A DNA stretch of 64,000 bases from Ascoidea asiatica JCM 7603 (Eukaryota; Fungi; Ascomycota), in the NCBI GenBank assembly GCA_001600695.1, contig BCKQ01000001.1, forward strand, positions 70,423 through 134,422. The letters run 5' to 3'. The notes beneath the pieces are model-generated. The model was given only the letters and a program-made list of their open reading frames with translations. It was not told the origin of the DNA and searched no databases. The translations under genes were made by a program, and so were the position numbers. Of this stretch, positions 1 through 64,000 are shown in pieces (the first letter of the stretch is position 1; each line of letters opens with the position of its first letter).

Positions 1-329
1 TAAGAAGAGAAATTATTATTTGAGAAGAAAATTAAATTATTGGATAATTGAATTAAATTTGATTGAATTAGATTAATTGAAGATAAAGATTTATTTGAAT
101 CTTTTGTTGATAATAATTGAGAATATAATTTATTTAAATTAATTGAAGGAATTGAAGAAATATTAATGTTTTTTAAAATTAATTTGAATTTTTCTTGATA
201 AGATAAAATTATTGAAGATAACTTTTTAGTATTATTTGAATTTGAAGAATTGGAAGATTTGGATAAAGAAGAAGAAGATCTTGTTGATTTAATAGATGAT
301 TTTGTATTTAGAATTGTATTAGTTGTCAT
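1..329 (-). CDS. 5' part of an unknown Ser/Asn-rich protein running off the window edge
   Basis: ATG at 329 on the minus strand opens a stop-free frame (MTTNTILNTKSSIKSTRSSSSLSKSS...) to position 1. It is absent from the ORF track because its stop lies outside the window. Confidence 0.6.
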   Translation of the reverse strand, partial: MTTNTILNTKSSIKSTRSSSSLSKSSNSSNSNNTKKLSSIILSYQEKFKLILKNINISSIPSINLNKLYSQLLSTKDSNKSLSSINLIQSNLIQLSNNLIFFSNNNFSS

Positions 330-1661
330 TATATTTTCAATACTTTTTTTTCCAAATTGACTATTTTTTTTACTTATATCTTTTATTTCATATAATTGAT
401 TTATTGATTTGAAAAGTATTAAATTGAGTTATCTCTGACTTATCATTGTTTATAAAAAATAGTAAGCGCCAATAGGTAATTATTTTACAAATATTAAATT
501 ATCAGTCTGTGATATCTCCCCTAAGTTTATTACTAAAAAACTATAATGATCAAATCTTTCTGCTATATTTTAACGCTGCTGTTAAAGGTTCTTTTGATGT
601 TTCTGCTATTTCTGATGGTTTTGATAGTTTTGGTGGTGGTTTTGTTTACTCTTTGTTATTTCGTAGGCTTTGTTTACATTCTGATTTACTTCACTCAAAA
701 GAACAGATGCAAACAGACCTGCGAAACCGCAAATACGGAACTCATTCAGGAAGGAACAAAAGCCCTGAAGTATACAAATATAGCCCTAAAGCAAAAAGTC
801 GGAATTCGTGTAATAAACTTCCTATTGTAGAAAAACATTTCGTATCAGAACTAAGCTCCGTGTCGAAAGTTGCATCCGTGTTTGTTTCCGGGTTCAAGTG
901 GTGCGGCTGAGCCGAATCTCGCTCGAATTCCCCAGATCCAAGCCAGAAATAGAAATCGTATATAAAGAACTTGTTTTCCCTTTTTTCGCTTTTTTTTCTT
1001 TTGTTTTTGGTTTTGTTTTTGATTTCCTTTAATTACTTCCCCTTTATTCTTTTTTGGTTTTGTTTTCAAGTTTTAGAAGTCAGTAACAATCTTCAATAAA
1101 TGCATCCAGTCAAACCTCATCAGAAGCATATCAGTAATAATAACAATAATAACAACAACAACAAGCGAGTTAATTTCCAAATCACAAAAATTAAGCGCCC
1201 CCATGAAAATGATGAAATATAAAATTATATTCTACTAAAGACAACTATTAATTTTATTCAATTAATTACCTAATAAAGGAATGTTCAAATCAGTGTTTAA
1301 AATTGGTATCGTGATGCAACAGAAATATTTGGATTAATATTTATCTATTTATTTATTTATCTTTTTCGGATTGATATTTGAGTTATTTTTTTTGCCGGAA
1401 TTCAAAATTATACAAAATAGTACAGTTTCACTGTAAATGGTGTAATACGATTTAAATTTCTATAAATAACAAAAAATTAAAAGAATTGAAACAAAAGAAA
1501 CAAATGAAAAAAAATATGAAATAAAAGGTTGAAAATTTGAATGAAAAAAGGTTATCACCTTATACAGGATTCTAATCAACTTATTCATATTTTTCAATTG
1601 ATAATCAATACTATTCAGTATTCAATTTTAAATATTAAATATTCACATTGGCATATACTTC

Positions 1662-1715
1662 GACTTAGACTTAGACTTAGACTTAGACTTTGACTTTGAC
1701 GTTGACATTGACATA
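1662..1715 (+). repeat. degenerate hexamer microsatellite (GACTTA/GACTTT/GACATT)n
   Basis: Tandem gactta units drifting to gacttt, gacgtt and gacatt. Confidence 0.85.
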
Positions 1716-2467
1716 TTATATTCTATCCTAGTCTATTTTATTCTGGTTTATTCTCTTTCAATTTACACACTAAATATTATGGCTTTATTTAAGATTGAAT
1801 TATTAGGGGAATAAAATTTTATTTGAATCTAACCACCATTACTTTTATTAATTTTTTTTTCAAAATTACAGTAATTAATGAATGAGTCATATTTAATATA
1901 TTGAATATTTCAAATGAATAATGGAATATAATATAATAGAATATAATAATTTTATTATTAATAAAGTAAATCAAAATGGTTTAATGTGAAAATATTTCAT
2001 TAATTTTTCCTTTTAAATTTTATTTAAATATACTGTTTACATTTTTGCGTGAATTAATATATTCACCATATTAAAAAAGCTTTTACATTGATATTATAAA
2101 CTTTAATAATGGTTTACCAATAATTTTTAATTTCACCTATTTATCGTATACGGTAAAAATTCAAGCTTTTTAGTTAAAAGAATTTGAAATTACTTTTAAA
2201 AGAAATGGTAATAAAAGAAAAAAAGAACTCAAGCGGAAAAACTAAATTAGGAATATATTTGAATAATTTGAAAATAAGAGAAAAAAGAAGTGAAAATAAA
2301 TAAAAATAATCAAAGTATTATAACTCTGATGTTTAATTGTTCATTATTCAATTTAGAAGCCATAAATATAAAGTGATATAAAGTAATATTATATAATATT
2401 ATATAATACTAGATAATATTTGATAATAATTATACACTTATACGCTAATGGAGATGAAATAAAAAAT

Positions 2468-2500
<33 letters not shown>

Positions 2501-4386
2501 TTCATTTATTCATTCAATTGATTATTTAATTGATACTCGAATACTAACTACATTTAATCGCCTTAATAAATCAAAAAAAAAAACAGGCGTAAAAATTTTG
2601 AAGAATAATCAATCAATCTATCAAATTCGCTGGAGATATAGACGACTCACTGAAAATAGACACAGTATAATACTGTAGATAAAAACAAAAATATAAGAAT
2701 GCCACTTTATTTATTAGTTATATTGGACAGATAGATAGAAAACAGACAAAAGACAAAATAAATACAAATAGACAAAAAAAGAAAATAAGCAAAATATGAA
2801 AAAATTAGAAGCCAAAGATAGACAAGAGACTAACAGCAATAACAGCTGTTGAAAGAGAATAAAGGGAATTAAAGAAAGTAAAGAAAATAAAAAGAGCAAA
2901 AAGAATAATCCAAAGAAATAAGGTTGTGTCTTTGATTGAGGTTGAGTCTGGTTTAAAAGTGGTTTTACTAATGTTTTTAGTGGGTGAGACAAAAGTGTTT
3001 TCTTTTCCGCAGACGGCTTTCATTGTTCAACACCCAAACTGAGGGTAAAGGGATTCAAATAGAGTTGCAAAACAAGAAGGGAAGCTTTTTTCCCTGGCAC
3101 ATGAGTAGACCCACGGACTCCTGATTCTCGTACTTCTGGTACTTCTCATAGTTGCTTCCAGTATTACTTTTGAAAAGCAAGCTTCTCAATTATGAATAAG
3201 GAGGTTTACACTATTTATAAGTGCTATTTCTGAGGTGGAATGCGGGAACGAGAGCGCTGTGCAATATTGTGTATGGCACGCATTTGCAAGAAATACGGGC
3301 CGTACGCACTCTGCTGCCAGAGCCCGTCCTGCTGCGCACCACCGCTCACCCCCAAACGCCGCCGCTGGCCCAGCCCAAACCCAGCCCAAGTCGCCTGCGC
3401 TTCCAGTCATGCTCTTGTCTCTGCTCTTGTCTCTGTTTTTGCCTGCTCTGCTTTTGTCTGCTTGCTACAAATTCTCTGCTTCACACTCAGACTCAGAATC
3501 AGTCCTTGGCAAATAAAAATAGCTTATAAACAGGCCTAAATTTATTTTATTTCATTTCCTTAAGAAAACAAACCTTCTGAAATAAAACTAAAATAAAATA
3601 TTAAAATATCAAAATATTAAAATATTAAAATATTAAAATAACAAATAAATTAAATACAAAATATACTTTTTTATTCACATATTCTTATTTTTAAATATTT
3701 TTTTGAAAACTCTACCAATCAATAAATCATCACACTTTGTTTTCTCTTTCATAAAGAAATGAAAAATCTTCTAGGTCACCTTTACCTTTTTTCATAAAAT
3801 TTGTCTGTTTAAATAAATTTATTTCACAGTTTATTTTACAATTTTTTTAAAATATTTATACAATATTTCTGACTAAATTAAAATTATATCTAAGATATAT
3901 CTTTAAGATATAATATAATAATATAATAATCATACTATTTAATTCAATTTAATTCAATCAGTACTCCTCAAAATTTCTGACTTGGTTCTCCATTCTCTTT
4001 TATCAAACATATCAAACATATCAAACATATCAATATATCAATATATCAATATATCAAACTTATCAAACTTATCAAACAAATCAAATATATAATTCAAGCA
4101 CTTCATTAAACAATCCAGAGTCTATGGTTAAATATTATTCATAAATCCTTTAATTTAATCTTTTTAAAATATATTAATCCTTTTTAAATTTTTATTTTAA
4201 TTTTATAAATTATTTAACCATAATCATTTATCATTTATCATAATCAAAACAAACAAATAACAAATAACAAATAACAGATAACAAATAACAAATAGCAAAT
4301 AGCAAATAGCAAATAACAAAATCAACAACTTCATAAATCTATTAAATCATTTCAACTTATTCTATTCAATATAAATTTATATCAAT

Positions 4387-4953
4387 ATGGTTCTTGTTAA
4401 TGGTATTAAATATGCTTGTGAAAGATGTATTCGTGGTCATCGTGTTACAACTTGTACCCATACTGATCAACCTTTAATAATGATTAAACCAAAAGGTAGA
4501 CCTTCAACTCAATGTCAACATTGTAAACAATCAAGAAAATCAAAAAATCATCATGCAAATTGTAGTTGTAAAAAAGATAATTCAAAAAAAAAATTAATTC
4601 TTGATCCAATTCAGTTACTTACTTCAAATTCAAATTCAAACTCCTCTGATGATGATAAAATTACTTGTTCTTGTGGTAAAGGAGTTAAATGTGTTTGTAA
4701 AGCAAGAAAATTAAATGATTCAAATTCAAATTCAAATTCAAATTCAAATTCAAATTCAAAATCAAAATTAAAATCTAAATCAAAATCAATTTCTTCAATA
4801 AATTCTTTAAATTCTAATTCTATTCAACCAATTTCTTCAACTTTTAATCCAAATGATTTCAATATCAATTCAAATAATATTAATTTAAGTAGATCAAATA
4901 CTCCTTCAATTAATAATAATTTAAATACTTCCAATATTAATCTACAATCTTTA

Positions 4954-4984
<31 letters not shown>

Positions 4985-5840
4985 TCAATAATAATAATAA
5001 CAATGTTAATAACAACAATAATTCCAAATCTAATAATAACCTCAATAACAATAATAGCTTTAATTTATCTTTAGATAACGATTTATTCAATTTCAATAGT
5101 ATTTCAAGCTTACAAATGTATCCATCAACAAGTAATATTACTTTACCTTTATCACCTTCATCAAATTTGAATAATAGTGATTGGGATTTAAATTCATTAA
5201 ATGGTGGAGCTGCAATGAGTGAATATTCAAATACTTCTTTTTTACAAAATAGTAATAATAACAACAATAATAATAATATCAATAATAACAATAATAATAA
5301 CAATCATAATAATTTAAATAATAATTTGAAAAATATGAATATTCACTCAACTTCTGGTTCTGTTGCCTCATCCTTAAATCAATTAGGAAATAATAATCTT
5401 GATTCTAATATAAATTCTTATTTTCAAATTCCAATTGCAAATACTCAATCCTCAAGACAAAGTATATATAATGGAAATTCAACTAATTCGAATAATAATA
5501 ACAACAATCCTAATACTCCTGGAAGTATTAGACCTTCAACTCCATTATCTTTCAATAATTCAAATTTAAATAACATTGGTACCATTCACACCAATAATTT
5601 AAATAATAATATGAATAATATGAATATGAATATGAATATTAATTCAAATATCAATTCAATTAATAATAGTGGCTTTAATACTGATTCTTCTTCAACTTCA
5701 AGTAATAAACTTATAAGTCCAAGAACAAGGGTTGGAGAAGTTTCAATTCCTGTTGATGATTTCAAAATTAATGAAATTAACTTACCTTATCAATCTGCTT
5801 TTGGTTTATTAGATTTATTCACGCCACAACAACAACAATT

Positions 5841-5875
<35 letters not shown>

Positions 5876-6360
5876 CTGCTTTATCAACTATAAACTTTAA
5901 CAATAATTTATCAAATAGTAGAAATTCTTCTTCAAGTAATTTATCAAAATATAATAACAATAACATTAATAACAATAATAATAGTAATTCAAATGCAAAA
6001 TATAATACTAATTCAAATATGAATCCTAATATGAACATGAATTTAAATATGAACATGAATATGAATTCAGTAAGCCCTCCTCAAATGAGTAACCTCTCAT
6101 TACTAAGTTCAAATTCAATGAATTTTAATAATAATAACTCTTTAATTCAAAATCAAAATGACTTTCAAAATAATAATAATTACCCTGGTCAATCGCAAAA
6201 CCATTATTCAAATAATAACAATAATAATAACAACAATATCAATAATAATAGCAATTATAATGATGATCTTCAACCTTCTGAAGCTATTTTGCCTTTATTT
6301 CCTTTGATTGGGTTAACCACAAATTCTGCAAGTTTAACTGAACAGGAACAACCAATGTGA
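4387..6360 (+). CDS. HAA1: copper-fist DNA-binding transcription factor, Haa1/Cup2(Ace1) family
   Basis: The N-terminus MVLVNGIKYACERCIRGHRVTTCTHTDQPLIMIKPKGRP closely matches the Haa1 copper-fist domain, followed by a long Asn/Gln-rich region. Confidence 0.85.
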
Positions 6361-7047
6361 AACTTATTATGCAAATATTTGCGAACCAGTTTAAAATCAC
6401 CTATTTTAATCTGCTGTTTCATCTATTTCTAAATTATCCATTATTTTTTCAACTTCATATAATATGTCACTCGCTTAATTTCTGATTCCTTTTTCTATTT
6501 TTTTTTTTATTTAAATCAATCACTAATTTGATCATACCTTTTATTTATCAATTGCCAATATTCTGACCCAAAACTATAACATCATATTTTTTTACTTATT
6601 TTTTTAGCTCATTTTCATTCTATTTTTTTATTACCTGTAATAATACTGCTTTTGACTGTTACTCTTAATGTTTATGAAAATAGATTCTTTTTTTTTTATT
6701 GCTTTTTTAACAAAAAATCTCAAAAATTATTTTTTTTGCCAAAATACTAACTAATAATATTGAATTTTTTTATCTTTTTTATCTCTATAGATCTTATATT
6801 TTAATATTAATTCTTTTTTTAACATATTATAGCTTTCGAATTTCTCTTATTTTCTTTATTTTGGAGATTCAAAATTTCTTTTAAATTAAGACTTGTGAAC
6901 TAATAACCTGTTTAAGTTTTGCAATTTTTGTAAAGTTTTTAAGAATATACAGTATATGTAGTAATTAATCAAATTAATATATGTTATATTACATTAAATT
7001 ATATGAAACTAAATAAAGTAAAATGAATTTCCCAATTTATCTACTTA

Positions 7048-9600
7048 TTAATAATAGTCAGTATCATTGTCATTGTTATTGTTATTGTCATTGTCATCAT
7101 CAATGTCATCAATGTCATCATCCTCATCATCCTCATCATCGTAATCAGTATACTCAGTATTATAACCATTGTCATGAATATTATCATAATAAAAATGTCT
7201 ATCAGGGAGACAAAACTCTTCAACTCTATCATAATCACCATCACTATAAAAAATATAATCGGTTGAATTTGGACTTGCTCTGGAGACATCACGATGCTGA
7301 ATCTTTTTTTTATTATACAATAAATCTGAATAAAATAACCATTTCAAAGAGCCAATAAAGCTGGCATCCAAAACATTTATAACTCCAGATTCTAAATCAA
7401 ATTCTATATCGAACAACTTTTTTATTTTGCCATTTTTTTCTTTTTTGATATTGTCATCCTTTTTTATTTCTTTGCCTTTTAATTTTTTTAATTGACGCTT
7501 TTTGCGTCTATTGAGTTGCTTTTTACTCAACCCTATTTCATTTTGCTCCTTTTCTGGAACTCCTTTCTCTATAACACCTGAGATTTTTTTGGATTCACTT
7601 TTGATCTGATCAAGAGATTTCTCTTTCACAATTTTTTCTGTATGTTTACAAATAGAATAAAAACTTAATAATTTTATTAATCTATTGATTAAAAATTTGA
7701 AATCTCCAGTATGATTTGAATTATTTAAATTTTTTAAAAAAATCTCAGTAAATAAAAATTCATTTTTAATTATTTCATTATCAAAACACATACTTTTATA
7801 CCATCTATTGAATAATAAAGTGAATTTTCGGAAAAAAACTTTACCAGGAAATAATAAATTAAAAAATTCTTCTTTAAATTTATCTTCAAAAGAAATTAAT
7901 TGATTTCTTAAGGATGGAAATATTTGATTTTGAATTCTTGTGAACTCTGAAATGAACATTTTATCTTTCAGTTGAATTTCTTCTTTCAATTCAACCTGGT
8001 TTTTGAATTCTTGTTGAGTAAAGTTTAAATAATTTTGACCATAATTTAAAATATTTTCATATTCTAAGTATTTTATTGAAGTAATGAAAATATTATTTCG
8101 AAATTTAAAATTTTCAACTATAAGATTTAAATCGCCAATTGACATATTATCTAGAAATAATTTTTCTTCAATAATTTGGATATTTTCATATATTAATGAA
8201 GTACCTTTTAATTCAGAAATTATTTCACTATTTGTGAGAAAAATACATTTAAGATCTTTTAATTCTTCTTGAAAAGTAATATTAGTTGGAGAATTATTAT
8301 TTGAGGTAGAGGATAAAAAAGAAAAATTATTTGTATTTGAAGTTAAATGAATATATTTATTAATTAAAAGTTTTATTAAATGATAATTTGAGAAATTTTG
8401 CATTATAAAAAATTTTGAAAGATTTGTGATTAAAATTTTATTTGGATCTGAAAAGAATTTCATGAAATTGAAATTATTACGATTATCATTATTTTGGGAA
8501 AGAGAAATAAAATCATCAAAATTGATAATTTCTGTTATATTTTTGATATCTAGATTATTATCTAAATGATTAGCTATATGATTATTTATATGACTATCGA
8601 TTGGATTATCGGTTGGATTATCAGTTAAATTATTAATTTGATCAGTAATTTGTAAATTTTCATTAGAAATGATTATTTTATTTATATTTAAAATAAATAA
8701 ATTTAAAAAATTATACCAAATTATGTAATTATATTTATTTTTTTCAGTTGATAAGCATTTTAAAACTTGAAATTTAAAATTTAGCTTAATAAAATTAATG
8801 AATAAATTTAAAAAAAATTTGAAAATTGATTGGATTTTGATTAAAATTAAAATTAGTAAATATCTAATATTGAATTTCAAATAATTTGATGAAATAACTA
8901 AATTTTTAAAGATTTTTTTATCATTGGAATTAAAAAAAAATATTTCAAAAGATTTCTCAATTAATTTATTTTTAAATATTGTATTTAGAATCAGTGAATA
9001 TTTGTCAGAATCGTTACTTATATTATTATCATTACCATTATCATTGGAATTAGAAATACAATTAGAAATAGAAGTAGAAGTTGGAATTGAACAATCTAGG
9101 GAAGCATTGAAAACTAAAGTAGAAAAAGATTTAAATATATTATCAACTTTCAATTTTTGATTAACATATTCAATCATTTGATTGTGTAAATTTGAATCAT
9201 CGAGATCTGCATAATTTATCTCCATTTCCAATAAATTTTCAAAAATCCTTTTATCATTATTATTTTCATTATTGATTTCATTTTTATTTTGAATAACCGA
9301 ATTATTAATGACAGGTTTTATATTATTCTTTTTTCTTCTTTTCTTCTTGTTATCTTTTCTCGATTTATTTTTTGACTTATATTTTTTCTTTTTTGATTGA
9401 TAACTTTCTGAATTTTCAACATTATTAATTAATTTTTTAGATAAGCTTTCTTTATCGGAATCAATACCATCAAAACTCTGTTTTCTCTTTTTATTTTGGG
9501 AAACTTCAATTAAATTATCTGATGAAATTTGATTATTTGCATTCAAATTGTCTGGCATTGAAGTAATCATGGAATGCTCTTCCTCATTGGTGGAAGACAT
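7048..9600 (-). CDS. uncharacterised ~850 aa protein with basic NLS-like clusters and an acidic C-terminal tail
   Basis: Long uninterrupted ORF. The first ATG is at 9600 (MSSTNEEEH...), whereas the ORF track starts at an upstream TTG. No family recognised. Confidence 0.75.
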   Translation of the reverse strand: MSSTNEEEHSMITSMPDNLNANNQISSDNLIEVSQNKKRKQSFDGIDSDKESLSKKLINNVENSESYQSKKKKYKSKNKSRKDNKKKRRKKNNIKPVINNSVIQNKNEINNENNNDKRIFENLLEMEINYADLDDSNLHNQMIEYVNQKLKVDNIFKSFSTLVFNASLDCSIPTSTSISNCISNSNDNGNDNNISNDSDKYSLILNTIFKNKLIEKSFEIFFFNSNDKKIFKNLVISSNYLKFNIRYLLILILIKIQSIFKFFLNLFINFIKLNFKFQVLKCLSTEKNKYNYIIWYNFLNLFILNINKIIISNENLQITDQINNLTDNPTDNPIDSHINNHIANHLDNNLDIKNITEIINFDDFISLSQNNDNRNNFNFMKFFSDPNKILITNLSKFFIMQNFSNYHLIKLLINKYIHLTSNTNNFSFLSSTSNNNSPTNITFQEELKDLKCIFLTNSEIISELKGTSLIYENIQIIEEKLFLDNMSIGDLNLIVENFKFRNNIFITSIKYLEYENILNYGQNYLNFTQQEFKNQVELKEEIQLKDKMFISEFTRIQNQIFPSLRNQLISFEDKFKEEFFNLLFPGKVFFRKFTLLFNRWYKSMCFDNEIIKNEFLFTEIFLKNLNNSNHTGDFKFLINRLIKLLSFYSICKHTEKIVKEKSLDQIKSESKKISGVIEKGVPEKEQNEIGLSKKQLNRRKKRQLKKLKGKEIKKDDNIKKEKNGKIKKLFDIEFDLESGVINVLDASFIGSLKWLFYSDLLYNKKKIQHRDVSRASPNSTDYIFYSDGDYDRVEEFCLPDRHFYYDNIHDNGYNTEYTDYDDEDDEDDDIDDIDDDNDNNNNNDNDTDYY

Positions 9601-12110
9601 GCTGAACAAGTAATAGATCTAGCACGAACTTCTTTGAATCTCTGTTGCTTTTAATGACCAATATTGATTTCTCCTTACATTGATACTCTGTTGTTTATTC
9701 TGTTGATTATACTTATTATCTTGTTGTTTAGTCTGTTGATTCTATTGAATCTGTTTCATTTGATTAAATTGATGTAGTTGATTTATTTTGTTGTTGCTGG
9801 TTGTTGTTTGTGCTGATAATCAATTCTTTTCACCAGCCACACTTAACTCAAAAGCTGAAGAGATCCGACCATGAGGAGGTCGTAATAGTTCTTGTAAATT
9901 ATACTCCAATCGGAAATATGTTTTTCCATTCAACTATATGCACTAGACATTTGTACCTACGTATGTATACCTGCATTTTATTTGCTTTAAAGTTCAATTT
10001 CCGGCCAGGTACCAGATCGGGCAACTCTCTCTTTTCGATGTGTTTGAAACTGGAATGGGTGTTTTTTTGCAATGGTGAGTGAACTTTGAAGAAACAGCAG
10101 AAAGAATTGTTTGTGAAGCAAGAAACAGTTTTCAAAAGGTTCTTGGTGATTCATATTCACAAGAACATTCATTGCTCTTATTCAGAAGCATACAGACTGT
10201 AGTTATTTTTCAAGGATAAATGTTTCTTGGATTGCTGAATACTTTTCTGAAACTGTAACTTAAGGAAGTCTTTTGAAGAAAAAAAAAAAAGCAAGTAAAA
10301 AAGTTAAAATAAAAAAGAAAGAAAAACTTTAGATTCAGAATATTTAAGGTGGGATTTAATTTTTCAAAATGGAATGTTTTTAGCTTTGAAATTTGTTTAA
10401 TGGGCTTTAATTTTAGCATTAAACATATTAAGGTTGAAAAGATTTAATTAGAAACAGATGGAATAAATAATTTATCAAAGATTCTGTTATCTAAAGCTAC
10501 GTATTCAAATAATCCTGCTTTTGATTAGTAGTTTTGTTTCAGAGATTCATTTCAATACATTTCCAAAAGCTGTATAAATTTTTCAACAATTTTCAATATT
10601 TTTCACTGCTTTCACTCATCACTTGAAAATCTTTATGTATGAAAAATCCCTTAAAAGTCTCTAAGACCAAATTTTACAAATTCTTTAAAATCCCCTTTGT
10701 TTCTGTACTTTATTCATAATAAAAAACTTGTTCTAGACTTTTTTCCGATTTTTCTTGTTTCTAATTTTTTTTCCATCAATTTATCTGTGTGATAGTGATT
10801 TATGGTTTTGTAAGAAAATAAGAAAATATTGTAAAGCCTATATAAGTAAGCTAATTGGAAAAAAATTGGAAAAGATGAAAGCTCGCAATCTTATTTTATT
10901 GACTGTTCTAAATTTTACAAATATAAAAAAAAAAAGATTTAGTATAAACATCCTCCTACCACTTGACATTTTTTTTTATTTCTTCTAGTTTCTTCTTATT
11001 GGTTTGTGTTTTTTCTTTTTTATTCTTTCACCCAAAAAGAAAAACACAATGAATTGAAAATAAAGATATTGAAAATAAGTAAAGTAATTAATAAAAAAAA
11101 AGGAATTGAATTGAATGAAGCTAAAATTTATAAAAGTTATAAAAAATATGTAAACTATATAAACTATGAGTAATATAAAAATACGTAAATGATTTTGAAA
11201 ATAACAGCATAAATTTTTATGAAAAACTATATCTGAGATTGCAATTTCAAAATGGTAAAATAATATGTAAGTATGACGATAATGTAAAATCAGATAAAAA
11301 AAAAAGGAAAAAAAAAATAGTACAAATCTCTTACTTATTATTTAATTCGATGTATTATTAATGAAAATATTTGAATGATTTATAAGCGAGAGTAATTATA
11401 AACAGCATAATAAAATAACGATGACTTTAAATGGAAATTTGAAAAGCCTCACGATAATTAAAAAAAAATGAAGAAAAAAAAAAAGTAGTAAATAAAAATA
11501 AGTAATTCATATAATTCTTTTAATTGTCTTTGATTTTCTTAAGAGTAATTTATTGAATGAATTGTTAAATGAATGATTGGAAAAAGTGATGCTTAAACAA
11601 ATTGTTTCACAAATGATGGATGTAGTTGATAATTTTGATTCTTAAAGGATAATAAAAATAAAGAAAATATTGAATAAATTTATGATTGTATAATATAGGA
11701 TGAAAATAATTTCAATAAAGCATAATGATAAAAATAAGCGAAAGATGAGCCATTATAATTGATTAAATAAATAGATAATAGAACAAATCAGATTAATAAG
11801 TTGAATAAGTAAATAAATTGGCATAGTATGGTACGATATAATATGATCTGAATGAAATAATGAAAAAATGAGAGATTGAGATAATAAATAAAATGATAGG
11901 TGATGAAAATTGATAAAGTATATTTGTTTAATTGAATTGGTGTTTTATGTTTTGAATTAATTTGGCCCTTTTATTCTAGTAATTGGTTTTTTTAGTGTTT
12001 TTTTGCTTTTTTACCATTTTTTTTTTGTTTTTGTTTTTTTTGTTCAATTGTTTTCATAATTTTTCCATTTTATTAGATCTTTTGATATCAAATGAAAAGC
12101 AAAGTAATTT

Positions 12111-12344
12111 TCAAGGTAAAAATTCATAGCTGTCAACCCCAAGATTCAGATGTTTAACCTTTTTATTTATAACACAACGATTAAAACACAAATGATGTTT
12201 GCATGTTTGACATTTTATATTATAATTTAATTGTTCTATTGGAACTTTTGTTGAAACGACATCAAAGTGACCATTACAACATTTCCAGAATGTAATATAT
12301 CTTGTACAACCCAAGGGGATTGAAGGCATCTGAGAGTGATACAT
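12111..12344 (-). CDS. small Cys/His-rich putative zinc-binding protein (77 aa)
   Basis: ATG with A at -3, the pattern WKCCNGH...KCQTCKHHLCFNRC, and higher sequence complexity than the flanking AT-rich DNA. Confidence 0.6.
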   Translation of the reverse strand: MYHSQMPSIPLGCTRYITFWKCCNGHFDVVSTKVPIEQLNYNIKCQTCKHHLCFNRCVINKKVKHLNLGVDSYEFLP

Positions 12345-15300
12345 TATGATAATTATGCTTGTTTTTGCTTTTGTTTTTGAATTTGTATTTTAAAATGATT
12401 TATTGATAGAAGCAATACAATGCCCAATTAATTATTTACCTTATTTCTTGTTTATTACTGTTGTTCTAGGTATTGAGTAAAGTTATGAATTTTAATTTTA
12501 ATTGAAATTGAAATTCAAATTGAAATTGTAATAAAGATTGAAAATATGAACGAAAAGGGCTTAATTTTATATTATACTATTAATTGAATTATTATTATTG
12601 ATATTATTGAATTTTAAAAAAGTTTTTTTTTATTTGAAATATAAATTTAAGAATTATAAAAATAGTTGCAATTGACTTTTGTTATAAATAGAATTTAAGA
12701 GTGATAAAATGAGAAGTTTAAGAAGATCCTACGTAATAGTACTTTAAATAAAAGACGAGACCCTATTTGGAATTTTAATAAAGGGGTTAAATATCAGATG
12801 ATAAGTTTTTAATGGGTTTTAAATAGAGTTGAATTAAAAAGAAGATCAGATGAATTAAATAAAAAGTAAATGAAAGTGAAATTGAGATTTGAAAGAAATA
12901 TTGAGTATATATATGATTTTAAATAAAATTTTTGAATTTGTAACTGAGTTGAACTTTGTAAAGAAAGATTTTGATAAAATAAAAAGCCAGAAAAAAAGGC
13001 CAAAAAAGAACAGGTTCAGGCTTATATTTTTTAACAGAAAGAGAATCTGTGAGAAAAGGTGAACCAGAGCGTAGAAGAGCGCAATGTGTTTTGATTTGAA
13101 TAGATCAACTTGTAACTTAAGTTGTAAGTTGAGTTGTAAGTTGAGTAGAAAGAGCAAAGAGTTCAAAGATATATCTACGATAGAGATAGAATTATGAAGA
13201 ATTGGGTATGAATATAATCAAGGGCACTTGGTGTTAATCTCTAGCTTCAATTCAAATCAATTCAATTCACTGAATCTGATTGCAAAGTTTAGCTGAGGTA
13301 TTGAGAATCCTTTGAGATGATCTTTTTTATTTTAGATACGTACTGCTCAAAAATCAATGAATTCTTTTAGCTTTTTTAGTTATTTTAGTTATTTTTCCCT
13401 TTGAAATAAGGTAAAAATTTATAGAATTACTTTGAATTATGTTTTAGACATTTGAAAGTCTTTCAAATAAGGAGCATTTTATGAAACAATCTATAAATTT
13501 TGGTTGAATTTTATACGTTAAAAATTATTGAAACAATGATAAAAAATTGACTTTGGTTTTTTCAATGGTTTTAATTTCATAATTTATGTTTTTTTATTTC
13601 TTTTATTTGAGTTAATTTATTTGTAATCTATGTGCTTATGGAGTAAATTTGATGTAACTGGCAATTTAAAATTAAAAGCTTAGAATTGGAATTGGAATCA
13701 AATTCAAATAGAATTTAGTTACTAATATTTGGACTTGGACTAAATATACTAGTTCTATTATTGTCAAATATAATATACCGTAGTTATGTAAATAACTTAA
13801 GTGGTAAATTTACTCTTCTTTCTTTCAATTGTTTTTTTCCTTTGTTTGAGAAATGATGAAAACAAAAGTTATTTTATAATACTAACTACAAAATACAGTA
13901 CTTTGAATTACACTACCATAAACTGAATTTGAAATTTAAAATGAAATTACAATTTATTTTGAATTTAAATTTGAATCTGAATCTGAATCTGAATTTCAAA
14001 ATTATTATTTATTTTTTTAGTAAAGAAACGCTGACTTGAATTTACTGGAAAGTATGGGCAGTGTTACAATATTTCATATCAGTAAATTTCATCATTGATT
14101 ACAATTACTATACTACTGTACAGTACTACAGATTGTACTGTATTTCAAAATATTTTTACTGAATTGATTCTCAAGTTTTGATTTTACAGGTTAAATTGTG
14201 ATAAATCACTGAATGAATGATAGATATACAAAATTAATAACCCAAAATCTTATTTTATTTAATATTTTTTAATTTTTTTATTTTTTTACTTTATTTTAGT
14301 TCTATCTTTTCTATAATACAGTTAAAATACAAATTATCCGAATAGACAAACGGACTAAAATGATAAAAGATTTAAAGAAATATTAGAAGACTCTTAAATA
14401 TCTTAAGATTTCAAGAAAATATTAAATTAACGTAGTTTTTTATAGCCCAGTTTTTCTACACCAGCCATAATTTATTCTCTTATGTTTCAAATTTTCAGAT
14501 GTTTGTTTTTTTATTCCTGAATTTTGGAGAAGTCAAAATATGATTGATTAGTTGAGTTGTTGCGAAGGAGATTACATGGGTTTATTAGTAACTGAACAAA
14601 TTTTTTCACCACTACAAAGTTAAGATACCTGAGGAATTATGATTGATAAATTGATAAATTGATAAATAGATGATTAATGATCGATTATTGATTAGTGTCT
14701 CATACTGTAAATATTTATTATATATTTTTTTTGAAGTGTTTTATTATCAATCATTGAAGAACAGAACAGAACTGGGAAAGAAACAGAGATAAGAAAAAAA
14801 CTTTGCTATTATATCAGTGTTTCCGTCACAGACATTATATGAGCACTTTCTGCAATGGAAGCAATGGATTGAATATGTTCATATTCATTCCTATTCAATC
14901 AAAATATTACACAGTAGTAATTAATGCTACCTGATTGATACTGATATCAAAGACCGTTGCTGCCAGTAGATTAGCTTCCGGTGGATTAATTGGCAGATTG
15001 GCAGTACCGTTGCAACGGTCTAGCAAGTAATTTAAATTACTTCAATTAATTTACTTCAATTAAATTAAATTAGATAAATTAGATAAATTAAATTTTAAAT
15101 TACCTTTAAATTAGTCAAATTAACCTGGCAAGGATAATCATTTCTTTTTTATTATGCTTGTTAATTATGAGATAAATTAGCAACTAATAATAAAATTTGT
15201 TCTTTTCTCTGCTATTAGCACAGTACTATTGCTCTCGCCGTGAAGTTACCCAATTGGGACCAAGTGGTCCGCTGTGCCCGCTGGTGCATATGGATGCTGC

Positions 15301-16014
15301 ACACACCCGGCAAGAATGCTTTTATCAACAGATGCAAGGAGCCTTTTGTAGATGCAGGTACAGGGCAGAAGGAGCACCTAAAAAGAGGCAGAGCTCGTTG
15401 CATCCACACCGGTGGCTTTCCCGGCTGGGCCAAACCTGGTCCTCGGATCAGTCAAAAAATCCGGAAATACTAGCAGTTGAATTACGGGATAATTTGCCAC
15501 ATTTAACACCGAAAATATTTTAATATTTTAAGAAACCCAAAATGAGAATATCTCTATTAGGTAGTTATTTAACCACAACTTTGTCGAATATAACAGGAGG
15601 TAATCCGACCTTAAAATCTCATAATAATACTTTCGGTCAGTATATTACCTCTTTAAGACTTGAGGTTGTTTCTGGTCTCTCGAGATTGTGATCGGAAGAA
15701 CGCTGCGAATTAAAACCACCCCTGAGATTCAGAGATTCAGAGCTTTCAGAGCTTACAGTCAGAAGAGCATCTCTGTTTTAGTTACTTCATTTGGTTCAAA
15801 ACAAACTTACTCAACTTCTTTGTTTTAGTTTCTTCTGAAAATACTTCCTCATATTCTTAAAATCAGTGACTTGATCTTTTTTCAATTGATTCAGTGGAGG
15901 GGGAATAACTAAAGGACTAACAAGAGGAATTTATTTCATATCTTAGAGTCCTATCCTCTTTTCTTAAGATTTTCTATTAATAATTTTTTAAATAAATCTA
16001 ATAATCAGTTCAAA

Positions 16015-16545
16015 ATGGGTGAATATAATCAACTTAATTCATTGTTCCCTTCGACAAGTTTTCATTCTGAAAATTCAACTTCAATTCCAATATCAATTTC
16101 AAATAATCCATTAGTCACTTCAATAGCTAATTTATCTACTAATTTAAAAAATTTATCTGAGTTTGAATACATTAAAGATATCAAAGATACCAATATCAAA
16201 GATATCAAAGAAATAACATTATCCAATATTACTAATCTTTCAAATCTTTCAAATCTTTCAAATCTTTCAATCATTTCAATTAAAAAAATTAATATTCCAC
16301 TTTATAAAAATTCAAAATTTATACCAAATATTTTAACTTCTTTTATAAATTCAATTATTCAAACAAGTTATCAAAATGATATACCAAAAAGAAATATAAG
16401 TTCAATTTTAACTTATTCAATTTCTCCATATGCTGCTGTTTGTATGTCAATGGCAATAATTTTAAACAGAACAACTGTATTTGCAGCTCCAAGAAACACT
16501 CATAGAATAAATAACATCAATAATATTCATAATAATATTAATAAC

Positions 16546-16583
<38 letters not shown>

Positions 16584-19041
16584 CAACAATAGTAATAATA
16601 ACCAGAACGTATTTCATAAAATTTTTAGAAAGTTATTTACTAATGATAACATTAAATTATCTTTAAGATTAATTGCATGTTTTTTCATTTTGAATAATTT
16701 AATGAATCTTTTAATTACCTTAAATTGTTATTCGGATTTTTTAAATAATTACATTCTTTACCCAAAAGAACTTTTCAATTATGATCCAATTTATTACAAA
16801 AATTCGGTTTTAAAACCATTTACAAATAATTTATCAATTGTTACTAATACTACAACCACCATTACAACCAATACTACTAGTAATATATTCAATAATAATA
16901 ATAAAATTGGTCCAGGAAATGATATATTTTGGCCAATTTTTTTAACTTTATGTTTCAGTCAATTTATTGAAGTGTTAATTTCAACAACTGATTCTTCAAC
17001 TCCCTTTAATTATTCTGGTTTAACTTTATTTGAACATTCTTTTGCATTTCATGAAGTTCAATTCACAAAAAGACCATCAATAGAAATTTTAGTATTATCT
17101 GTAGTTTCTTTATTAAATCAATTAATTATTCATTTTTTATCAATTTTCAAAATTAAGAATTATAAGTTAATTCCAACTACAATTATTGGATTTTCATTTA
17201 TAATTTATTTATTTACAACTTTATTCAATGGTAGAATTATTTTTTTCCCAACAATTTGTATTTTCTCTTTCTTACCACAATTATTCATTTTTACAATTAT
17301 TTCAATATGTTTCATCATTTTTTTCTTAGCTGCTTTATGTCATGGATTTAATTTTAATGAATTAGTATTTTCAAGTACACGGGATAATAGTATTGGCAAT
17401 GGTGGAAATTCTGGTGGTAGTTTAAACGAATTTTTAAATTTGGATTTAAATGAAGATTTTAATACTGCTTTAACAAGATGGGGACTTTTAGCAATTAGTG
17501 CAGCTGCATCAATCAATTATGTTAAAGAATTACCAGATATAAATTATCCAAAATCTATTTGGTTATCTAGTAATTTCATTAATAATAATATTTTTAATAG
17601 TAATAATAGTTATAATAATAAAAATGGAAAAGGAAATAATAATAATAATAATAAAATTTTAATATTCAAAGATCTAATTCAAAAAAATTCAGTCTTAGGT
17701 TTATCTCCATATAATAATGAATTTAACTTAAATGAAAAAAATCTAAAAAATCTAAGATTCAATTATGATAATGAAGATAATATTATTAGTATTGAGAATA
17801 TTAAAGATAAAAAATTAAATAATGATAGTGATTATATTATTGAAGATATAGATGAAACCATTTTCAGATCAAGAGTTCAAGGATTCAATTTATTAATAAA
17901 GTATTTTTTAAATTTAATAACTGGATTAATTTTAAGAAGAAGAACAATTCCAAGAATTTTATCAGATGGATTTAAAACTTTAGAAGAAGAAAAAAATAAA
18001 GAAAAATCAAGTGATTTAAATGAAGAAGGAATTTTACAAAAAAAGACTTATAAAAAATTAATTAATGAAAAAAATAGAAGAATTCAAGAAGAATTTGATA
18101 AATTAATTAGAAAAAATGATTACGATGATGAAACATATTATGAAAAATTTATCAATAATGAAGAATTACCAGAAATTGATAAATCTGAAGATTATGAAAT
18201 TGATGATAATATTGAAGATATTAATGATATTGAAATTGAAAAAGAACCATTAGAATTTGATTCTGAATTTGAATCTGAGTGTGAATCGGAAGCTGAATTT
18301 CAGCATGAATTTGATAATAACAATAATAGTAGTCAAGCTATAAGATTGAATACATATAATGAACAAATAAATAAATTAAGGACTCCAACAAAATTAATTG
18401 GTTTTCAAAACAATATTAATAAAAGTATCTTCAATGTTAAGAGTTTAAATAAAGATAAAAATAAATACAAAGATAAAAAAAATATATTAAATGAATTAAT
18501 CGATTCAGAAGAAATTTATAAAATTCTTATTCCAAATAATAATAATATAAGATCCAATAAAGAGAAAATTGATATTAATGGTATTTCATATCAAAGAATT
18601 TTAAGTGGACATTTACATTATGAAAAAGAAAATGTTAGATTAACAAGATCTAAATATAATAAGATTAATAAAGAAGATATAATGTCATTAATTGAGTTAA
18701 TTCTTGAAAAAAGACAAAATAATAAAGGAAGTTTTAGGACTTGGAATGGGAATAAGAGAAAGAGAGATTTGGATGTTGATATAGAAGAAGAGGATGAAGA
18801 AGAATATGATGAAGATGAAGCTGAAGATGATAATGATAATAATGATGATGATAATGATAATGAATTAATTGAAAGTAGATGTGTTGTATGTCAAAGTAAT
18901 GCAAGAGATGTTATTTTATGGCCATGTAGATGTTTTTCAGTTTGCGAAAGTTGTAGAGTTTCTTTAGGTATTAGAGGGTTTGATAAATGTATATGTTGCA
19001 GAAAAGAAGTTTGTGGGTATAGTAGAGTGTATATTCCATAA
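16015..19041 (+). CDS. ASI3: Asi1/Asi3-like inner nuclear membrane RING ubiquitin ligase
   Basis: Multiple N-terminal transmembrane segments, a GLTLFEHSFAFHE motif and a C-terminal RING CVVCQSNARDVILWPCRCFSVCESCR...CICCR. ASI1 versus ASI3 cannot be resolved. Confidence 0.8.
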
Positions 19042-19116
19042 AATTCATAAAATTTAATTCATTTTGCTAGAAAGGCTTTTACCAATTTTGAGAAATAAAA
19101 ATATTTTATAGATTTA

Positions 19117-19190
19117 ATGATTACTATGATTACTATGATTACTATGATTATAATGATTACTATGATTATAATGATTACTATGATTATTAC
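19117..19190 (+). repeat. 9-bp tandem repeat (ATGATTACT/ATGATTATA)n
   Basis: Visible tandem units downstream of the ASI stop codon. Confidence 0.85.
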
Positions 19191-20507
19191 GAGTACTACT
19201 GTATAATCATAGTCACAGTGATTATGATTGTTATGATGATAATGACTATTTGACGATAAAAATGTGTAAAAAATATACAAAAACTTAGTGGGGTTATTAC
19301 AGACATAAATGGGTCTGAATGAATTGAGATGAAAAGATTCATGGAAATCGATTGGAAAAGAAGTGAAAAGTCCGAGGAAATTCGAAATCAAAAGAAAGAA
19401 AAGAAAGAGAAGAAATTATTAATGCGAACAAAAACATAAATATAAATATAAACAAAAACATGAATTTAACTGAATATCTAAAAACAACAAACATTACTTC
19501 TAAATAGATAAATATAAACAACAAAAAATAGATAAATAATCTAGGTCTTTAAATATTTTCCTTCCGGGATCAAATAAACTGTTCCTGAATAAAATAGAAT
19601 CTAACTATTGCAATCATTGATAGCTGAAAACATGAACTTTCTTATCCTCTATATTCATAATGATTTATAAATCATAAAACTCACTGTTCAGTCTTCTTCT
19701 CTTTTTCTCTTTTTTTGATCTCTTCTGTACTGTCTCTGCAGACTTTTCAGTTCTCAAACTCTTCATTTTCTGCTTCTTTTGTTTCTTTTGCTTCTGCAAA
19801 TCTGCGTATTAGTAAATCCAGAATACTGGTCTCGCGCTTTATTTCCAACTTGCGCAAACTCCGAGCGCACTACTCAAAAGCTGCTGTGCATTTTGGGTGC
19901 CGATGTATGCATTGCTCTGTGCACGGGGTTCTCAAAACTGAAACTCCGAAAAAAAAGTAAAAGTCCCACTTCCCTGGCGTCACTTTTTTAGCCAATAACA
20001 GTGCTTCTCCGATTAGTTTCCCACTTGCTCCGGGCCAGTCTTTTCGGACTCCTTGACAGTCCTCGGCCCGCAGAACAGCCTCAGCCACACCAACAGCCTC
20101 AGCTGACTCAGCACTTCTCAATAAATTACGTAATGAACGGCCTATTCCTTGCCGACTTGCCGCAGACCTTATTGCACAAGCTTAATTGAACTCAATTCGA
20201 CTTAATTGAACTTAAATCCACTTAATTGAACTCAATTGTCCTAGTTAATTAAGGGAAATTATTGGTAAATTATTGGTAAATGTTGAAGTTTTATTCAATG
20301 GTATTTACCCCAGTTTTTATCGAGCTTCAGATAATATTGTGTTATTATTTATTGTAGTTATTGTAGTTATTACGGTTATTATGGTTATTGTATTTTACAT
20401 TTGCTCCAGCCAGCTACTGGAAAATAAGTCTAAACCCAACAGTCAGTAATCAGTCAAGATTTCAGTTCAAATTCAATAATCAATTAATCCACCGACTTCA
20501 ATATTTC

Positions 20508-20539
<32 letters not shown>

Positions 20540-21138
20540 TTTACTTATTTACTTATTTACTTATTTAATTATTTACAATATTAAATGCGAATCTGTTTTA
20601 GTTTTGCTCAAGAGAAATGAAATCAAATTTAGGAATCCTTGCTCCTCAATTTTTTTTTACAATTTGAAATGTCATTTGAACTGTATTAATGGAAGAATTC
20701 ATTTCAATTTTGTATATTTTTAAACAATTTTAAATAAATTATAAAGAATTTTATTCAATTTCATAAAATTTAGTTCATTAAAGTGGGGTTCATTATAATT
20801 TATTACATTTTAATCATTATTATCACAATGTTTATGTTTTTTCATTTATTTTCTTAATGATTGTTTATTTGTTATTACTATTTGTTGTTACTATTTGTTA
20901 TAATCATATTATCACTAATAAAGCAAAATATCAAAATGATATAAATATAGTCAATTATCTATCTCTTTTTTTTCTCAATTCTCTTGCTTATTCTTATCTT
21001 ATCTTATCTCTATCTCAATCAACTTAAATTTGTCATTTATCAATTAACAATTAACAATTAACAATTATCAATTATCAAATATTAAATTTCAATTATAAAT
21101 TATCAACAATTCAACTATATAACTAACTAATTATTAAA

Positions 21139-22638
21139 ATGACTTTACCTTTATCTGTTAAAATATCTTTACCAAATGGTTTGGAATATGAACAACCAAC
21201 AGGTTTATTTATAAATAATGAATTTGTTCCTTCAAAATCTGGTAAAACTTTTGCAGTTATAGATCCATCAACTGAAGAAAAAATTACTGATGTTTATGAA
21301 GGTTTTGCGGAAGATGTTGATATTGCTGTAGAAGCCGCTGATTATGCTTTTAAAAAAACAAATTGGGCAACTCAAGATCCTTCTAATAGAGGAAAATTAT
21401 TATCAAAATTAGCTGATTTAGTTGAGAGAGATTTAGAAATTTTAGCTTCAATTGAATCTTTAGATAATGGTAAAGCAATAATTTTAGCAAGAGGTGATAT
21501 TGGTTTAGTTGCTAATTATCTTAGATCTTGTGCAGGTTGGGCTGATAAAGTATTTGGTAATGTTATAGAAACTGGCGATTCTCATTTCTCTTATGCTAGA
21601 AAAGAACCTTTAGGAGTTTGTGGTCAAATTATTCCATGGAATTTTCCTTTATTAATGTGGTCATGGAAAATTGGTCCTGCTTTAGCAACCGGTAATACTT
21701 GTGTAATGAAAACTGCAGAATCAACTCCTTTATCTGCTTTATATGCTTCAAAATTAATGGTTGAAGCAGGTTTCCCTCCTGGTGTTTTAAATATTATTAA
21801 TGGGTTTGGGCCAACTGCAGGTGCTGCAATTGCAAATCATTTAAAAATTAAAAAAATTGCTTTTACTGGTTCAACTAATACTGGTAGAATTATAATGAAA
21901 TCTGCTGCTGATTCAAATTTAAAAAAAGTTACTTTGGAATTAGGTGGTAAATCCCCAAATATTGTATTTGGTGATGCTGATATTGAAAAAGCTGTTTCAA
22001 ATATTTCAATGGGTATTTTTTATAATTCTGGTGAAGTTTGCTGTGCAGGTTCAAGAGTTTATGTTCAAGATACTGTTTATGATAAAGTTTTAAAAGAATT
22101 TGCAAAAGATGCTGCACAAGTTAAAGTTGGTAATCCTTTTGATGAAGAAGTATTTCAAGGTGCTCAAACTTCTCAAATGCAAGTTGATAAAATTTTAGAT
22201 TATGTTAAAATTGGTAAAAAAGAAGGTGCAAAATTAATTTGTGGTGGTGAAAGATTAGGTACAAAAGGTTATTTCATTAAACCAACAATTTTTGCTGATG
22301 TTAAAGAAAATATGAGAATTGTCAAAGAAGAAATTTTTGGTCCGGTTGTTACAATTACTAAATTTTCAACTGTTGATGAAGTAGTTGAAATGGCTAATGA
22401 TTCTCCATATGGTTTAGCTGCAGGTCTTCATACTAGTGATTTAAATAAAGCAATTGATGTTTCAAATAGAATTCAATCTGGTACTATTTGGATTAATACT
22501 TATAATGATTTCCATCCAATGGTTCCATTTGGTGGTTATAATCAATCTGGTATTGGTAGAGAAATGGGTATTGAAGCTTTAGACAATTATACTCAAGTCA
22601 AAGCTGTCAGAATGAGAATCGAAAAAAAATACGCTTAA
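21139..22638 (+). CDS. aldehyde dehydrogenase (ALD4/5/6 family), no obvious mitochondrial presequence
   Basis: Motifs [23 protein letters not shown], catalytic Cys in [15 protein letters not shown] and PFGG. Confidence 0.95.
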
Positions 22639-23071
22639 AGAAACTAAAATGGAATTTTTTTTATCTTTTATGATGAATATTTATATGCCTTATTTTATGA
22701 TAATGATATTTCTCTAGTTATTGAATATTTTTCTTTATTGTTTATTTTTGTTTTGTTATTTTTTTATTTGATTATGATTAATTATTTGTTAATACAAAAA
22801 AAGTTTACTAAAATATTTTTATTTTTATTACAATTTGTATGTATAAAAAGAGATAAAAAAATTTAATGGTCTATATTTTAAGAAAAACATTTTATAATTT
22901 ACAAAATAGCCTGAAAAAAATGAACAAAAAAATGGGAAAAAAATAAAAGTGTGATAAATAATAAAAAAAGTATAAGACAAGATAAGACAAAGTGATACAT
23001 CATAGGTTAGAATGGGATAAAATAGGATAATATAACAATAGACTTAAAGAAATAGCTGGGAAAAAAAACTA

Positions 23072-25654
23072 TCAATGAGATATATATTGAAAAGTGTAAC
23101 TGATATCATCGAAATGGAATTCATTTTGTAATAAAGTATCTTGAATTTTCTTTAAACCATCATGATTAACGTGATTCCAAGTTGTTGAATCACCATAAAG
23201 CATTGCAGTCGATTTAATAATTTGTTTATCACCTTTACATCTTTTACAATTAAAAGTTGTATGAGTATCACAAGTAACATCAGGATCAAATTCAAATAAT
23301 TGTCTTAAATTATCTGAAGAAAATAACCTTTCAACATCTTGATTTTCATCAACAACACATGATGATAAAGATAATTTCATTGATTGCCTTTGAAATATTT
23401 TTTCTTCAATTGTACCAGTTGAAATAAATCTATAAATAAAACAATGTTTCTTTTGACCATCTCTCCAAACTCTTGCTAAAGCTTGTTGATCAGAAGCTGG
23501 ATTCCAATCTGGATCAATTAAAACTAATCTATTTGCACCAATTAAATTTATACCACAACCCCCAGCCTTTGAACTTAAAAGAAATACAAATTCTTTACCT
23601 TCAGGATCATTAAATCTATCAACTAATTTTTGTCTTTTATTAACATTCATTGTACCATCTAATCTTAAACTACCATAATTATTTCTTCTACACATAACTT
23701 CAATTAAATCAAGAGTTTGAGTATAATTTGAAATTAAAACAATCTTATCATCAGATTCTTTTTTAATTTTATATAAAAATCTTTGCAAAATTGAAAATTT
23801 TCCAGAAAATTGAGTTTGAATTTCTTTATTTCTACCAGAAGAATTTGAACTATTAACATAATCATCAGGTATTAAATCATCACAACCTGGAATATCTTCA
23901 GATAAATTTAGTAAATCAGGATGATTACATAATTTTTTTAATAAACCTATAGCTTTTAAAGGTTGAGAACCAACACCTCTTAATAATTTTCTGATTTCAG
24001 GGGACTTCACAAAATAATTATAAATTTTTTTTTGCATTGGAGATAAATTAACAAAAATTACATGTTCATATTTTAATGGTAAATATTTTGATAAAATATC
24101 ATTTGTTCTTCTAATAATAAATTTTGAAACAATATTATTTAATTCATTTAATTTTAATTGAGATTTTTTAACATCGGTTTCAGAAGCTAAAGAGTCTCTA
24201 CCTTTTAAAATTGGATTTTCAAAATTTTTTTTAAATTCTAATTTTGTACCTAATAAACCTGGATTTGCAAAACTTAATAACGAAAAATATTCAGATAAAT
24301 CATTTTGAATTGGAGTACCAGATAATATAACTCTTCTTGTACAATTTAACGAATTTAAAGAAGTAAAAGTCAAAGAATCATTATTTTTTAATCTATGACC
24401 TTCATCAGCTAATAATAAACCAATTTCAGTTTTTTTCAAATTTTCAACATTTCTTCTTAAAGTTTCATAAGAGATTATTAAAACAGGTTTAACAATATTT
24501 CTACCAGAAGCTAAAGCCCAATTTTTAATAATTGAAGAAGTATCATTACCAGAATTATTTTTAATTTGTTTACCATCAATTGGTAATGGAGTTAAAGTAC
24601 CGTTACCTAACCATTTAATAATTTCATTTGACCAATTTTTTACAAGAGATGAAGGACAAACAATTATAACTTTTTCAATAGTTTTTTTACCTCTTGGACT
24701 TTGATTTAATAAAGTCCACATTAAAGTTATACATTGTAAAGTTTTACCAAGACCCATTTCATCAGCCATTATACAACCTTTAGCAATTGGATGAACTAAA
24801 CCGGAAGTACAATTATATAAAAATTTAACACCAGAAATTTGATGTGGTCTTAAAATTTTTGATAATCTTGGATCAATAATCACAGGTACATTTGGAGCAT
24901 TTTTAATAACATCCTCTGGATTTTTATTAATTCCTAAAATTTCATTTAAAGATTTATGTACGTTTTTTTTAAAAGATAATAATTTTTTATTATCACAATT
25001 TTCAGAAGTGTTATTATTGTCATCATCTAATTCTTTATCGTTATTAGGGTTGTTATTTTTCCTTAAATTAATTTCAGCTTCAGATAAAGTTGGAAATTTA
25101 TCAATAGTTGGATCATATAATACTATTGAGAATTGATCATTTGGATCAAATAAAGGTTTTGGTAATAGTAATTGTTTTCTTCTTGTACCTAAAGTTGGAG
25201 GTAAATGATTATTAAGTAAATATTTGAAATTAAAATTTGATTGACTAAAATTTTTATGATTAACATTGAATGGAATTTTAAAATTTTTTTTTATTGTTAA
25301 TTGAATAGTATTATTCAAATTTGATAATAATAATCTTTTTGGATTTAAAGCATTTTTAGTTTTTCTTGTTATATTATTATAATTGTCATTATCATTATCA
25401 TTATTATTATTTCTTTTATTATTATTTTCTTTATCATTTATATCAAAAAATTGATCAGAATAATTAATCAATTTCAATCTTGCTTTTCTTAAAGGTAAAT
25501 TTAATTGAGAATTTCTTTTTTTTATTGGAATTGTAAACGGTTTTGAAAGTACTTTTAATGGATCTTTTATTAATTTGGGTTTTTTTGAATTTGGTAAAGC
25601 AGCACCTATACCTAAAGCAGAAGTTGGACCATTAGGTAATTTTCTTTTTGCCAT
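23072..25654 (-). CDS. RAD54: Rad54 SNF2-family DNA translocase
   Basis: LRPHQ, ADEMGLGKT, DEGHRLKN, LSGTPIQNDLSE, LLSSKAGGCGINLIGANR and QALARVWRDGQ motifs plus a Rad54-type N-terminus. Confidence 0.95.
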   Translation of the reverse strand: MAKRKLPNGPTSALGIGAALPNSKKPKLIKDPLKVLSKPFTIPIKKRNSQLNLPLRKARLKLINYSDQFFDINDKENNNKRNNNNDNDNDNYNNITRKTKNALNPKRLLLSNLNNTIQLTIKKNFKIPFNVNHKNFSQSNFNFKYLLNNHLPPTLGTRRKQLLLPKPLFDPNDQFSIVLYDPTIDKFPTLSEAEINLRKNNNPNNDKELDDDNNNTSENCDNKKLLSFKKNVHKSLNEILGINKNPEDVIKNAPNVPVIIDPRLSKILRPHQISGVKFLYNCTSGLVHPIAKGCIMADEMGLGKTLQCITLMWTLLNQSPRGKKTIEKVIIVCPSSLVKNWSNEIIKWLGNGTLTPLPIDGKQIKNNSGNDTSSIIKNWALASGRNIVKPVLIISYETLRRNVENLKKTEIGLLLADEGHRLKNNDSLTFTSLNSLNCTRRVILSGTPIQNDLSEYFSLLSFANPGLLGTKLEFKKNFENPILKGRDSLASETDVKKSQLKLNELNNIVSKFIIRRTNDILSKYLPLKYEHVIFVNLSPMQKKIYNYFVKSPEIRKLLRGVGSQPLKAIGLLKKLCNHPDLLNLSEDIPGCDDLIPDDYVNSSNSSGRNKEIQTQFSGKFSILQRFLYKIKKESDDKIVLISNYTQTLDLIEVMCRRNNYGSLRLDGTMNVNKRQKLVDRFNDPEGKEFVFLLSSKAGGCGINLIGANRLVLIDPDWNPASDQQALARVWRDGQKKHCFIYRFISTGTIEEKIFQRQSMKLSLSSCVVDENQDVERLFSSDNLRQLFEFDPDVTCDTHTTFNCKRCKGDKQIIKSTAMLYGDSTTWNHVNHDGLKKIQDTLLQNEFHFDDISYTFQYISH

Positions 25655-26826
25655 ATATATAAGTTATATGAATTATATGAATTATATAAATATTATGGAT
25701 AATATATAAATGAGATTAAGATATAATGAATGTATTTGAATTAAAGAAAGTTATGAGAAGGTTTATAAGTGATATGAATATTATGAATATTATTGTAAAT
25801 ATTCTTTCATTTCTTATTCATTTGAATCAAATTAAAATTAATATAATCAATGATGATTAATAATTGAAAAATATTACAAGAAGTTATTATGGAATAATGA
25901 ATATCTAGACTAAAAAGAATTGAATTAAAACTAATTCGAACTGAATTGTATTAAATCACAATCAGTAATCAATAAAATGAGTGAAATTAATTCAATTACG
26001 CGATCCGCATACCCAAACAGGATCCATGGCTATTGTTTACAACCTAAAGAAGAAATCCTTACCAAGGTCGTTTTTTGATCCGTAGTAAAGATCCGGAACG
26101 CTGGCTCCGCTGCTAAATACCGGCAAATACATTTAAATACGGCTACCTGCTTGTTTATGTTAACCCACATATCTGAATTTAAATAAAAAAACCCATATAA
26201 TTGGTCTCGTTTTTAAACTAATTTAATTGAGACCATAACAGAGGGTGTTCTTGGATGGTGCAGTAGAAACATCAAAAACAGCAGAAGCAGCAGCAGTGGC
26301 AACAGGAGTAGACAAAAGAGACAAAGCATCAGAAGAACCACAAATAACATAGGAATAAGAGCAAACAATAGCCCGGCCATTAATAGAAGAAGAACAAAAA
26401 TAAGAACAGGAGTATGGTGGATGAGTGAGCTGTTTCTGCTGCTTTATCATCTTCTTCTTCCTCTTCATATTATTATTATTAGTTCATGCTCCTTTTAATC
26501 AGTTTCTTCTCGTTCTTCTCGTTCTTGCTTTGAGTGTTGTGTGGTGCAATGAACTCATCCAATCGCAGTTCTCGTCTAGCTTAAAAAATGGTTTATTTAA
26601 CTCCTATTTTAAATCCTATTTCTGTTCTGATTGTTATTTCTCTATTTTCAGACTCTGTTTTTGATTTAATCTGTTATCGAAGTGATATAACAATCAAATG
26701 ATACAACAATGGATCAAGATATGATTCGAGAAATGATATAAGATATGATATAAGATAAGACAAAATGTATCTCATTATTTCATTCAATTAGTTTCCTTAT
26801 TTCTTTCTTTTTTCTCATAGTTCAAA

Positions 26827-28338
26827 ATGATTCAAAACATTACAAACGCTATAAAAAGGTCCTCTCTCTGTTCTCGATCTAGTAAAAATAAGAATAATGA
26901 TGATTACTCTCTCCAAAGAAAGAAGACTGCTTCTTCATTACCAACTTATTTTTATTATTCAAAGTCTCAACGACCTTCTTTTTCTTCTTCTTCCAAGTCT
27001 TTCAAGTCTTCAAAGTCTTTTAAATCTTCTTCTTTCTACCCGCGCTTAACCAATAATTTGAATTCCGTGGCGCTAAACAATAAAAATATCAATAACAAAT
27101 ATAATAACAACAATATCAAATATAATAACAACAATATCAAATATAATAATAAAAACAATATCAATATCAATAACAAAAATAATAAAAAATTGATAAGATA
27201 TGGTAAGAAATTATATACTCTTCATTTACATTCAATTAAAAAGAGAAAAAATTTATCTCAATTAAATAATAAAAATAAATTCAAAACTTATAAATTATTC
27301 TCAAAATCTGATTCAAATTTAAATTTACCACTTCAAATTACTCTTCAATCTTCAACAAATAATAACAGACCAATCAAATTAACTAGCATTAATCCAATTC
27401 AACCTGTTAAAAGAATAATCAAAAAAGAAAAATTATTATCCAAGAAAAAAAAAATTTCATTGTCAAAATCAACTCAAACTAAAAAAAAAAAAATGTCAAG
27501 TAATATCAAAGTTAATAATATTCAACCCCATAATCAAATTGATATTCAAAATTTATTAAATGAATTTGATAATTTTACTTTAATTGAAAATACTAATGAA
27601 TTCCAAAATCAATTTCAATATAATTTTGAAAATGATAATGATAATGATTTAGAAATTGAAAATGAATTAGAAAATGAAATAAAAAATTTATTAAATTTAA
27701 ATAATTTAAATTTTATTAATTTAAATCAAAATTTGTCTAAATTCAATAACTTATTCAATAAAATTGAATTAAATTTAAATCTTTTTCTTCCGAATAATAA
27801 TAATAATAAGAATAGTAAAAACTCTATTGATAATATTGACAACTCTATTGATAACTCTATTGATAATTCTATCGATATATCGGATAAGGTTACTGAAAAT
27901 ATTCATGATAATAATCAAGATTATATACAAGAAGACAATCAAGATGATGAGGATGATATTGAAGATACTAGTCAAGACAATAATCATAATATAAATAATT
28001 ATGATAAATTAAGAACTGAGTTTCATAATATATTAAATAATAATATTTCAATTAATTCAAATTACAATAACGATAATAATAATGATAACGATACCAATAT
28101 CAATACCAATAATATAAAAAATATTAAAAATTTAAATTTATTAAAAAATGTAATTGATGATTCTTTTAATCTTATTAATAATCCAATCAATTTCTCAAAT
28201 AATATAATAGATAATAAAAATAAAAATGAAAATGAAGAAATTAAATTATTCAATTATAATAATGATTTAAAGAAAAAATCTGATAATTTTATTTATAATC
28301 TCGGTGAATTAATTGATAATATTAATATAACTCTATAA
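26827..28338 (+). CDS. uncharacterised low-complexity protein (basic N-terminal half, acidic/Asn-rich C-terminal half)
   Basis: 503-codon ORF with genome-typical codon bias. No recognised domain. Confidence 0.7.
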   Translation: MIQNITNAIKRSSLCSRSSKNKNNDDYSLQRKKTASSLPTYFYYSKSQRPSFSSSSKSFKSSKSFKSSSFYPRLTNNLNSVALNNKNINNKYNNNNIKYNNNNIKYNNKNNININNKNNKKLIRYGKKLYTLHLHSIKKRKNLSQLNNKNKFKTYKLFSKSDSNLNLPLQITLQSSTNNNRPIKLTSINPIQPVKRIIKKEKLLSKKKKISLSKSTQTKKKKMSSNIKVNNIQPHNQIDIQNLLNEFDNFTLIENTNEFQNQFQYNFENDNDNDLEIENELENEIKNLLNLNNLNFINLNQNLSKFNNLFNKIELNLNLFLPNNNNNKNSKNSIDNIDNSIDNSIDNSIDISDKVTENIHDNNQDYIQEDNQDDEDDIEDTSQDNNHNINNYDKLRTEFHNILNNNISINSNYNNDNNNDNDTNINTNNIKNIKNLNLLKNVIDDSFNLINNPINFSNNIIDNKNKNENEEIKLFNYNNDLKKKSDNFIYNLGELIDNINITL

Positions 28339-28364
28339 TTCATTACAATGACATTCTTTAATCA

Positions 28365-30197
28365 TTACATTTCAATACAATAATTTAAAATTAATTCAAA
28401 ATTTGAATAAATTAATTCAATCTCTTTTGAAAATTCTCTTAATGATGTTAAAACAATATTAATACCACCGATTTCACTACTCACAACATTCATACAAAAA
28501 TATACTCCTGTTGCACATCCAATTGGTTGAGTGAAAATTAAATCCTCTAATGCAATTGAATCTTTTTCATTATTCAATTTATTATCTGATTTTTCAATTA
28601 ATCCAAGATTAGAAATTTCCATCATCGTATGTCTTGAGGATGTACTTTTTAAATTTAAAAAATTATTGACATCCGAATATTCTAACATTCCAATATATTG
28701 AATATGATTTTTATCATCAATGATTTCATGAATTTTATCATTAATTAATTTAATAAAATCCCAATTGATAACTTTTGATAGATTTTCTTTTTTACTGAGA
28801 AATTCAAAGGAATATCCTTCTGAATTATTCTTATCATCGCTACTGCTGCTATTATTGATTTTATAAAAAGAAGGTAAAATCAATTTCAATTGGGATACAG
28901 CTAAAATGAAATTATCATCAAATTCTTCAATATTATTTTCACTATTAATAGTTGAATTAATATTTTTTATTAAAGGTCTAAAATTAATTGGAACCATCAT
29001 TGAAATATCATGAAGTTTGGAAACAGGAGAAATTGATAATAAATAAATATATGATAAAAATGCTGTTAATTTGATTTTTTTAGTTCTTATTAAATTTAGT
29101 AATTTTTTTGAATTCACACTATTAATATTAAATAATTTATGTTTGGTATTGGGATCTCCAGGTTTATTTATTATATTTTTATTAAGATAATGATTACCAA
29201 TAATTAAATTTGAATAGTCTTTGAAATTTGTTAATTGTTTAAAAGGATTAAAAATTGAAAAATATGAAAAACAATTTGAAATTTTTTTATGAATTCTAAA
29301 ATATAATTCTTTTTTAGCAAATGGAGTCAATTCATCAAAATATGTCCAAAGATAAAAGAATAAAGAAGGTTTTAAACTTATATATTTATTAGTTGGTTGA
29401 ACAATTGGCTTCAAAGTTTTATAATCATTTTTTAAATTAAATACTTCAATTTCATTATTGAATTCATTACTTAAATTCTCATTTGATGAATTTTCTTTCA
29501 ATTTGTTAAATTGGTTATTTAATATTCTTAAAAAGTTTTTATGGAAATTTTTACCTGAAGTACCATCAAATAAAATATGATCACAATAAAATATAATTGT
29601 TTTTTTGTTTAGCACTGTTATTTTCCATAATGGCTGATTAATTGAACATAATTCAAAAATATGATTTTGTACAACATTTTGAATATAGTTGATAACCAAA
29701 TCTCTTTTATTATTATCATCATCATCATTATTGTCATTTTCAATTTCAACAAATTTTACAATTGAATCAAATTTGATATAATCAACAGGCTTTAAAATTG
29801 AATTCCAATCAGAATTTGGAAAATAATTCAATGGTAAATACATTGATAAATAGTTCAATGGAAAATCATTATATTTTTTTTTAATTGAATTATCATTGAA
29901 TACATTTAAAGTAAAAACAGTAAATTCATTAATTAATTGTTTGATTGAATTAAATAATAATTCATTTGAAATATCAATATTATAAGTACCAGCAACTGAA
30001 AAACATGTATATAATTTTTTTTGATTTCTTAATCTATAATAGTGTTCAAAAGACCATAATTCTCTTGATAATTTTTCATTAATAATATTACCAGAATCTA
30101 TAGATTCTGAAAGTGGTTTTATTTGCTGTTTGTCTTTAGTCGAAGAATCTTTTGAAGAAATTGATGTAGTTGATGGAGTTGATGGAGTGGAAGTCAT
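28365..30197 (-). CDS. alcohol O-acetyltransferase / Sli1-like acyltransferase (Atf family)
   Basis: PLWKITVL followed by the HxxxDG catalytic motif (CDHILFDGTSG), then PINFR and ISNLG motifs. Confidence 0.8.
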   Translation of the reverse strand: MTSTPSTPSTTSISSKDSSTKDKQQIKPLSESIDSGNIINEKLSRELWSFEHYYRLRNQKKLYTCFSVAGTYNIDISNELLFNSIKQLINEFTVFTLNVFNDNSIKKKYNDFPLNYLSMYLPLNYFPNSDWNSILKPVDYIKFDSIVKFVEIENDNNDDDDNNKRDLVINYIQNVVQNHIFELCSINQPLWKITVLNKKTIIFYCDHILFDGTSGKNFHKNFLRILNNQFNKLKENSSNENLSNEFNNEIEVFNLKNDYKTLKPIVQPTNKYISLKPSLFFYLWTYFDELTPFAKKELYFRIHKKISNCFSYFSIFNPFKQLTNFKDYSNLIIGNHYLNKNIINKPGDPNTKHKLFNINSVNSKKLLNLIRTKKIKLTAFLSYIYLLSISPVSKLHDISMMVPINFRPLIKNINSTINSENNIEEFDDNFILAVSQLKLILPSFYKINNSSSSDDKNNSEGYSFEFLSKKENLSKVINWDFIKLINDKIHEIIDDKNHIQYIGMLEYSDVNNFLNLKSTSSRHTMMEISNLGLIEKSDNKLNNEKDSIALEDLIFTQPIGCATGVYFCMNVVSSEIGGINIVLTSLREFSKEIELIYSNFELILNYCIEM

Positions 30198-31140
30198 TTT
30201 CTGGAGAATTAAAATAAATATAATAGGTATTAAAATGAAAAATTAAATAATAATATTATAAGTAATTGAATTTAGTGATTAAATATGATAAAAGGCTTGA
30301 TGAACAGCAAATAGAAAAGAAAAAAAAGGAAAAGAAATCAATGAATAAGAAAATAAAATACTAAAATAGTGCAATAACAATGATAATAGGAGAAATAAAA
30401 GAAGGTTAAAGCTAGCTGAATTTCAAGTAGCATACACTATCTTCCTTCATAGCCGAATCATTCACAGGTTAAATAAAGATCAAATCTAGGTTAATTCACT
30501 TAATTTGAGTCTATTAGTTTATAAATTATTTAGCTTGTTCTTGTCTGTTTTCATTTGACTTTGACTTCATTTGGGTCATTTCGAATGTATTTTATTTTGA
30601 TTTCCGAAGATTTGCAATGATTTTCGATAATTTTTGTATTAATTTTGTCTTTCTTCAATTGTTTTTTGATTGTTTTTTGATTGTTTCAGCTGCTTTCCAA
30701 TTGAATTTTGGTTGTTTTTGACGTATTTTTTTGAAATTTTTTCTGTTTGCGTACGCGGAACTCAGTGCCGAGGGTTCCGAGCGGCACACACGGATAATTC
30801 GGGTATATGTGAAATCCGAAGCCGAATGACAGAAGACCCGCAAAAATGGACTCGAAATATTTTTATTTTTTTTTTATTTAATTTTTATTTTAATTTATTT
30901 TATTATTGCTTTGTGAAACATGAATGAGATATGAAATAAATATGGAATAAATATGAGATAAATATGAGACAAAGATGAGATAAATATGAAAGAGATATGA
31001 ATGAGATATAAATGAAATATGAAATAAATATGAACAACAATGCTGTATATGAAGACAAAAATAAATCAATGAAAGAGAAAGAAAAAAAAGAATGAGAATG
31101 GAGTGAATGGAGTGAGATAATAATAATGATGAGATGAAGT

Positions 31141-32691
31141 TTAGATGTAATATTTCCTTAGACTATAATCATCACCAACTTCTTCTTTGAATTGCTCCCA
31201 TTCATTTAAAGATTCTGTATCATTTGTTAATCTTAACCAATTTGCAGAACAACTATAATCATCAAAAGTAAAATCATTTAACGGATTACAAATACATTTA
31301 TTTTTAAGTCTCAATTCTTCATTTAATGGACATGAAGAATATGGAGCATGATAATAACCAATATCTTTAAACCAATGTAATTTATCTTTTGAGAGAAATA
31401 AAGAAGCTGCAATTGAATGAATTGGTGCGTCACCCCATCTTTCATAAAAAAACCCACCAATGGAATCTAAAAAATTAAAATATTCTTCATATTCTTTAGA
31501 TCTATAAAAATCCATATCTGCAATTTCAAAATTTGACCAATAATGACATAAATTATAATTTGAATTTAATAGTTTCTCTTTAATTGATAAATTTTTAATA
31601 TCATTATTTGTAATATTATCATAACTTAAAATAAAATCAATTAATGAATTTTTATTAATATAATTTAAATTTTCTAATAACCATAATTTAAGATATCTCC
31701 AAAGTGATTCAATTGTATTTTGATATTCATAAATTGAAATTACAAAACCATAAGATTTATTATTTAATCTCATAAATTTAAAAACATCATAAATTATATC
31801 ACAATATAATTTTATACCAGGTTCAATTCTCCAATAATATTTATAATTTTTTAATAAAGGTTGATTATAAAAAAAACCAGATTGAAATCTACACATATGT
31901 CTATAACTTTCTGAATTTCCATAAATTATATTATTTAATTCCATTTCTTTTCTTAAATTTTTTGCTAGTTTTAAATCAATATTTCTAGGATATGACCAAA
32001 ATTTATTATTATTAATTTGATCAAAATAAACATTACCAGAAACTAAATTTGAAACGGATTTTATAAAAATTGGAGTAAATTGTTTATCATTTAAAAAAAT
32101 CCAATCATAATGATAATTTTTATTAAATCTATCTTCAATAATTTGAATTGTTTGTAAAATATCATATAATTCTGAATTTCTACATAATGTGAATAAAGTT
32201 GCATTTTCTTTTTTATATCCGTTTGAATTATTAATTGAATGATTTGTAATTATTGGAAATACAATATTTTTATATTCATATCTATGATTATGTAAATAAA
32301 GTTCACTTCTAGAAACGTTAGTAGTAATATTATTAGTGGTAGCAGAAGTAGTAGTAGTAATATTAGTATTAGTAAATGATTTAGGATTATGATTATAATT
32401 ATTATTATTTTTTATAAATATAGGGAAATTTGTTAAAATTATCAAAATAAATAATGATATAAGTATAAAAATAATCAAAACTAAAATAAATAATAAGTTT
32501 TTCAAAGAATTGATTGAATTAATATATTCTTGAACTTGTAAATTTTTACCAACTTTTCTACTATCTTGTCTTTTGATTTTCTCTTTCATTTCACTTATAT
32601 CATAAATTAAATCATCTTTAAATTCATTAACTTTATCATATTCTTTTATTATTTTTTTACTTTTATTTGAATTTTTCTTATATGAACCCAT
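31141..32691 (-). CDS. KRE2/KTR-family alpha-1,2-mannosyltransferase (GT15), type II membrane protein
   Basis: Transmembrane anchor plus ENATLFTLCRN, SYRHMCRFQSGFF, YYWRIEP, CHYWSNFEI and YERWGDAPIHS. Confidence 0.93.
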   Translation of the reverse strand: MGSYKKNSNKSKKIIKEYDKVNEFKDDLIYDISEMKEKIKRQDSRKVGKNLQVQEYINSINSLKNLLFILVLIIFILISLFILIILTNFPIFIKNNNNYNHNPKSFTNTNITTTTSATTNNITTNVSRSELYLHNHRYEYKNIVFPIITNHSINNSNGYKKENATLFTLCRNSELYDILQTIQIIEDRFNKNYHYDWIFLNDKQFTPIFIKSVSNLVSGNVYFDQINNNKFWSYPRNIDLKLAKNLRKEMELNNIIYGNSESYRHMCRFQSGFFYNQPLLKNYKYYWRIEPGIKLYCDIIYDVFKFMRLNNKSYGFVISIYEYQNTIESLWRYLKLWLLENLNYINKNSLIDFILSYDNITNNDIKNLSIKEKLLNSNYNLCHYWSNFEIADMDFYRSKEYEEYFNFLDSIGGFFYERWGDAPIHSIAASLFLSKDKLHWFKDIGYYHAPYSSCPLNEELRLKNKCICNPLNDFTFDDYSCSANWLRLTNDTESLNEWEQFKEEVGDDYSLRKYYI

Positions 32692-33403
32692 GATTTTGTC
32701 TAATTATTTTTTTTTTTTTTTTTTCAAAATTCAACCTATGGATTTTGAATTAATTTTTTATCTTACGGATTAATTGAGGATTATGATAATAAAAAAAAAA
32801 AAAAAAAGTACTCAAAAGATTCAATTACTATTCAAGTAGTATTCTATCACAGTTCTACAGACCCTTTCAGAATTTTTTTTTCAATTCTATTCCTACTTCC
32901 TTTACAACTACTTTTTATCTTTGTTGTATTCTACCCACTGATAACAATTTATTTTATTTTCACACCAAAAAATAGGCTTATACTTTAAGGTTCGCTGCTG
33001 TGAAAAGAAAAAAACGAGTGAAATTTCAGTTTGTGAAGAGAAGGTGGCTGGAAGTGGCTGGAAGAGGCTGAAATTAGCTTCTGACTGGGCCCAGACTCTT
33101 TTCCGTGCTTATCCGGTGCTTGGCAGATCCTTGGCATGGTTCAGACGGATAAAAGTATTAGGTAAGCGCTTATATAATCTTAATTGCATAATTTAGTAGC
33201 TAATACGGTGAAAATATAATCTGAACACGGTTTAAATTCCATAAAAAGAAATTGTGCGGAAATAAATATCCGTATACCTTTTATTTTAAAACTCCCACAG
33301 TTTTGGCGACAGTGTACTTTCAATAAAATTACCACTTGATTAGTAATTGATTGATAAATATATTTGAGTGTTTATATCTAAAATACATAAAGTCCTTTAT
33401 GTT

Positions 33404-34720
33404 TCACTGTAATAATTTGTTAATGTAGTCTTGATTACTACTACTTGCCAACAAAGGCTCATTTTCACTTTCATGGAAAATCACTGGTCTTAACTTTTTA
33501 GTATCTTCAAGTTCTTCATCATACCAATCATATTCATCAAATTCTTCTTCCCCAAATTTTCTGAATGATGTTAAAGCTCCACTTAATCTTGGTGCATTTT
33601 CATCTGTTGATTTAGCTGTCATTTGAACAACTTGAACTGATGATGATGTATTATTTTCTCCACTTTTTGATTCTCTATCTGCAATTTTTTCCATTTGTTT
33701 TTTAGCATCTGTTTCATTATCAATATAATGAAAAACTGGTCGTAATTGTGCAATTTTATTAATTGGTGTTAAAACTATTTCTTTTTTATTATTATCTTTA
33801 ATTTTTAAAATTCCAATATAATATCCATTAGAACTTGTTAGTTTACCACCTAATGTTTGATAATTTAATTCATTCCATTCTGTAGCTTTATAATAATTAA
33901 AAAATTTATCTGTATTTAATGGTATATCAACTTCAATTACTTCACTTTTATTTTTAATTCGAGATTCAAATACTCCACTATTCTTAGAATTAACTAATGG
34001 CTTGGTATTTGGTCTATTAGGATATTGTAAAAGATATAATTGTAATTTATTGATATCCATTGCTTTTTTTTCTTCTTTTTCTGATTCATTTTCATTTTCA
34101 TTATCATTATCATTTTCAACTTCAACATCCTTATCAGAATTAGCATCCATATCAATATCACTGTCACTATTGCTATTACTATTACTATCACTATCAATGT
34201 CAATAGCTTTACCTTCAGATTTCTCTTCTTCAGAATCTGAACTTGAATCTGACTTTATTTTTCCTTTCTTTGTTTTTTTTTTATTCTTATTCTTTTTGTC
34301 TTTCTCTGTTTTTATTTCTTTTTCTTCCTTTATTTTTTCTTCAAATTTTTCTTTTATATCAGTAATATTTTTGAGATCATTTAAATATATTGGAATTTCC
34401 TCAACTATAATATCATCTTCATCATTTTCTTCTTCATCATCATCATCTTTATCTTCAGCCTCTTCTTGAGCTTCTACTTTAACTTTAGATGTATTCTTAC
34501 TCTCTTCATGTTTAACACTAATGATCTTTTCAATTATTTCTTCTTCTTCTATTTCTACAAAATGATTAGTTTCAAAACTTCCATTTTCTTCTTTTACTTT
34601 ATGTTCTTCATTTTCTATTATTAAATTTGTATCTTCTGTATTAGTGGCTTTTGCCTCGTATTCTAATGAACGTACATCGTCATCAACATCTTCTTCTACG
34701 AATAATCCACTTCCTGCCAT
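33404..34720 (-). CDS. RPC37: RNA polymerase III subunit C37 (Rpc37/RPC5)
   Basis: DIIVEEIPIY, LYLLQYPNRP, IEVDIPL and AQLRPVFHYID motifs. The likely start is the ATG at 34720 (MAGSGLFVEED), resembling the yeast Rpc37 N-terminus. Confidence 0.85.
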   Translation of the reverse strand: MAGSGLFVEEDVDDDVRSLEYEAKATNTEDTNLIIENEEHKVKEENGSFETNHFVEIEEEEIIEKIISVKHEESKNTSKVKVEAQEEAEDKDDDDEEENDEDDIIVEEIPIYLNDLKNITDIKEKFEEKIKEEKEIKTEKDKKNKNKKKTKKGKIKSDSSSDSEEEKSEGKAIDIDSDSNSNSNSDSDIDMDANSDKDVEVENDNDNENENESEKEEKKAMDINKLQLYLLQYPNRPNTKPLVNSKNSGVFESRIKNKSEVIEVDIPLNTDKFFNYYKATEWNELNYQTLGGKLTSSNGYYIGILKIKDNNKKEIVLTPINKIAQLRPVFHYIDNETDAKKQMEKIADRESKSGENNTSSSVQVVQMTAKSTDENAPRLSGALTSFRKFGEEEFDEYDWYDEELEDTKKLRPVIFHESENEPLLASSSNQDYINKLLQ

Positions 34721-35082
34721 TATCGTCTTCTCTTCTTTTCTTCTTTTCTTCTTTTCTTTCAGTCTTATAAGCAAACTTGTTGTATTTAATCAAATCAATT
34801 CCAGCAGCATCATTTATTTTATTCTTGCCTTTTTTTTCTTTTCACTGCTCTTTTTTGGTTTTTTTCTTAACTTTTTTCTAGTAGCGCTCCGCCATGCACA
34901 AAGCTGCAACGGCGCTGGTAAAAAAAATATTTCAAATAAGAAAAAAATTTGTTTATCAGTTTTTATCATAAGAAAAAAATAAAAAATTTATTTATTTATT
35001 TGAAGAGATTAAAATTATTAAAAATTTTTAAATAATTTATATTTCCAAAGAAAATTTATATATATTTATACTCATATTCAAA

Positions 35083-37605
35083 ATGGATGATGATGATGAC
35101 GGATTGCTTATGAATTTTGTGACTACAAGTTCAAACACAAGATCAACTCCAAAGAAACAAAGAGTAATTGGTGGAAAATGGAAAGATAGAAGAAGAATTG
35201 AAAGACAATTGAATAGAAAAGTTAAAAAACCAGAGCAGAAATCTGATGAAAAATCCAATCAATCATCTGATCAAATATTAAATCAGAAACCTGCAACTCA
35301 ACCTCAAAATCAATCTAATACTAATGACAAAAGTACAACAATAATACAATCAGAAGTTCTTCAATCTATACAATCTGAAAAGAAAAGACCAAGAATTGAA
35401 GATACTCAAGCAATAAATCTTTCAAGAAAACAAATAAAAATAGGTGATTCTAAAAATAATAATAATGATAATAATAGAACTGGAATAATCGATCCCGAAA
35501 ATCATTATTATAATCCAAACTCAAAATCAAATCAACAAAAACATGGTGGTAAAAGTTCAACTTTTGTTTCTTCTCTTTTTTCATCTAATTTAAAATCTTC
35601 AATAAAACAAGAACAACAAGATTCAAAATCCACTTTAGATATTATGAAACCTTCAAATGCTCCATTATTAAAAGGAAAAACAAATTTCGAATCTTTAGGT
35701 TTAAATCCAAAATTATCTAAATTTTTATCTGAAAAATTATTATATTCAAAACCAACAATTATTCAAAAGTTAGTTATTCCTTCTTTACTCGATAATAAAA
35801 GAACGTCGGATTTATTGGTTCAATCCCAAACTGGTTCCGGTAAAACTCTCTCTTTTACACTACCAATTTTTAATACTTTAATGAATTTAAAAAATAAAAT
35901 AGATAGAAATTCAGGTTTATTTGCAATAATTTTAACACCAACAAGAGAATTAGCAACACAAATTTATGTATTATTAGAAAAATTAAGTAAAATCTCTGTA
36001 AATATTGTGCCGTCATTTGTAACTGGTGGTGAAAAAAAAAAGAGTGAAAAGGCAAGATTAAGAAAAGGTGTAAATATTTTAGTTGCAACTCCAGGTAGAT
36101 TATTAGATCATATAAAAACTACAGAAAATTTAGATTTATCTTTAGTTAAATATCTTGTTTTAGATGAAGGTGATAGATTAATGGAATTGGGTTTTGAGCA
36201 AACTTTAACTGATATTATTCATAATATTGAAGTTCAAACAAGAAATATTGATCAAGCTGAAATTCAAAATATTTATCCCGAACTACCACCTTCAAGAATA
36301 AGTGTATTATGTTCTGCTACTTTGAAAGATAATGTTCAAAAATTAGGTGAAATGACCTTAAGAAATCCACAATTGATATCTGCATCTGAATTTCAAGAAG
36401 ATAATAAAGTTTCCAAGACTTCGGATAAAAATGTTGTTGTGTTTGATAATAATAATGATGATGACAATGATGATGAAATTTATAATAATCAAAAGAACTT
36501 TATACATTCAAATGCTGATATTGAGCATTTTTCTGTCCCGGATCAATTAGAACAAAAGTGTCTAATAGTTCCTCCAAAGTTAAGATTAGTATCATTAAAT
36601 GGTATATTAAGAATTATATCTGTTCAAAATCAAAATCTAAAAGGTTCAAGAACAATTGTATTTCTTTCTTGTTCAGATTCTGTTAATTTTCATTTTAAAG
36701 TATTTGCAAGAAATGGGAAAATTGCTCAAAATAAAAGAGATATGCCTAAAGATAGTATTGAAGAAAATGATAATGCAACTGTTTGTACATCTCCAATATT
36801 AGATAATAATACTATAATTTATAAACTTCATGGATCTTTAAGTCAACAAGCTAGAACTTATACATTAAATCATTTTGTAAAAACAAATTTAGTTGAAAAA
36901 AATGAAGATGGTGAAATTTTGGAACCTAAAAATCTTATATTATTTTGTACAGATGTTGTTTCTAGAGGTTTAGATTTGCCTGAAATAACAGATGTTATAG
37001 AATATGATCCTCCTTTTTCAATTGAAGATCATCTTCATAGAGTTGGAAGAACAGCAAGAGTTGGAAATAAAGGTAGAGCATATTTATTTTTATTTCCAGG
37101 TGCAGAAGAAAATTATATTTCAAGAATTCAGAAATATCATCTCAAAAATAAAATTCAACAATTAAATTATGAGAGAATATTAAAATTAGCTTATAATAAA
37201 GTTGAAGAAACTGATTATAAAAGTAAAAAAAATAGTAATAATAAAGAATTAAGTTGGGATTTTGAAGCTACAACTTGGCATTTGAATGTTGAAAGATGGT
37301 TATTAGAAGATGTTGTATCTCTTGAAGCTGCAAAAAATGCATTTATTTCTCATATTAGAGCATATGCAACACATTTGAATACTGAAAAAGATTGTTTTAA
37401 TCTTAAATTATTACATCTTGGACATCTTGCAAAAAGTTTTGGATTAAGAGAAACTCCGAAATCTATGGGTAATAAATTTTCTAAACGTACTCAAAAAGAA
37501 GGAAAGTCAGAAAAAAGAAAAGTTAAAGAGGATCCAAAAAAGAAATTATTAAGAATGGCAAGTTTAGCTGTTAAATCCCGAAGTAGTGAGTTCAATTTTA
37601 TGTAA
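35083..37605 (+). CDS. DBP7: DEAD-box RNA helicase Dbp7 (60S biogenesis)
   Basis: MDDDDDGLLMNF start, QTGSGKT, GGEKKKSEKARLRKG, DEGD variant box, SAT, HRVGRTAR and LHLGHLAKSFGLRE. Confidence 0.93.
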   Translation: MDDDDDGLLMNFVTTSSNTRSTPKKQRVIGGKWKDRRRIERQLNRKVKKPEQKSDEKSNQSSDQILNQKPATQPQNQSNTNDKSTTIIQSEVLQSIQSEKKRPRIEDTQAINLSRKQIKIGDSKNNNNDNNRTGIIDPENHYYNPNSKSNQQKHGGKSSTFVSSLFSSNLKSSIKQEQQDSKSTLDIMKPSNAPLLKGKTNFESLGLNPKLSKFLSEKLLYSKPTIIQKLVIPSLLDNKRTSDLLVQSQTGSGKTLSFTLPIFNTLMNLKNKIDRNSGLFAIILTPTRELATQIYVLLEKLSKISVNIVPSFVTGGEKKKSEKARLRKGVNILVATPGRLLDHIKTTENLDLSLVKYLVLDEGDRLMELGFEQTLTDIIHNIEVQTRNIDQAEIQNIYPELPPSRISVLCSATLKDNVQKLGEMTLRNPQLISASEFQEDNKVSKTSDKNVVVFDNNNDDDNDDEIYNNQKNFIHSNADIEHFSVPDQLEQKCLIVPPKLRLVSLNGILRIISVQNQNLKGSRTIVFLSCSDSVNFHFKVFARNGKIAQNKRDMPKDSIEENDNATVCTSPILDNNTIIYKLHGSLSQQARTYTLNHFVKTNLVEKNEDGEILEPKNLILFCTDVVSRGLDLPEITDVIEYDPPFSIEDHLHRVGRTARVGNKGRAYLFLFPGAEENYISRIQKYHLKNKIQQLNYERILKLAYNKVEETDYKSKKNSNNKELSWDFEATTWHLNVERWLLEDVVSLEAAKNAFISHIRAYATHLNTEKDCFNLKLLHLGHLAKSFGLRETPKSMGNKFSKRTQKEGKSEKRKVKEDPKKKLLRMASLAVKSRSSEFNFM

Positions 37606-37881
37606 TTAATATAAAATGTATACTGTAAATTTTACTGGATTTAAAATTTTTTTTTCTTTTTTTTCTTTTCAAAATTAATACTCAACTGATTAAAATCATC
37701 ATTCTTTATCATTTTCATAACAATTTATAGAAACAAAGAAATTAAAAAGTGTACATTAATAAATCCATTTTGTAGTATATATATAAAATATAAAAGTGAG
37801 ACCATTGAAAGCATTAAAAGCATTGAAATTGAAAAAAAAAATTATAATAAAAACAAGAACAAAAAAATAAAATAGAAAAAA

Positions 37882-38462
37882 CTACCAATCAGCTTCACCA
37901 GTTCCTCTCATAAAAGAATAATCTTTACCATCAATATTAGCAATTCCTTCTTTTAAAGTACATTTCCATTTATTTCTAACTCTTTGAACTTTATCATATA
38001 AACATAAAATAGTATTTTGATCATCATCTTCAGAATCATCATCAGATCTTATTACATCTTCATCATCAGAAGAGTTTAAAGAATCTTCCATATCATCAGA
38101 TAAATCATCTAAATAATCCTCTTCTAAAGCTCCATCTACTTGTCGTAATGGCCTTATTTTAGCTTTATTTATTAAGTTATCTTTATTTATTAATTTATTT
38201 TTTTTTAATAATTTATTTTTATTTATTGAATTATTTTTATTTGTATTGAATTGATTATTTATTAATCTATTTTTAAGATTATCGTCAACTTCAATTTCAA
38301 TTTCAAAATTATTATTATTATTATTATAATTATTTTTAATTGAAGTTAAATTTACAGTTCCATCAACTTGATGAGGTAAAACTAAACCTGGAATTGAACT
38401 TAAATTATTATTTATGGAATCATTATTTCCTAATTCTGATGGTAATTCAATTGAAGGAGTAA

Positions 38463-38496
<34 letters not shown>

Positions 38497-38910
38497 ATTG
38501 TTATTAGTATTGATATTTGAGTTTGGAGTTTCTGATTTGGTTTTGATATTATCATTTGTATTTGTATTATTTAAACCAGTATCATTATTAGAATTGCTGG
38601 CAATATTATTAATATTCCCATTTTGATCAACAGAATTTGAGTCTTCAAGAGTTTTCTCAACCCATGAAAAATCAGCAACTCCAGAAGATGCTAATTTATC
38701 TCTCCAAATACTTCTTAAATCTTGAAGAGTTGCTTCGTCTATACCATTATTTTCGAAATCATCTCTGGAATCAGCAATTACTTTTTCTATTACAGTTTCA
38801 TATAAAACAGACTAAAATATTTAATAATTGTTAATTATTTTGATATTCAAATATAAAAAAAAAAGAAAACAAGTTAAAGAAGGGCCACTTACAATTTCTG
38901 AGCTTGACAT
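37882..38910 (-). CDS. TOA1: TFIIA large subunit, two exons (38910-38893 and 38811-37882)
   Basis: The spliced translation MSSSEI|SVLYETVIEKVIADSRDDFENNGIDEATLQDLRSIW... is stop-free through to LCLYDKVQRVRNKWKCTLKEG...GEADW. Both conserved Toa1 ends are present. Confidence 0.92.
38812..38892 (-). other. 81-nt spliceosomal intron in TOA1
   Basis: GTAAGT donor, degenerate branch site AATTAAC and TTTTAG acceptor. Removal restores the Toa1 frame. Confidence 0.85.
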
Positions 38911-39171
38911 GATAATAAATAATTAATTAAACAAAGTTATAATGAATATGATAAAAGTCCTTTATGGTTAATGAATACAGTCTGAAAGAATTAATAGTCC
39001 TTTATGCTTGTTGTTTTATTGAAAGTGATTCATTTTGCCCCTTGTGACGGAGAAAAGTTATCAAAAACAAAAGCATCAAAAACACCAAAAGTCTGAAGGC
39101 AGTGAAAATAATGAAAATTACGAGAACAACGAAAATAATGAGAAATTAAGAAAAAAGAAGGGCAGGTGAAA

Positions 39172-39263
39172 TTACGTAATTATGGTATGTAATTAGGTGA
39201 TGGCTTATGTAATCCGCGTTATGTAATTTATTACGTAATTTGGATTGGTAATATATTACATAA
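39172..39263. promoter_or_regulatory. cluster of TTACRTAA bZIP-type sites upstream of TOA1
   Basis: TTACGTAA at 39172 and 39231, TTATGTAA at 39205 and 39219, TTACATAA at 39256. Confidence 0.55.
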
Positions 39264-39547
39264 TGCGGTTTTGTTTTTTTGAAATTAAATTAAAAATTAA
39301 TTTAGACTGAAATGAACATAAAAGTATATAAAATATATAAAAACATATAAAAACGTATAAAAACGTATAAAAACATATAAAAACATATAAAATGAATGAA
39401 ATAAAAATGTATTAACAAAGATAATAAGCAGAAAAGAAGCATAAAAGAACATTAAATAACTAGAAAACTTAATAACTAGAAAAGTGGCCGAAAAAAAAAG
39501 CAAAGGAGAATTGAGAAAAACTTGTAAATATGTCATCGTAACCAAAT

Positions 39548-39877
39548 CTAAGTAGAAACAAAAAAACAAGAGAAAATTATTTCACACCATCCTATATCAT
39601 CACTATTATTACCAACACTTGATTGAGAAAAAGATGAACGATTTTCGTTAATGGAAACGGATTGCTTGATTAATTCCTCTGATATTGGAGATTGAGCTGA
39701 AGAATCTGTATTATTATTTTCGTTTGAATTATTTTTGATAATAGATGCAGTATTTGAATTTGATCCTATGGCATCAGAAGTTGCAATAATAGTTGAAGAT
39801 CTTTTAGGTTGTCTATCCATAATTATATCCGGTAATTCTGTGGAATTACTATTGTTATTGTTATTAAAAGAATTCAT
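39548..39877 (-). CDS. small disordered protein with a Cys-containing hydrophobic C-terminal tail
   Basis: 109-codon ATG ORF with coding-like composition, ending in GWCEIIFSCFFVST. Confidence 0.55.
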   Translation of the reverse strand: MNSFNNNNNSNSTELPDIIMDRQPKRSSTIIATSDAIGSNSNTASIIKNNSNENNNTDSSAQSPISEELIKQSVSINENRSSFSQSSVGNNSDDIGWCEIIFSCFFVST

Positions 39878-41575
39878 TTCATGAATTTAGTTATATATGT
39901 TTTATATTCATTCTAAAAAAAAAACATAACAAAATGTAGAGAATATTATCAGTTATTATATAATAACATTTGAAAAAGCAATTTAATATCTATTTCCTTT
40001 ATGAATTTTTAACTAACAATATGACGAGTAAAGTTTCTATTTTTTCAAATTAATTGAAGAATTTTTGAAAAAAAAAGGCCATTATATTGAAGTGAAAAAA
40101 TTATGTTTATTAGAATAAATTTAAAATTTAAGTTTAATCTAACATGTTATTTAGTTCAATTGAAAAGTTGCAGTATATTTCGAAAAATATATGAAAAACA
40201 ATTTTGTCATATAGATAAACAATTTAATTGGATAAAATTTTAGTAAAAATGATAATTTCAAATAATTTTAGTTAATTACAAATGAAATGAGCTGAAATCG
40301 GTTACTCGAATATTTTAATTTTTATTCTTGAATCTGCAAAAAACTGTTTCGTTTTGCACGCCAGGAACAGACAAAAAGTTACTGAATGCAAAAAAGCTTC
40401 TTTAGTTTGAATATGAAGAGAGATTTTAACCATGAAAAAAAGCAAAATTGAATCTGTGTTAAGAAAATTTGATGATATTATATTTTTGCCTAAAAACATT
40501 CTAAATTCAGATATTTAGATCTCATTGAACCGAGAAAACTAGCTAAATCTTTAGGAATAGTATATTAGTACCAGTACTTATTGAAAATAACTTAAAAATA
40601 AATCTACCTTTGAGTTTTACATCCTAATTCATTCATTTCGAAATAAATATTTCAACATTTCCAAAATTTTGTTTTCTTGAAACGAAAAAAAATGGAAGAG
40701 AACATCTATGTACTTTGCTGTTTAAAGCGGGTACCCTTCTGTACTGTATCCGATTGCTTTGGAATGACTAGCGAACAGCCCAATTGAAAACCCAGTTTGG
40801 GGTGTTCGCTAAACACAAAACCGGATTTTTTTAAGGGCGGCACCCTGTCCACCTTTTACAATTATCGGTACGCTTTTAGTGCACCGAGAATGACTGTTAG
40901 TATAATCAGGGCTCTAATGGTAGACTTCTCGGATGGCGGCAAATTTCCCAATACGGTTAGCCGCGCTGAGATAAATGCGCTGGAGACTTCTCGCTGAAAC
41001 CTGCGCTGTGAAAATTGGACTTTCACTGCTTATACGCACTGTATACAGATTTCTGCCATTCATAACCTAGAACTGCTTTGTTTTTTTCATTGTCGCTTTC
41101 CTTTATTAGATCTGCGTGTAATTTTGGGACTGCGTTGTCCTGCCTCTTTCTACCGGCACCCACACTTTCCGAATTCAAATCCCCAGGTATATAAGCATCG
41201 CTAGTTGCACCTTTATTTTATTTGATTTAGATCTATTCTATTCAATTTAGTTTTCATTTATCTTTAATTTTATCCATTATATTCTATAGTTAGTTACTTA
41301 AATTTTTCTTCAAAGTAATAGGTTGTTAAGTTATATATTTTGCTCTTTTTTTCTATTATTTTATTCAAAATCTCGTTTATCAAAACATTTTAAAATAATT
41401 AACTTCATTGTCTTAATTCATATCTCATCCCCTGATCTTCATTTCTGAAATATATAACAATAACCAAAAAATAGCTAATATTCCTAATCATTGAATCATA
41501 AAGAATAATCTAAAGTATTTATCTTTAAAATACTTATATAATTTAATTTACTCGAAATCTTCATTAAATATCAAT

Positions 41576-42592
41576 ATGTCTCAATTTGTTGAACAATCAT
41601 ATTATCCAAACCAAGCTCAATATTCCAATCAAAATCAAACCCCTAATCAATCACAATATTTAAACCAAATCCAAAGTCAAAATCTAAATCTAAATCATGA
41701 TTTGAATAATAATAATAATAATAGTAATTTATCATATTCTGCTAATTTTAACAACTATAATTACAACAATAATCAAATTGATTTGTCTTCTATTTCAAAC
41801 ATTTCAAATATTATTGATATCCCAAATATTCCGATTAATACCAGTAACAATGATAATAATAATAATAATGATAATACTCCTAGTACTTTAAATCAAGATA
41901 TTTATACTAATTATTTGCATAATAATTCCAAATCAAATCACAATTTAAATCATTATATTCCATCTCAACGCTCAAATTCTCAATCTCAACAAGAAACTAA
42001 TTCTCCTATTGATAATCTTTATTCTTCATCTATCTCATTTCAAAAACATGAACAAAATTTAAATATAGAACAAGATGATCAATTTCAAGAAAATATTCAT
42101 GTACCAGAACAACAATATCAAAATGATACTCAAATTCAAAATCAACAACTTATTGTTGAATCTGTAGTTCAAGAACAACCTTTTTATGTAAATGCAAAAC
42201 AATATCATAGAATTTTGAAAAGAAGAACTGCAAGAGCAAAATTAGAAGAAATATTGAAAAATCAAAGAGTTAGAAAACCTTATTTACATGAATCAAGACA
42301 TAGACATGCAATGAGAAGACCAAGAGGTCAAGGTGGAAGATTTTTAACTGCTGCTGAAATTGCAGAAAGAAAAAGATTAGAAGCTACTCAAAATGATTTA
42401 AGTAAAGTTAAAGATATTACTAAAAGTGAGAATACAAATAAAAATGAAAATAAAGATAATGATAATAACCTCAAAAAGATTATCAAAGATAGTATCGAAG
42501 ATAATATTAAAGATAATAAAGATAATATTAAAGATAATATTAAAGAAGATATTATAAATAATTCTTCAACTATCGGTTTGAGTAGAACTTAA
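41576..42592 (+). CDS. HAP2: CCAAT-binding factor subunit (NF-YA)
   Basis: [18 protein letters not shown]...[26 protein letters not shown]. Confidence 0.95.
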
Positions 42593-43014
42593 ACTAACAT
42601 ATTATTTCATTTCACTCTATTTACTCTATTTACTTATTTCATCTCTTTCACTTCTTTCAATTCTCGTGTGGTAAGGAATTTTTTATTCCTAAATTTCTAT
42701 TTTTTTGTCTTAGTATCGATATAGACTAACTAGTTAATTAGTTAATTACTTTATTTAAATCCAAATTCTCTACATTATTCAAATTACTTTTCTAATTTTT
42801 TTTTTCAATTATATATAAAAGATAACTTTTTTATTATTCATTACACATATTCAAAATAAAATCATTCAATTAAAAAACTATTTAACTAGAAAAAATATTC
42901 ATATTCTTTTTTTTTTTTGTATTTCTTTTTATATAAAAATTTTAATCAAAAATATTGCCTATATTCTTTATAACTAAAAATTTAAAACCATTATTAAAAG
43001 TAAAATGTTTAAAA

Positions 43015-44121
43015 TTATTCAAGATCTTGAGGATAAACTAAACCATTTTGTTTTCTAACTTCATCCATCATTCCTATAACCAAAAGAGATTCATCATGTG
43101 GTACAATTGAACTTTCAGTTTTTCCATTAAAAATATCAATTGCAACTTGATTTGCTTCATGGATTAAACCATGAAATGGAGCTTGTTTAAAATTTTTTTC
43201 AATTGTTTTTAAATTTTCTTCATCATTATTAAATTTAATTTTATAATAACTTGGTTCAGAAGTAAAATCACCACCAATATAAATTGTACCTAATTCACCT
43301 TCAATTTTTTCAAAAATAAAATCACTTTTATTCATAAAACTTGGAGTTAAAATACCTTGAATATTATTATCAGTTTGAATAATAATTGAATCTTCATAAT
43401 CAATATTATTTTTAATTAATTGAAAAGATTTAATTTTAAAATTAGTATGATTTAAACCTAAATTTTGAATTGGATCAGAAAATAATCTAAAATGAGTAAA
43501 ATTATAAATTCCAACATCTAATAAAGCACCACCACCAAATTTATTATTTTTTAATCTTGAAGTTTCTGGTAAATTATCTAAATCCATATTAATACCAAAA
43601 TCTACAATAATTCTATTAACTTTTCCAATAATTTTTTTATTATGAATTAAATCTTGTAATTGTAAGACCATTGGAAAAAATCTTGTCCAAACAGCTTCCA
43701 TTAAAAATAATTTTTTTTCTTTTGCAAAATTAATTAATTTTTTTGCTTGTTTTAAATTTATACAAATTGGTTTTTCAACTAAAACATGTTTATTATTTTC
43801 TAAAGCTTTTAAACTATGTTCATAATGATAACTATGTGGTAAACCAAGATAAATAATATCAACATTAGGATTTGAATAAACTTGATTATAAGTTTGAATT
43901 TTTGGAGAAATATTATAATTATTAATTACAAATTTATTTGAAAAAGTTTCACCTTTTGAAATACTTGAACAACCAATTGCAGTTATTATATGTTTTACAT
44001 TTGGAGTTTCATTTGGAAATCTAACAGATAAATCTTCAACAAATTGAGTTGAAATAAAACCTGTTGCAATTACACCCCATCTTAAAGTAGGAATTTTCGA
44101 AGTAGTATTAGAAGAAGACAT
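43015..44121 (-). CDS. Gfo/Idh/MocA family NAD(P) oxidoreductase (dihydrodiol/xylose dehydrogenase-like)
   Basis: LRWGVIATGFIS Rossmann fold, HVLVEKP, MEAVWTRFFP and GGALLDVGIY. Confidence 0.9.
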   Translation of the reverse strand: MSSSNTTSKIPTLRWGVIATGFISTQFVEDLSVRFPNETPNVKHIITAIGCSSISKGETFSNKFVINNYNISPKIQTYNQVYSNPNVDIIYLGLPHSYHYEHSLKALENNKHVLVEKPICINLKQAKKLINFAKEKKLFLMEAVWTRFFPMVLQLQDLIHNKKIIGKVNRIIVDFGINMDLDNLPETSRLKNNKFGGGALLDVGIYNFTHFRLFSDPIQNLGLNHTNFKIKSFQLIKNNIDYEDSIIIQTDNNIQGILTPSFMNKSDFIFEKIEGELGTIYIGGDFTSEPSYYKIKFNNDEENLKTIEKNFKQAPFHGLIHEANQVAIDIFNGKTESSIVPHDESLLVIGMMDEVRKQNGLVYPQDLE

Positions 44122-44830
44122 AATTAAGAAAACTGATATTCAATTTCACTAGTTTTAATTATAAATATAATTCAATTATAAATATAATCCAATTGATAAG
44201 TATTATAAGAAAAGAAGATGAATTGAAATAAGGGGATGGTGTCTATTTTATAGCTTCTTTTACAACTTGTTTTACAACTTGTTTTACAACTTCTTTTATA
44301 GCTTGTTTTATACCTATTTCTAGGTCGAGGAAATTCCATTGCCAGTGCTCCGTTAACTCCGAGATTATTCGGGGATGACGTTGAGAGAAAGAGACAGAGT
44401 TAAAGTAATGCACGTGACTTCTCCCGGAGAAAAGTGCCGAATCGGGCAGGGTTCAAAACAAGACAGAAAATAAACAAAAAAAAATAAAAGAATGAATGAA
44501 TGAATGAATATAATCAACAGAGTGAATTAGTGAATGAATGAATGATGAATGAAAAGAACTACTTCAATTGAAGAAAGAAGAGTAAGAGTAATGCAAGATG
44601 ATATGTATTTGAAAAAAGCAAAAAAAAATGTAAATGCCAAAGAATTTTGAAAAGGGCATTTAAGAATAATGGTATACTAAAGAATTTAAATTTTAGAAAA
44701 TAAAACAATTTTAAGAAATTATAATGAAAAATATAAAAGTAAAAGCAATATTTCTTTTTTTTTAGTTTTCATTTAAAAGAAAATAAAATGATAAATTTAT
44801 GAATATAAGAATAAGAGTATAGGAAATTAA

Positions 44831-45721
44831 TTAAGCTTCAGAAGGAGCATTACCTAAGAAACCAAAATTTTTTTCAACACCCCAAGAATTTTCAGTTTTC
44901 CATAATTCATTAAAAGCAGAAAATAAAATTGCATCATTACCACAAGAAGCTTTAATTGAAGCTAAAGCAGTTTTTTGTTCTTCAACACCAGGAATTGCAA
45001 CATTATCAGCAGTACCAGCCCATGGCCAACCAGTTTCTAAAACTACAACATCTTTTGGATAACCATGTTCATTACAAAAACTCCAGACAGCTTGAATATG
45101 ACTTAATAAATAATCACCAGCTTTTTCAGCAGTACTATTATCAAAAAATGGATGAGCATTAACACCAATATAATCATTAGTTTCACAAAGTGATGGATTA
45201 CCATAATAAGAAGAAATTGTATCTGCAGAAACAAATTTACCAGGAAAAATTGATAAAATTTCTTTTGCTTCTGAAATCATATTTGAAACTTCATCAGCAG
45301 TGTACCAAGAATTATAAACTAATTCATTACCAATTACAACAGTATCAATAACATTATTAAATTCTTTACCAGCTAAACCACAACTTGCTTCAATTGATTC
45401 AATTTCAGTTTGCATTAAATCTTTTGAACTTACACTATTTATAGCTACAATTAATTTTTGAGAATCAGTCATACCTTGTAAAGCATATTGAACAACATCA
45501 CAATCATTTGAATATAATCTAATTAAAGAATAATCTTGTAAATTAGAAACATCAGAAGTTATTTCTGAACCTGAACGACAATTATTATCTTTATTAAAAG
45601 GAGTATAAGTTGTACCTTTATAACCAGAAGCATAATCTGGAATTGTAATACTTCTTTTAGCTAAAGTTGCACCATTTACGGCGGCTATTAATGATAAAAT
45701 AACACTTGAAGAGAATTTCAT
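44831..45721 (-). CDS. secreted GH17 cell-wall glucanase/transglucosylase (Scw4/Scw10/MP65-like)
   Basis: Signal peptide, KR Kex2 site, IRLYSNDC, IGNE and LETGWP catalytic motifs, and NAHPFFD. Confidence 0.88.
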   Translation of the reverse strand: MKFSSSVILSLIAAVNGATLAKRSITIPDYASGYKGTTYTPFNKDNNCRSGSEITSDVSNLQDYSLIRLYSNDCDVVQYALQGMTDSQKLIVAINSVSSKDLMQTEIESIEASCGLAGKEFNNVIDTVVIGNELVYNSWYTADEVSNMISEAKEILSIFPGKFVSADTISSYYGNPSLCETNDYIGVNAHPFFDNSTAEKAGDYLLSHIQAVWSFCNEHGYPKDVVVLETGWPWAGTADNVAIPGVEEQKTALASIKASCGNDAILFSAFNELWKTENSWGVEKNFGFLGNAPSEA

Positions 45722-45742
45722 TTTGAATTATATATTTGAATA

Positions 45743-45782
<40 letters not shown>

Positions 45783-46933
45783 TATAATATTGTATATTAA
45801 TATTTTGAATAAGTAATTATAAAATTACTAAAAGAAAAAAAGGTTTTTTTTTTTGGAAGTTAAGCGAATGTGTAAGAAGTTAATATTAATTTAATGAATT
45901 AAAATAAACTTAAGGAAAAAAAAGAGAAAATGAAAGAAATAATTTAAAGAGATAATTAAAAGAGATAATTTGAAAGTATTTATATAGAATACAGAATCAG
46001 ATTGAAATATATTTCATAAAGGAGTTGAAGGAGTTTGAAATTAGCAATTAGATTAATATTTGGTTACCCCCAAGTAATAACTATAATACAGTAAAGTATT
46101 GTTTATTTAGTTGCTGATAGTGTTTAACCGGTTATGGTTTATTATTTAATAATATTTAATAATATTTAATAATATTTAAGAAGTATTTGTTGAATGTTAC
46201 ATTATTCAATGAAAAGTTAATGAGATTTACAAAAAAAGTGAAGTAAAAAGTAGGCTGAAACTTATTCATTCGTCAATTTCATTGGGTAATTCTCATTGAA
46301 TTGTTTACTTTAAACACAGAGTTTAATTCTTTGGAATGAAAGGTTTAAAAATATCACAATTTATATAACTGGAATGAATTGAACTTTTTTAACTTAAGTA
46401 TTTCAAGAAATCATTGAAATTTTTTTTTTTCATTAAATAAAAGTTTCAACATTTGAATTTGAATGAAGTTGTTGTGGGTAATATTTAAGATTCAAGTTAT
46501 TTATGGTTCAAATGTGGGAAAGAATTGAATAAATTCATTCACCTGAAACAATTATTCAAAAGAAGATTAATAAATTAATTAATCAAAGAATTGAAGAATT
46601 AAATGGACAATTTAAAGAAAGATCTGATATTTTCTTTGTTAATTCTTTCATTCTTTCTTTCTTTTAATGTTTTTTTGTTTTTGTTTAAGAGAATGAACCA
46701 AAATAAACCAAAATAAACCAAAATAAACCAAAATAAAATAAAACAAAATAAATATTCAAATTCAGAGCCAGTGAGTCGAAGCTCACGTAAGCACTCGCCT
46801 TGCCCCGTTTGCTTCTCCTGCGCAACGCAAACCGACAACAAAGTTGATCAAATTCTGCATCGCCTGATCTCTCCGCGCGCAACGTCGCCACAACCCACGC
46901 TTTGTTTTGCCACAACTTCCAAACTTTTCACTT

Positions 46934-47003
46934 GAGTAATACTAAGTGAGTAATACTAAGTGAGTAATACTAAGTGAGTAAAACTAAGTGAGTAAAACTA
47001 AGT
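46934..47003 (+). repeat. five tandem copies of the 14-mer GAGTAAWACTAAGT
   Basis: Units start at 46934, 46948, 46962, 46976 and 46990. The unit matches the outer end of the inverted repeat at 50002. Confidence 0.95.
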
Positions 47004-47408
47004 GAAGTCACAGCATCTCTCGTGGCAGATACTAATTTCCTATTTAGTTAATATCCGCGTCACGTGTTTAAAAAATGAACTTTTGAAAAATCTCAGCGGA
47101 AATCACCCAAAATCCGGGAAATAACCGCATTTAAATCCGACAAAGGATTTAAAATCGGGCCCGAAGGTTTTAAGAGGGACAGGAAAGTATTAACATGGGA
47201 AACCAGGTACCCTCTATAAATGGAACGTATATTTTAAGAGATATGTTTAAACCGACCGATCATTTACCGGAAATGACAAACCGGTTACTTGACTCGTAAA
47301 TGTTTTTTGAAACACCGAGGTCTGTTCTGAAAGAAATTCATATTTCAAAACTCAAACAATTGAAAAAAAGAGACTTTATTCCTCTTTTCACTTAGTGTTA
47401 TGTTACTC
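46934..47408. mobile_element. degenerate inverted-repeat-bounded cassette (copy 1, MITE-like)
   Basis: The left end GAGTAAAACTAAGTGAAGTCACAGCATCTCT matches the 50002 repeat. The right end TTCACTTAGTGTTA(TGTTA)CTC is a decayed inverted copy. Confidence 0.45.
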
Positions 47409-47664
47409 TTGAAATACTTCAATTTTAATTGCAAATTCAATCTGAAATTACAATAAAATATCAACACGTGACAATTGCAAATATGTATAACTAACAGTTA
47501 CATGCCTGACTGCACACAGCACTACATAATAACTGGTTGAAGCCAATTTAATGGGACTGAAACCTTAAAACATGAGACCACTTTTATGGTACACTATTTT
47601 ACAAAAGTTAATATCAAAAAATATTTATTAGTGTAAATGATTTAAGTAATAATAATTATAATAA

Positions 47665-47873
47665 TTATAATATTGAAATTAGAAATTTAGAAATTTGATT
47701 AAAGAAATTTGAAATTTTTCTTTTATTATTGTTATTTTCAATATTATTTTCAAAATTATTTATATAATTTAATAAAATTTTTTTAATATTTTTAAATTCA
47801 TTAAAATAACATTTAAATAAAATTCCATTAACATGTTTTTTAATAAAAATTGGTTTAATAATTAATTTATTAT

Positions 47874-47907
<34 letters not shown>

Positions 47908-48531
47908 TAATTTATAATAAACTGGTAAAATTTTATTTAAATAATTTTTTTTTTTAATAAATTTTATTATTAAAGAATTTAAATTAAATATAATTTTAGA
48001 AAAATTATAATTACCAATTAAAATTTCATAATTTTTAAAATTTAAATCATTATATAAAGAAATTAAATGAATTGAATTAAATTTATTTAAATTTAATAAA
48101 TTACAATAAATTTTAAATTTATAATTATAATTTATAAAATTTTTTATATTTAAAAATAAAATTAAATCTGAAAATGGATGAAATAGAACTAATATTGTAT
48201 TACCATTTGATTTACCATTTGATTTACCATTTGTATTATTATTTGAATTTGATAATTTTAAGATATTTTCAATTAAATTTGCATTTGTATATGTATTTTC
48301 ATAATTATTTATTTGAATTTCTAATAAATCAGATTTACAATTAAATTTCCAATTAATTTGATTATTATAAATTTTAAAATGAATTGAATTATATATTTCA
48401 TTTACATTTTCATTTTGAATCTTAAGAGGTAAAATATCTTGACATATTTCATTTTTAAATAAAATATTTGCTTGTTTTAATAAAATTTTATTCATTTTCA
48501 TTTTAATTTTAATTTTAATTTTAATTTTCAT
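47665..48531 (-). CDS. extremely AT-rich orphan ORF (288 aa, I/N/K/L/F-rich)
   Basis: An 867-nt stop-free frame in DNA where TAA would be very frequent by chance. No recognised domain. Confidence 0.55.
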
Positions 48532-50001
48532 TTAATATGCAAAGTTTATAATAGCAAAAATTTAAGCAAGATATAAAGTTATTTAAATAATGAATTAATA
48601 AATTAATAAATTTTATTATTACTATATTAAGTAAATGAAATAAGTTTATAATATTCCCCAATTAAGATAATTTATCAATAATCAATAATCAATAATCAAT
48701 AATCAATAACTAACAATATTCATTTGAAATTTTATTTCTTTGTGTCGCTTTATTTCTGAATTCATATTTTACAATTTCTTAAACTTCAAAACTCACTTTC
48801 TTTAGATTTCATCAAAAAGGGAATCGAACTTAAGTGAATTGAACTTAAGTGAATTGAATTGAATATGACATTGATTTCATTGATATTTGATCTTTGATCT
48901 TTGATCTTTGATGGCTATTTATTATAGTATTACCAATTGGAATATACATGCTGTATATTTATATATCAAATATAAATAAAGTAAACATATTCCAAAAACA
49001 CAGTGGCAATATATACTGTATATAGAGTAATATTGTATATATAGGGTATACAGTATATCGTCTCCAGAACCGCAAACCTGGCGACGAGGTGTAATTTACT
49101 TATATGTTTTTAGCACAGACTATTTTAGTAACTTAATATATAATTATTTAAATTCTGAAGTTGTAATTACTTTATCAACAAAAAACTGGAAAACAAAAGA
49201 TGCTAAAATTAAATCTGCTGGTCCTATCATTTATTTAAAAAGAAAAAATCAAAAATCAAAAATCAAAGATATTACATCCAATTTTGAATTTTCAATATTT
49301 CCAATTCTTCTATTTTATACTTTATTTGATTATTATCATTGAAAGTGACTTCTTAGGATTAGAAAAAATAATTATTATCATCACAAATATTATAGGGTAT
49401 TTATTTCCTCATAGTGTTAAAAGAGAAACTTTAAAAGAGATAAAAAAAAGCTTTAGGAAATGCTATGATTGAGAAACTTAAAACTGATTTTTTTTATTAT
49501 TTGCGAAAAGATGAGATAATTAAATTGATACTGATTTTTAATCCTTCTACTCCATTTTCTTTCTCACTATATTCTCTTTCCCAGAGCCAAACACTTAAAT
49601 TGACCTTAAGTTGATTGTAATGTAATCAAATTTAGATAGTTTTATGTGGTTTTAGCTTATTGTATTATAGGTTCTTGTTCATAGCACTGAATAAATTATT
49701 GAATTAAAGTATCACAGATATCTGAATATTTAGTATTTACGCTAATCAACAATACTCAATTGTAGTCACTAATTTTGTAATTATTCATCTATCTAATTGA
49801 CCAACAAGGTGAAATCTTTTTGAGCCTGGAATTAGTCTTAGTTTTAACTTATTCAAAGGTCATAATAGTGGAACTTTTAGTACTTAATATAAATGTTCCC
49901 ATCAGGTTACATGGTTTTAAAGGTGTAATTTTAAAGGTGTAATTTTAAAAAAATTAATAATTCATCTGAAGTCGACGATTGGTGGTTACGTGGTTGTTGA
50001 A

Positions 50002-50511
50002 GAGTAATACTAAGTGAAGTCACATCATCTCTATTTGAAGATACAACATTGAGATCTTTGCACAATACTATATGATTGTAATAATGAAGTTGATTTAGTT
50101 TGAATTGATTAATTATTTGAAAGATTAGTAAGAACTAATGATCTTTTTGAAGCTTTGAATAAAATGCATAACAGTAGACATTATTGGATTTGAATCCTTT
50201 TAAAGAAAAGAGTAATAAATAAAAGTGCCGGTCAAATTACTGTTTAAACATTTTGGGATTCATTTGTTTGAGGTGGGCCTCTTTTATTGTTTAAAGGCCC
50301 ACAATTATTTATGGGAAAATGGATTTTGGAGAGGATATATTCCATGGTACGGATAAATAGCTAAATGTCAATATAATTTTTGTTTAAAAGTTGCTACGCC
50401 TTATGGTTCCTAATAAAGTAAGTATGCGCCGTTATAAGGCTGAAAATATCTGCAAACATCTCAATGTTGTATCTTCAAATAGAGATGATGTGACTTCACT
50501 TAGTATCACTC
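50002..50511. mobile_element. 510-bp cassette bounded by 61-bp inverted repeats (copy 2, MITE-like)
   Basis: 50002-50062 and 50451-50511 are reverse complements with only 2 mismatches, and the interior is non-coding. Confidence 0.6.
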
Positions 50512-50718
50512 CTTGACTAGCTACTTGTTAAAAACAATTGAGAAAAGATATTTAGTAAGGATGCCGACACGTGACTTGATATTAGATATTCAATTTTTCA
50601 AATTATTACCAGCTTTGAGGGTGTTGCAGTTACTTACCATCATTTATTCAATATATACAGTATATAAAGTATATACAATATACGATTTTATAAAAAATAT
50701 GTTTATAATTTTTATAAT

Positions 50719-51552
50719 TTAAAGTAAAAATAATGAAAAAATTAAACAAAAAAATGATAAAATAACTTTTTCAATATTAAAATTAGAATTTATTTTTTTT
50801 AAATTTTTATTTTTAATTTCAATTGATGAAATAAATTCAGAAATTTCTTCAAAATTATTTGTAAAAGTTGTAGTAATAGTACTTGTCCATGGTCCATTTC
50901 CAGAAATTCTACTTTCATAAGTATCAAAAACATTAATTATACTTGAATAAATTAAATTATGTTTATATTTTGTACTTGTCCATTGAGTAAAATTATTTAT
51001 TGTTGAAATAAAATTTTTAGATTTATTTTATATACTTATATATGAAGTAATATATTTAAAATCTAAAAAAATTTTAAATTCTGAAAAATAATTATAAATT
51101 TTTGTATAATTATCATTTTCTAGTCTTAAACCAAAAATATTTAAAAATGAATTAAAAATAATTTCTGGAAAATAAGTCATTGAACCTTGAGGTGAAAATG
51201 TTAAAGGATATTTTTGATTTGTAAGAATAAAATTTGTATAAGAATTATTAATTTTAATATTTTCAATCTCAATTCCAGTTTCATTATTAAATCTTAAAGA
51301 TAAAGAATTTAAAATTATTGCAACTGAAGATATATTTGAATAAATATTTTGATCATTTTTATTAATCATTTTAATTTTTGTTAAAATTTCATTATTTTTA
51401 AAATTTCTTGGATTATAACCACCAAAAATTAATGAACCATTAAAATTATAACTGTCAAAAGAATTAAATCTTGCATTTTCAGACATTATTCTTCTATTTA
51501 TATAACCTGAATTTAAATTTTTAATTAAATTAAAGTTTTTTAATACTATCAT
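50719..51552 (-). pseudogene. truncated, stop-interrupted yapsin-like (GPI-anchored aspartic protease) remnant
   Basis: GSLIFGG motif and a degenerate second active-site region (FSPQGSMTYFP). After the TAA at 51030-51028 the same frame continues ~100 codons to a hydrophobic tail LFLSFFCLIFSLFLL. Confidence 0.6.
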
Positions 51553-52084
51553 TTTTTTATTATTACTTTTTTTTTACTTTTACTTTTGGATTGAAGAAAA
51601 GCATTCTGAAAATAAAATAAAATCAGGATATTAAATATTTTTCAAGAAGTTATTTGAATATAAACACAATTATGGTAATATGCAAAAAAAAAACCCAGGA
51701 AAAAGGAATATTGTAATAATATTAAATATTAAGGATTTCAACCAAAGTTTCCAACCAAGTAAGTCACTCTTGAATATTGAAAATATGATAGGAAACAAGA
51801 ACCATAGTCTAATGTAATTGTAACAGTCAATTGATTATAAACTACTTTCCTTCTGAACAGAATAAAAGATTGTTTCTCATTGAAATATAAAGCAGTTTTT
51901 TAACTTCTTTTAAAGTAAAAATATCAGCAGAGCTTGGACCTTTCTGAATTTATCCCTTGGGCTGAGCAGGACACTCCCCGGTGCATTCTGGGACAGCCCG
52001 CCCGGTCCTGTTTCCATTGTCTTTTTCTCTTCACTGTTGCAAGAAGTTGCATCACAACTTTTTCCGTTACAGAAACAAGAAAAA

Positions 52085-52156
52085 TCCGTGATAGTTTAGT
52101 GGCTAGAATTACCGCTTGTCGCGTGGTAGACCGGGGTTCAATTCCCCGTCGCGGAG
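52085..52156 (+). tRNA. tRNA-Asp(GTC)
   Basis: TCCGTGA/TCGCGGA acceptor stem, anticodon arm ACCGC-TTGTCGC-GTGGT and GGTTCAATTCC T-loop/B box. Confidence 0.96.
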
Positions 52157-52159
52157 CTC

Positions 52160-52167
52160 TTTTTTTT
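52160..52167 (+). terminator. RNA polymerase III oligo-T terminator
   Basis: T-run immediately 3' of tRNA-Asp. Confidence 0.8.
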
Positions 52168-52230
52168 GTTAGGACTTTGTTGATGATATAAACTCGATTG
52201 GTCTGAAAACATAAACATTGCCGTTGTTTG

Positions 52231-52304
52231 GCGTAAGTGGTTTAGTGGTAAAATTCGACGTAAAATAGTCACGTGGTCTTCCAGGGTTCTATTCCAGCTT
52301 CCGG
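52231..52304 (+). pseudogene. decayed tRNA-Gly(GCC)-like sequence
   Basis: GCGTAAGTGGTTTAGTGGTAAAATTCGACGT resembles the yeast tRNA-Gly 5' half. The anticodon is lost, the B box is degraded (GGTTCTATTCC) and the stems are mispaired. Confidence 0.7.
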
Positions 52305-52434
52305 TTCTGATTGGTGGACTGGAAGTGAACACCTCTGGCCAATGAGCAGAGCCGAGTCACGTTTCTCTGCCAATCGGCCTTCTCGAGCTTTGTTCCCAGA
52401 AATAACCAGACAAATGAGAATGAAAGAAAGATTA

Positions 52435-52545
52435 AGATAATAAGAGAGATAATAAGAAAGAGAGAAAGAGGGAGAGAAAGAGAGAGAGATAATAAGAGAG
52501 AGAGAGATAAAGATAAAGAGATAAAGAGAGAAAGAGATAAAGAAC
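52435..52545 (+). repeat. purine-rich (GA/GATAA) low-complexity tract
   Basis: Runs of agagag and gataa. Confidence 0.8.
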
Positions 52546-52688
52546 AATGCAGAAAACAGTGACAATAAAAGAGGCAGATGGAAGAATAAAGGAATATTCC
52601 AAGTAATAATCTGTTGAATACTCCCTTAAATATCCCAATTCGATACTTTAAGTTGAAAGATTCCTCTCAAGAGTGTGTAATCTGATAA

Positions 52689-52739
52689 CAATATCAATAT
52701 CAATATCAATATCAATATCAATATCAATATCAATATCAA
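52689..52739 (+). repeat. (CAATAT)n microsatellite
   Basis: About 8 tandem hexamers. Confidence 0.9.
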
Positions 52740-52965
52740 AGCTTGAAACTAAATCACCTTTATCTTATTGAATTAACTTATTCAACTACAATTATGACTC
52801 TCAACTTTTCAAAAATTACAAATATATTAAATTATTTATAATTTAAATAAAATACTTATTTACTATTCACACTTCTTATTTTTCAATTTTCATTTCTTTA
52901 TTAATTATAATTCTCATATTATTTATTTAAATATTTTTGAATATCTTTTTTATAAATTATAGATA

Positions 52966-54729
52966 ATGAATAATAAATCAAAACCAATTTTAGTTCAAGA
53001 AGTTAATGAATCTTCTTCTTTATTATCTTCTTCTTCTGGTTATATTAGAGAAAATGAAATTCAACAACATATTTCAAATGATTTAGAAAATAACACCACC
53101 AATGATAATACAAATGACAATAATGATATTGAAGAAATGAAATTATCTCCTTTAAAATTATATGGAATTGTATTCTCTTTATGTATTGGTGCTTTTTTAT
53201 CTGCTTTAGATTCAACTTTAGTTACAACTTTATTAACTACAATTTCTTCTGATTTAAATTCTTTATCAAAATTAAGTTGGATTGGTACTTCATATTTATT
53301 ATCTTGTTCAATAATACAACCATTATCTGGTAAAATTAGTGATATTTTTGGTAGAAAATTATGTTTATTAATTTCTTATTTTTTTTTCATCTTTGGTTGT
53401 TTAATTTCTGGTTTATCTAAAAATATTTTAATTTTAATAATTGGTAGATTAATAACTGGTATTGGTGGTGGTGGTTTATGTACTTTAGGTACAATAACTT
53501 TATCTGATATTATACCTTTAAGAAAAAGAGGTATAATGCAAGGTATTGCAAATATTGGTTTTGCTTTAGGTGCTGCAACTGGTGGTTTAATTGGTGGTTT
53601 ATTTGCTGATTCAAATTTAGGTTGGAGATGGGCTTTTTTTTTTCAAATTCCAATTTCAATTTTTGCAACTTTAGAATTATATTTTTTCTTAAATTTACCA
53701 AAAAATTCAATTGGTTATGGTATTCAAAATAATTCTTTTTTACAAAATTTTAAAAAAATTGATTTTTTTGGTTCTTTATTATTATCAATTGCTTTATCTT
53801 GTTTTTTAATTTCTTCTTCTTCTTATTCTTCTTCATCCTCTCTTACTTCATTAGAAATCAGTACTAATTTATTATTATTTATTATATCAATTTCATTTTT
53901 CATTTTTTTTTATATCTGGGAAAATTCATATGCTATTGAACCTATAACTCCAGTTAAATTATTAAAAAATAAAACTGTTTTATCTTCAAGTTTATGTAAT
54001 TGGTTTATGTCAATGTCTGTTTTTACTTATTTATTTTTTTTACCAATTTTTTGGAATTCTGTTAAAAATTTATCTTCAACTGATTGTGGTTTAAGAATGA
54101 TTTCAAATTTTATTGGTGTTGGTTTTGGTTCAATTGGTTCTGGAATTTATATGAAAAAAACTGGAAAATATTATAAATTTATAATAATTATTGGAATTTT
54201 TTCAATTCTTGGTCAATTACAAATTTATTTCTCAAATATTAATAATTCTAAAATTCATGATTTATTTTTACTTTTTTTACCTGGTTTAACATATTCTGCA
54301 ATATTAACTATAACTTTAACTGCTTTAATTGCTTCTGTTAATCAAAATCAACAAGCTATGACTACAAGTATTCAATATGCTTTTAGATCTACAGGTTCAA
54401 CTTTAGGTGTTTCAATTTCTTCTTCAATTTTTCAATTAAATTTAAAAAAAAATATTTTAAATTCAATTCATTTCTTAAAAAAAAATAATAAAATTCCAAT
54501 TGAATTTAATAATAAAATTTCTTTAAATAAAATTATTCAAAATTCTTTAAATAATGCTAATTATATGCATGAATCTGCTCCTGATTTTATTAAAAATTAT
54601 TTAATTCAAAGTTATAATAAATCAACTCATTTAGCTTTATTATTTGCTTTAATAACTTGTATTATTGCATTTATTTGTACAATTTTTATGAAAGAATATA
54701 AATTACATTCAAATTTATCAAGAAAATAA
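52966..54729 (+). CDS. MFS transporter, DHA2 (14-TM) family, Vba1/Vba2-like
   Basis: FLSALDSTLV, SWIGTSYLL, GKISDIFGRK (MFS motif A), GRLITGIGGGG and WRWAFFFQIP. Confidence 0.9.
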   Translation: MNNKSKPILVQEVNESSSLLSSSSGYIRENEIQQHISNDLENNTTNDNTNDNNDIEEMKLSPLKLYGIVFSLCIGAFLSALDSTLVTTLLTTISSDLNSLSKLSWIGTSYLLSCSIIQPLSGKISDIFGRKLCLLISYFFFIFGCLISGLSKNILILIIGRLITGIGGGGLCTLGTITLSDIIPLRKRGIMQGIANIGFALGAATGGLIGGLFADSNLGWRWAFFFQIPISIFATLELYFFLNLPKNSIGYGIQNNSFLQNFKKIDFFGSLLLSIALSCFLISSSSYSSSSSLTSLEISTNLLLFIISISFFIFFYIWENSYAIEPITPVKLLKNKTVLSSSLCNWFMSMSVFTYLFFLPIFWNSVKNLSSTDCGLRMISNFIGVGFGSIGSGIYMKKTGKYYKFIIIIGIFSILGQLQIYFSNINNSKIHDLFLLFLPGLTYSAILTITLTALIASVNQNQQAMTTSIQYAFRSTGSTLGVSISSSIFQLNLKKNILNSIHFLKKNNKIPIEFNNKISLNKIIQNSLNNANYMHESAPDFIKNYLIQSYNKSTHLALLFALITCIIAFICTIFMKEYKLHSNLSRK

Positions 54730-54946
54730 TAACTTCAAATTACTTATTCATTCATCTTATAGAGTATATAGTTTTTTAAATAAAATACTTATTATATTTA
54801 TTTTAACCTAATTTATTTCCGTTATTTGTATTAATTTTTATTTTTTCCATTGAAAAATGCAATAAAAAGAAGAATGAATGAATAAATGAATGATAACTAG
54901 AAATGATTCAAGAAATATAGATAATGTAATATATAATATAAACCAT

Positions 54947-54972
<26 letters not shown>
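54947..54972. repeat. (TA)n microsatellite
   Basis: Uninterrupted TA run upstream of the GT71 gene. Confidence 0.9.
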
Positions 54973-54978
<6 letters not shown>

Positions 54979-55007
54979 AGATCTATTCATGTTATATAGA
55001 GTTAATA

Positions 55008-56741
55008 ATGCAATATAATTCTAGAAAACCATTGATGAATGTTTCTATTTTCCAGTATAAAAATATCAAGATAATTATAACATGTTTAATAGTTTTATTT
55101 ATAATTCTATTGAATCTCAATAATGAATCATTTAAATATAATGAGAATAATACAAATTTAAGTAATAATGATAAAAGATTTTATAGAAAAGAATTTAATT
55201 CAAATGAAGAAATAAGTTTGATAAATAAACAAAAATTTCAAACAATTTTAAAAAATTCCAAATCTAATTCTAATCAAATTCAATTTTTCAAGAAATTTTA
55301 TCAAGAATTATTTGAAATCATAATTAAAAGTAAACCAAATATTTCAATCAAATCATTAAAAGATAATTATCCAAAATGTAAAACTATTAATCATAGTAGT
55401 CAAGAAATTCTAAGTGAAGAATTTTTAAATGGATTTTTAAAATTAAATAAAGAAGATATTAAAGAACTTAAATTAAAACAAAGTATGTTTAAAAAAGAAA
55501 TGAAATCATTAATCAAGACATATAAAAAAAAATATTTTTCAAAAGAAATGAATATAAATACAGATGATGATAAAGAAGAAATTGAAGAAGGAATAGTTTT
55601 TATAGGTGGTAAAACATATACATGGTTAAGTTTAGTTTCAGTAAAACAAATTAGAAAATTAGGAAGTAAATTACCAATAGAAGTAATTATACCAAATTTA
55701 AATGATTATGATATGGATTTATGTTTAAATATCTTACCAATTTATAATGCAAATTGTAAATTTTTACCAGAAATTATATCTGAAAATTTATTTAAAGAAT
55801 TAGGTATAAATGGATATCAATATAAAATTTTAGGAATTTTAATTTCAAGTTTTAAAAAAATTATTTATTTGGATAGTGATAATATACCAATTAAAAATTT
55901 AGATTTTTTATTAAAATTTGATAAATTTGAAGAAACTGGTTTAATCACTTGGCCAGATTTTTGGAAAAGAAGTACATCTCCAATTTTTTATGAAATTTCA
56001 GATTTAAAAATTGGTAAAAGAATTAGAAAAAGTAAAAGTTATAATGGATTTTATATTAATGATAATTTTAATGTTGACAATCTTATCAATGATAATAATT
56101 ATATCAAAAGACAAATACCTTTACATGATAGAAGTAATACAATTCCAGATTTAACTAGTGAAAGTGGACAAATGATAATTGATAAATTTAAACAATTTGA
56201 TACTTTATTATTAACATTATATTTAAATATTTATGGACCAAATATTTATTATGATTTATTATCACAAGGAACTTTAGGACAAGGAGATAAAGAAACATTT
56301 ATTGGATCAGCAGTAATCTTAAATAAAAAATTTTATCAAGTTCCAAAAATTGTTGAAACTATGGGACATCAAAATTTAAAAGATTTTCAAATAACTTCAA
56401 TGGTTCAATTTAATCCAATTAATTTTGATGAAATTTTATTTATTCATGCAAATACTCCAAAATTAATTCCATCAAATTTATTCAAATTTGATCAATTGAA
56501 AGATAATAAAAATGAAAAAAGATTAAGACATTTTGGTGGAGAATTTATTGGTAATAAAATTAGAGAAATTGATTTTGAATTAGATATATTCAATGAAATG
56601 AAATTTTATATTTGTGATTTAAAGAATCCTAAGATAAATGTTAACTTGATTGAATCTTTCAATAGATATGGATTAATGAAGCTATGTGAGGATATCAAAG
56701 GACATATCAGTTTTCTTGAGAAAACTAGTTTCCTCAGCTGA
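55008..56741 (+). CDS. Mnn2/Mnn5-family alpha-1,2-mannosyltransferase (GT71)
   Basis: Transmembrane anchor plus GIVFIGG, LPIEV, GYQYKILG, YLDSDN (DxD), WPDFW, ESGQM, GDKETF and FIHAN. Confidence 0.9.
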   Translation: MQYNSRKPLMNVSIFQYKNIKIIITCLIVLFIILLNLNNESFKYNENNTNLSNNDKRFYRKEFNSNEEISLINKQKFQTILKNSKSNSNQIQFFKKFYQELFEIIIKSKPNISIKSLKDNYPKCKTINHSSQEILSEEFLNGFLKLNKEDIKELKLKQSMFKKEMKSLIKTYKKKYFSKEMNINTDDDKEEIEEGIVFIGGKTYTWLSLVSVKQIRKLGSKLPIEVIIPNLNDYDMDLCLNILPIYNANCKFLPEIISENLFKELGINGYQYKILGILISSFKKIIYLDSDNIPIKNLDFLLKFDKFEETGLITWPDFWKRSTSPIFYEISDLKIGKRIRKSKSYNGFYINDNFNVDNLINDNNYIKRQIPLHDRSNTIPDLTSESGQMIIDKFKQFDTLLLTLYLNIYGPNIYYDLLSQGTLGQGDKETFIGSAVILNKKFYQVPKIVETMGHQNLKDFQITSMVQFNPINFDEILFIHANTPKLIPSNLFKFDQLKDNKNEKRLRHFGGEFIGNKIREIDFELDIFNEMKFYICDLKNPKINVNLIESFNRYGLMKLCEDIKGHISFLEKTSFLS

Positions 56742-57160
56742 ATATACATTCTTATTCTCATTCTTGTTCTTATTTTAACTCTCATTCTCATTCTAATTCT
56801 GTATAAATTGTTATCGCACGTATTCTGTTTACAGAGAAATAGATAAAAAGAAGCTTTAAATAGTTTTTATACCAGTTTGGGAGGAGACCCGGGAAAGTGG
56901 TCTCCGCCACGCTCACGCAACTAAAAAAAGACAGTTTCCTCAGTGCGTGTAAAACGAGTAAAAAGCTCGCGTATTTTTATTTACAACTTGTCATGATTGC
57001 ATTATCCAAAGTCAGCAACATCTCTGAATAAATAAATATCAATAAATATCAATAAATATCAATAAATAAATCATATTCAATTGATTACATTTACAAATTA
57101 AATTGTTCAAGACTTATTAATGTCCTTTATTGACATACTGGAAGAGAACTAATTAAAATC

Positions 57161-60100
57161 ATGTCTGCCTCTGTTAAATCTCAATCAGATTCTTCATTGG
57201 TGAGCTTGAGCAAACAAAATGACAATTTAGTAACTGTTAATTCTAGTGAAGATAAGTTAGTTGATATTGATGATCAATTAATAAATGAGAATATAATCGA
57301 TAAGATGCCAATAGATAAGGCTCCAATAGATAATGTTCCAATAGATAATCCCATAATAGGTGAAACTCTATCTGATTATATTTCTATGGATAATAATTTG
57401 GAAAAAGTTAATTCGATAAATAATCAATTAACTGAAGATAAATCAAATGATAGTGAAATATATGATGATAAGTCAGTTGTTGAAATAAATTCAACTCCAG
57501 ATATTCCAATAAATGATAAAAAAAATATAAGCAGTGATGTAATTATTATTGATTCAAGCAATGATAACGTTGATTTGATTGATATGAAGTCAGATCATGA
57601 TAGCAATGAATCAAATCTTGTCGAATCAGCCAAGACTGAATCAATCAATAAGAAATTGATAGATATTCATTTAATCGATAATCAATCATTTGATAATGAA
57701 ACATTCGATAATCAATTAGTGGAAAATAAATCAATGGACGGTAAATCAGAAGATGATAAATCAATCAATAATAAATTACTTGAGGATAATTCAATTGATA
57801 AAAACTCAATAGATAATAAATCAATTGAAAACATCTCAATGGATAATAACTCAATGGATAATGAACAAATTAATAACATTTTTCAAACTGATAATAATTC
57901 AATAGATGATCTATTTGGTAAAAATGATTCATTTGATGATGATATATTTGGTAAAACCAATTCACTCAATGATGATATATTTGGTCAAATTAATAATTCA
58001 ATTCCTACTACTATTCCATCTGATACTAATCCTTTGATTAATAATTCTTCAAATTTATCTAACAATTTATCCAATAATTTATCCAATAATTTCTCTAATG
58101 ATTTCTCTAAAAATAATGGAAATGATAATAATAGTAATCCATTTAATGATAATGATAATAATCCATTCAATAATAATGAAGATGAAAATGATTATAATCC
58201 ATTTAATAATGATTCAATAAACAATGATTTAAATTTTCAAAATTTATTAGATAATGAATCAATTAATACTAAATCATCTGATAATGATTCAATAGATATG
58301 AAAGTAACTGATAATAATTCTGATCTAATAACATCTCCAATATCTTTAAACTTAACTAATAATATTGATAATGATATAAATAATAATAATGACAATAATA
58401 ATAAAAATAAAAATATCTCTGAAAATAAAAAAATGGATCTAACTTTATCTTTGGCGTTCTTAGAAAATCTCGATGAAGAAGAAGAAGAAGACGATGAAGA
58501 AGATGATGATGATGGCAACGATCAAGAAAATAAAGGTGCTATTGAACAACCTCAAAAAAGTACGGACCTTTCTAAATCTTTAGCTTTCTTAGATGATATT
58601 GATGATGAAAGTGAAGATGAAGAACCATCTGAAGTTCTTCAAATTGATAAAAGTCAATTAAATCAGAATCAAAATTTACAACAAAAATATTCTCCGAATT
58701 ATAATCAAATTAATAATCAAACTTCACCTATATTACCAGTTAAACCTCAATTTAACATTCAAAAAAATATTCAAAATAATATTCAAAATAATAATTTCAA
58801 TGATAATACTAATGGATATGACTTTTTAAATAAAAAGAAAAGTTTTAATACTTTGAATAGATCTCGTTCTAGTACTTTAAATAAACTGCCACCAACAGTT
58901 TCAAAAAAAAAATCTTTTTTTGAAGAATTACCAATATTAATACCAGAAAAAGCTTTTAGAAAACCAAAATCTCATTCACGTTTACCAATTATGAATCAAT
59001 CTCATCCTCCAAATATGAACTCACATATGAATTTACCACCTCAAATGAACCCATCACAAATGAATCCACCACAGATGAACTCTTTACCAATGAATCCTCA
59101 AATGAATCCTCAAATGAATCAACTACCAATCAGTCAGCAATTTCCAACCTTACCTTCGAAATATAATCCTCCGGTTCCAAACTCAACATCTCAAGTGCCT
59201 TTGAATTATAATGGCTCTCAATTTCCTCCTTTACAGCAAAATTTTAATTCTCAAAATTTCAATCTTGCTTCTCAAATGCCAATGAATACAAATACGCAAA
59301 TTCTTTCTGCTCAAATGAGTATTCCTAATTTATATCAACCACCACCAACAACTTTAAATTCTCAACAATTTTCTCAAACTCCAGTTATAAGCCAATATAA
59401 TCCAGTATCCCAAATTAATCATCCACAGTTCTCATCAAATGTCAATTCATCCTCCGTTAACCCTCCTCAAAATACAAAAAGAAGTAAATATAAACCCCCT
59501 GAACCTTCTTTAGATCCTAATGGTTCCATAAATCAATACTCTTCTTTGGTTCAAAACGCTCCACCTAAGGTTCTTCCTTTCAATTCCAATGGTCCAATTC
59601 CACAAGCTATCCCTCAAGGAACTAGTATATCACCACAATTAGGATTTGGTTTCAATCCCCCAGTATCTCAACCTATTTCTCAAGGTAACACTATATTACC
59701 TCAATTAGGGTTTGGTTTGAATGGCTCATTAAAAACTACCGAAAAATACTCCAGTAAAAAAATAGCAAATTTACATTTAAATGTCCAGGATCCTTCCTTA
59801 TTCAAGGGAAAAAACAACTCACCATATACACCTGTAACACCTTATATGAGTGATAAACCTCCTGTTCGACGAAAAAGTAACAGGGAATCTATTTTGGCAT
59901 CTCCAGATTCGTATTCTCTTCATCTAACATATCAGATTCCAATTTTTAAATGGAATTCCAATAAAATTCTTCATGTTATACCAACAAATGACCATTTTAT
60001 TCAAAATAAAATTGAACTCAAAACAATTCAATCTATTTTTAAAAGTGATCCTTTAATTGAGTCATTTCCTATAATAAATTTCACTCAAAATTTAACTAAG

Positions 60101-63100
60101 ACACAAAAGCAAAAAGCTGAGCTTATACGTTGGCTTCAACAAAAAATTCAATCCCTAGATTTTGGTGGAGATGATGCATTAACTTTAAATATTTTATTAA
60201 TTCTTTTAAATAATGATGGAAACGTTGACTCCCAACTATTCATCAAATCAATTTGCAACATTTTGAATCCGAAAGTAGAAATATCATTTGATTCAGGGGC
60301 TCTTTTAAACTCTATGAGATCTAGATCATCAACAATCGGTACTGCTTCTGGGTTTAGAGTAAGTTCCAGCTCAATTTTGGAGCTACTTGAAAAGGGAGAG
60401 AAGTCGGCAGCTTTGGCTAAATGTATTAATGAAAAAGATTGGTCTCTAGCCTTACTTTTAGCAAACACCGTTTGTCCTGAGAAATATTCAATGGTTGTTG
60501 ATCAGTATATTAATGATTGTTTCAAAACAAAAAGCGACCTTGATAGCAAATTATTATCTTTTTCTCTTCTCATTCTATCAGGAAGAATTAGGGAATCAAT
60601 TGCCTCCATAAACCAGGAAATTGCTTTGAATCATTGGAACAAAATTGTATCCTTAATATTAGTTGATTCTTCTAATTCCGATCTCAAGCGAGATTTTTTG
60701 ATTGCATTTGGCTCTTTTTTTATTGAAAAGGGTTTTCTAAATTTGGCTCATGTCTTTTTCATGATATCGTTAGTCCCTTTCAGCACTATTCCATTACAAA
60801 CAGGTATTGTATTCAATTTAATAGGGTACTCCGGGTTGGGGAAATCGCCTAGATCAACCTGTATGAGTGAAATATATGAGTTTGTTTTGATTCTTGCCTC
60901 GAATAATATGATGAATTCTTCAAGTTTTCTTCATCTTTTACCTTTCAAGCTAGCTCGTGCCCAATATTTAGCTGACTATGGTTATTTAAAGGAAAGTTTA
61001 AAATTGGCTGAGCATTTAAATAACTTTGTAAACACATCCAAAGCTTTCATTCCTCCTATAGTCATTTATGAGCTTAATAGCTTACTTAATAGATTAAAAG
61101 AAACAGAAGACTCCCCTGTATCGTCTGGTTGGTTTGGAAAACCAAAATTAGATAAACTTTTTAATAAATTCATATCAGGAGAAGATGATGACAAGCCAGT
61201 TTCAGCACCTACGGTGTTTTCTCAATTTGATTCTGTTGTTGCTGAAGAAAATAATGTTCCTTCCAATCAAAATATTTCTTCACATCAAAATCATTTTTCA
61301 CCACCAATTTCAAAGAAAAAGTTTTCTCCTAAGAAACGAGAAAGTTTATCTAAATTCAAACAACTTTCCAATCCTCCGACTTTCTATAATGATTCTCCAA
61401 AAACTGTAGAGCTTCATCCTAGATTTTCTACACCCAACTCATTGAATTATAGCTTAATGAATGATATGTATGAATCAGATTCGCAGAAAAAACCGGTTAT
61501 AAATTCAGCCAAGACTGGTATATCTAAATTTTCACCTCCTGCTCAAATCATCAATAAGCAGGGAAACAACTACAAACAAGATAAAACTTTTTCTGTCCAA
61601 AAAAGCAAATATAATACTAGAGAAAATAATTCTTCCAATTTTAGAAGTCCTGATATTTCATCTCACAATACCAATTATGGTAAAGCTACTGACTATAATC
61701 CTGCATCTTCTATCCGTAGCTCTTTGAAATATAAGGCAAATAATGTGGATGGTCCTCAACAACTGACTGAGAGAACGGGGTCAATCTCGGTAGATTTTAA
61801 CAATTTAGCATCAAATCAAAACTCTAAGCCATATCATCCAAAGCAATTTTCACTTCCTGCCCAAGTTGCATTAGCTTCCCAAACATCTCCACCTATTCAT
61901 AATTTTCCAGTTACTCAAGCTACACCATCTGTACATTTTTCACCCCAAAATGCCCAAAGTCCAGAGACTCAATTATTACCGCCAGGATCAGTAATATCAA
62001 ACCCAGCCCCTCCTTCTCCACCACCTCTTGTTTCTAAAGTTGAACCTCTGCAGTCCATTCATAAATTTCCAGAACAAAATACTTATCCAACTTTAAAAAA
62101 TAAGCCATCGATTTCTTCTAAATATTTACCCCCTGCAGCTAACCCATACGCACCTAAAAACCCAGATAATTCAAAAGTAAAAAGTTCATCTCCAGAAACC
62201 ACTAAAATTTCAGTTCAAAATGAATACCCTACTCAAGAGGAATACCCTATCCAAGAGGAATATCCTATACAAGAACAATATCCTATACAAGAAGAATATC
62301 CTTTACAAGAAAAATATCCTGTTCAAGAGGAATACTCTAGTAAGAATGAATACCCTGTTTATGATAACTATGTAAATGAAAACAATTTTCATTCTAGTCC
62401 AGCAGAAAATGAAAAAAGTAGTGTTGAAACACCTCCTACCTTAAATGCATCTCCTACTGAACTGGTTACCAATTCAAGATATATGCCTGCTGCTATTAAT
62501 AGATACGCTCCTCATATTTCTGACCAAGTAGAAGAGCCAATCACATCTCTCGAAACCACCCTTAATTATGGTCTGGAGATTGCTGCTGATAGCCTTTCAT
62601 CGGAACCATTTAATATCATGGATGATGTGATAGATGAAAAAGACCAAGAACAGGAAGATGCTCGAAGAAATGAGCCTCAAACAAAGGGCTGGTTTTCAGG
62701 TTGGTTTGGACCTAAACAAGAGGGCCCAAAAATCTATAAAGCAAAATTAGGTAATGAAAATCAATTTGTTTACGATGAGTTTGAAGGTCGTTGGATTCAA
62801 AAATCAGAAAAGAAAGAGTCGGATGTTAAACTGAATAAAAAATCCGAAAAAGATGATATGGAACCTAAAAAAGGATGGTTTGCATTTCTTTCTAGAGGAA
62901 AAGATAATAAAAAAGAACCAACAGTTTATAAGGCAAAATTAGGAAAAGAAAGTAAATTTCATTATGATGAAAAGTTGAAAAGATGGGTTATGGAAGGTGA
63001 AGAAATAAAAGAAGAAGTAGCTAAACCTCCACCTCCTCCAATGAAAAAGATGCCTATGAAACAACCAAGATTACCTCCAAAACAACCAATTAAATCCCCT

Positions 63101-63559
63101 CCAAAGGAAATCAAAAATATGAATAGTCCCTCGACTAGTAGTGTTGATGTAAATAAAGTAGACGATACCATTGCTGTTGAGGAGAAGGATGTTAAAGATC
63201 CAATAGATCCAGAAACAGAAAATAAAAAGAAAACCCCATCAATATCAAATGGTTTAAGTACTCCTGTTCCAAGCATTAATACTCCCCCAGTAACTCAAAG
63301 TCCATCACCATCTATCAATGGAGCTGTTGTTATACCTGCTTCAAAAACTGAGTCTAGTGGATTTTCCTTGGTGGATGTTGCAAATGGAAAAGCTCCAACT
63401 AGAAGTAGACGTACAGGTAGGTCTAAAGCTGGTAAAAAAACACAAGTTGACATGTCTCTTTTAGATTTAGTTTCAGGAACATCTACAGTGGGTAAAACTA
63501 CACGTAAATCTAAAACTCATAGAGGACATAAACCTCCAATGCCTCCAAAAACAGATTAA
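57161..63559 (+). CDS. SEC16: COPII coat assembly / ER exit site protein Sec16
   Basis: A 2132-aa, largely disordered protein with SFFEELP, a central helical domain (DWSLALLLA, SEIYEF, HLLPFKLARAQYLADYG, SGWFGKPKLDK) and a C-terminal KAKLG...YDEKLKRWV followed by a proline-rich tract. Confidence 0.85.
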   Translation: MSASVKSQSDSSLVSLSKQNDNLVTVNSSEDKLVDIDDQLINENIIDKMPIDKAPIDNVPIDNPIIGETLSDYISMDNNLEKVNSINNQLTEDKSNDSEIYDDKSVVEINSTPDIPINDKKNISSDVIIIDSSNDNVDLIDMKSDHDSNESNLVESAKTESINKKLIDIHLIDNQSFDNETFDNQLVENKSMDGKSEDDKSINNKLLEDNSIDKNSIDNKSIENISMDNNSMDNEQINNIFQTDNNSIDDLFGKNDSFDDDIFGKTNSLNDDIFGQINNSIPTTIPSDTNPLINNSSNLSNNLSNNLSNNFSNDFSKNNGNDNNSNPFNDNDNNPFNNNEDENDYNPFNNDSINNDLNFQNLLDNESINTKSSDNDSIDMKVTDNNSDLITSPISLNLTNNIDNDINNNNDNNNKNKNISENKKMDLTLSLAFLENLDEEEEEDDEEDDDDGNDQENKGAIEQPQKSTDLSKSLAFLDDIDDESEDEEPSEVLQIDKSQLNQNQNLQQKYSPNYNQINNQTSPILPVKPQFNIQKNIQNNIQNNNFNDNTNGYDFLNKKKSFNTLNRSRSSTLNKLPPTVSKKKSFFEELPILIPEKAFRKPKSHSRLPIMNQSHPPNMNSHMNLPPQMNPSQMNPPQMNSLPMNPQMNPQMNQLPISQQFPTLPSKYNPPVPNSTSQVPLNYNGSQFPPLQQNFNSQNFNLASQMPMNTNTQILSAQMSIPNLYQPPPTTLNSQQFSQTPVISQYNPVSQINHPQFSSNVNSSSVNPPQNTKRSKYKPPEPSLDPNGSINQYSSLVQNAPPKVLPFNSNGPIPQAIPQGTSISPQLGFGFNPPVSQPISQGNTILPQLGFGLNGSLKTTEKYSSKKIANLHLNVQDPSLFKGKNNSPYTPVTPYMSDKPPVRRKSNRESILASPDSYSLHLTYQIPIFKWNSNKILHVIPTNDHFIQNKIELKTIQSIFKSDPLIESFPIINFTQNLTKTQKQKAELIRWLQQKIQSLDFGGDDALTLNILLILLNNDGNVDSQLFIKSICNILNPKVEISFDSGALLNSMRSRSSTIGTASGFRVSSSSILELLEKGEKSAALAKCINEKDWSLALLLANTVCPEKYSMVVDQYINDCFKTKSDLDSKLLSFSLLILSGRIRESIASINQEIALNHWNKIVSLILVDSSNSDLKRDFLIAFGSFFIEKGFLNLAHVFFMISLVPFSTIPLQTGIVFNLIGYSGLGKSPRSTCMSEIYEFVLILASNNMMNSSSFLHLLPFKLARAQYLADYGYLKESLKLAEHLNNFVNTSKAFIPPIVIYELNSLLNRLKETEDSPVSSGWFGKPKLDKLFNKFISGEDDDKPVSAPTVFSQFDSVVAEENNVPSNQNISSHQNHFSPPISKKKFSPKKRESLSKFKQLSNPPTFYNDSPKTVELHPRFSTPNSLNYSLMNDMYESDSQKKPVINSAKTGISKFSPPAQIINKQGNNYKQDKTFSVQKSKYNTRENNSSNFRSPDISSHNTNYGKATDYNPASSIRSSLKYKANNVDGPQQLTERTGSISVDFNNLASNQNSKPYHPKQFSLPAQVALASQTSPPIHNFPVTQATPSVHFSPQNAQSPETQLLPPGSVISNPAPPSPPPLVSKVEPLQSIHKFPEQNTYPTLKNKPSISSKYLPPAANPYAPKNPDNSKVKSSSPETTKISVQNEYPTQEEYPIQEEYPIQEQYPIQEEYPLQEKYPVQEEYSSKNEYPVYDNYVNENNFHSSPAENEKSSVETPPTLNASPTELVTNSRYMPAAINRYAPHISDQVEEPITSLETTLNYGLEIAADSLSSEPFNIMDDVIDEKDQEQEDARRNEPQTKGWFSGWFGPKQEGPKIYKAKLGNENQFVYDEFEGRWIQKSEKKESDVKLNKKSEKDDMEPKKGWFAFLSRGKDNKKEPTVYKAKLGKESKFHYDEKLKRWVMEGEEIKEEVAKPPPPPMKKMPMKQPRLPPKQPIKSPPKEIKNMNSPSTSSVDVNKVDDTIAVEEKDVKDPIDPETENKKKTPSISNGLSTPVPSINTPPVTQSPSPSINGAVVIPASKTESSGFSLVDVANGKAPTRSRRTGRSKAGKKTQVDMSLLDLVSGTSTVGKTTRKSKTHRGHKPPMPPKTD

Positions 63560-64000
63560 AATTAATGAATCGTATTGTTGCATTTATTTTTTAGATTTTT
63601 TTTATAATTTTATGTTTTCCTATTGTTATCTGTGATTATTTTTATTTAGGATCTTTTTTTTGAAAAATTTAACAAACTCATTTGTTAATTCAATTCTTTT
63701 GCTTTTTTTTTTAATTGCTTTTTTTGTTTTTTATATAAAGTTTTGTGTTTTTGAACATAGTAAATACGCTGTATTATTTTATAAAAGTAATTTAAAGTTT
63801 CTTTCAAAATGGATTAAAATAAATTCTATTAAAGAATAAAAGTTAAAAGAGAATTGGAGGAAAATAACCAATGAGAAAAATAGAAAAAGAGAATGAAGAA
63901 GAGCAGGAAAGTAACAAAAATAAAAGATGATTTTGAATTCTAATGTATAGGAAGTTAAGAAAAAGAAAAAGAAGAAAAAAAAGAAAAAGAAGAAAAAAAA

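Follow-up and report, generated by a model that had tools for sequence, protein, structure and literature searches.

Class II elements are rare in yeasts, where Mutyl is the described member of the Mutator superfamily (PMC4316626). Target site duplications (TSDs) of 8-11 bp are the signature of Mutator-like elements (MULEs) (PMC6446971). In plants, including rice, Pack-MULEs are non-autonomous, multicopy elements that are bounded by terminal inverted repeats (TIRs) and flanked by 9-bp TSDs (PMC6446971, PMC8277862, PMC8903248); they contain fragments of host genes taken from more than one locus and have short microhomologies at the junctions. In a search of the open literature, no Pack-MULE was found in Saccharomycotina.

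Two cassettes, A and B, were studied in a stretch of 64,000 nucleotides from Ascoidea asiatica JCM 7603 (this whole stretch is referred to as the window). The evidence is against their interpretation as a new regulatory or centromeric element; they are the shrunken remains of a Mutator-type transposon. Very probably, they represent two internally deleted relics, lying in the same orientation, of one non-autonomous, Pack-MULE-like MULE family. The features listed above for plant Pack-MULEs are shared by this family, which differs from them in its budding-yeast host, its short TIRs (about 48-65 bp) and its presence at fewer than 20 loci; moreover, no more than 87 bp of cargo is left in relics A and B. 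Mutyl of Yarrowia lipolytica (PMC6446971, PMC4316626) is likewise a Mutator element of Saccharomycotina with a TSD of 9-10 bp. However, its TIRs measure 22 bp, it codes for a transposase as well as mutB, and no host-gene cargo is described in those reports. Amplification of a captured host-type gene by a fungal TIR transposon is known from Pyrenophora tritici-repentis, in which histone H3 was transduplicated by a hAT element (PMC3538342), but in that filamentous fungus a whole ORF was carried together with the transposase, whereas the family described here carries decayed fragments of two genes. Relic B can also be compared with the mRover1 MITEs of Lachancea (PMC4316626), which are short internal-deletion derivatives (<600 bp) of a yeast TIR transposon. 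Those elements, in contrast to relics A and B, belong to the hAT superfamily, have 8-bp TSDs and form an amplified family, while A and B are single and unamplified.

A multicopy MULE with fragments of a SPA2-like gene and of an acetyl-CoA synthetase (ACS) gene extends plant-style gene-fragment capture to budding yeasts, and in a small genome its donors and junctions can be read directly. This significance belongs to the family rather than to the locus. The locus itself contributes two deletion derivatives and a same-orientation pair flanking a host gene, and not a new kind of element.

The assembly searched comprised 20,313,720 bases in 71 contigs. Each cassette was found to match many sites in its own genome, and a combination of a TIR pattern search and a full-copy search located the family at 16 or more other loci on 11 contigs, the dispersed copies being at 85-97% identity. 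The TIRs are about 48-65 bp long and have the form GAG...CTC. Six copies of 1.9-2.6 kb were intact, retaining both ends, starting with GAG and ending with CTC. Each of these was flanked by a perfect 9-bp TSD, and the six TSD sequences were all different; a seventh matching 9-bp TSD surrounded a split, inverted copy. The earlier note had listed a non-autonomous DNA transposon family among several candidates for the cassettes, and the dispersed TIR-bounded copies with their TSDs bear this candidate out. Because no long ORF was present in the fully readable copies, the family is non-autonomous. As for a cognate transposase, five PF10551 matches, which are relics of MULE transposases, were found in the genome, and none of the five lay at a family end in a search in which the interiors of several copies were unread. 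The interiors of the two cassettes had been regarded as divergent filler. In fact, cassettes A and B correspond to the left and right parts, respectively, of one 2.2-kb element, and their interiors are dissimilar because they come from opposite ends of it.

Several further observations were made on the copies. An additional TIR end with one mismatch was located at G000:C9:228078-228097. An LTR-like insertion with TG...CA ends and a 4-5 bp duplication divides the copy at C2:2486770 / C2:2499196 near element position 2050. The right end of this copy is found in inverted orientation at a distance of 12 kb, yet the outer 9-bp TSD still matches; the arrangement reflects either an inversion or a misassembly. 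In the copy at C5:133668-137155, the left subterminal region contains, at about element positions 59-281 from the left end, a nested mini-MULE of 220 bp that belongs to a second family and has the 9-bp duplication CCTATTTAG. The end of this mini-MULE, for which the genome holds about a dozen matches, matches the end of a broken transposase element at C1:1.93 Mb. The latter was considered as a partner sharing the TIRs of the present family and was rejected: its end resembles AAGTGAA, but the family TIR pattern was not matched there, and it represents a separate MULE family. At C7:840235-843528, inverted repeats that are at least 561 bp long and 98% identical enclose a MULE transposase with one stop; this is a young, separate MULE family. 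The L078 match was also discarded as a TIR, since its end is LTR-like instead.

The origin of the cargo is apparent from the matches of individual copies. The copy at C5:235880 matches a single gene on C1 in two separate parts, through its positions 429-917 (78% identity) and 921-1481 (83%), and DNA on C12 through its positions 1484-1724 (73%). The C1 donor (G000:C1:908821-917853) is SPA2-like and exceeds 3000 codons, with GIT1_C (Pfam) as its C-terminal domain and a long low-complexity middle, and the C12 donor is the ACS gene (Pfam ACAS_N/AMP-binding). Overall, the cargo was 78-86% identical to the SPA2-like gene and 73-74% identical to the ACS 5' region. A second cargo variant, found in the C14, C2, C1 and C4 copies, differs in its SPA2 piece and has a longer piece of ACS, which in the C14, C2 and C1 copies takes in the first ~25 codons. 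All cargo fragments are co-oriented on one strand, and their reading frames bear stops and frameshifts. Thus, the DNA between the TIRs includes pieces of host genes from two loci (C1 and C12), and both cargo variants occur in several copies with different TSDs, that is, they were amplified after capture. At the family level, this is the structure of a Pack-MULE. Pack-MULE cargo commonly, though not necessarily, gives rise to chimeric transcripts or small RNAs. On the minus strand of the C14 and C2 copies, near element positions 1165-1240, the first ~25 ACS codons continue without a stop into SPA2-derived DNA; in this frame, the ACS start codon is gone and the SPA2 part is frame-shifted.

The features of the locus are collected in Table 1.

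Table 1. Positions in the window of relics A and B and of the DNA next to and between them.
Feature	Position	Strand	Remarks
Left copy of 9-bp direct repeat TTTTCACTT (10 bp with C at 46924)	46925..46933	+	Candidate TSD of relic A
TIR positions 1-14, repeated in tandem four extra times	46934..46989	+	Probably produced by slippage
Relic A: left TIR and left subterminal region, 379 bp	46990..47367	+	Element 1-379, 89% identity to C5:235880
Probable degenerate right end of relic A	47370..47384	-	TIR tip with 7-bp deletion, ending CTC; suggested by TIR alignment
Remnant of ~17 bp that resembles a TIR tip and contains a 5-bp duplication, overlapped by the right copy of the 9-bp repeat (47385-47393); right end of cassette A in the earlier note	47385..47408	-	
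CACGTGAC, Cbf1-type site in flanking DNA, outside the element	47465..47472	+	57 nt after 47408, 81 nt after 47384
288-aa orphan ORF	47665..48531	-	9.8% GC, host-like third-codon-position composition
DNA between the ORF start and relic B	48720..50001	.	Single-copy
Relic B left arm: TIR (1-48) joined to internal sequence	50002..50062	+	97% complementary to the right arm
Family cargo piece, element 1516-1604, 91%	50048..50137	+	Includes 87 bp from upstream of ACS
Family internal piece, element 1738-1813, 99%	50132..50207	+	Microhomologies of 3 bp and 7 bp at its borders
Right subterminal region and right TIR, element 1919-2220, 94%	50201..50511	+	
CACGTGAC, Cbf1-type site in flanking DNA, outside the element	50568..50575	+	57 nt after 50511

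The start of the terminal repeat, placed by the earlier note at 46934 and 46990, was confirmed at relic A, the first 14 bp of the TIR being present five times in tandem from 46934. One terminal motif had been described at four ends in alternating orientation. The shared motif, ACTAAGTGAA, indeed occurs four times in the window on alternating strands, at 46997(+), 47387-96(-), 50009(+) and 50495-504(-), with 0.09 occurrences expected; however, the end at 47408 is far weaker than described, as it matches only about the last 17 bp of the TIR, with a 5-bp duplication inside, and is without the AAGTCAC..TCTCT part. An exact 9/10-bp direct repeat, (C)TTTTCACTT, which had been missed, is present at 46924/5-46933 and 47384/5-47393. 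The 9-mer occurs four times on the plus strand of the window, and the 10-mer occurs twice. Judged from its position, this repeat would fit a relic A ending at 47384, and the right end of the relic appears ambiguous between 47384 and 47408. Inside the relic, GTCACGTG is found at 47059-47066, where most other copies have GTCACGTT. The left flank (46735-46940) is single-copy. A single-copy GC-rich island at 46760-46930 lies directly left of relic A, upstream of a GH17 gene; this island is promoter-like, consistent with MULE insertion into promoter DNA.

The inverted-repeat arms of relic B reported previously were verified as 61 bp with 97% identity (50002-50062 / 50451-50511). The cargo retained at 50048..50137 includes 87 bp that are 79% identical to DNA 450-535 bp upstream of the C12 ACS gene. 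Microhomologies of 2, 3 and 7 bp were observed at the junctions of the relic, and no TSD survives around it. Both arms contain the variant TTGAGAT, which was absent from the other ends compared. Therefore, the shared variant suggests gene conversion between the two arms.

The following history may be proposed. A MULE transposase acting in trans would move the family by cut-and-paste, and the cargo could have entered by gap repair or template switching, as in the model of PMC8277862. Two copies of an older subfamily would then have inserted on the two sides of a host gene, at a distance of about 2.6 kb from each other, perhaps through local hopping. The copy that became relic A may have inserted into an older TIR-like remnant, the tip of which is the 47408 end. 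Of this copy, the left 379 bp and a damaged right tip would have survived, and slippage would afterwards have added four further copies of its first 14 bp. In relic B, three internal blocks were presumably deleted at microhomologies, and 7 bp of the left arm would have been copied into the right arm. The resulting layout resembles the stage of neighbouring insertions in the Pack-TYPE capture model (PMC8903248), with no sign that the pair moved together.

The 288-aa orphan ORF noted earlier is open, and the longest stop-free frame among 500 shuffles was 92 aa. Since the ORF is far longer than those of the shuffled sequences and its third-position composition is like that of its neighbours, it is probably a real host gene. 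It is probably fast-evolving and not cargo. No relatives of its product were found in Pfam, by a word search, or in the ESM Atlas, the PDB or 1.84 billion representatives, and a single-sequence structural model (pLDDT 33) was not usable. Duplication of the adjoining aspartic-protease-like gene was considered as its origin and was rejected, as the similarity was not significant. When 47340-50050 was searched against the rest of the genome, only low-complexity AT-rich matches were obtained among the 40 of 248 candidates that were scored, a search that weak repeats in 47409-48720 may escape. The neighbours were not conserved in a synteny comparison with Ascoidea rubescens and Saccharomycopsis crataegensis. 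It is likely that the orphan ORF is in its native position.

It is quite unlikely that the locus is a frozen gene-capture intermediate, in which the relics bracket a whole lineage-specific gene, the outer TIRs could carry the unit, and the TIR-to-Cbf1 spacing arose from Cbf1-guided insertion or selection. A related proposal, that relic A, the orphan gene and relic B form one 3.6-kb composite that moved or is poised to move via its outer TIRs, as in neighbouring-insertion capture for plant Pack-TYPE elements, is very unlikely. It is true that A and B belong to one family, have one orientation and lie 2.6 kb apart, that the outer TIRs are largely intact while one inner end is degenerate, and that this layout matches the pre-capture arrangement (PMC8903248). 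The earlier note had also suggested a possible 3-bp target duplication from CTT at the two outermost ends. CTT does adjoin both outer ends of the 3.6-kb unit, but it is not a TSD: the duplication made by the family is 9 bp, the 9-bp outer flanks of the unit differ (TTTTCACTT vs CTTGACTAG), and a chance 3-bp match was seen also at the copy C5:133668. Moreover, relic A has a candidate 9/10-bp duplication of its own, and relic B has its own intact left TIR. The middle, apart from the low-complexity AT-rich matches, matched its own locus alone, with neither a donor nor a second copy. Because the family makes 9-bp TSDs and the tested middle is single-copy, the composite is unsupported, and two separate relics are the preferred reading.

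The second argument of the earlier note concerned the Cbf1-type sites, the spacing of which was taken as a conserved grammar that suggested function. The equal offset exists at both ends in the window, as CACGTGAC begins 57 nt past 47408 and 57 nt past 50511, and the naive chance of this is about 4e-5 to 4e-4. A check of distances at the genome-wide copies did not uphold the functional interpretation: CACGTG was situated at 57 nt in 0 of the 22 other family ends, at which it was found at 16, 43/70, 66, 83, 191, 263 or 361 nt or not within 500. As regards spacing, the earlier note had itself named such an outcome as a refutation. The 57-nt offset is not a property of the family. If relic A ends at 47384, the equality itself vanishes (81 vs 57).

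The TIR tip and the Cbf1 site at 57 nt from it could nevertheless make up a functional or once-duplicated local unit, either as a selected nucleosome-positioning or promoter module or as an old tandem duplication of the end, the site and the downstream gene. In its favour are the exactness of the offset and the sequence ACACGTGAC at both sites; without gaps, the two spacers agree at 25/56 positions (P about 0.02), and past each CACGTGAC site, at a distance of 150-190 bp, there is the end of a minus-strand ORF. On the other hand, gapped alignment of the spacers gave P=0.44, the DNA beyond the two sites had no significant match (P>0.8), and the two minus-strand ORFs do not align (P=0.11 and 0.67; BLASTP E=0.036). 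Together with the absence of the offset from all 22 other ends and the value of 81 for a relic A ending at 47384, this makes such a unit most improbable. The equal offset is probably due to chance, and, as far as their sequence indicates, the CACGTGAC sites are most likely ordinary Cbf1-type sites in the host flanks. In the whole genome, GTCACGTG was counted 465 times vs 86 for a control pattern. Outside the window, CACGTG lay outward within 500 bp at 7 of 22 ends and within 100 bp at 4 of 22. These counts may hint at insertion into Cbf1-marked promoter regions.

In the consensus point centromere, CDEI is followed by a very AT-rich spacer (CDEII) and then by CDEIII, which contains CCG. Interpretation of the cassettes as a pair of structured ncRNAs, as an invertible switch or as a centromere element, which the earlier note had also entertained, is hardly credible: relic B does fold strongly as single-stranded DNA (z=-10.35), but the fold is due to its TIR arms, and an Rfam search of 46500-52500 matched only a tRNA-Asp at 52085 and neither cassette; CDEI-like sites are present beside the cassettes, but the adjacent spacers are about 82% and 68% AT and not CDEII-like, and no CDEIII-like CCG motif follows; the cassette interiors are accounted for by transposon and cargo pieces, and family copies with TSDs occur on 11 contigs.

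Some minor observations were made on the surroundings. A bacterial promoter scan was empty; its model is bacterial and irrelevant for yeast. An aspartic-protease-like frame with one stop at 51028 occupies 50719-51552 on the minus strand, and seemingly its C-terminal half alone is present; ESM Atlas matches to PF00026 at 0.92 are weak evidence for this assignment. The GH17 protein of the neighbouring gene has its best relative in Ascoidea rubescens.
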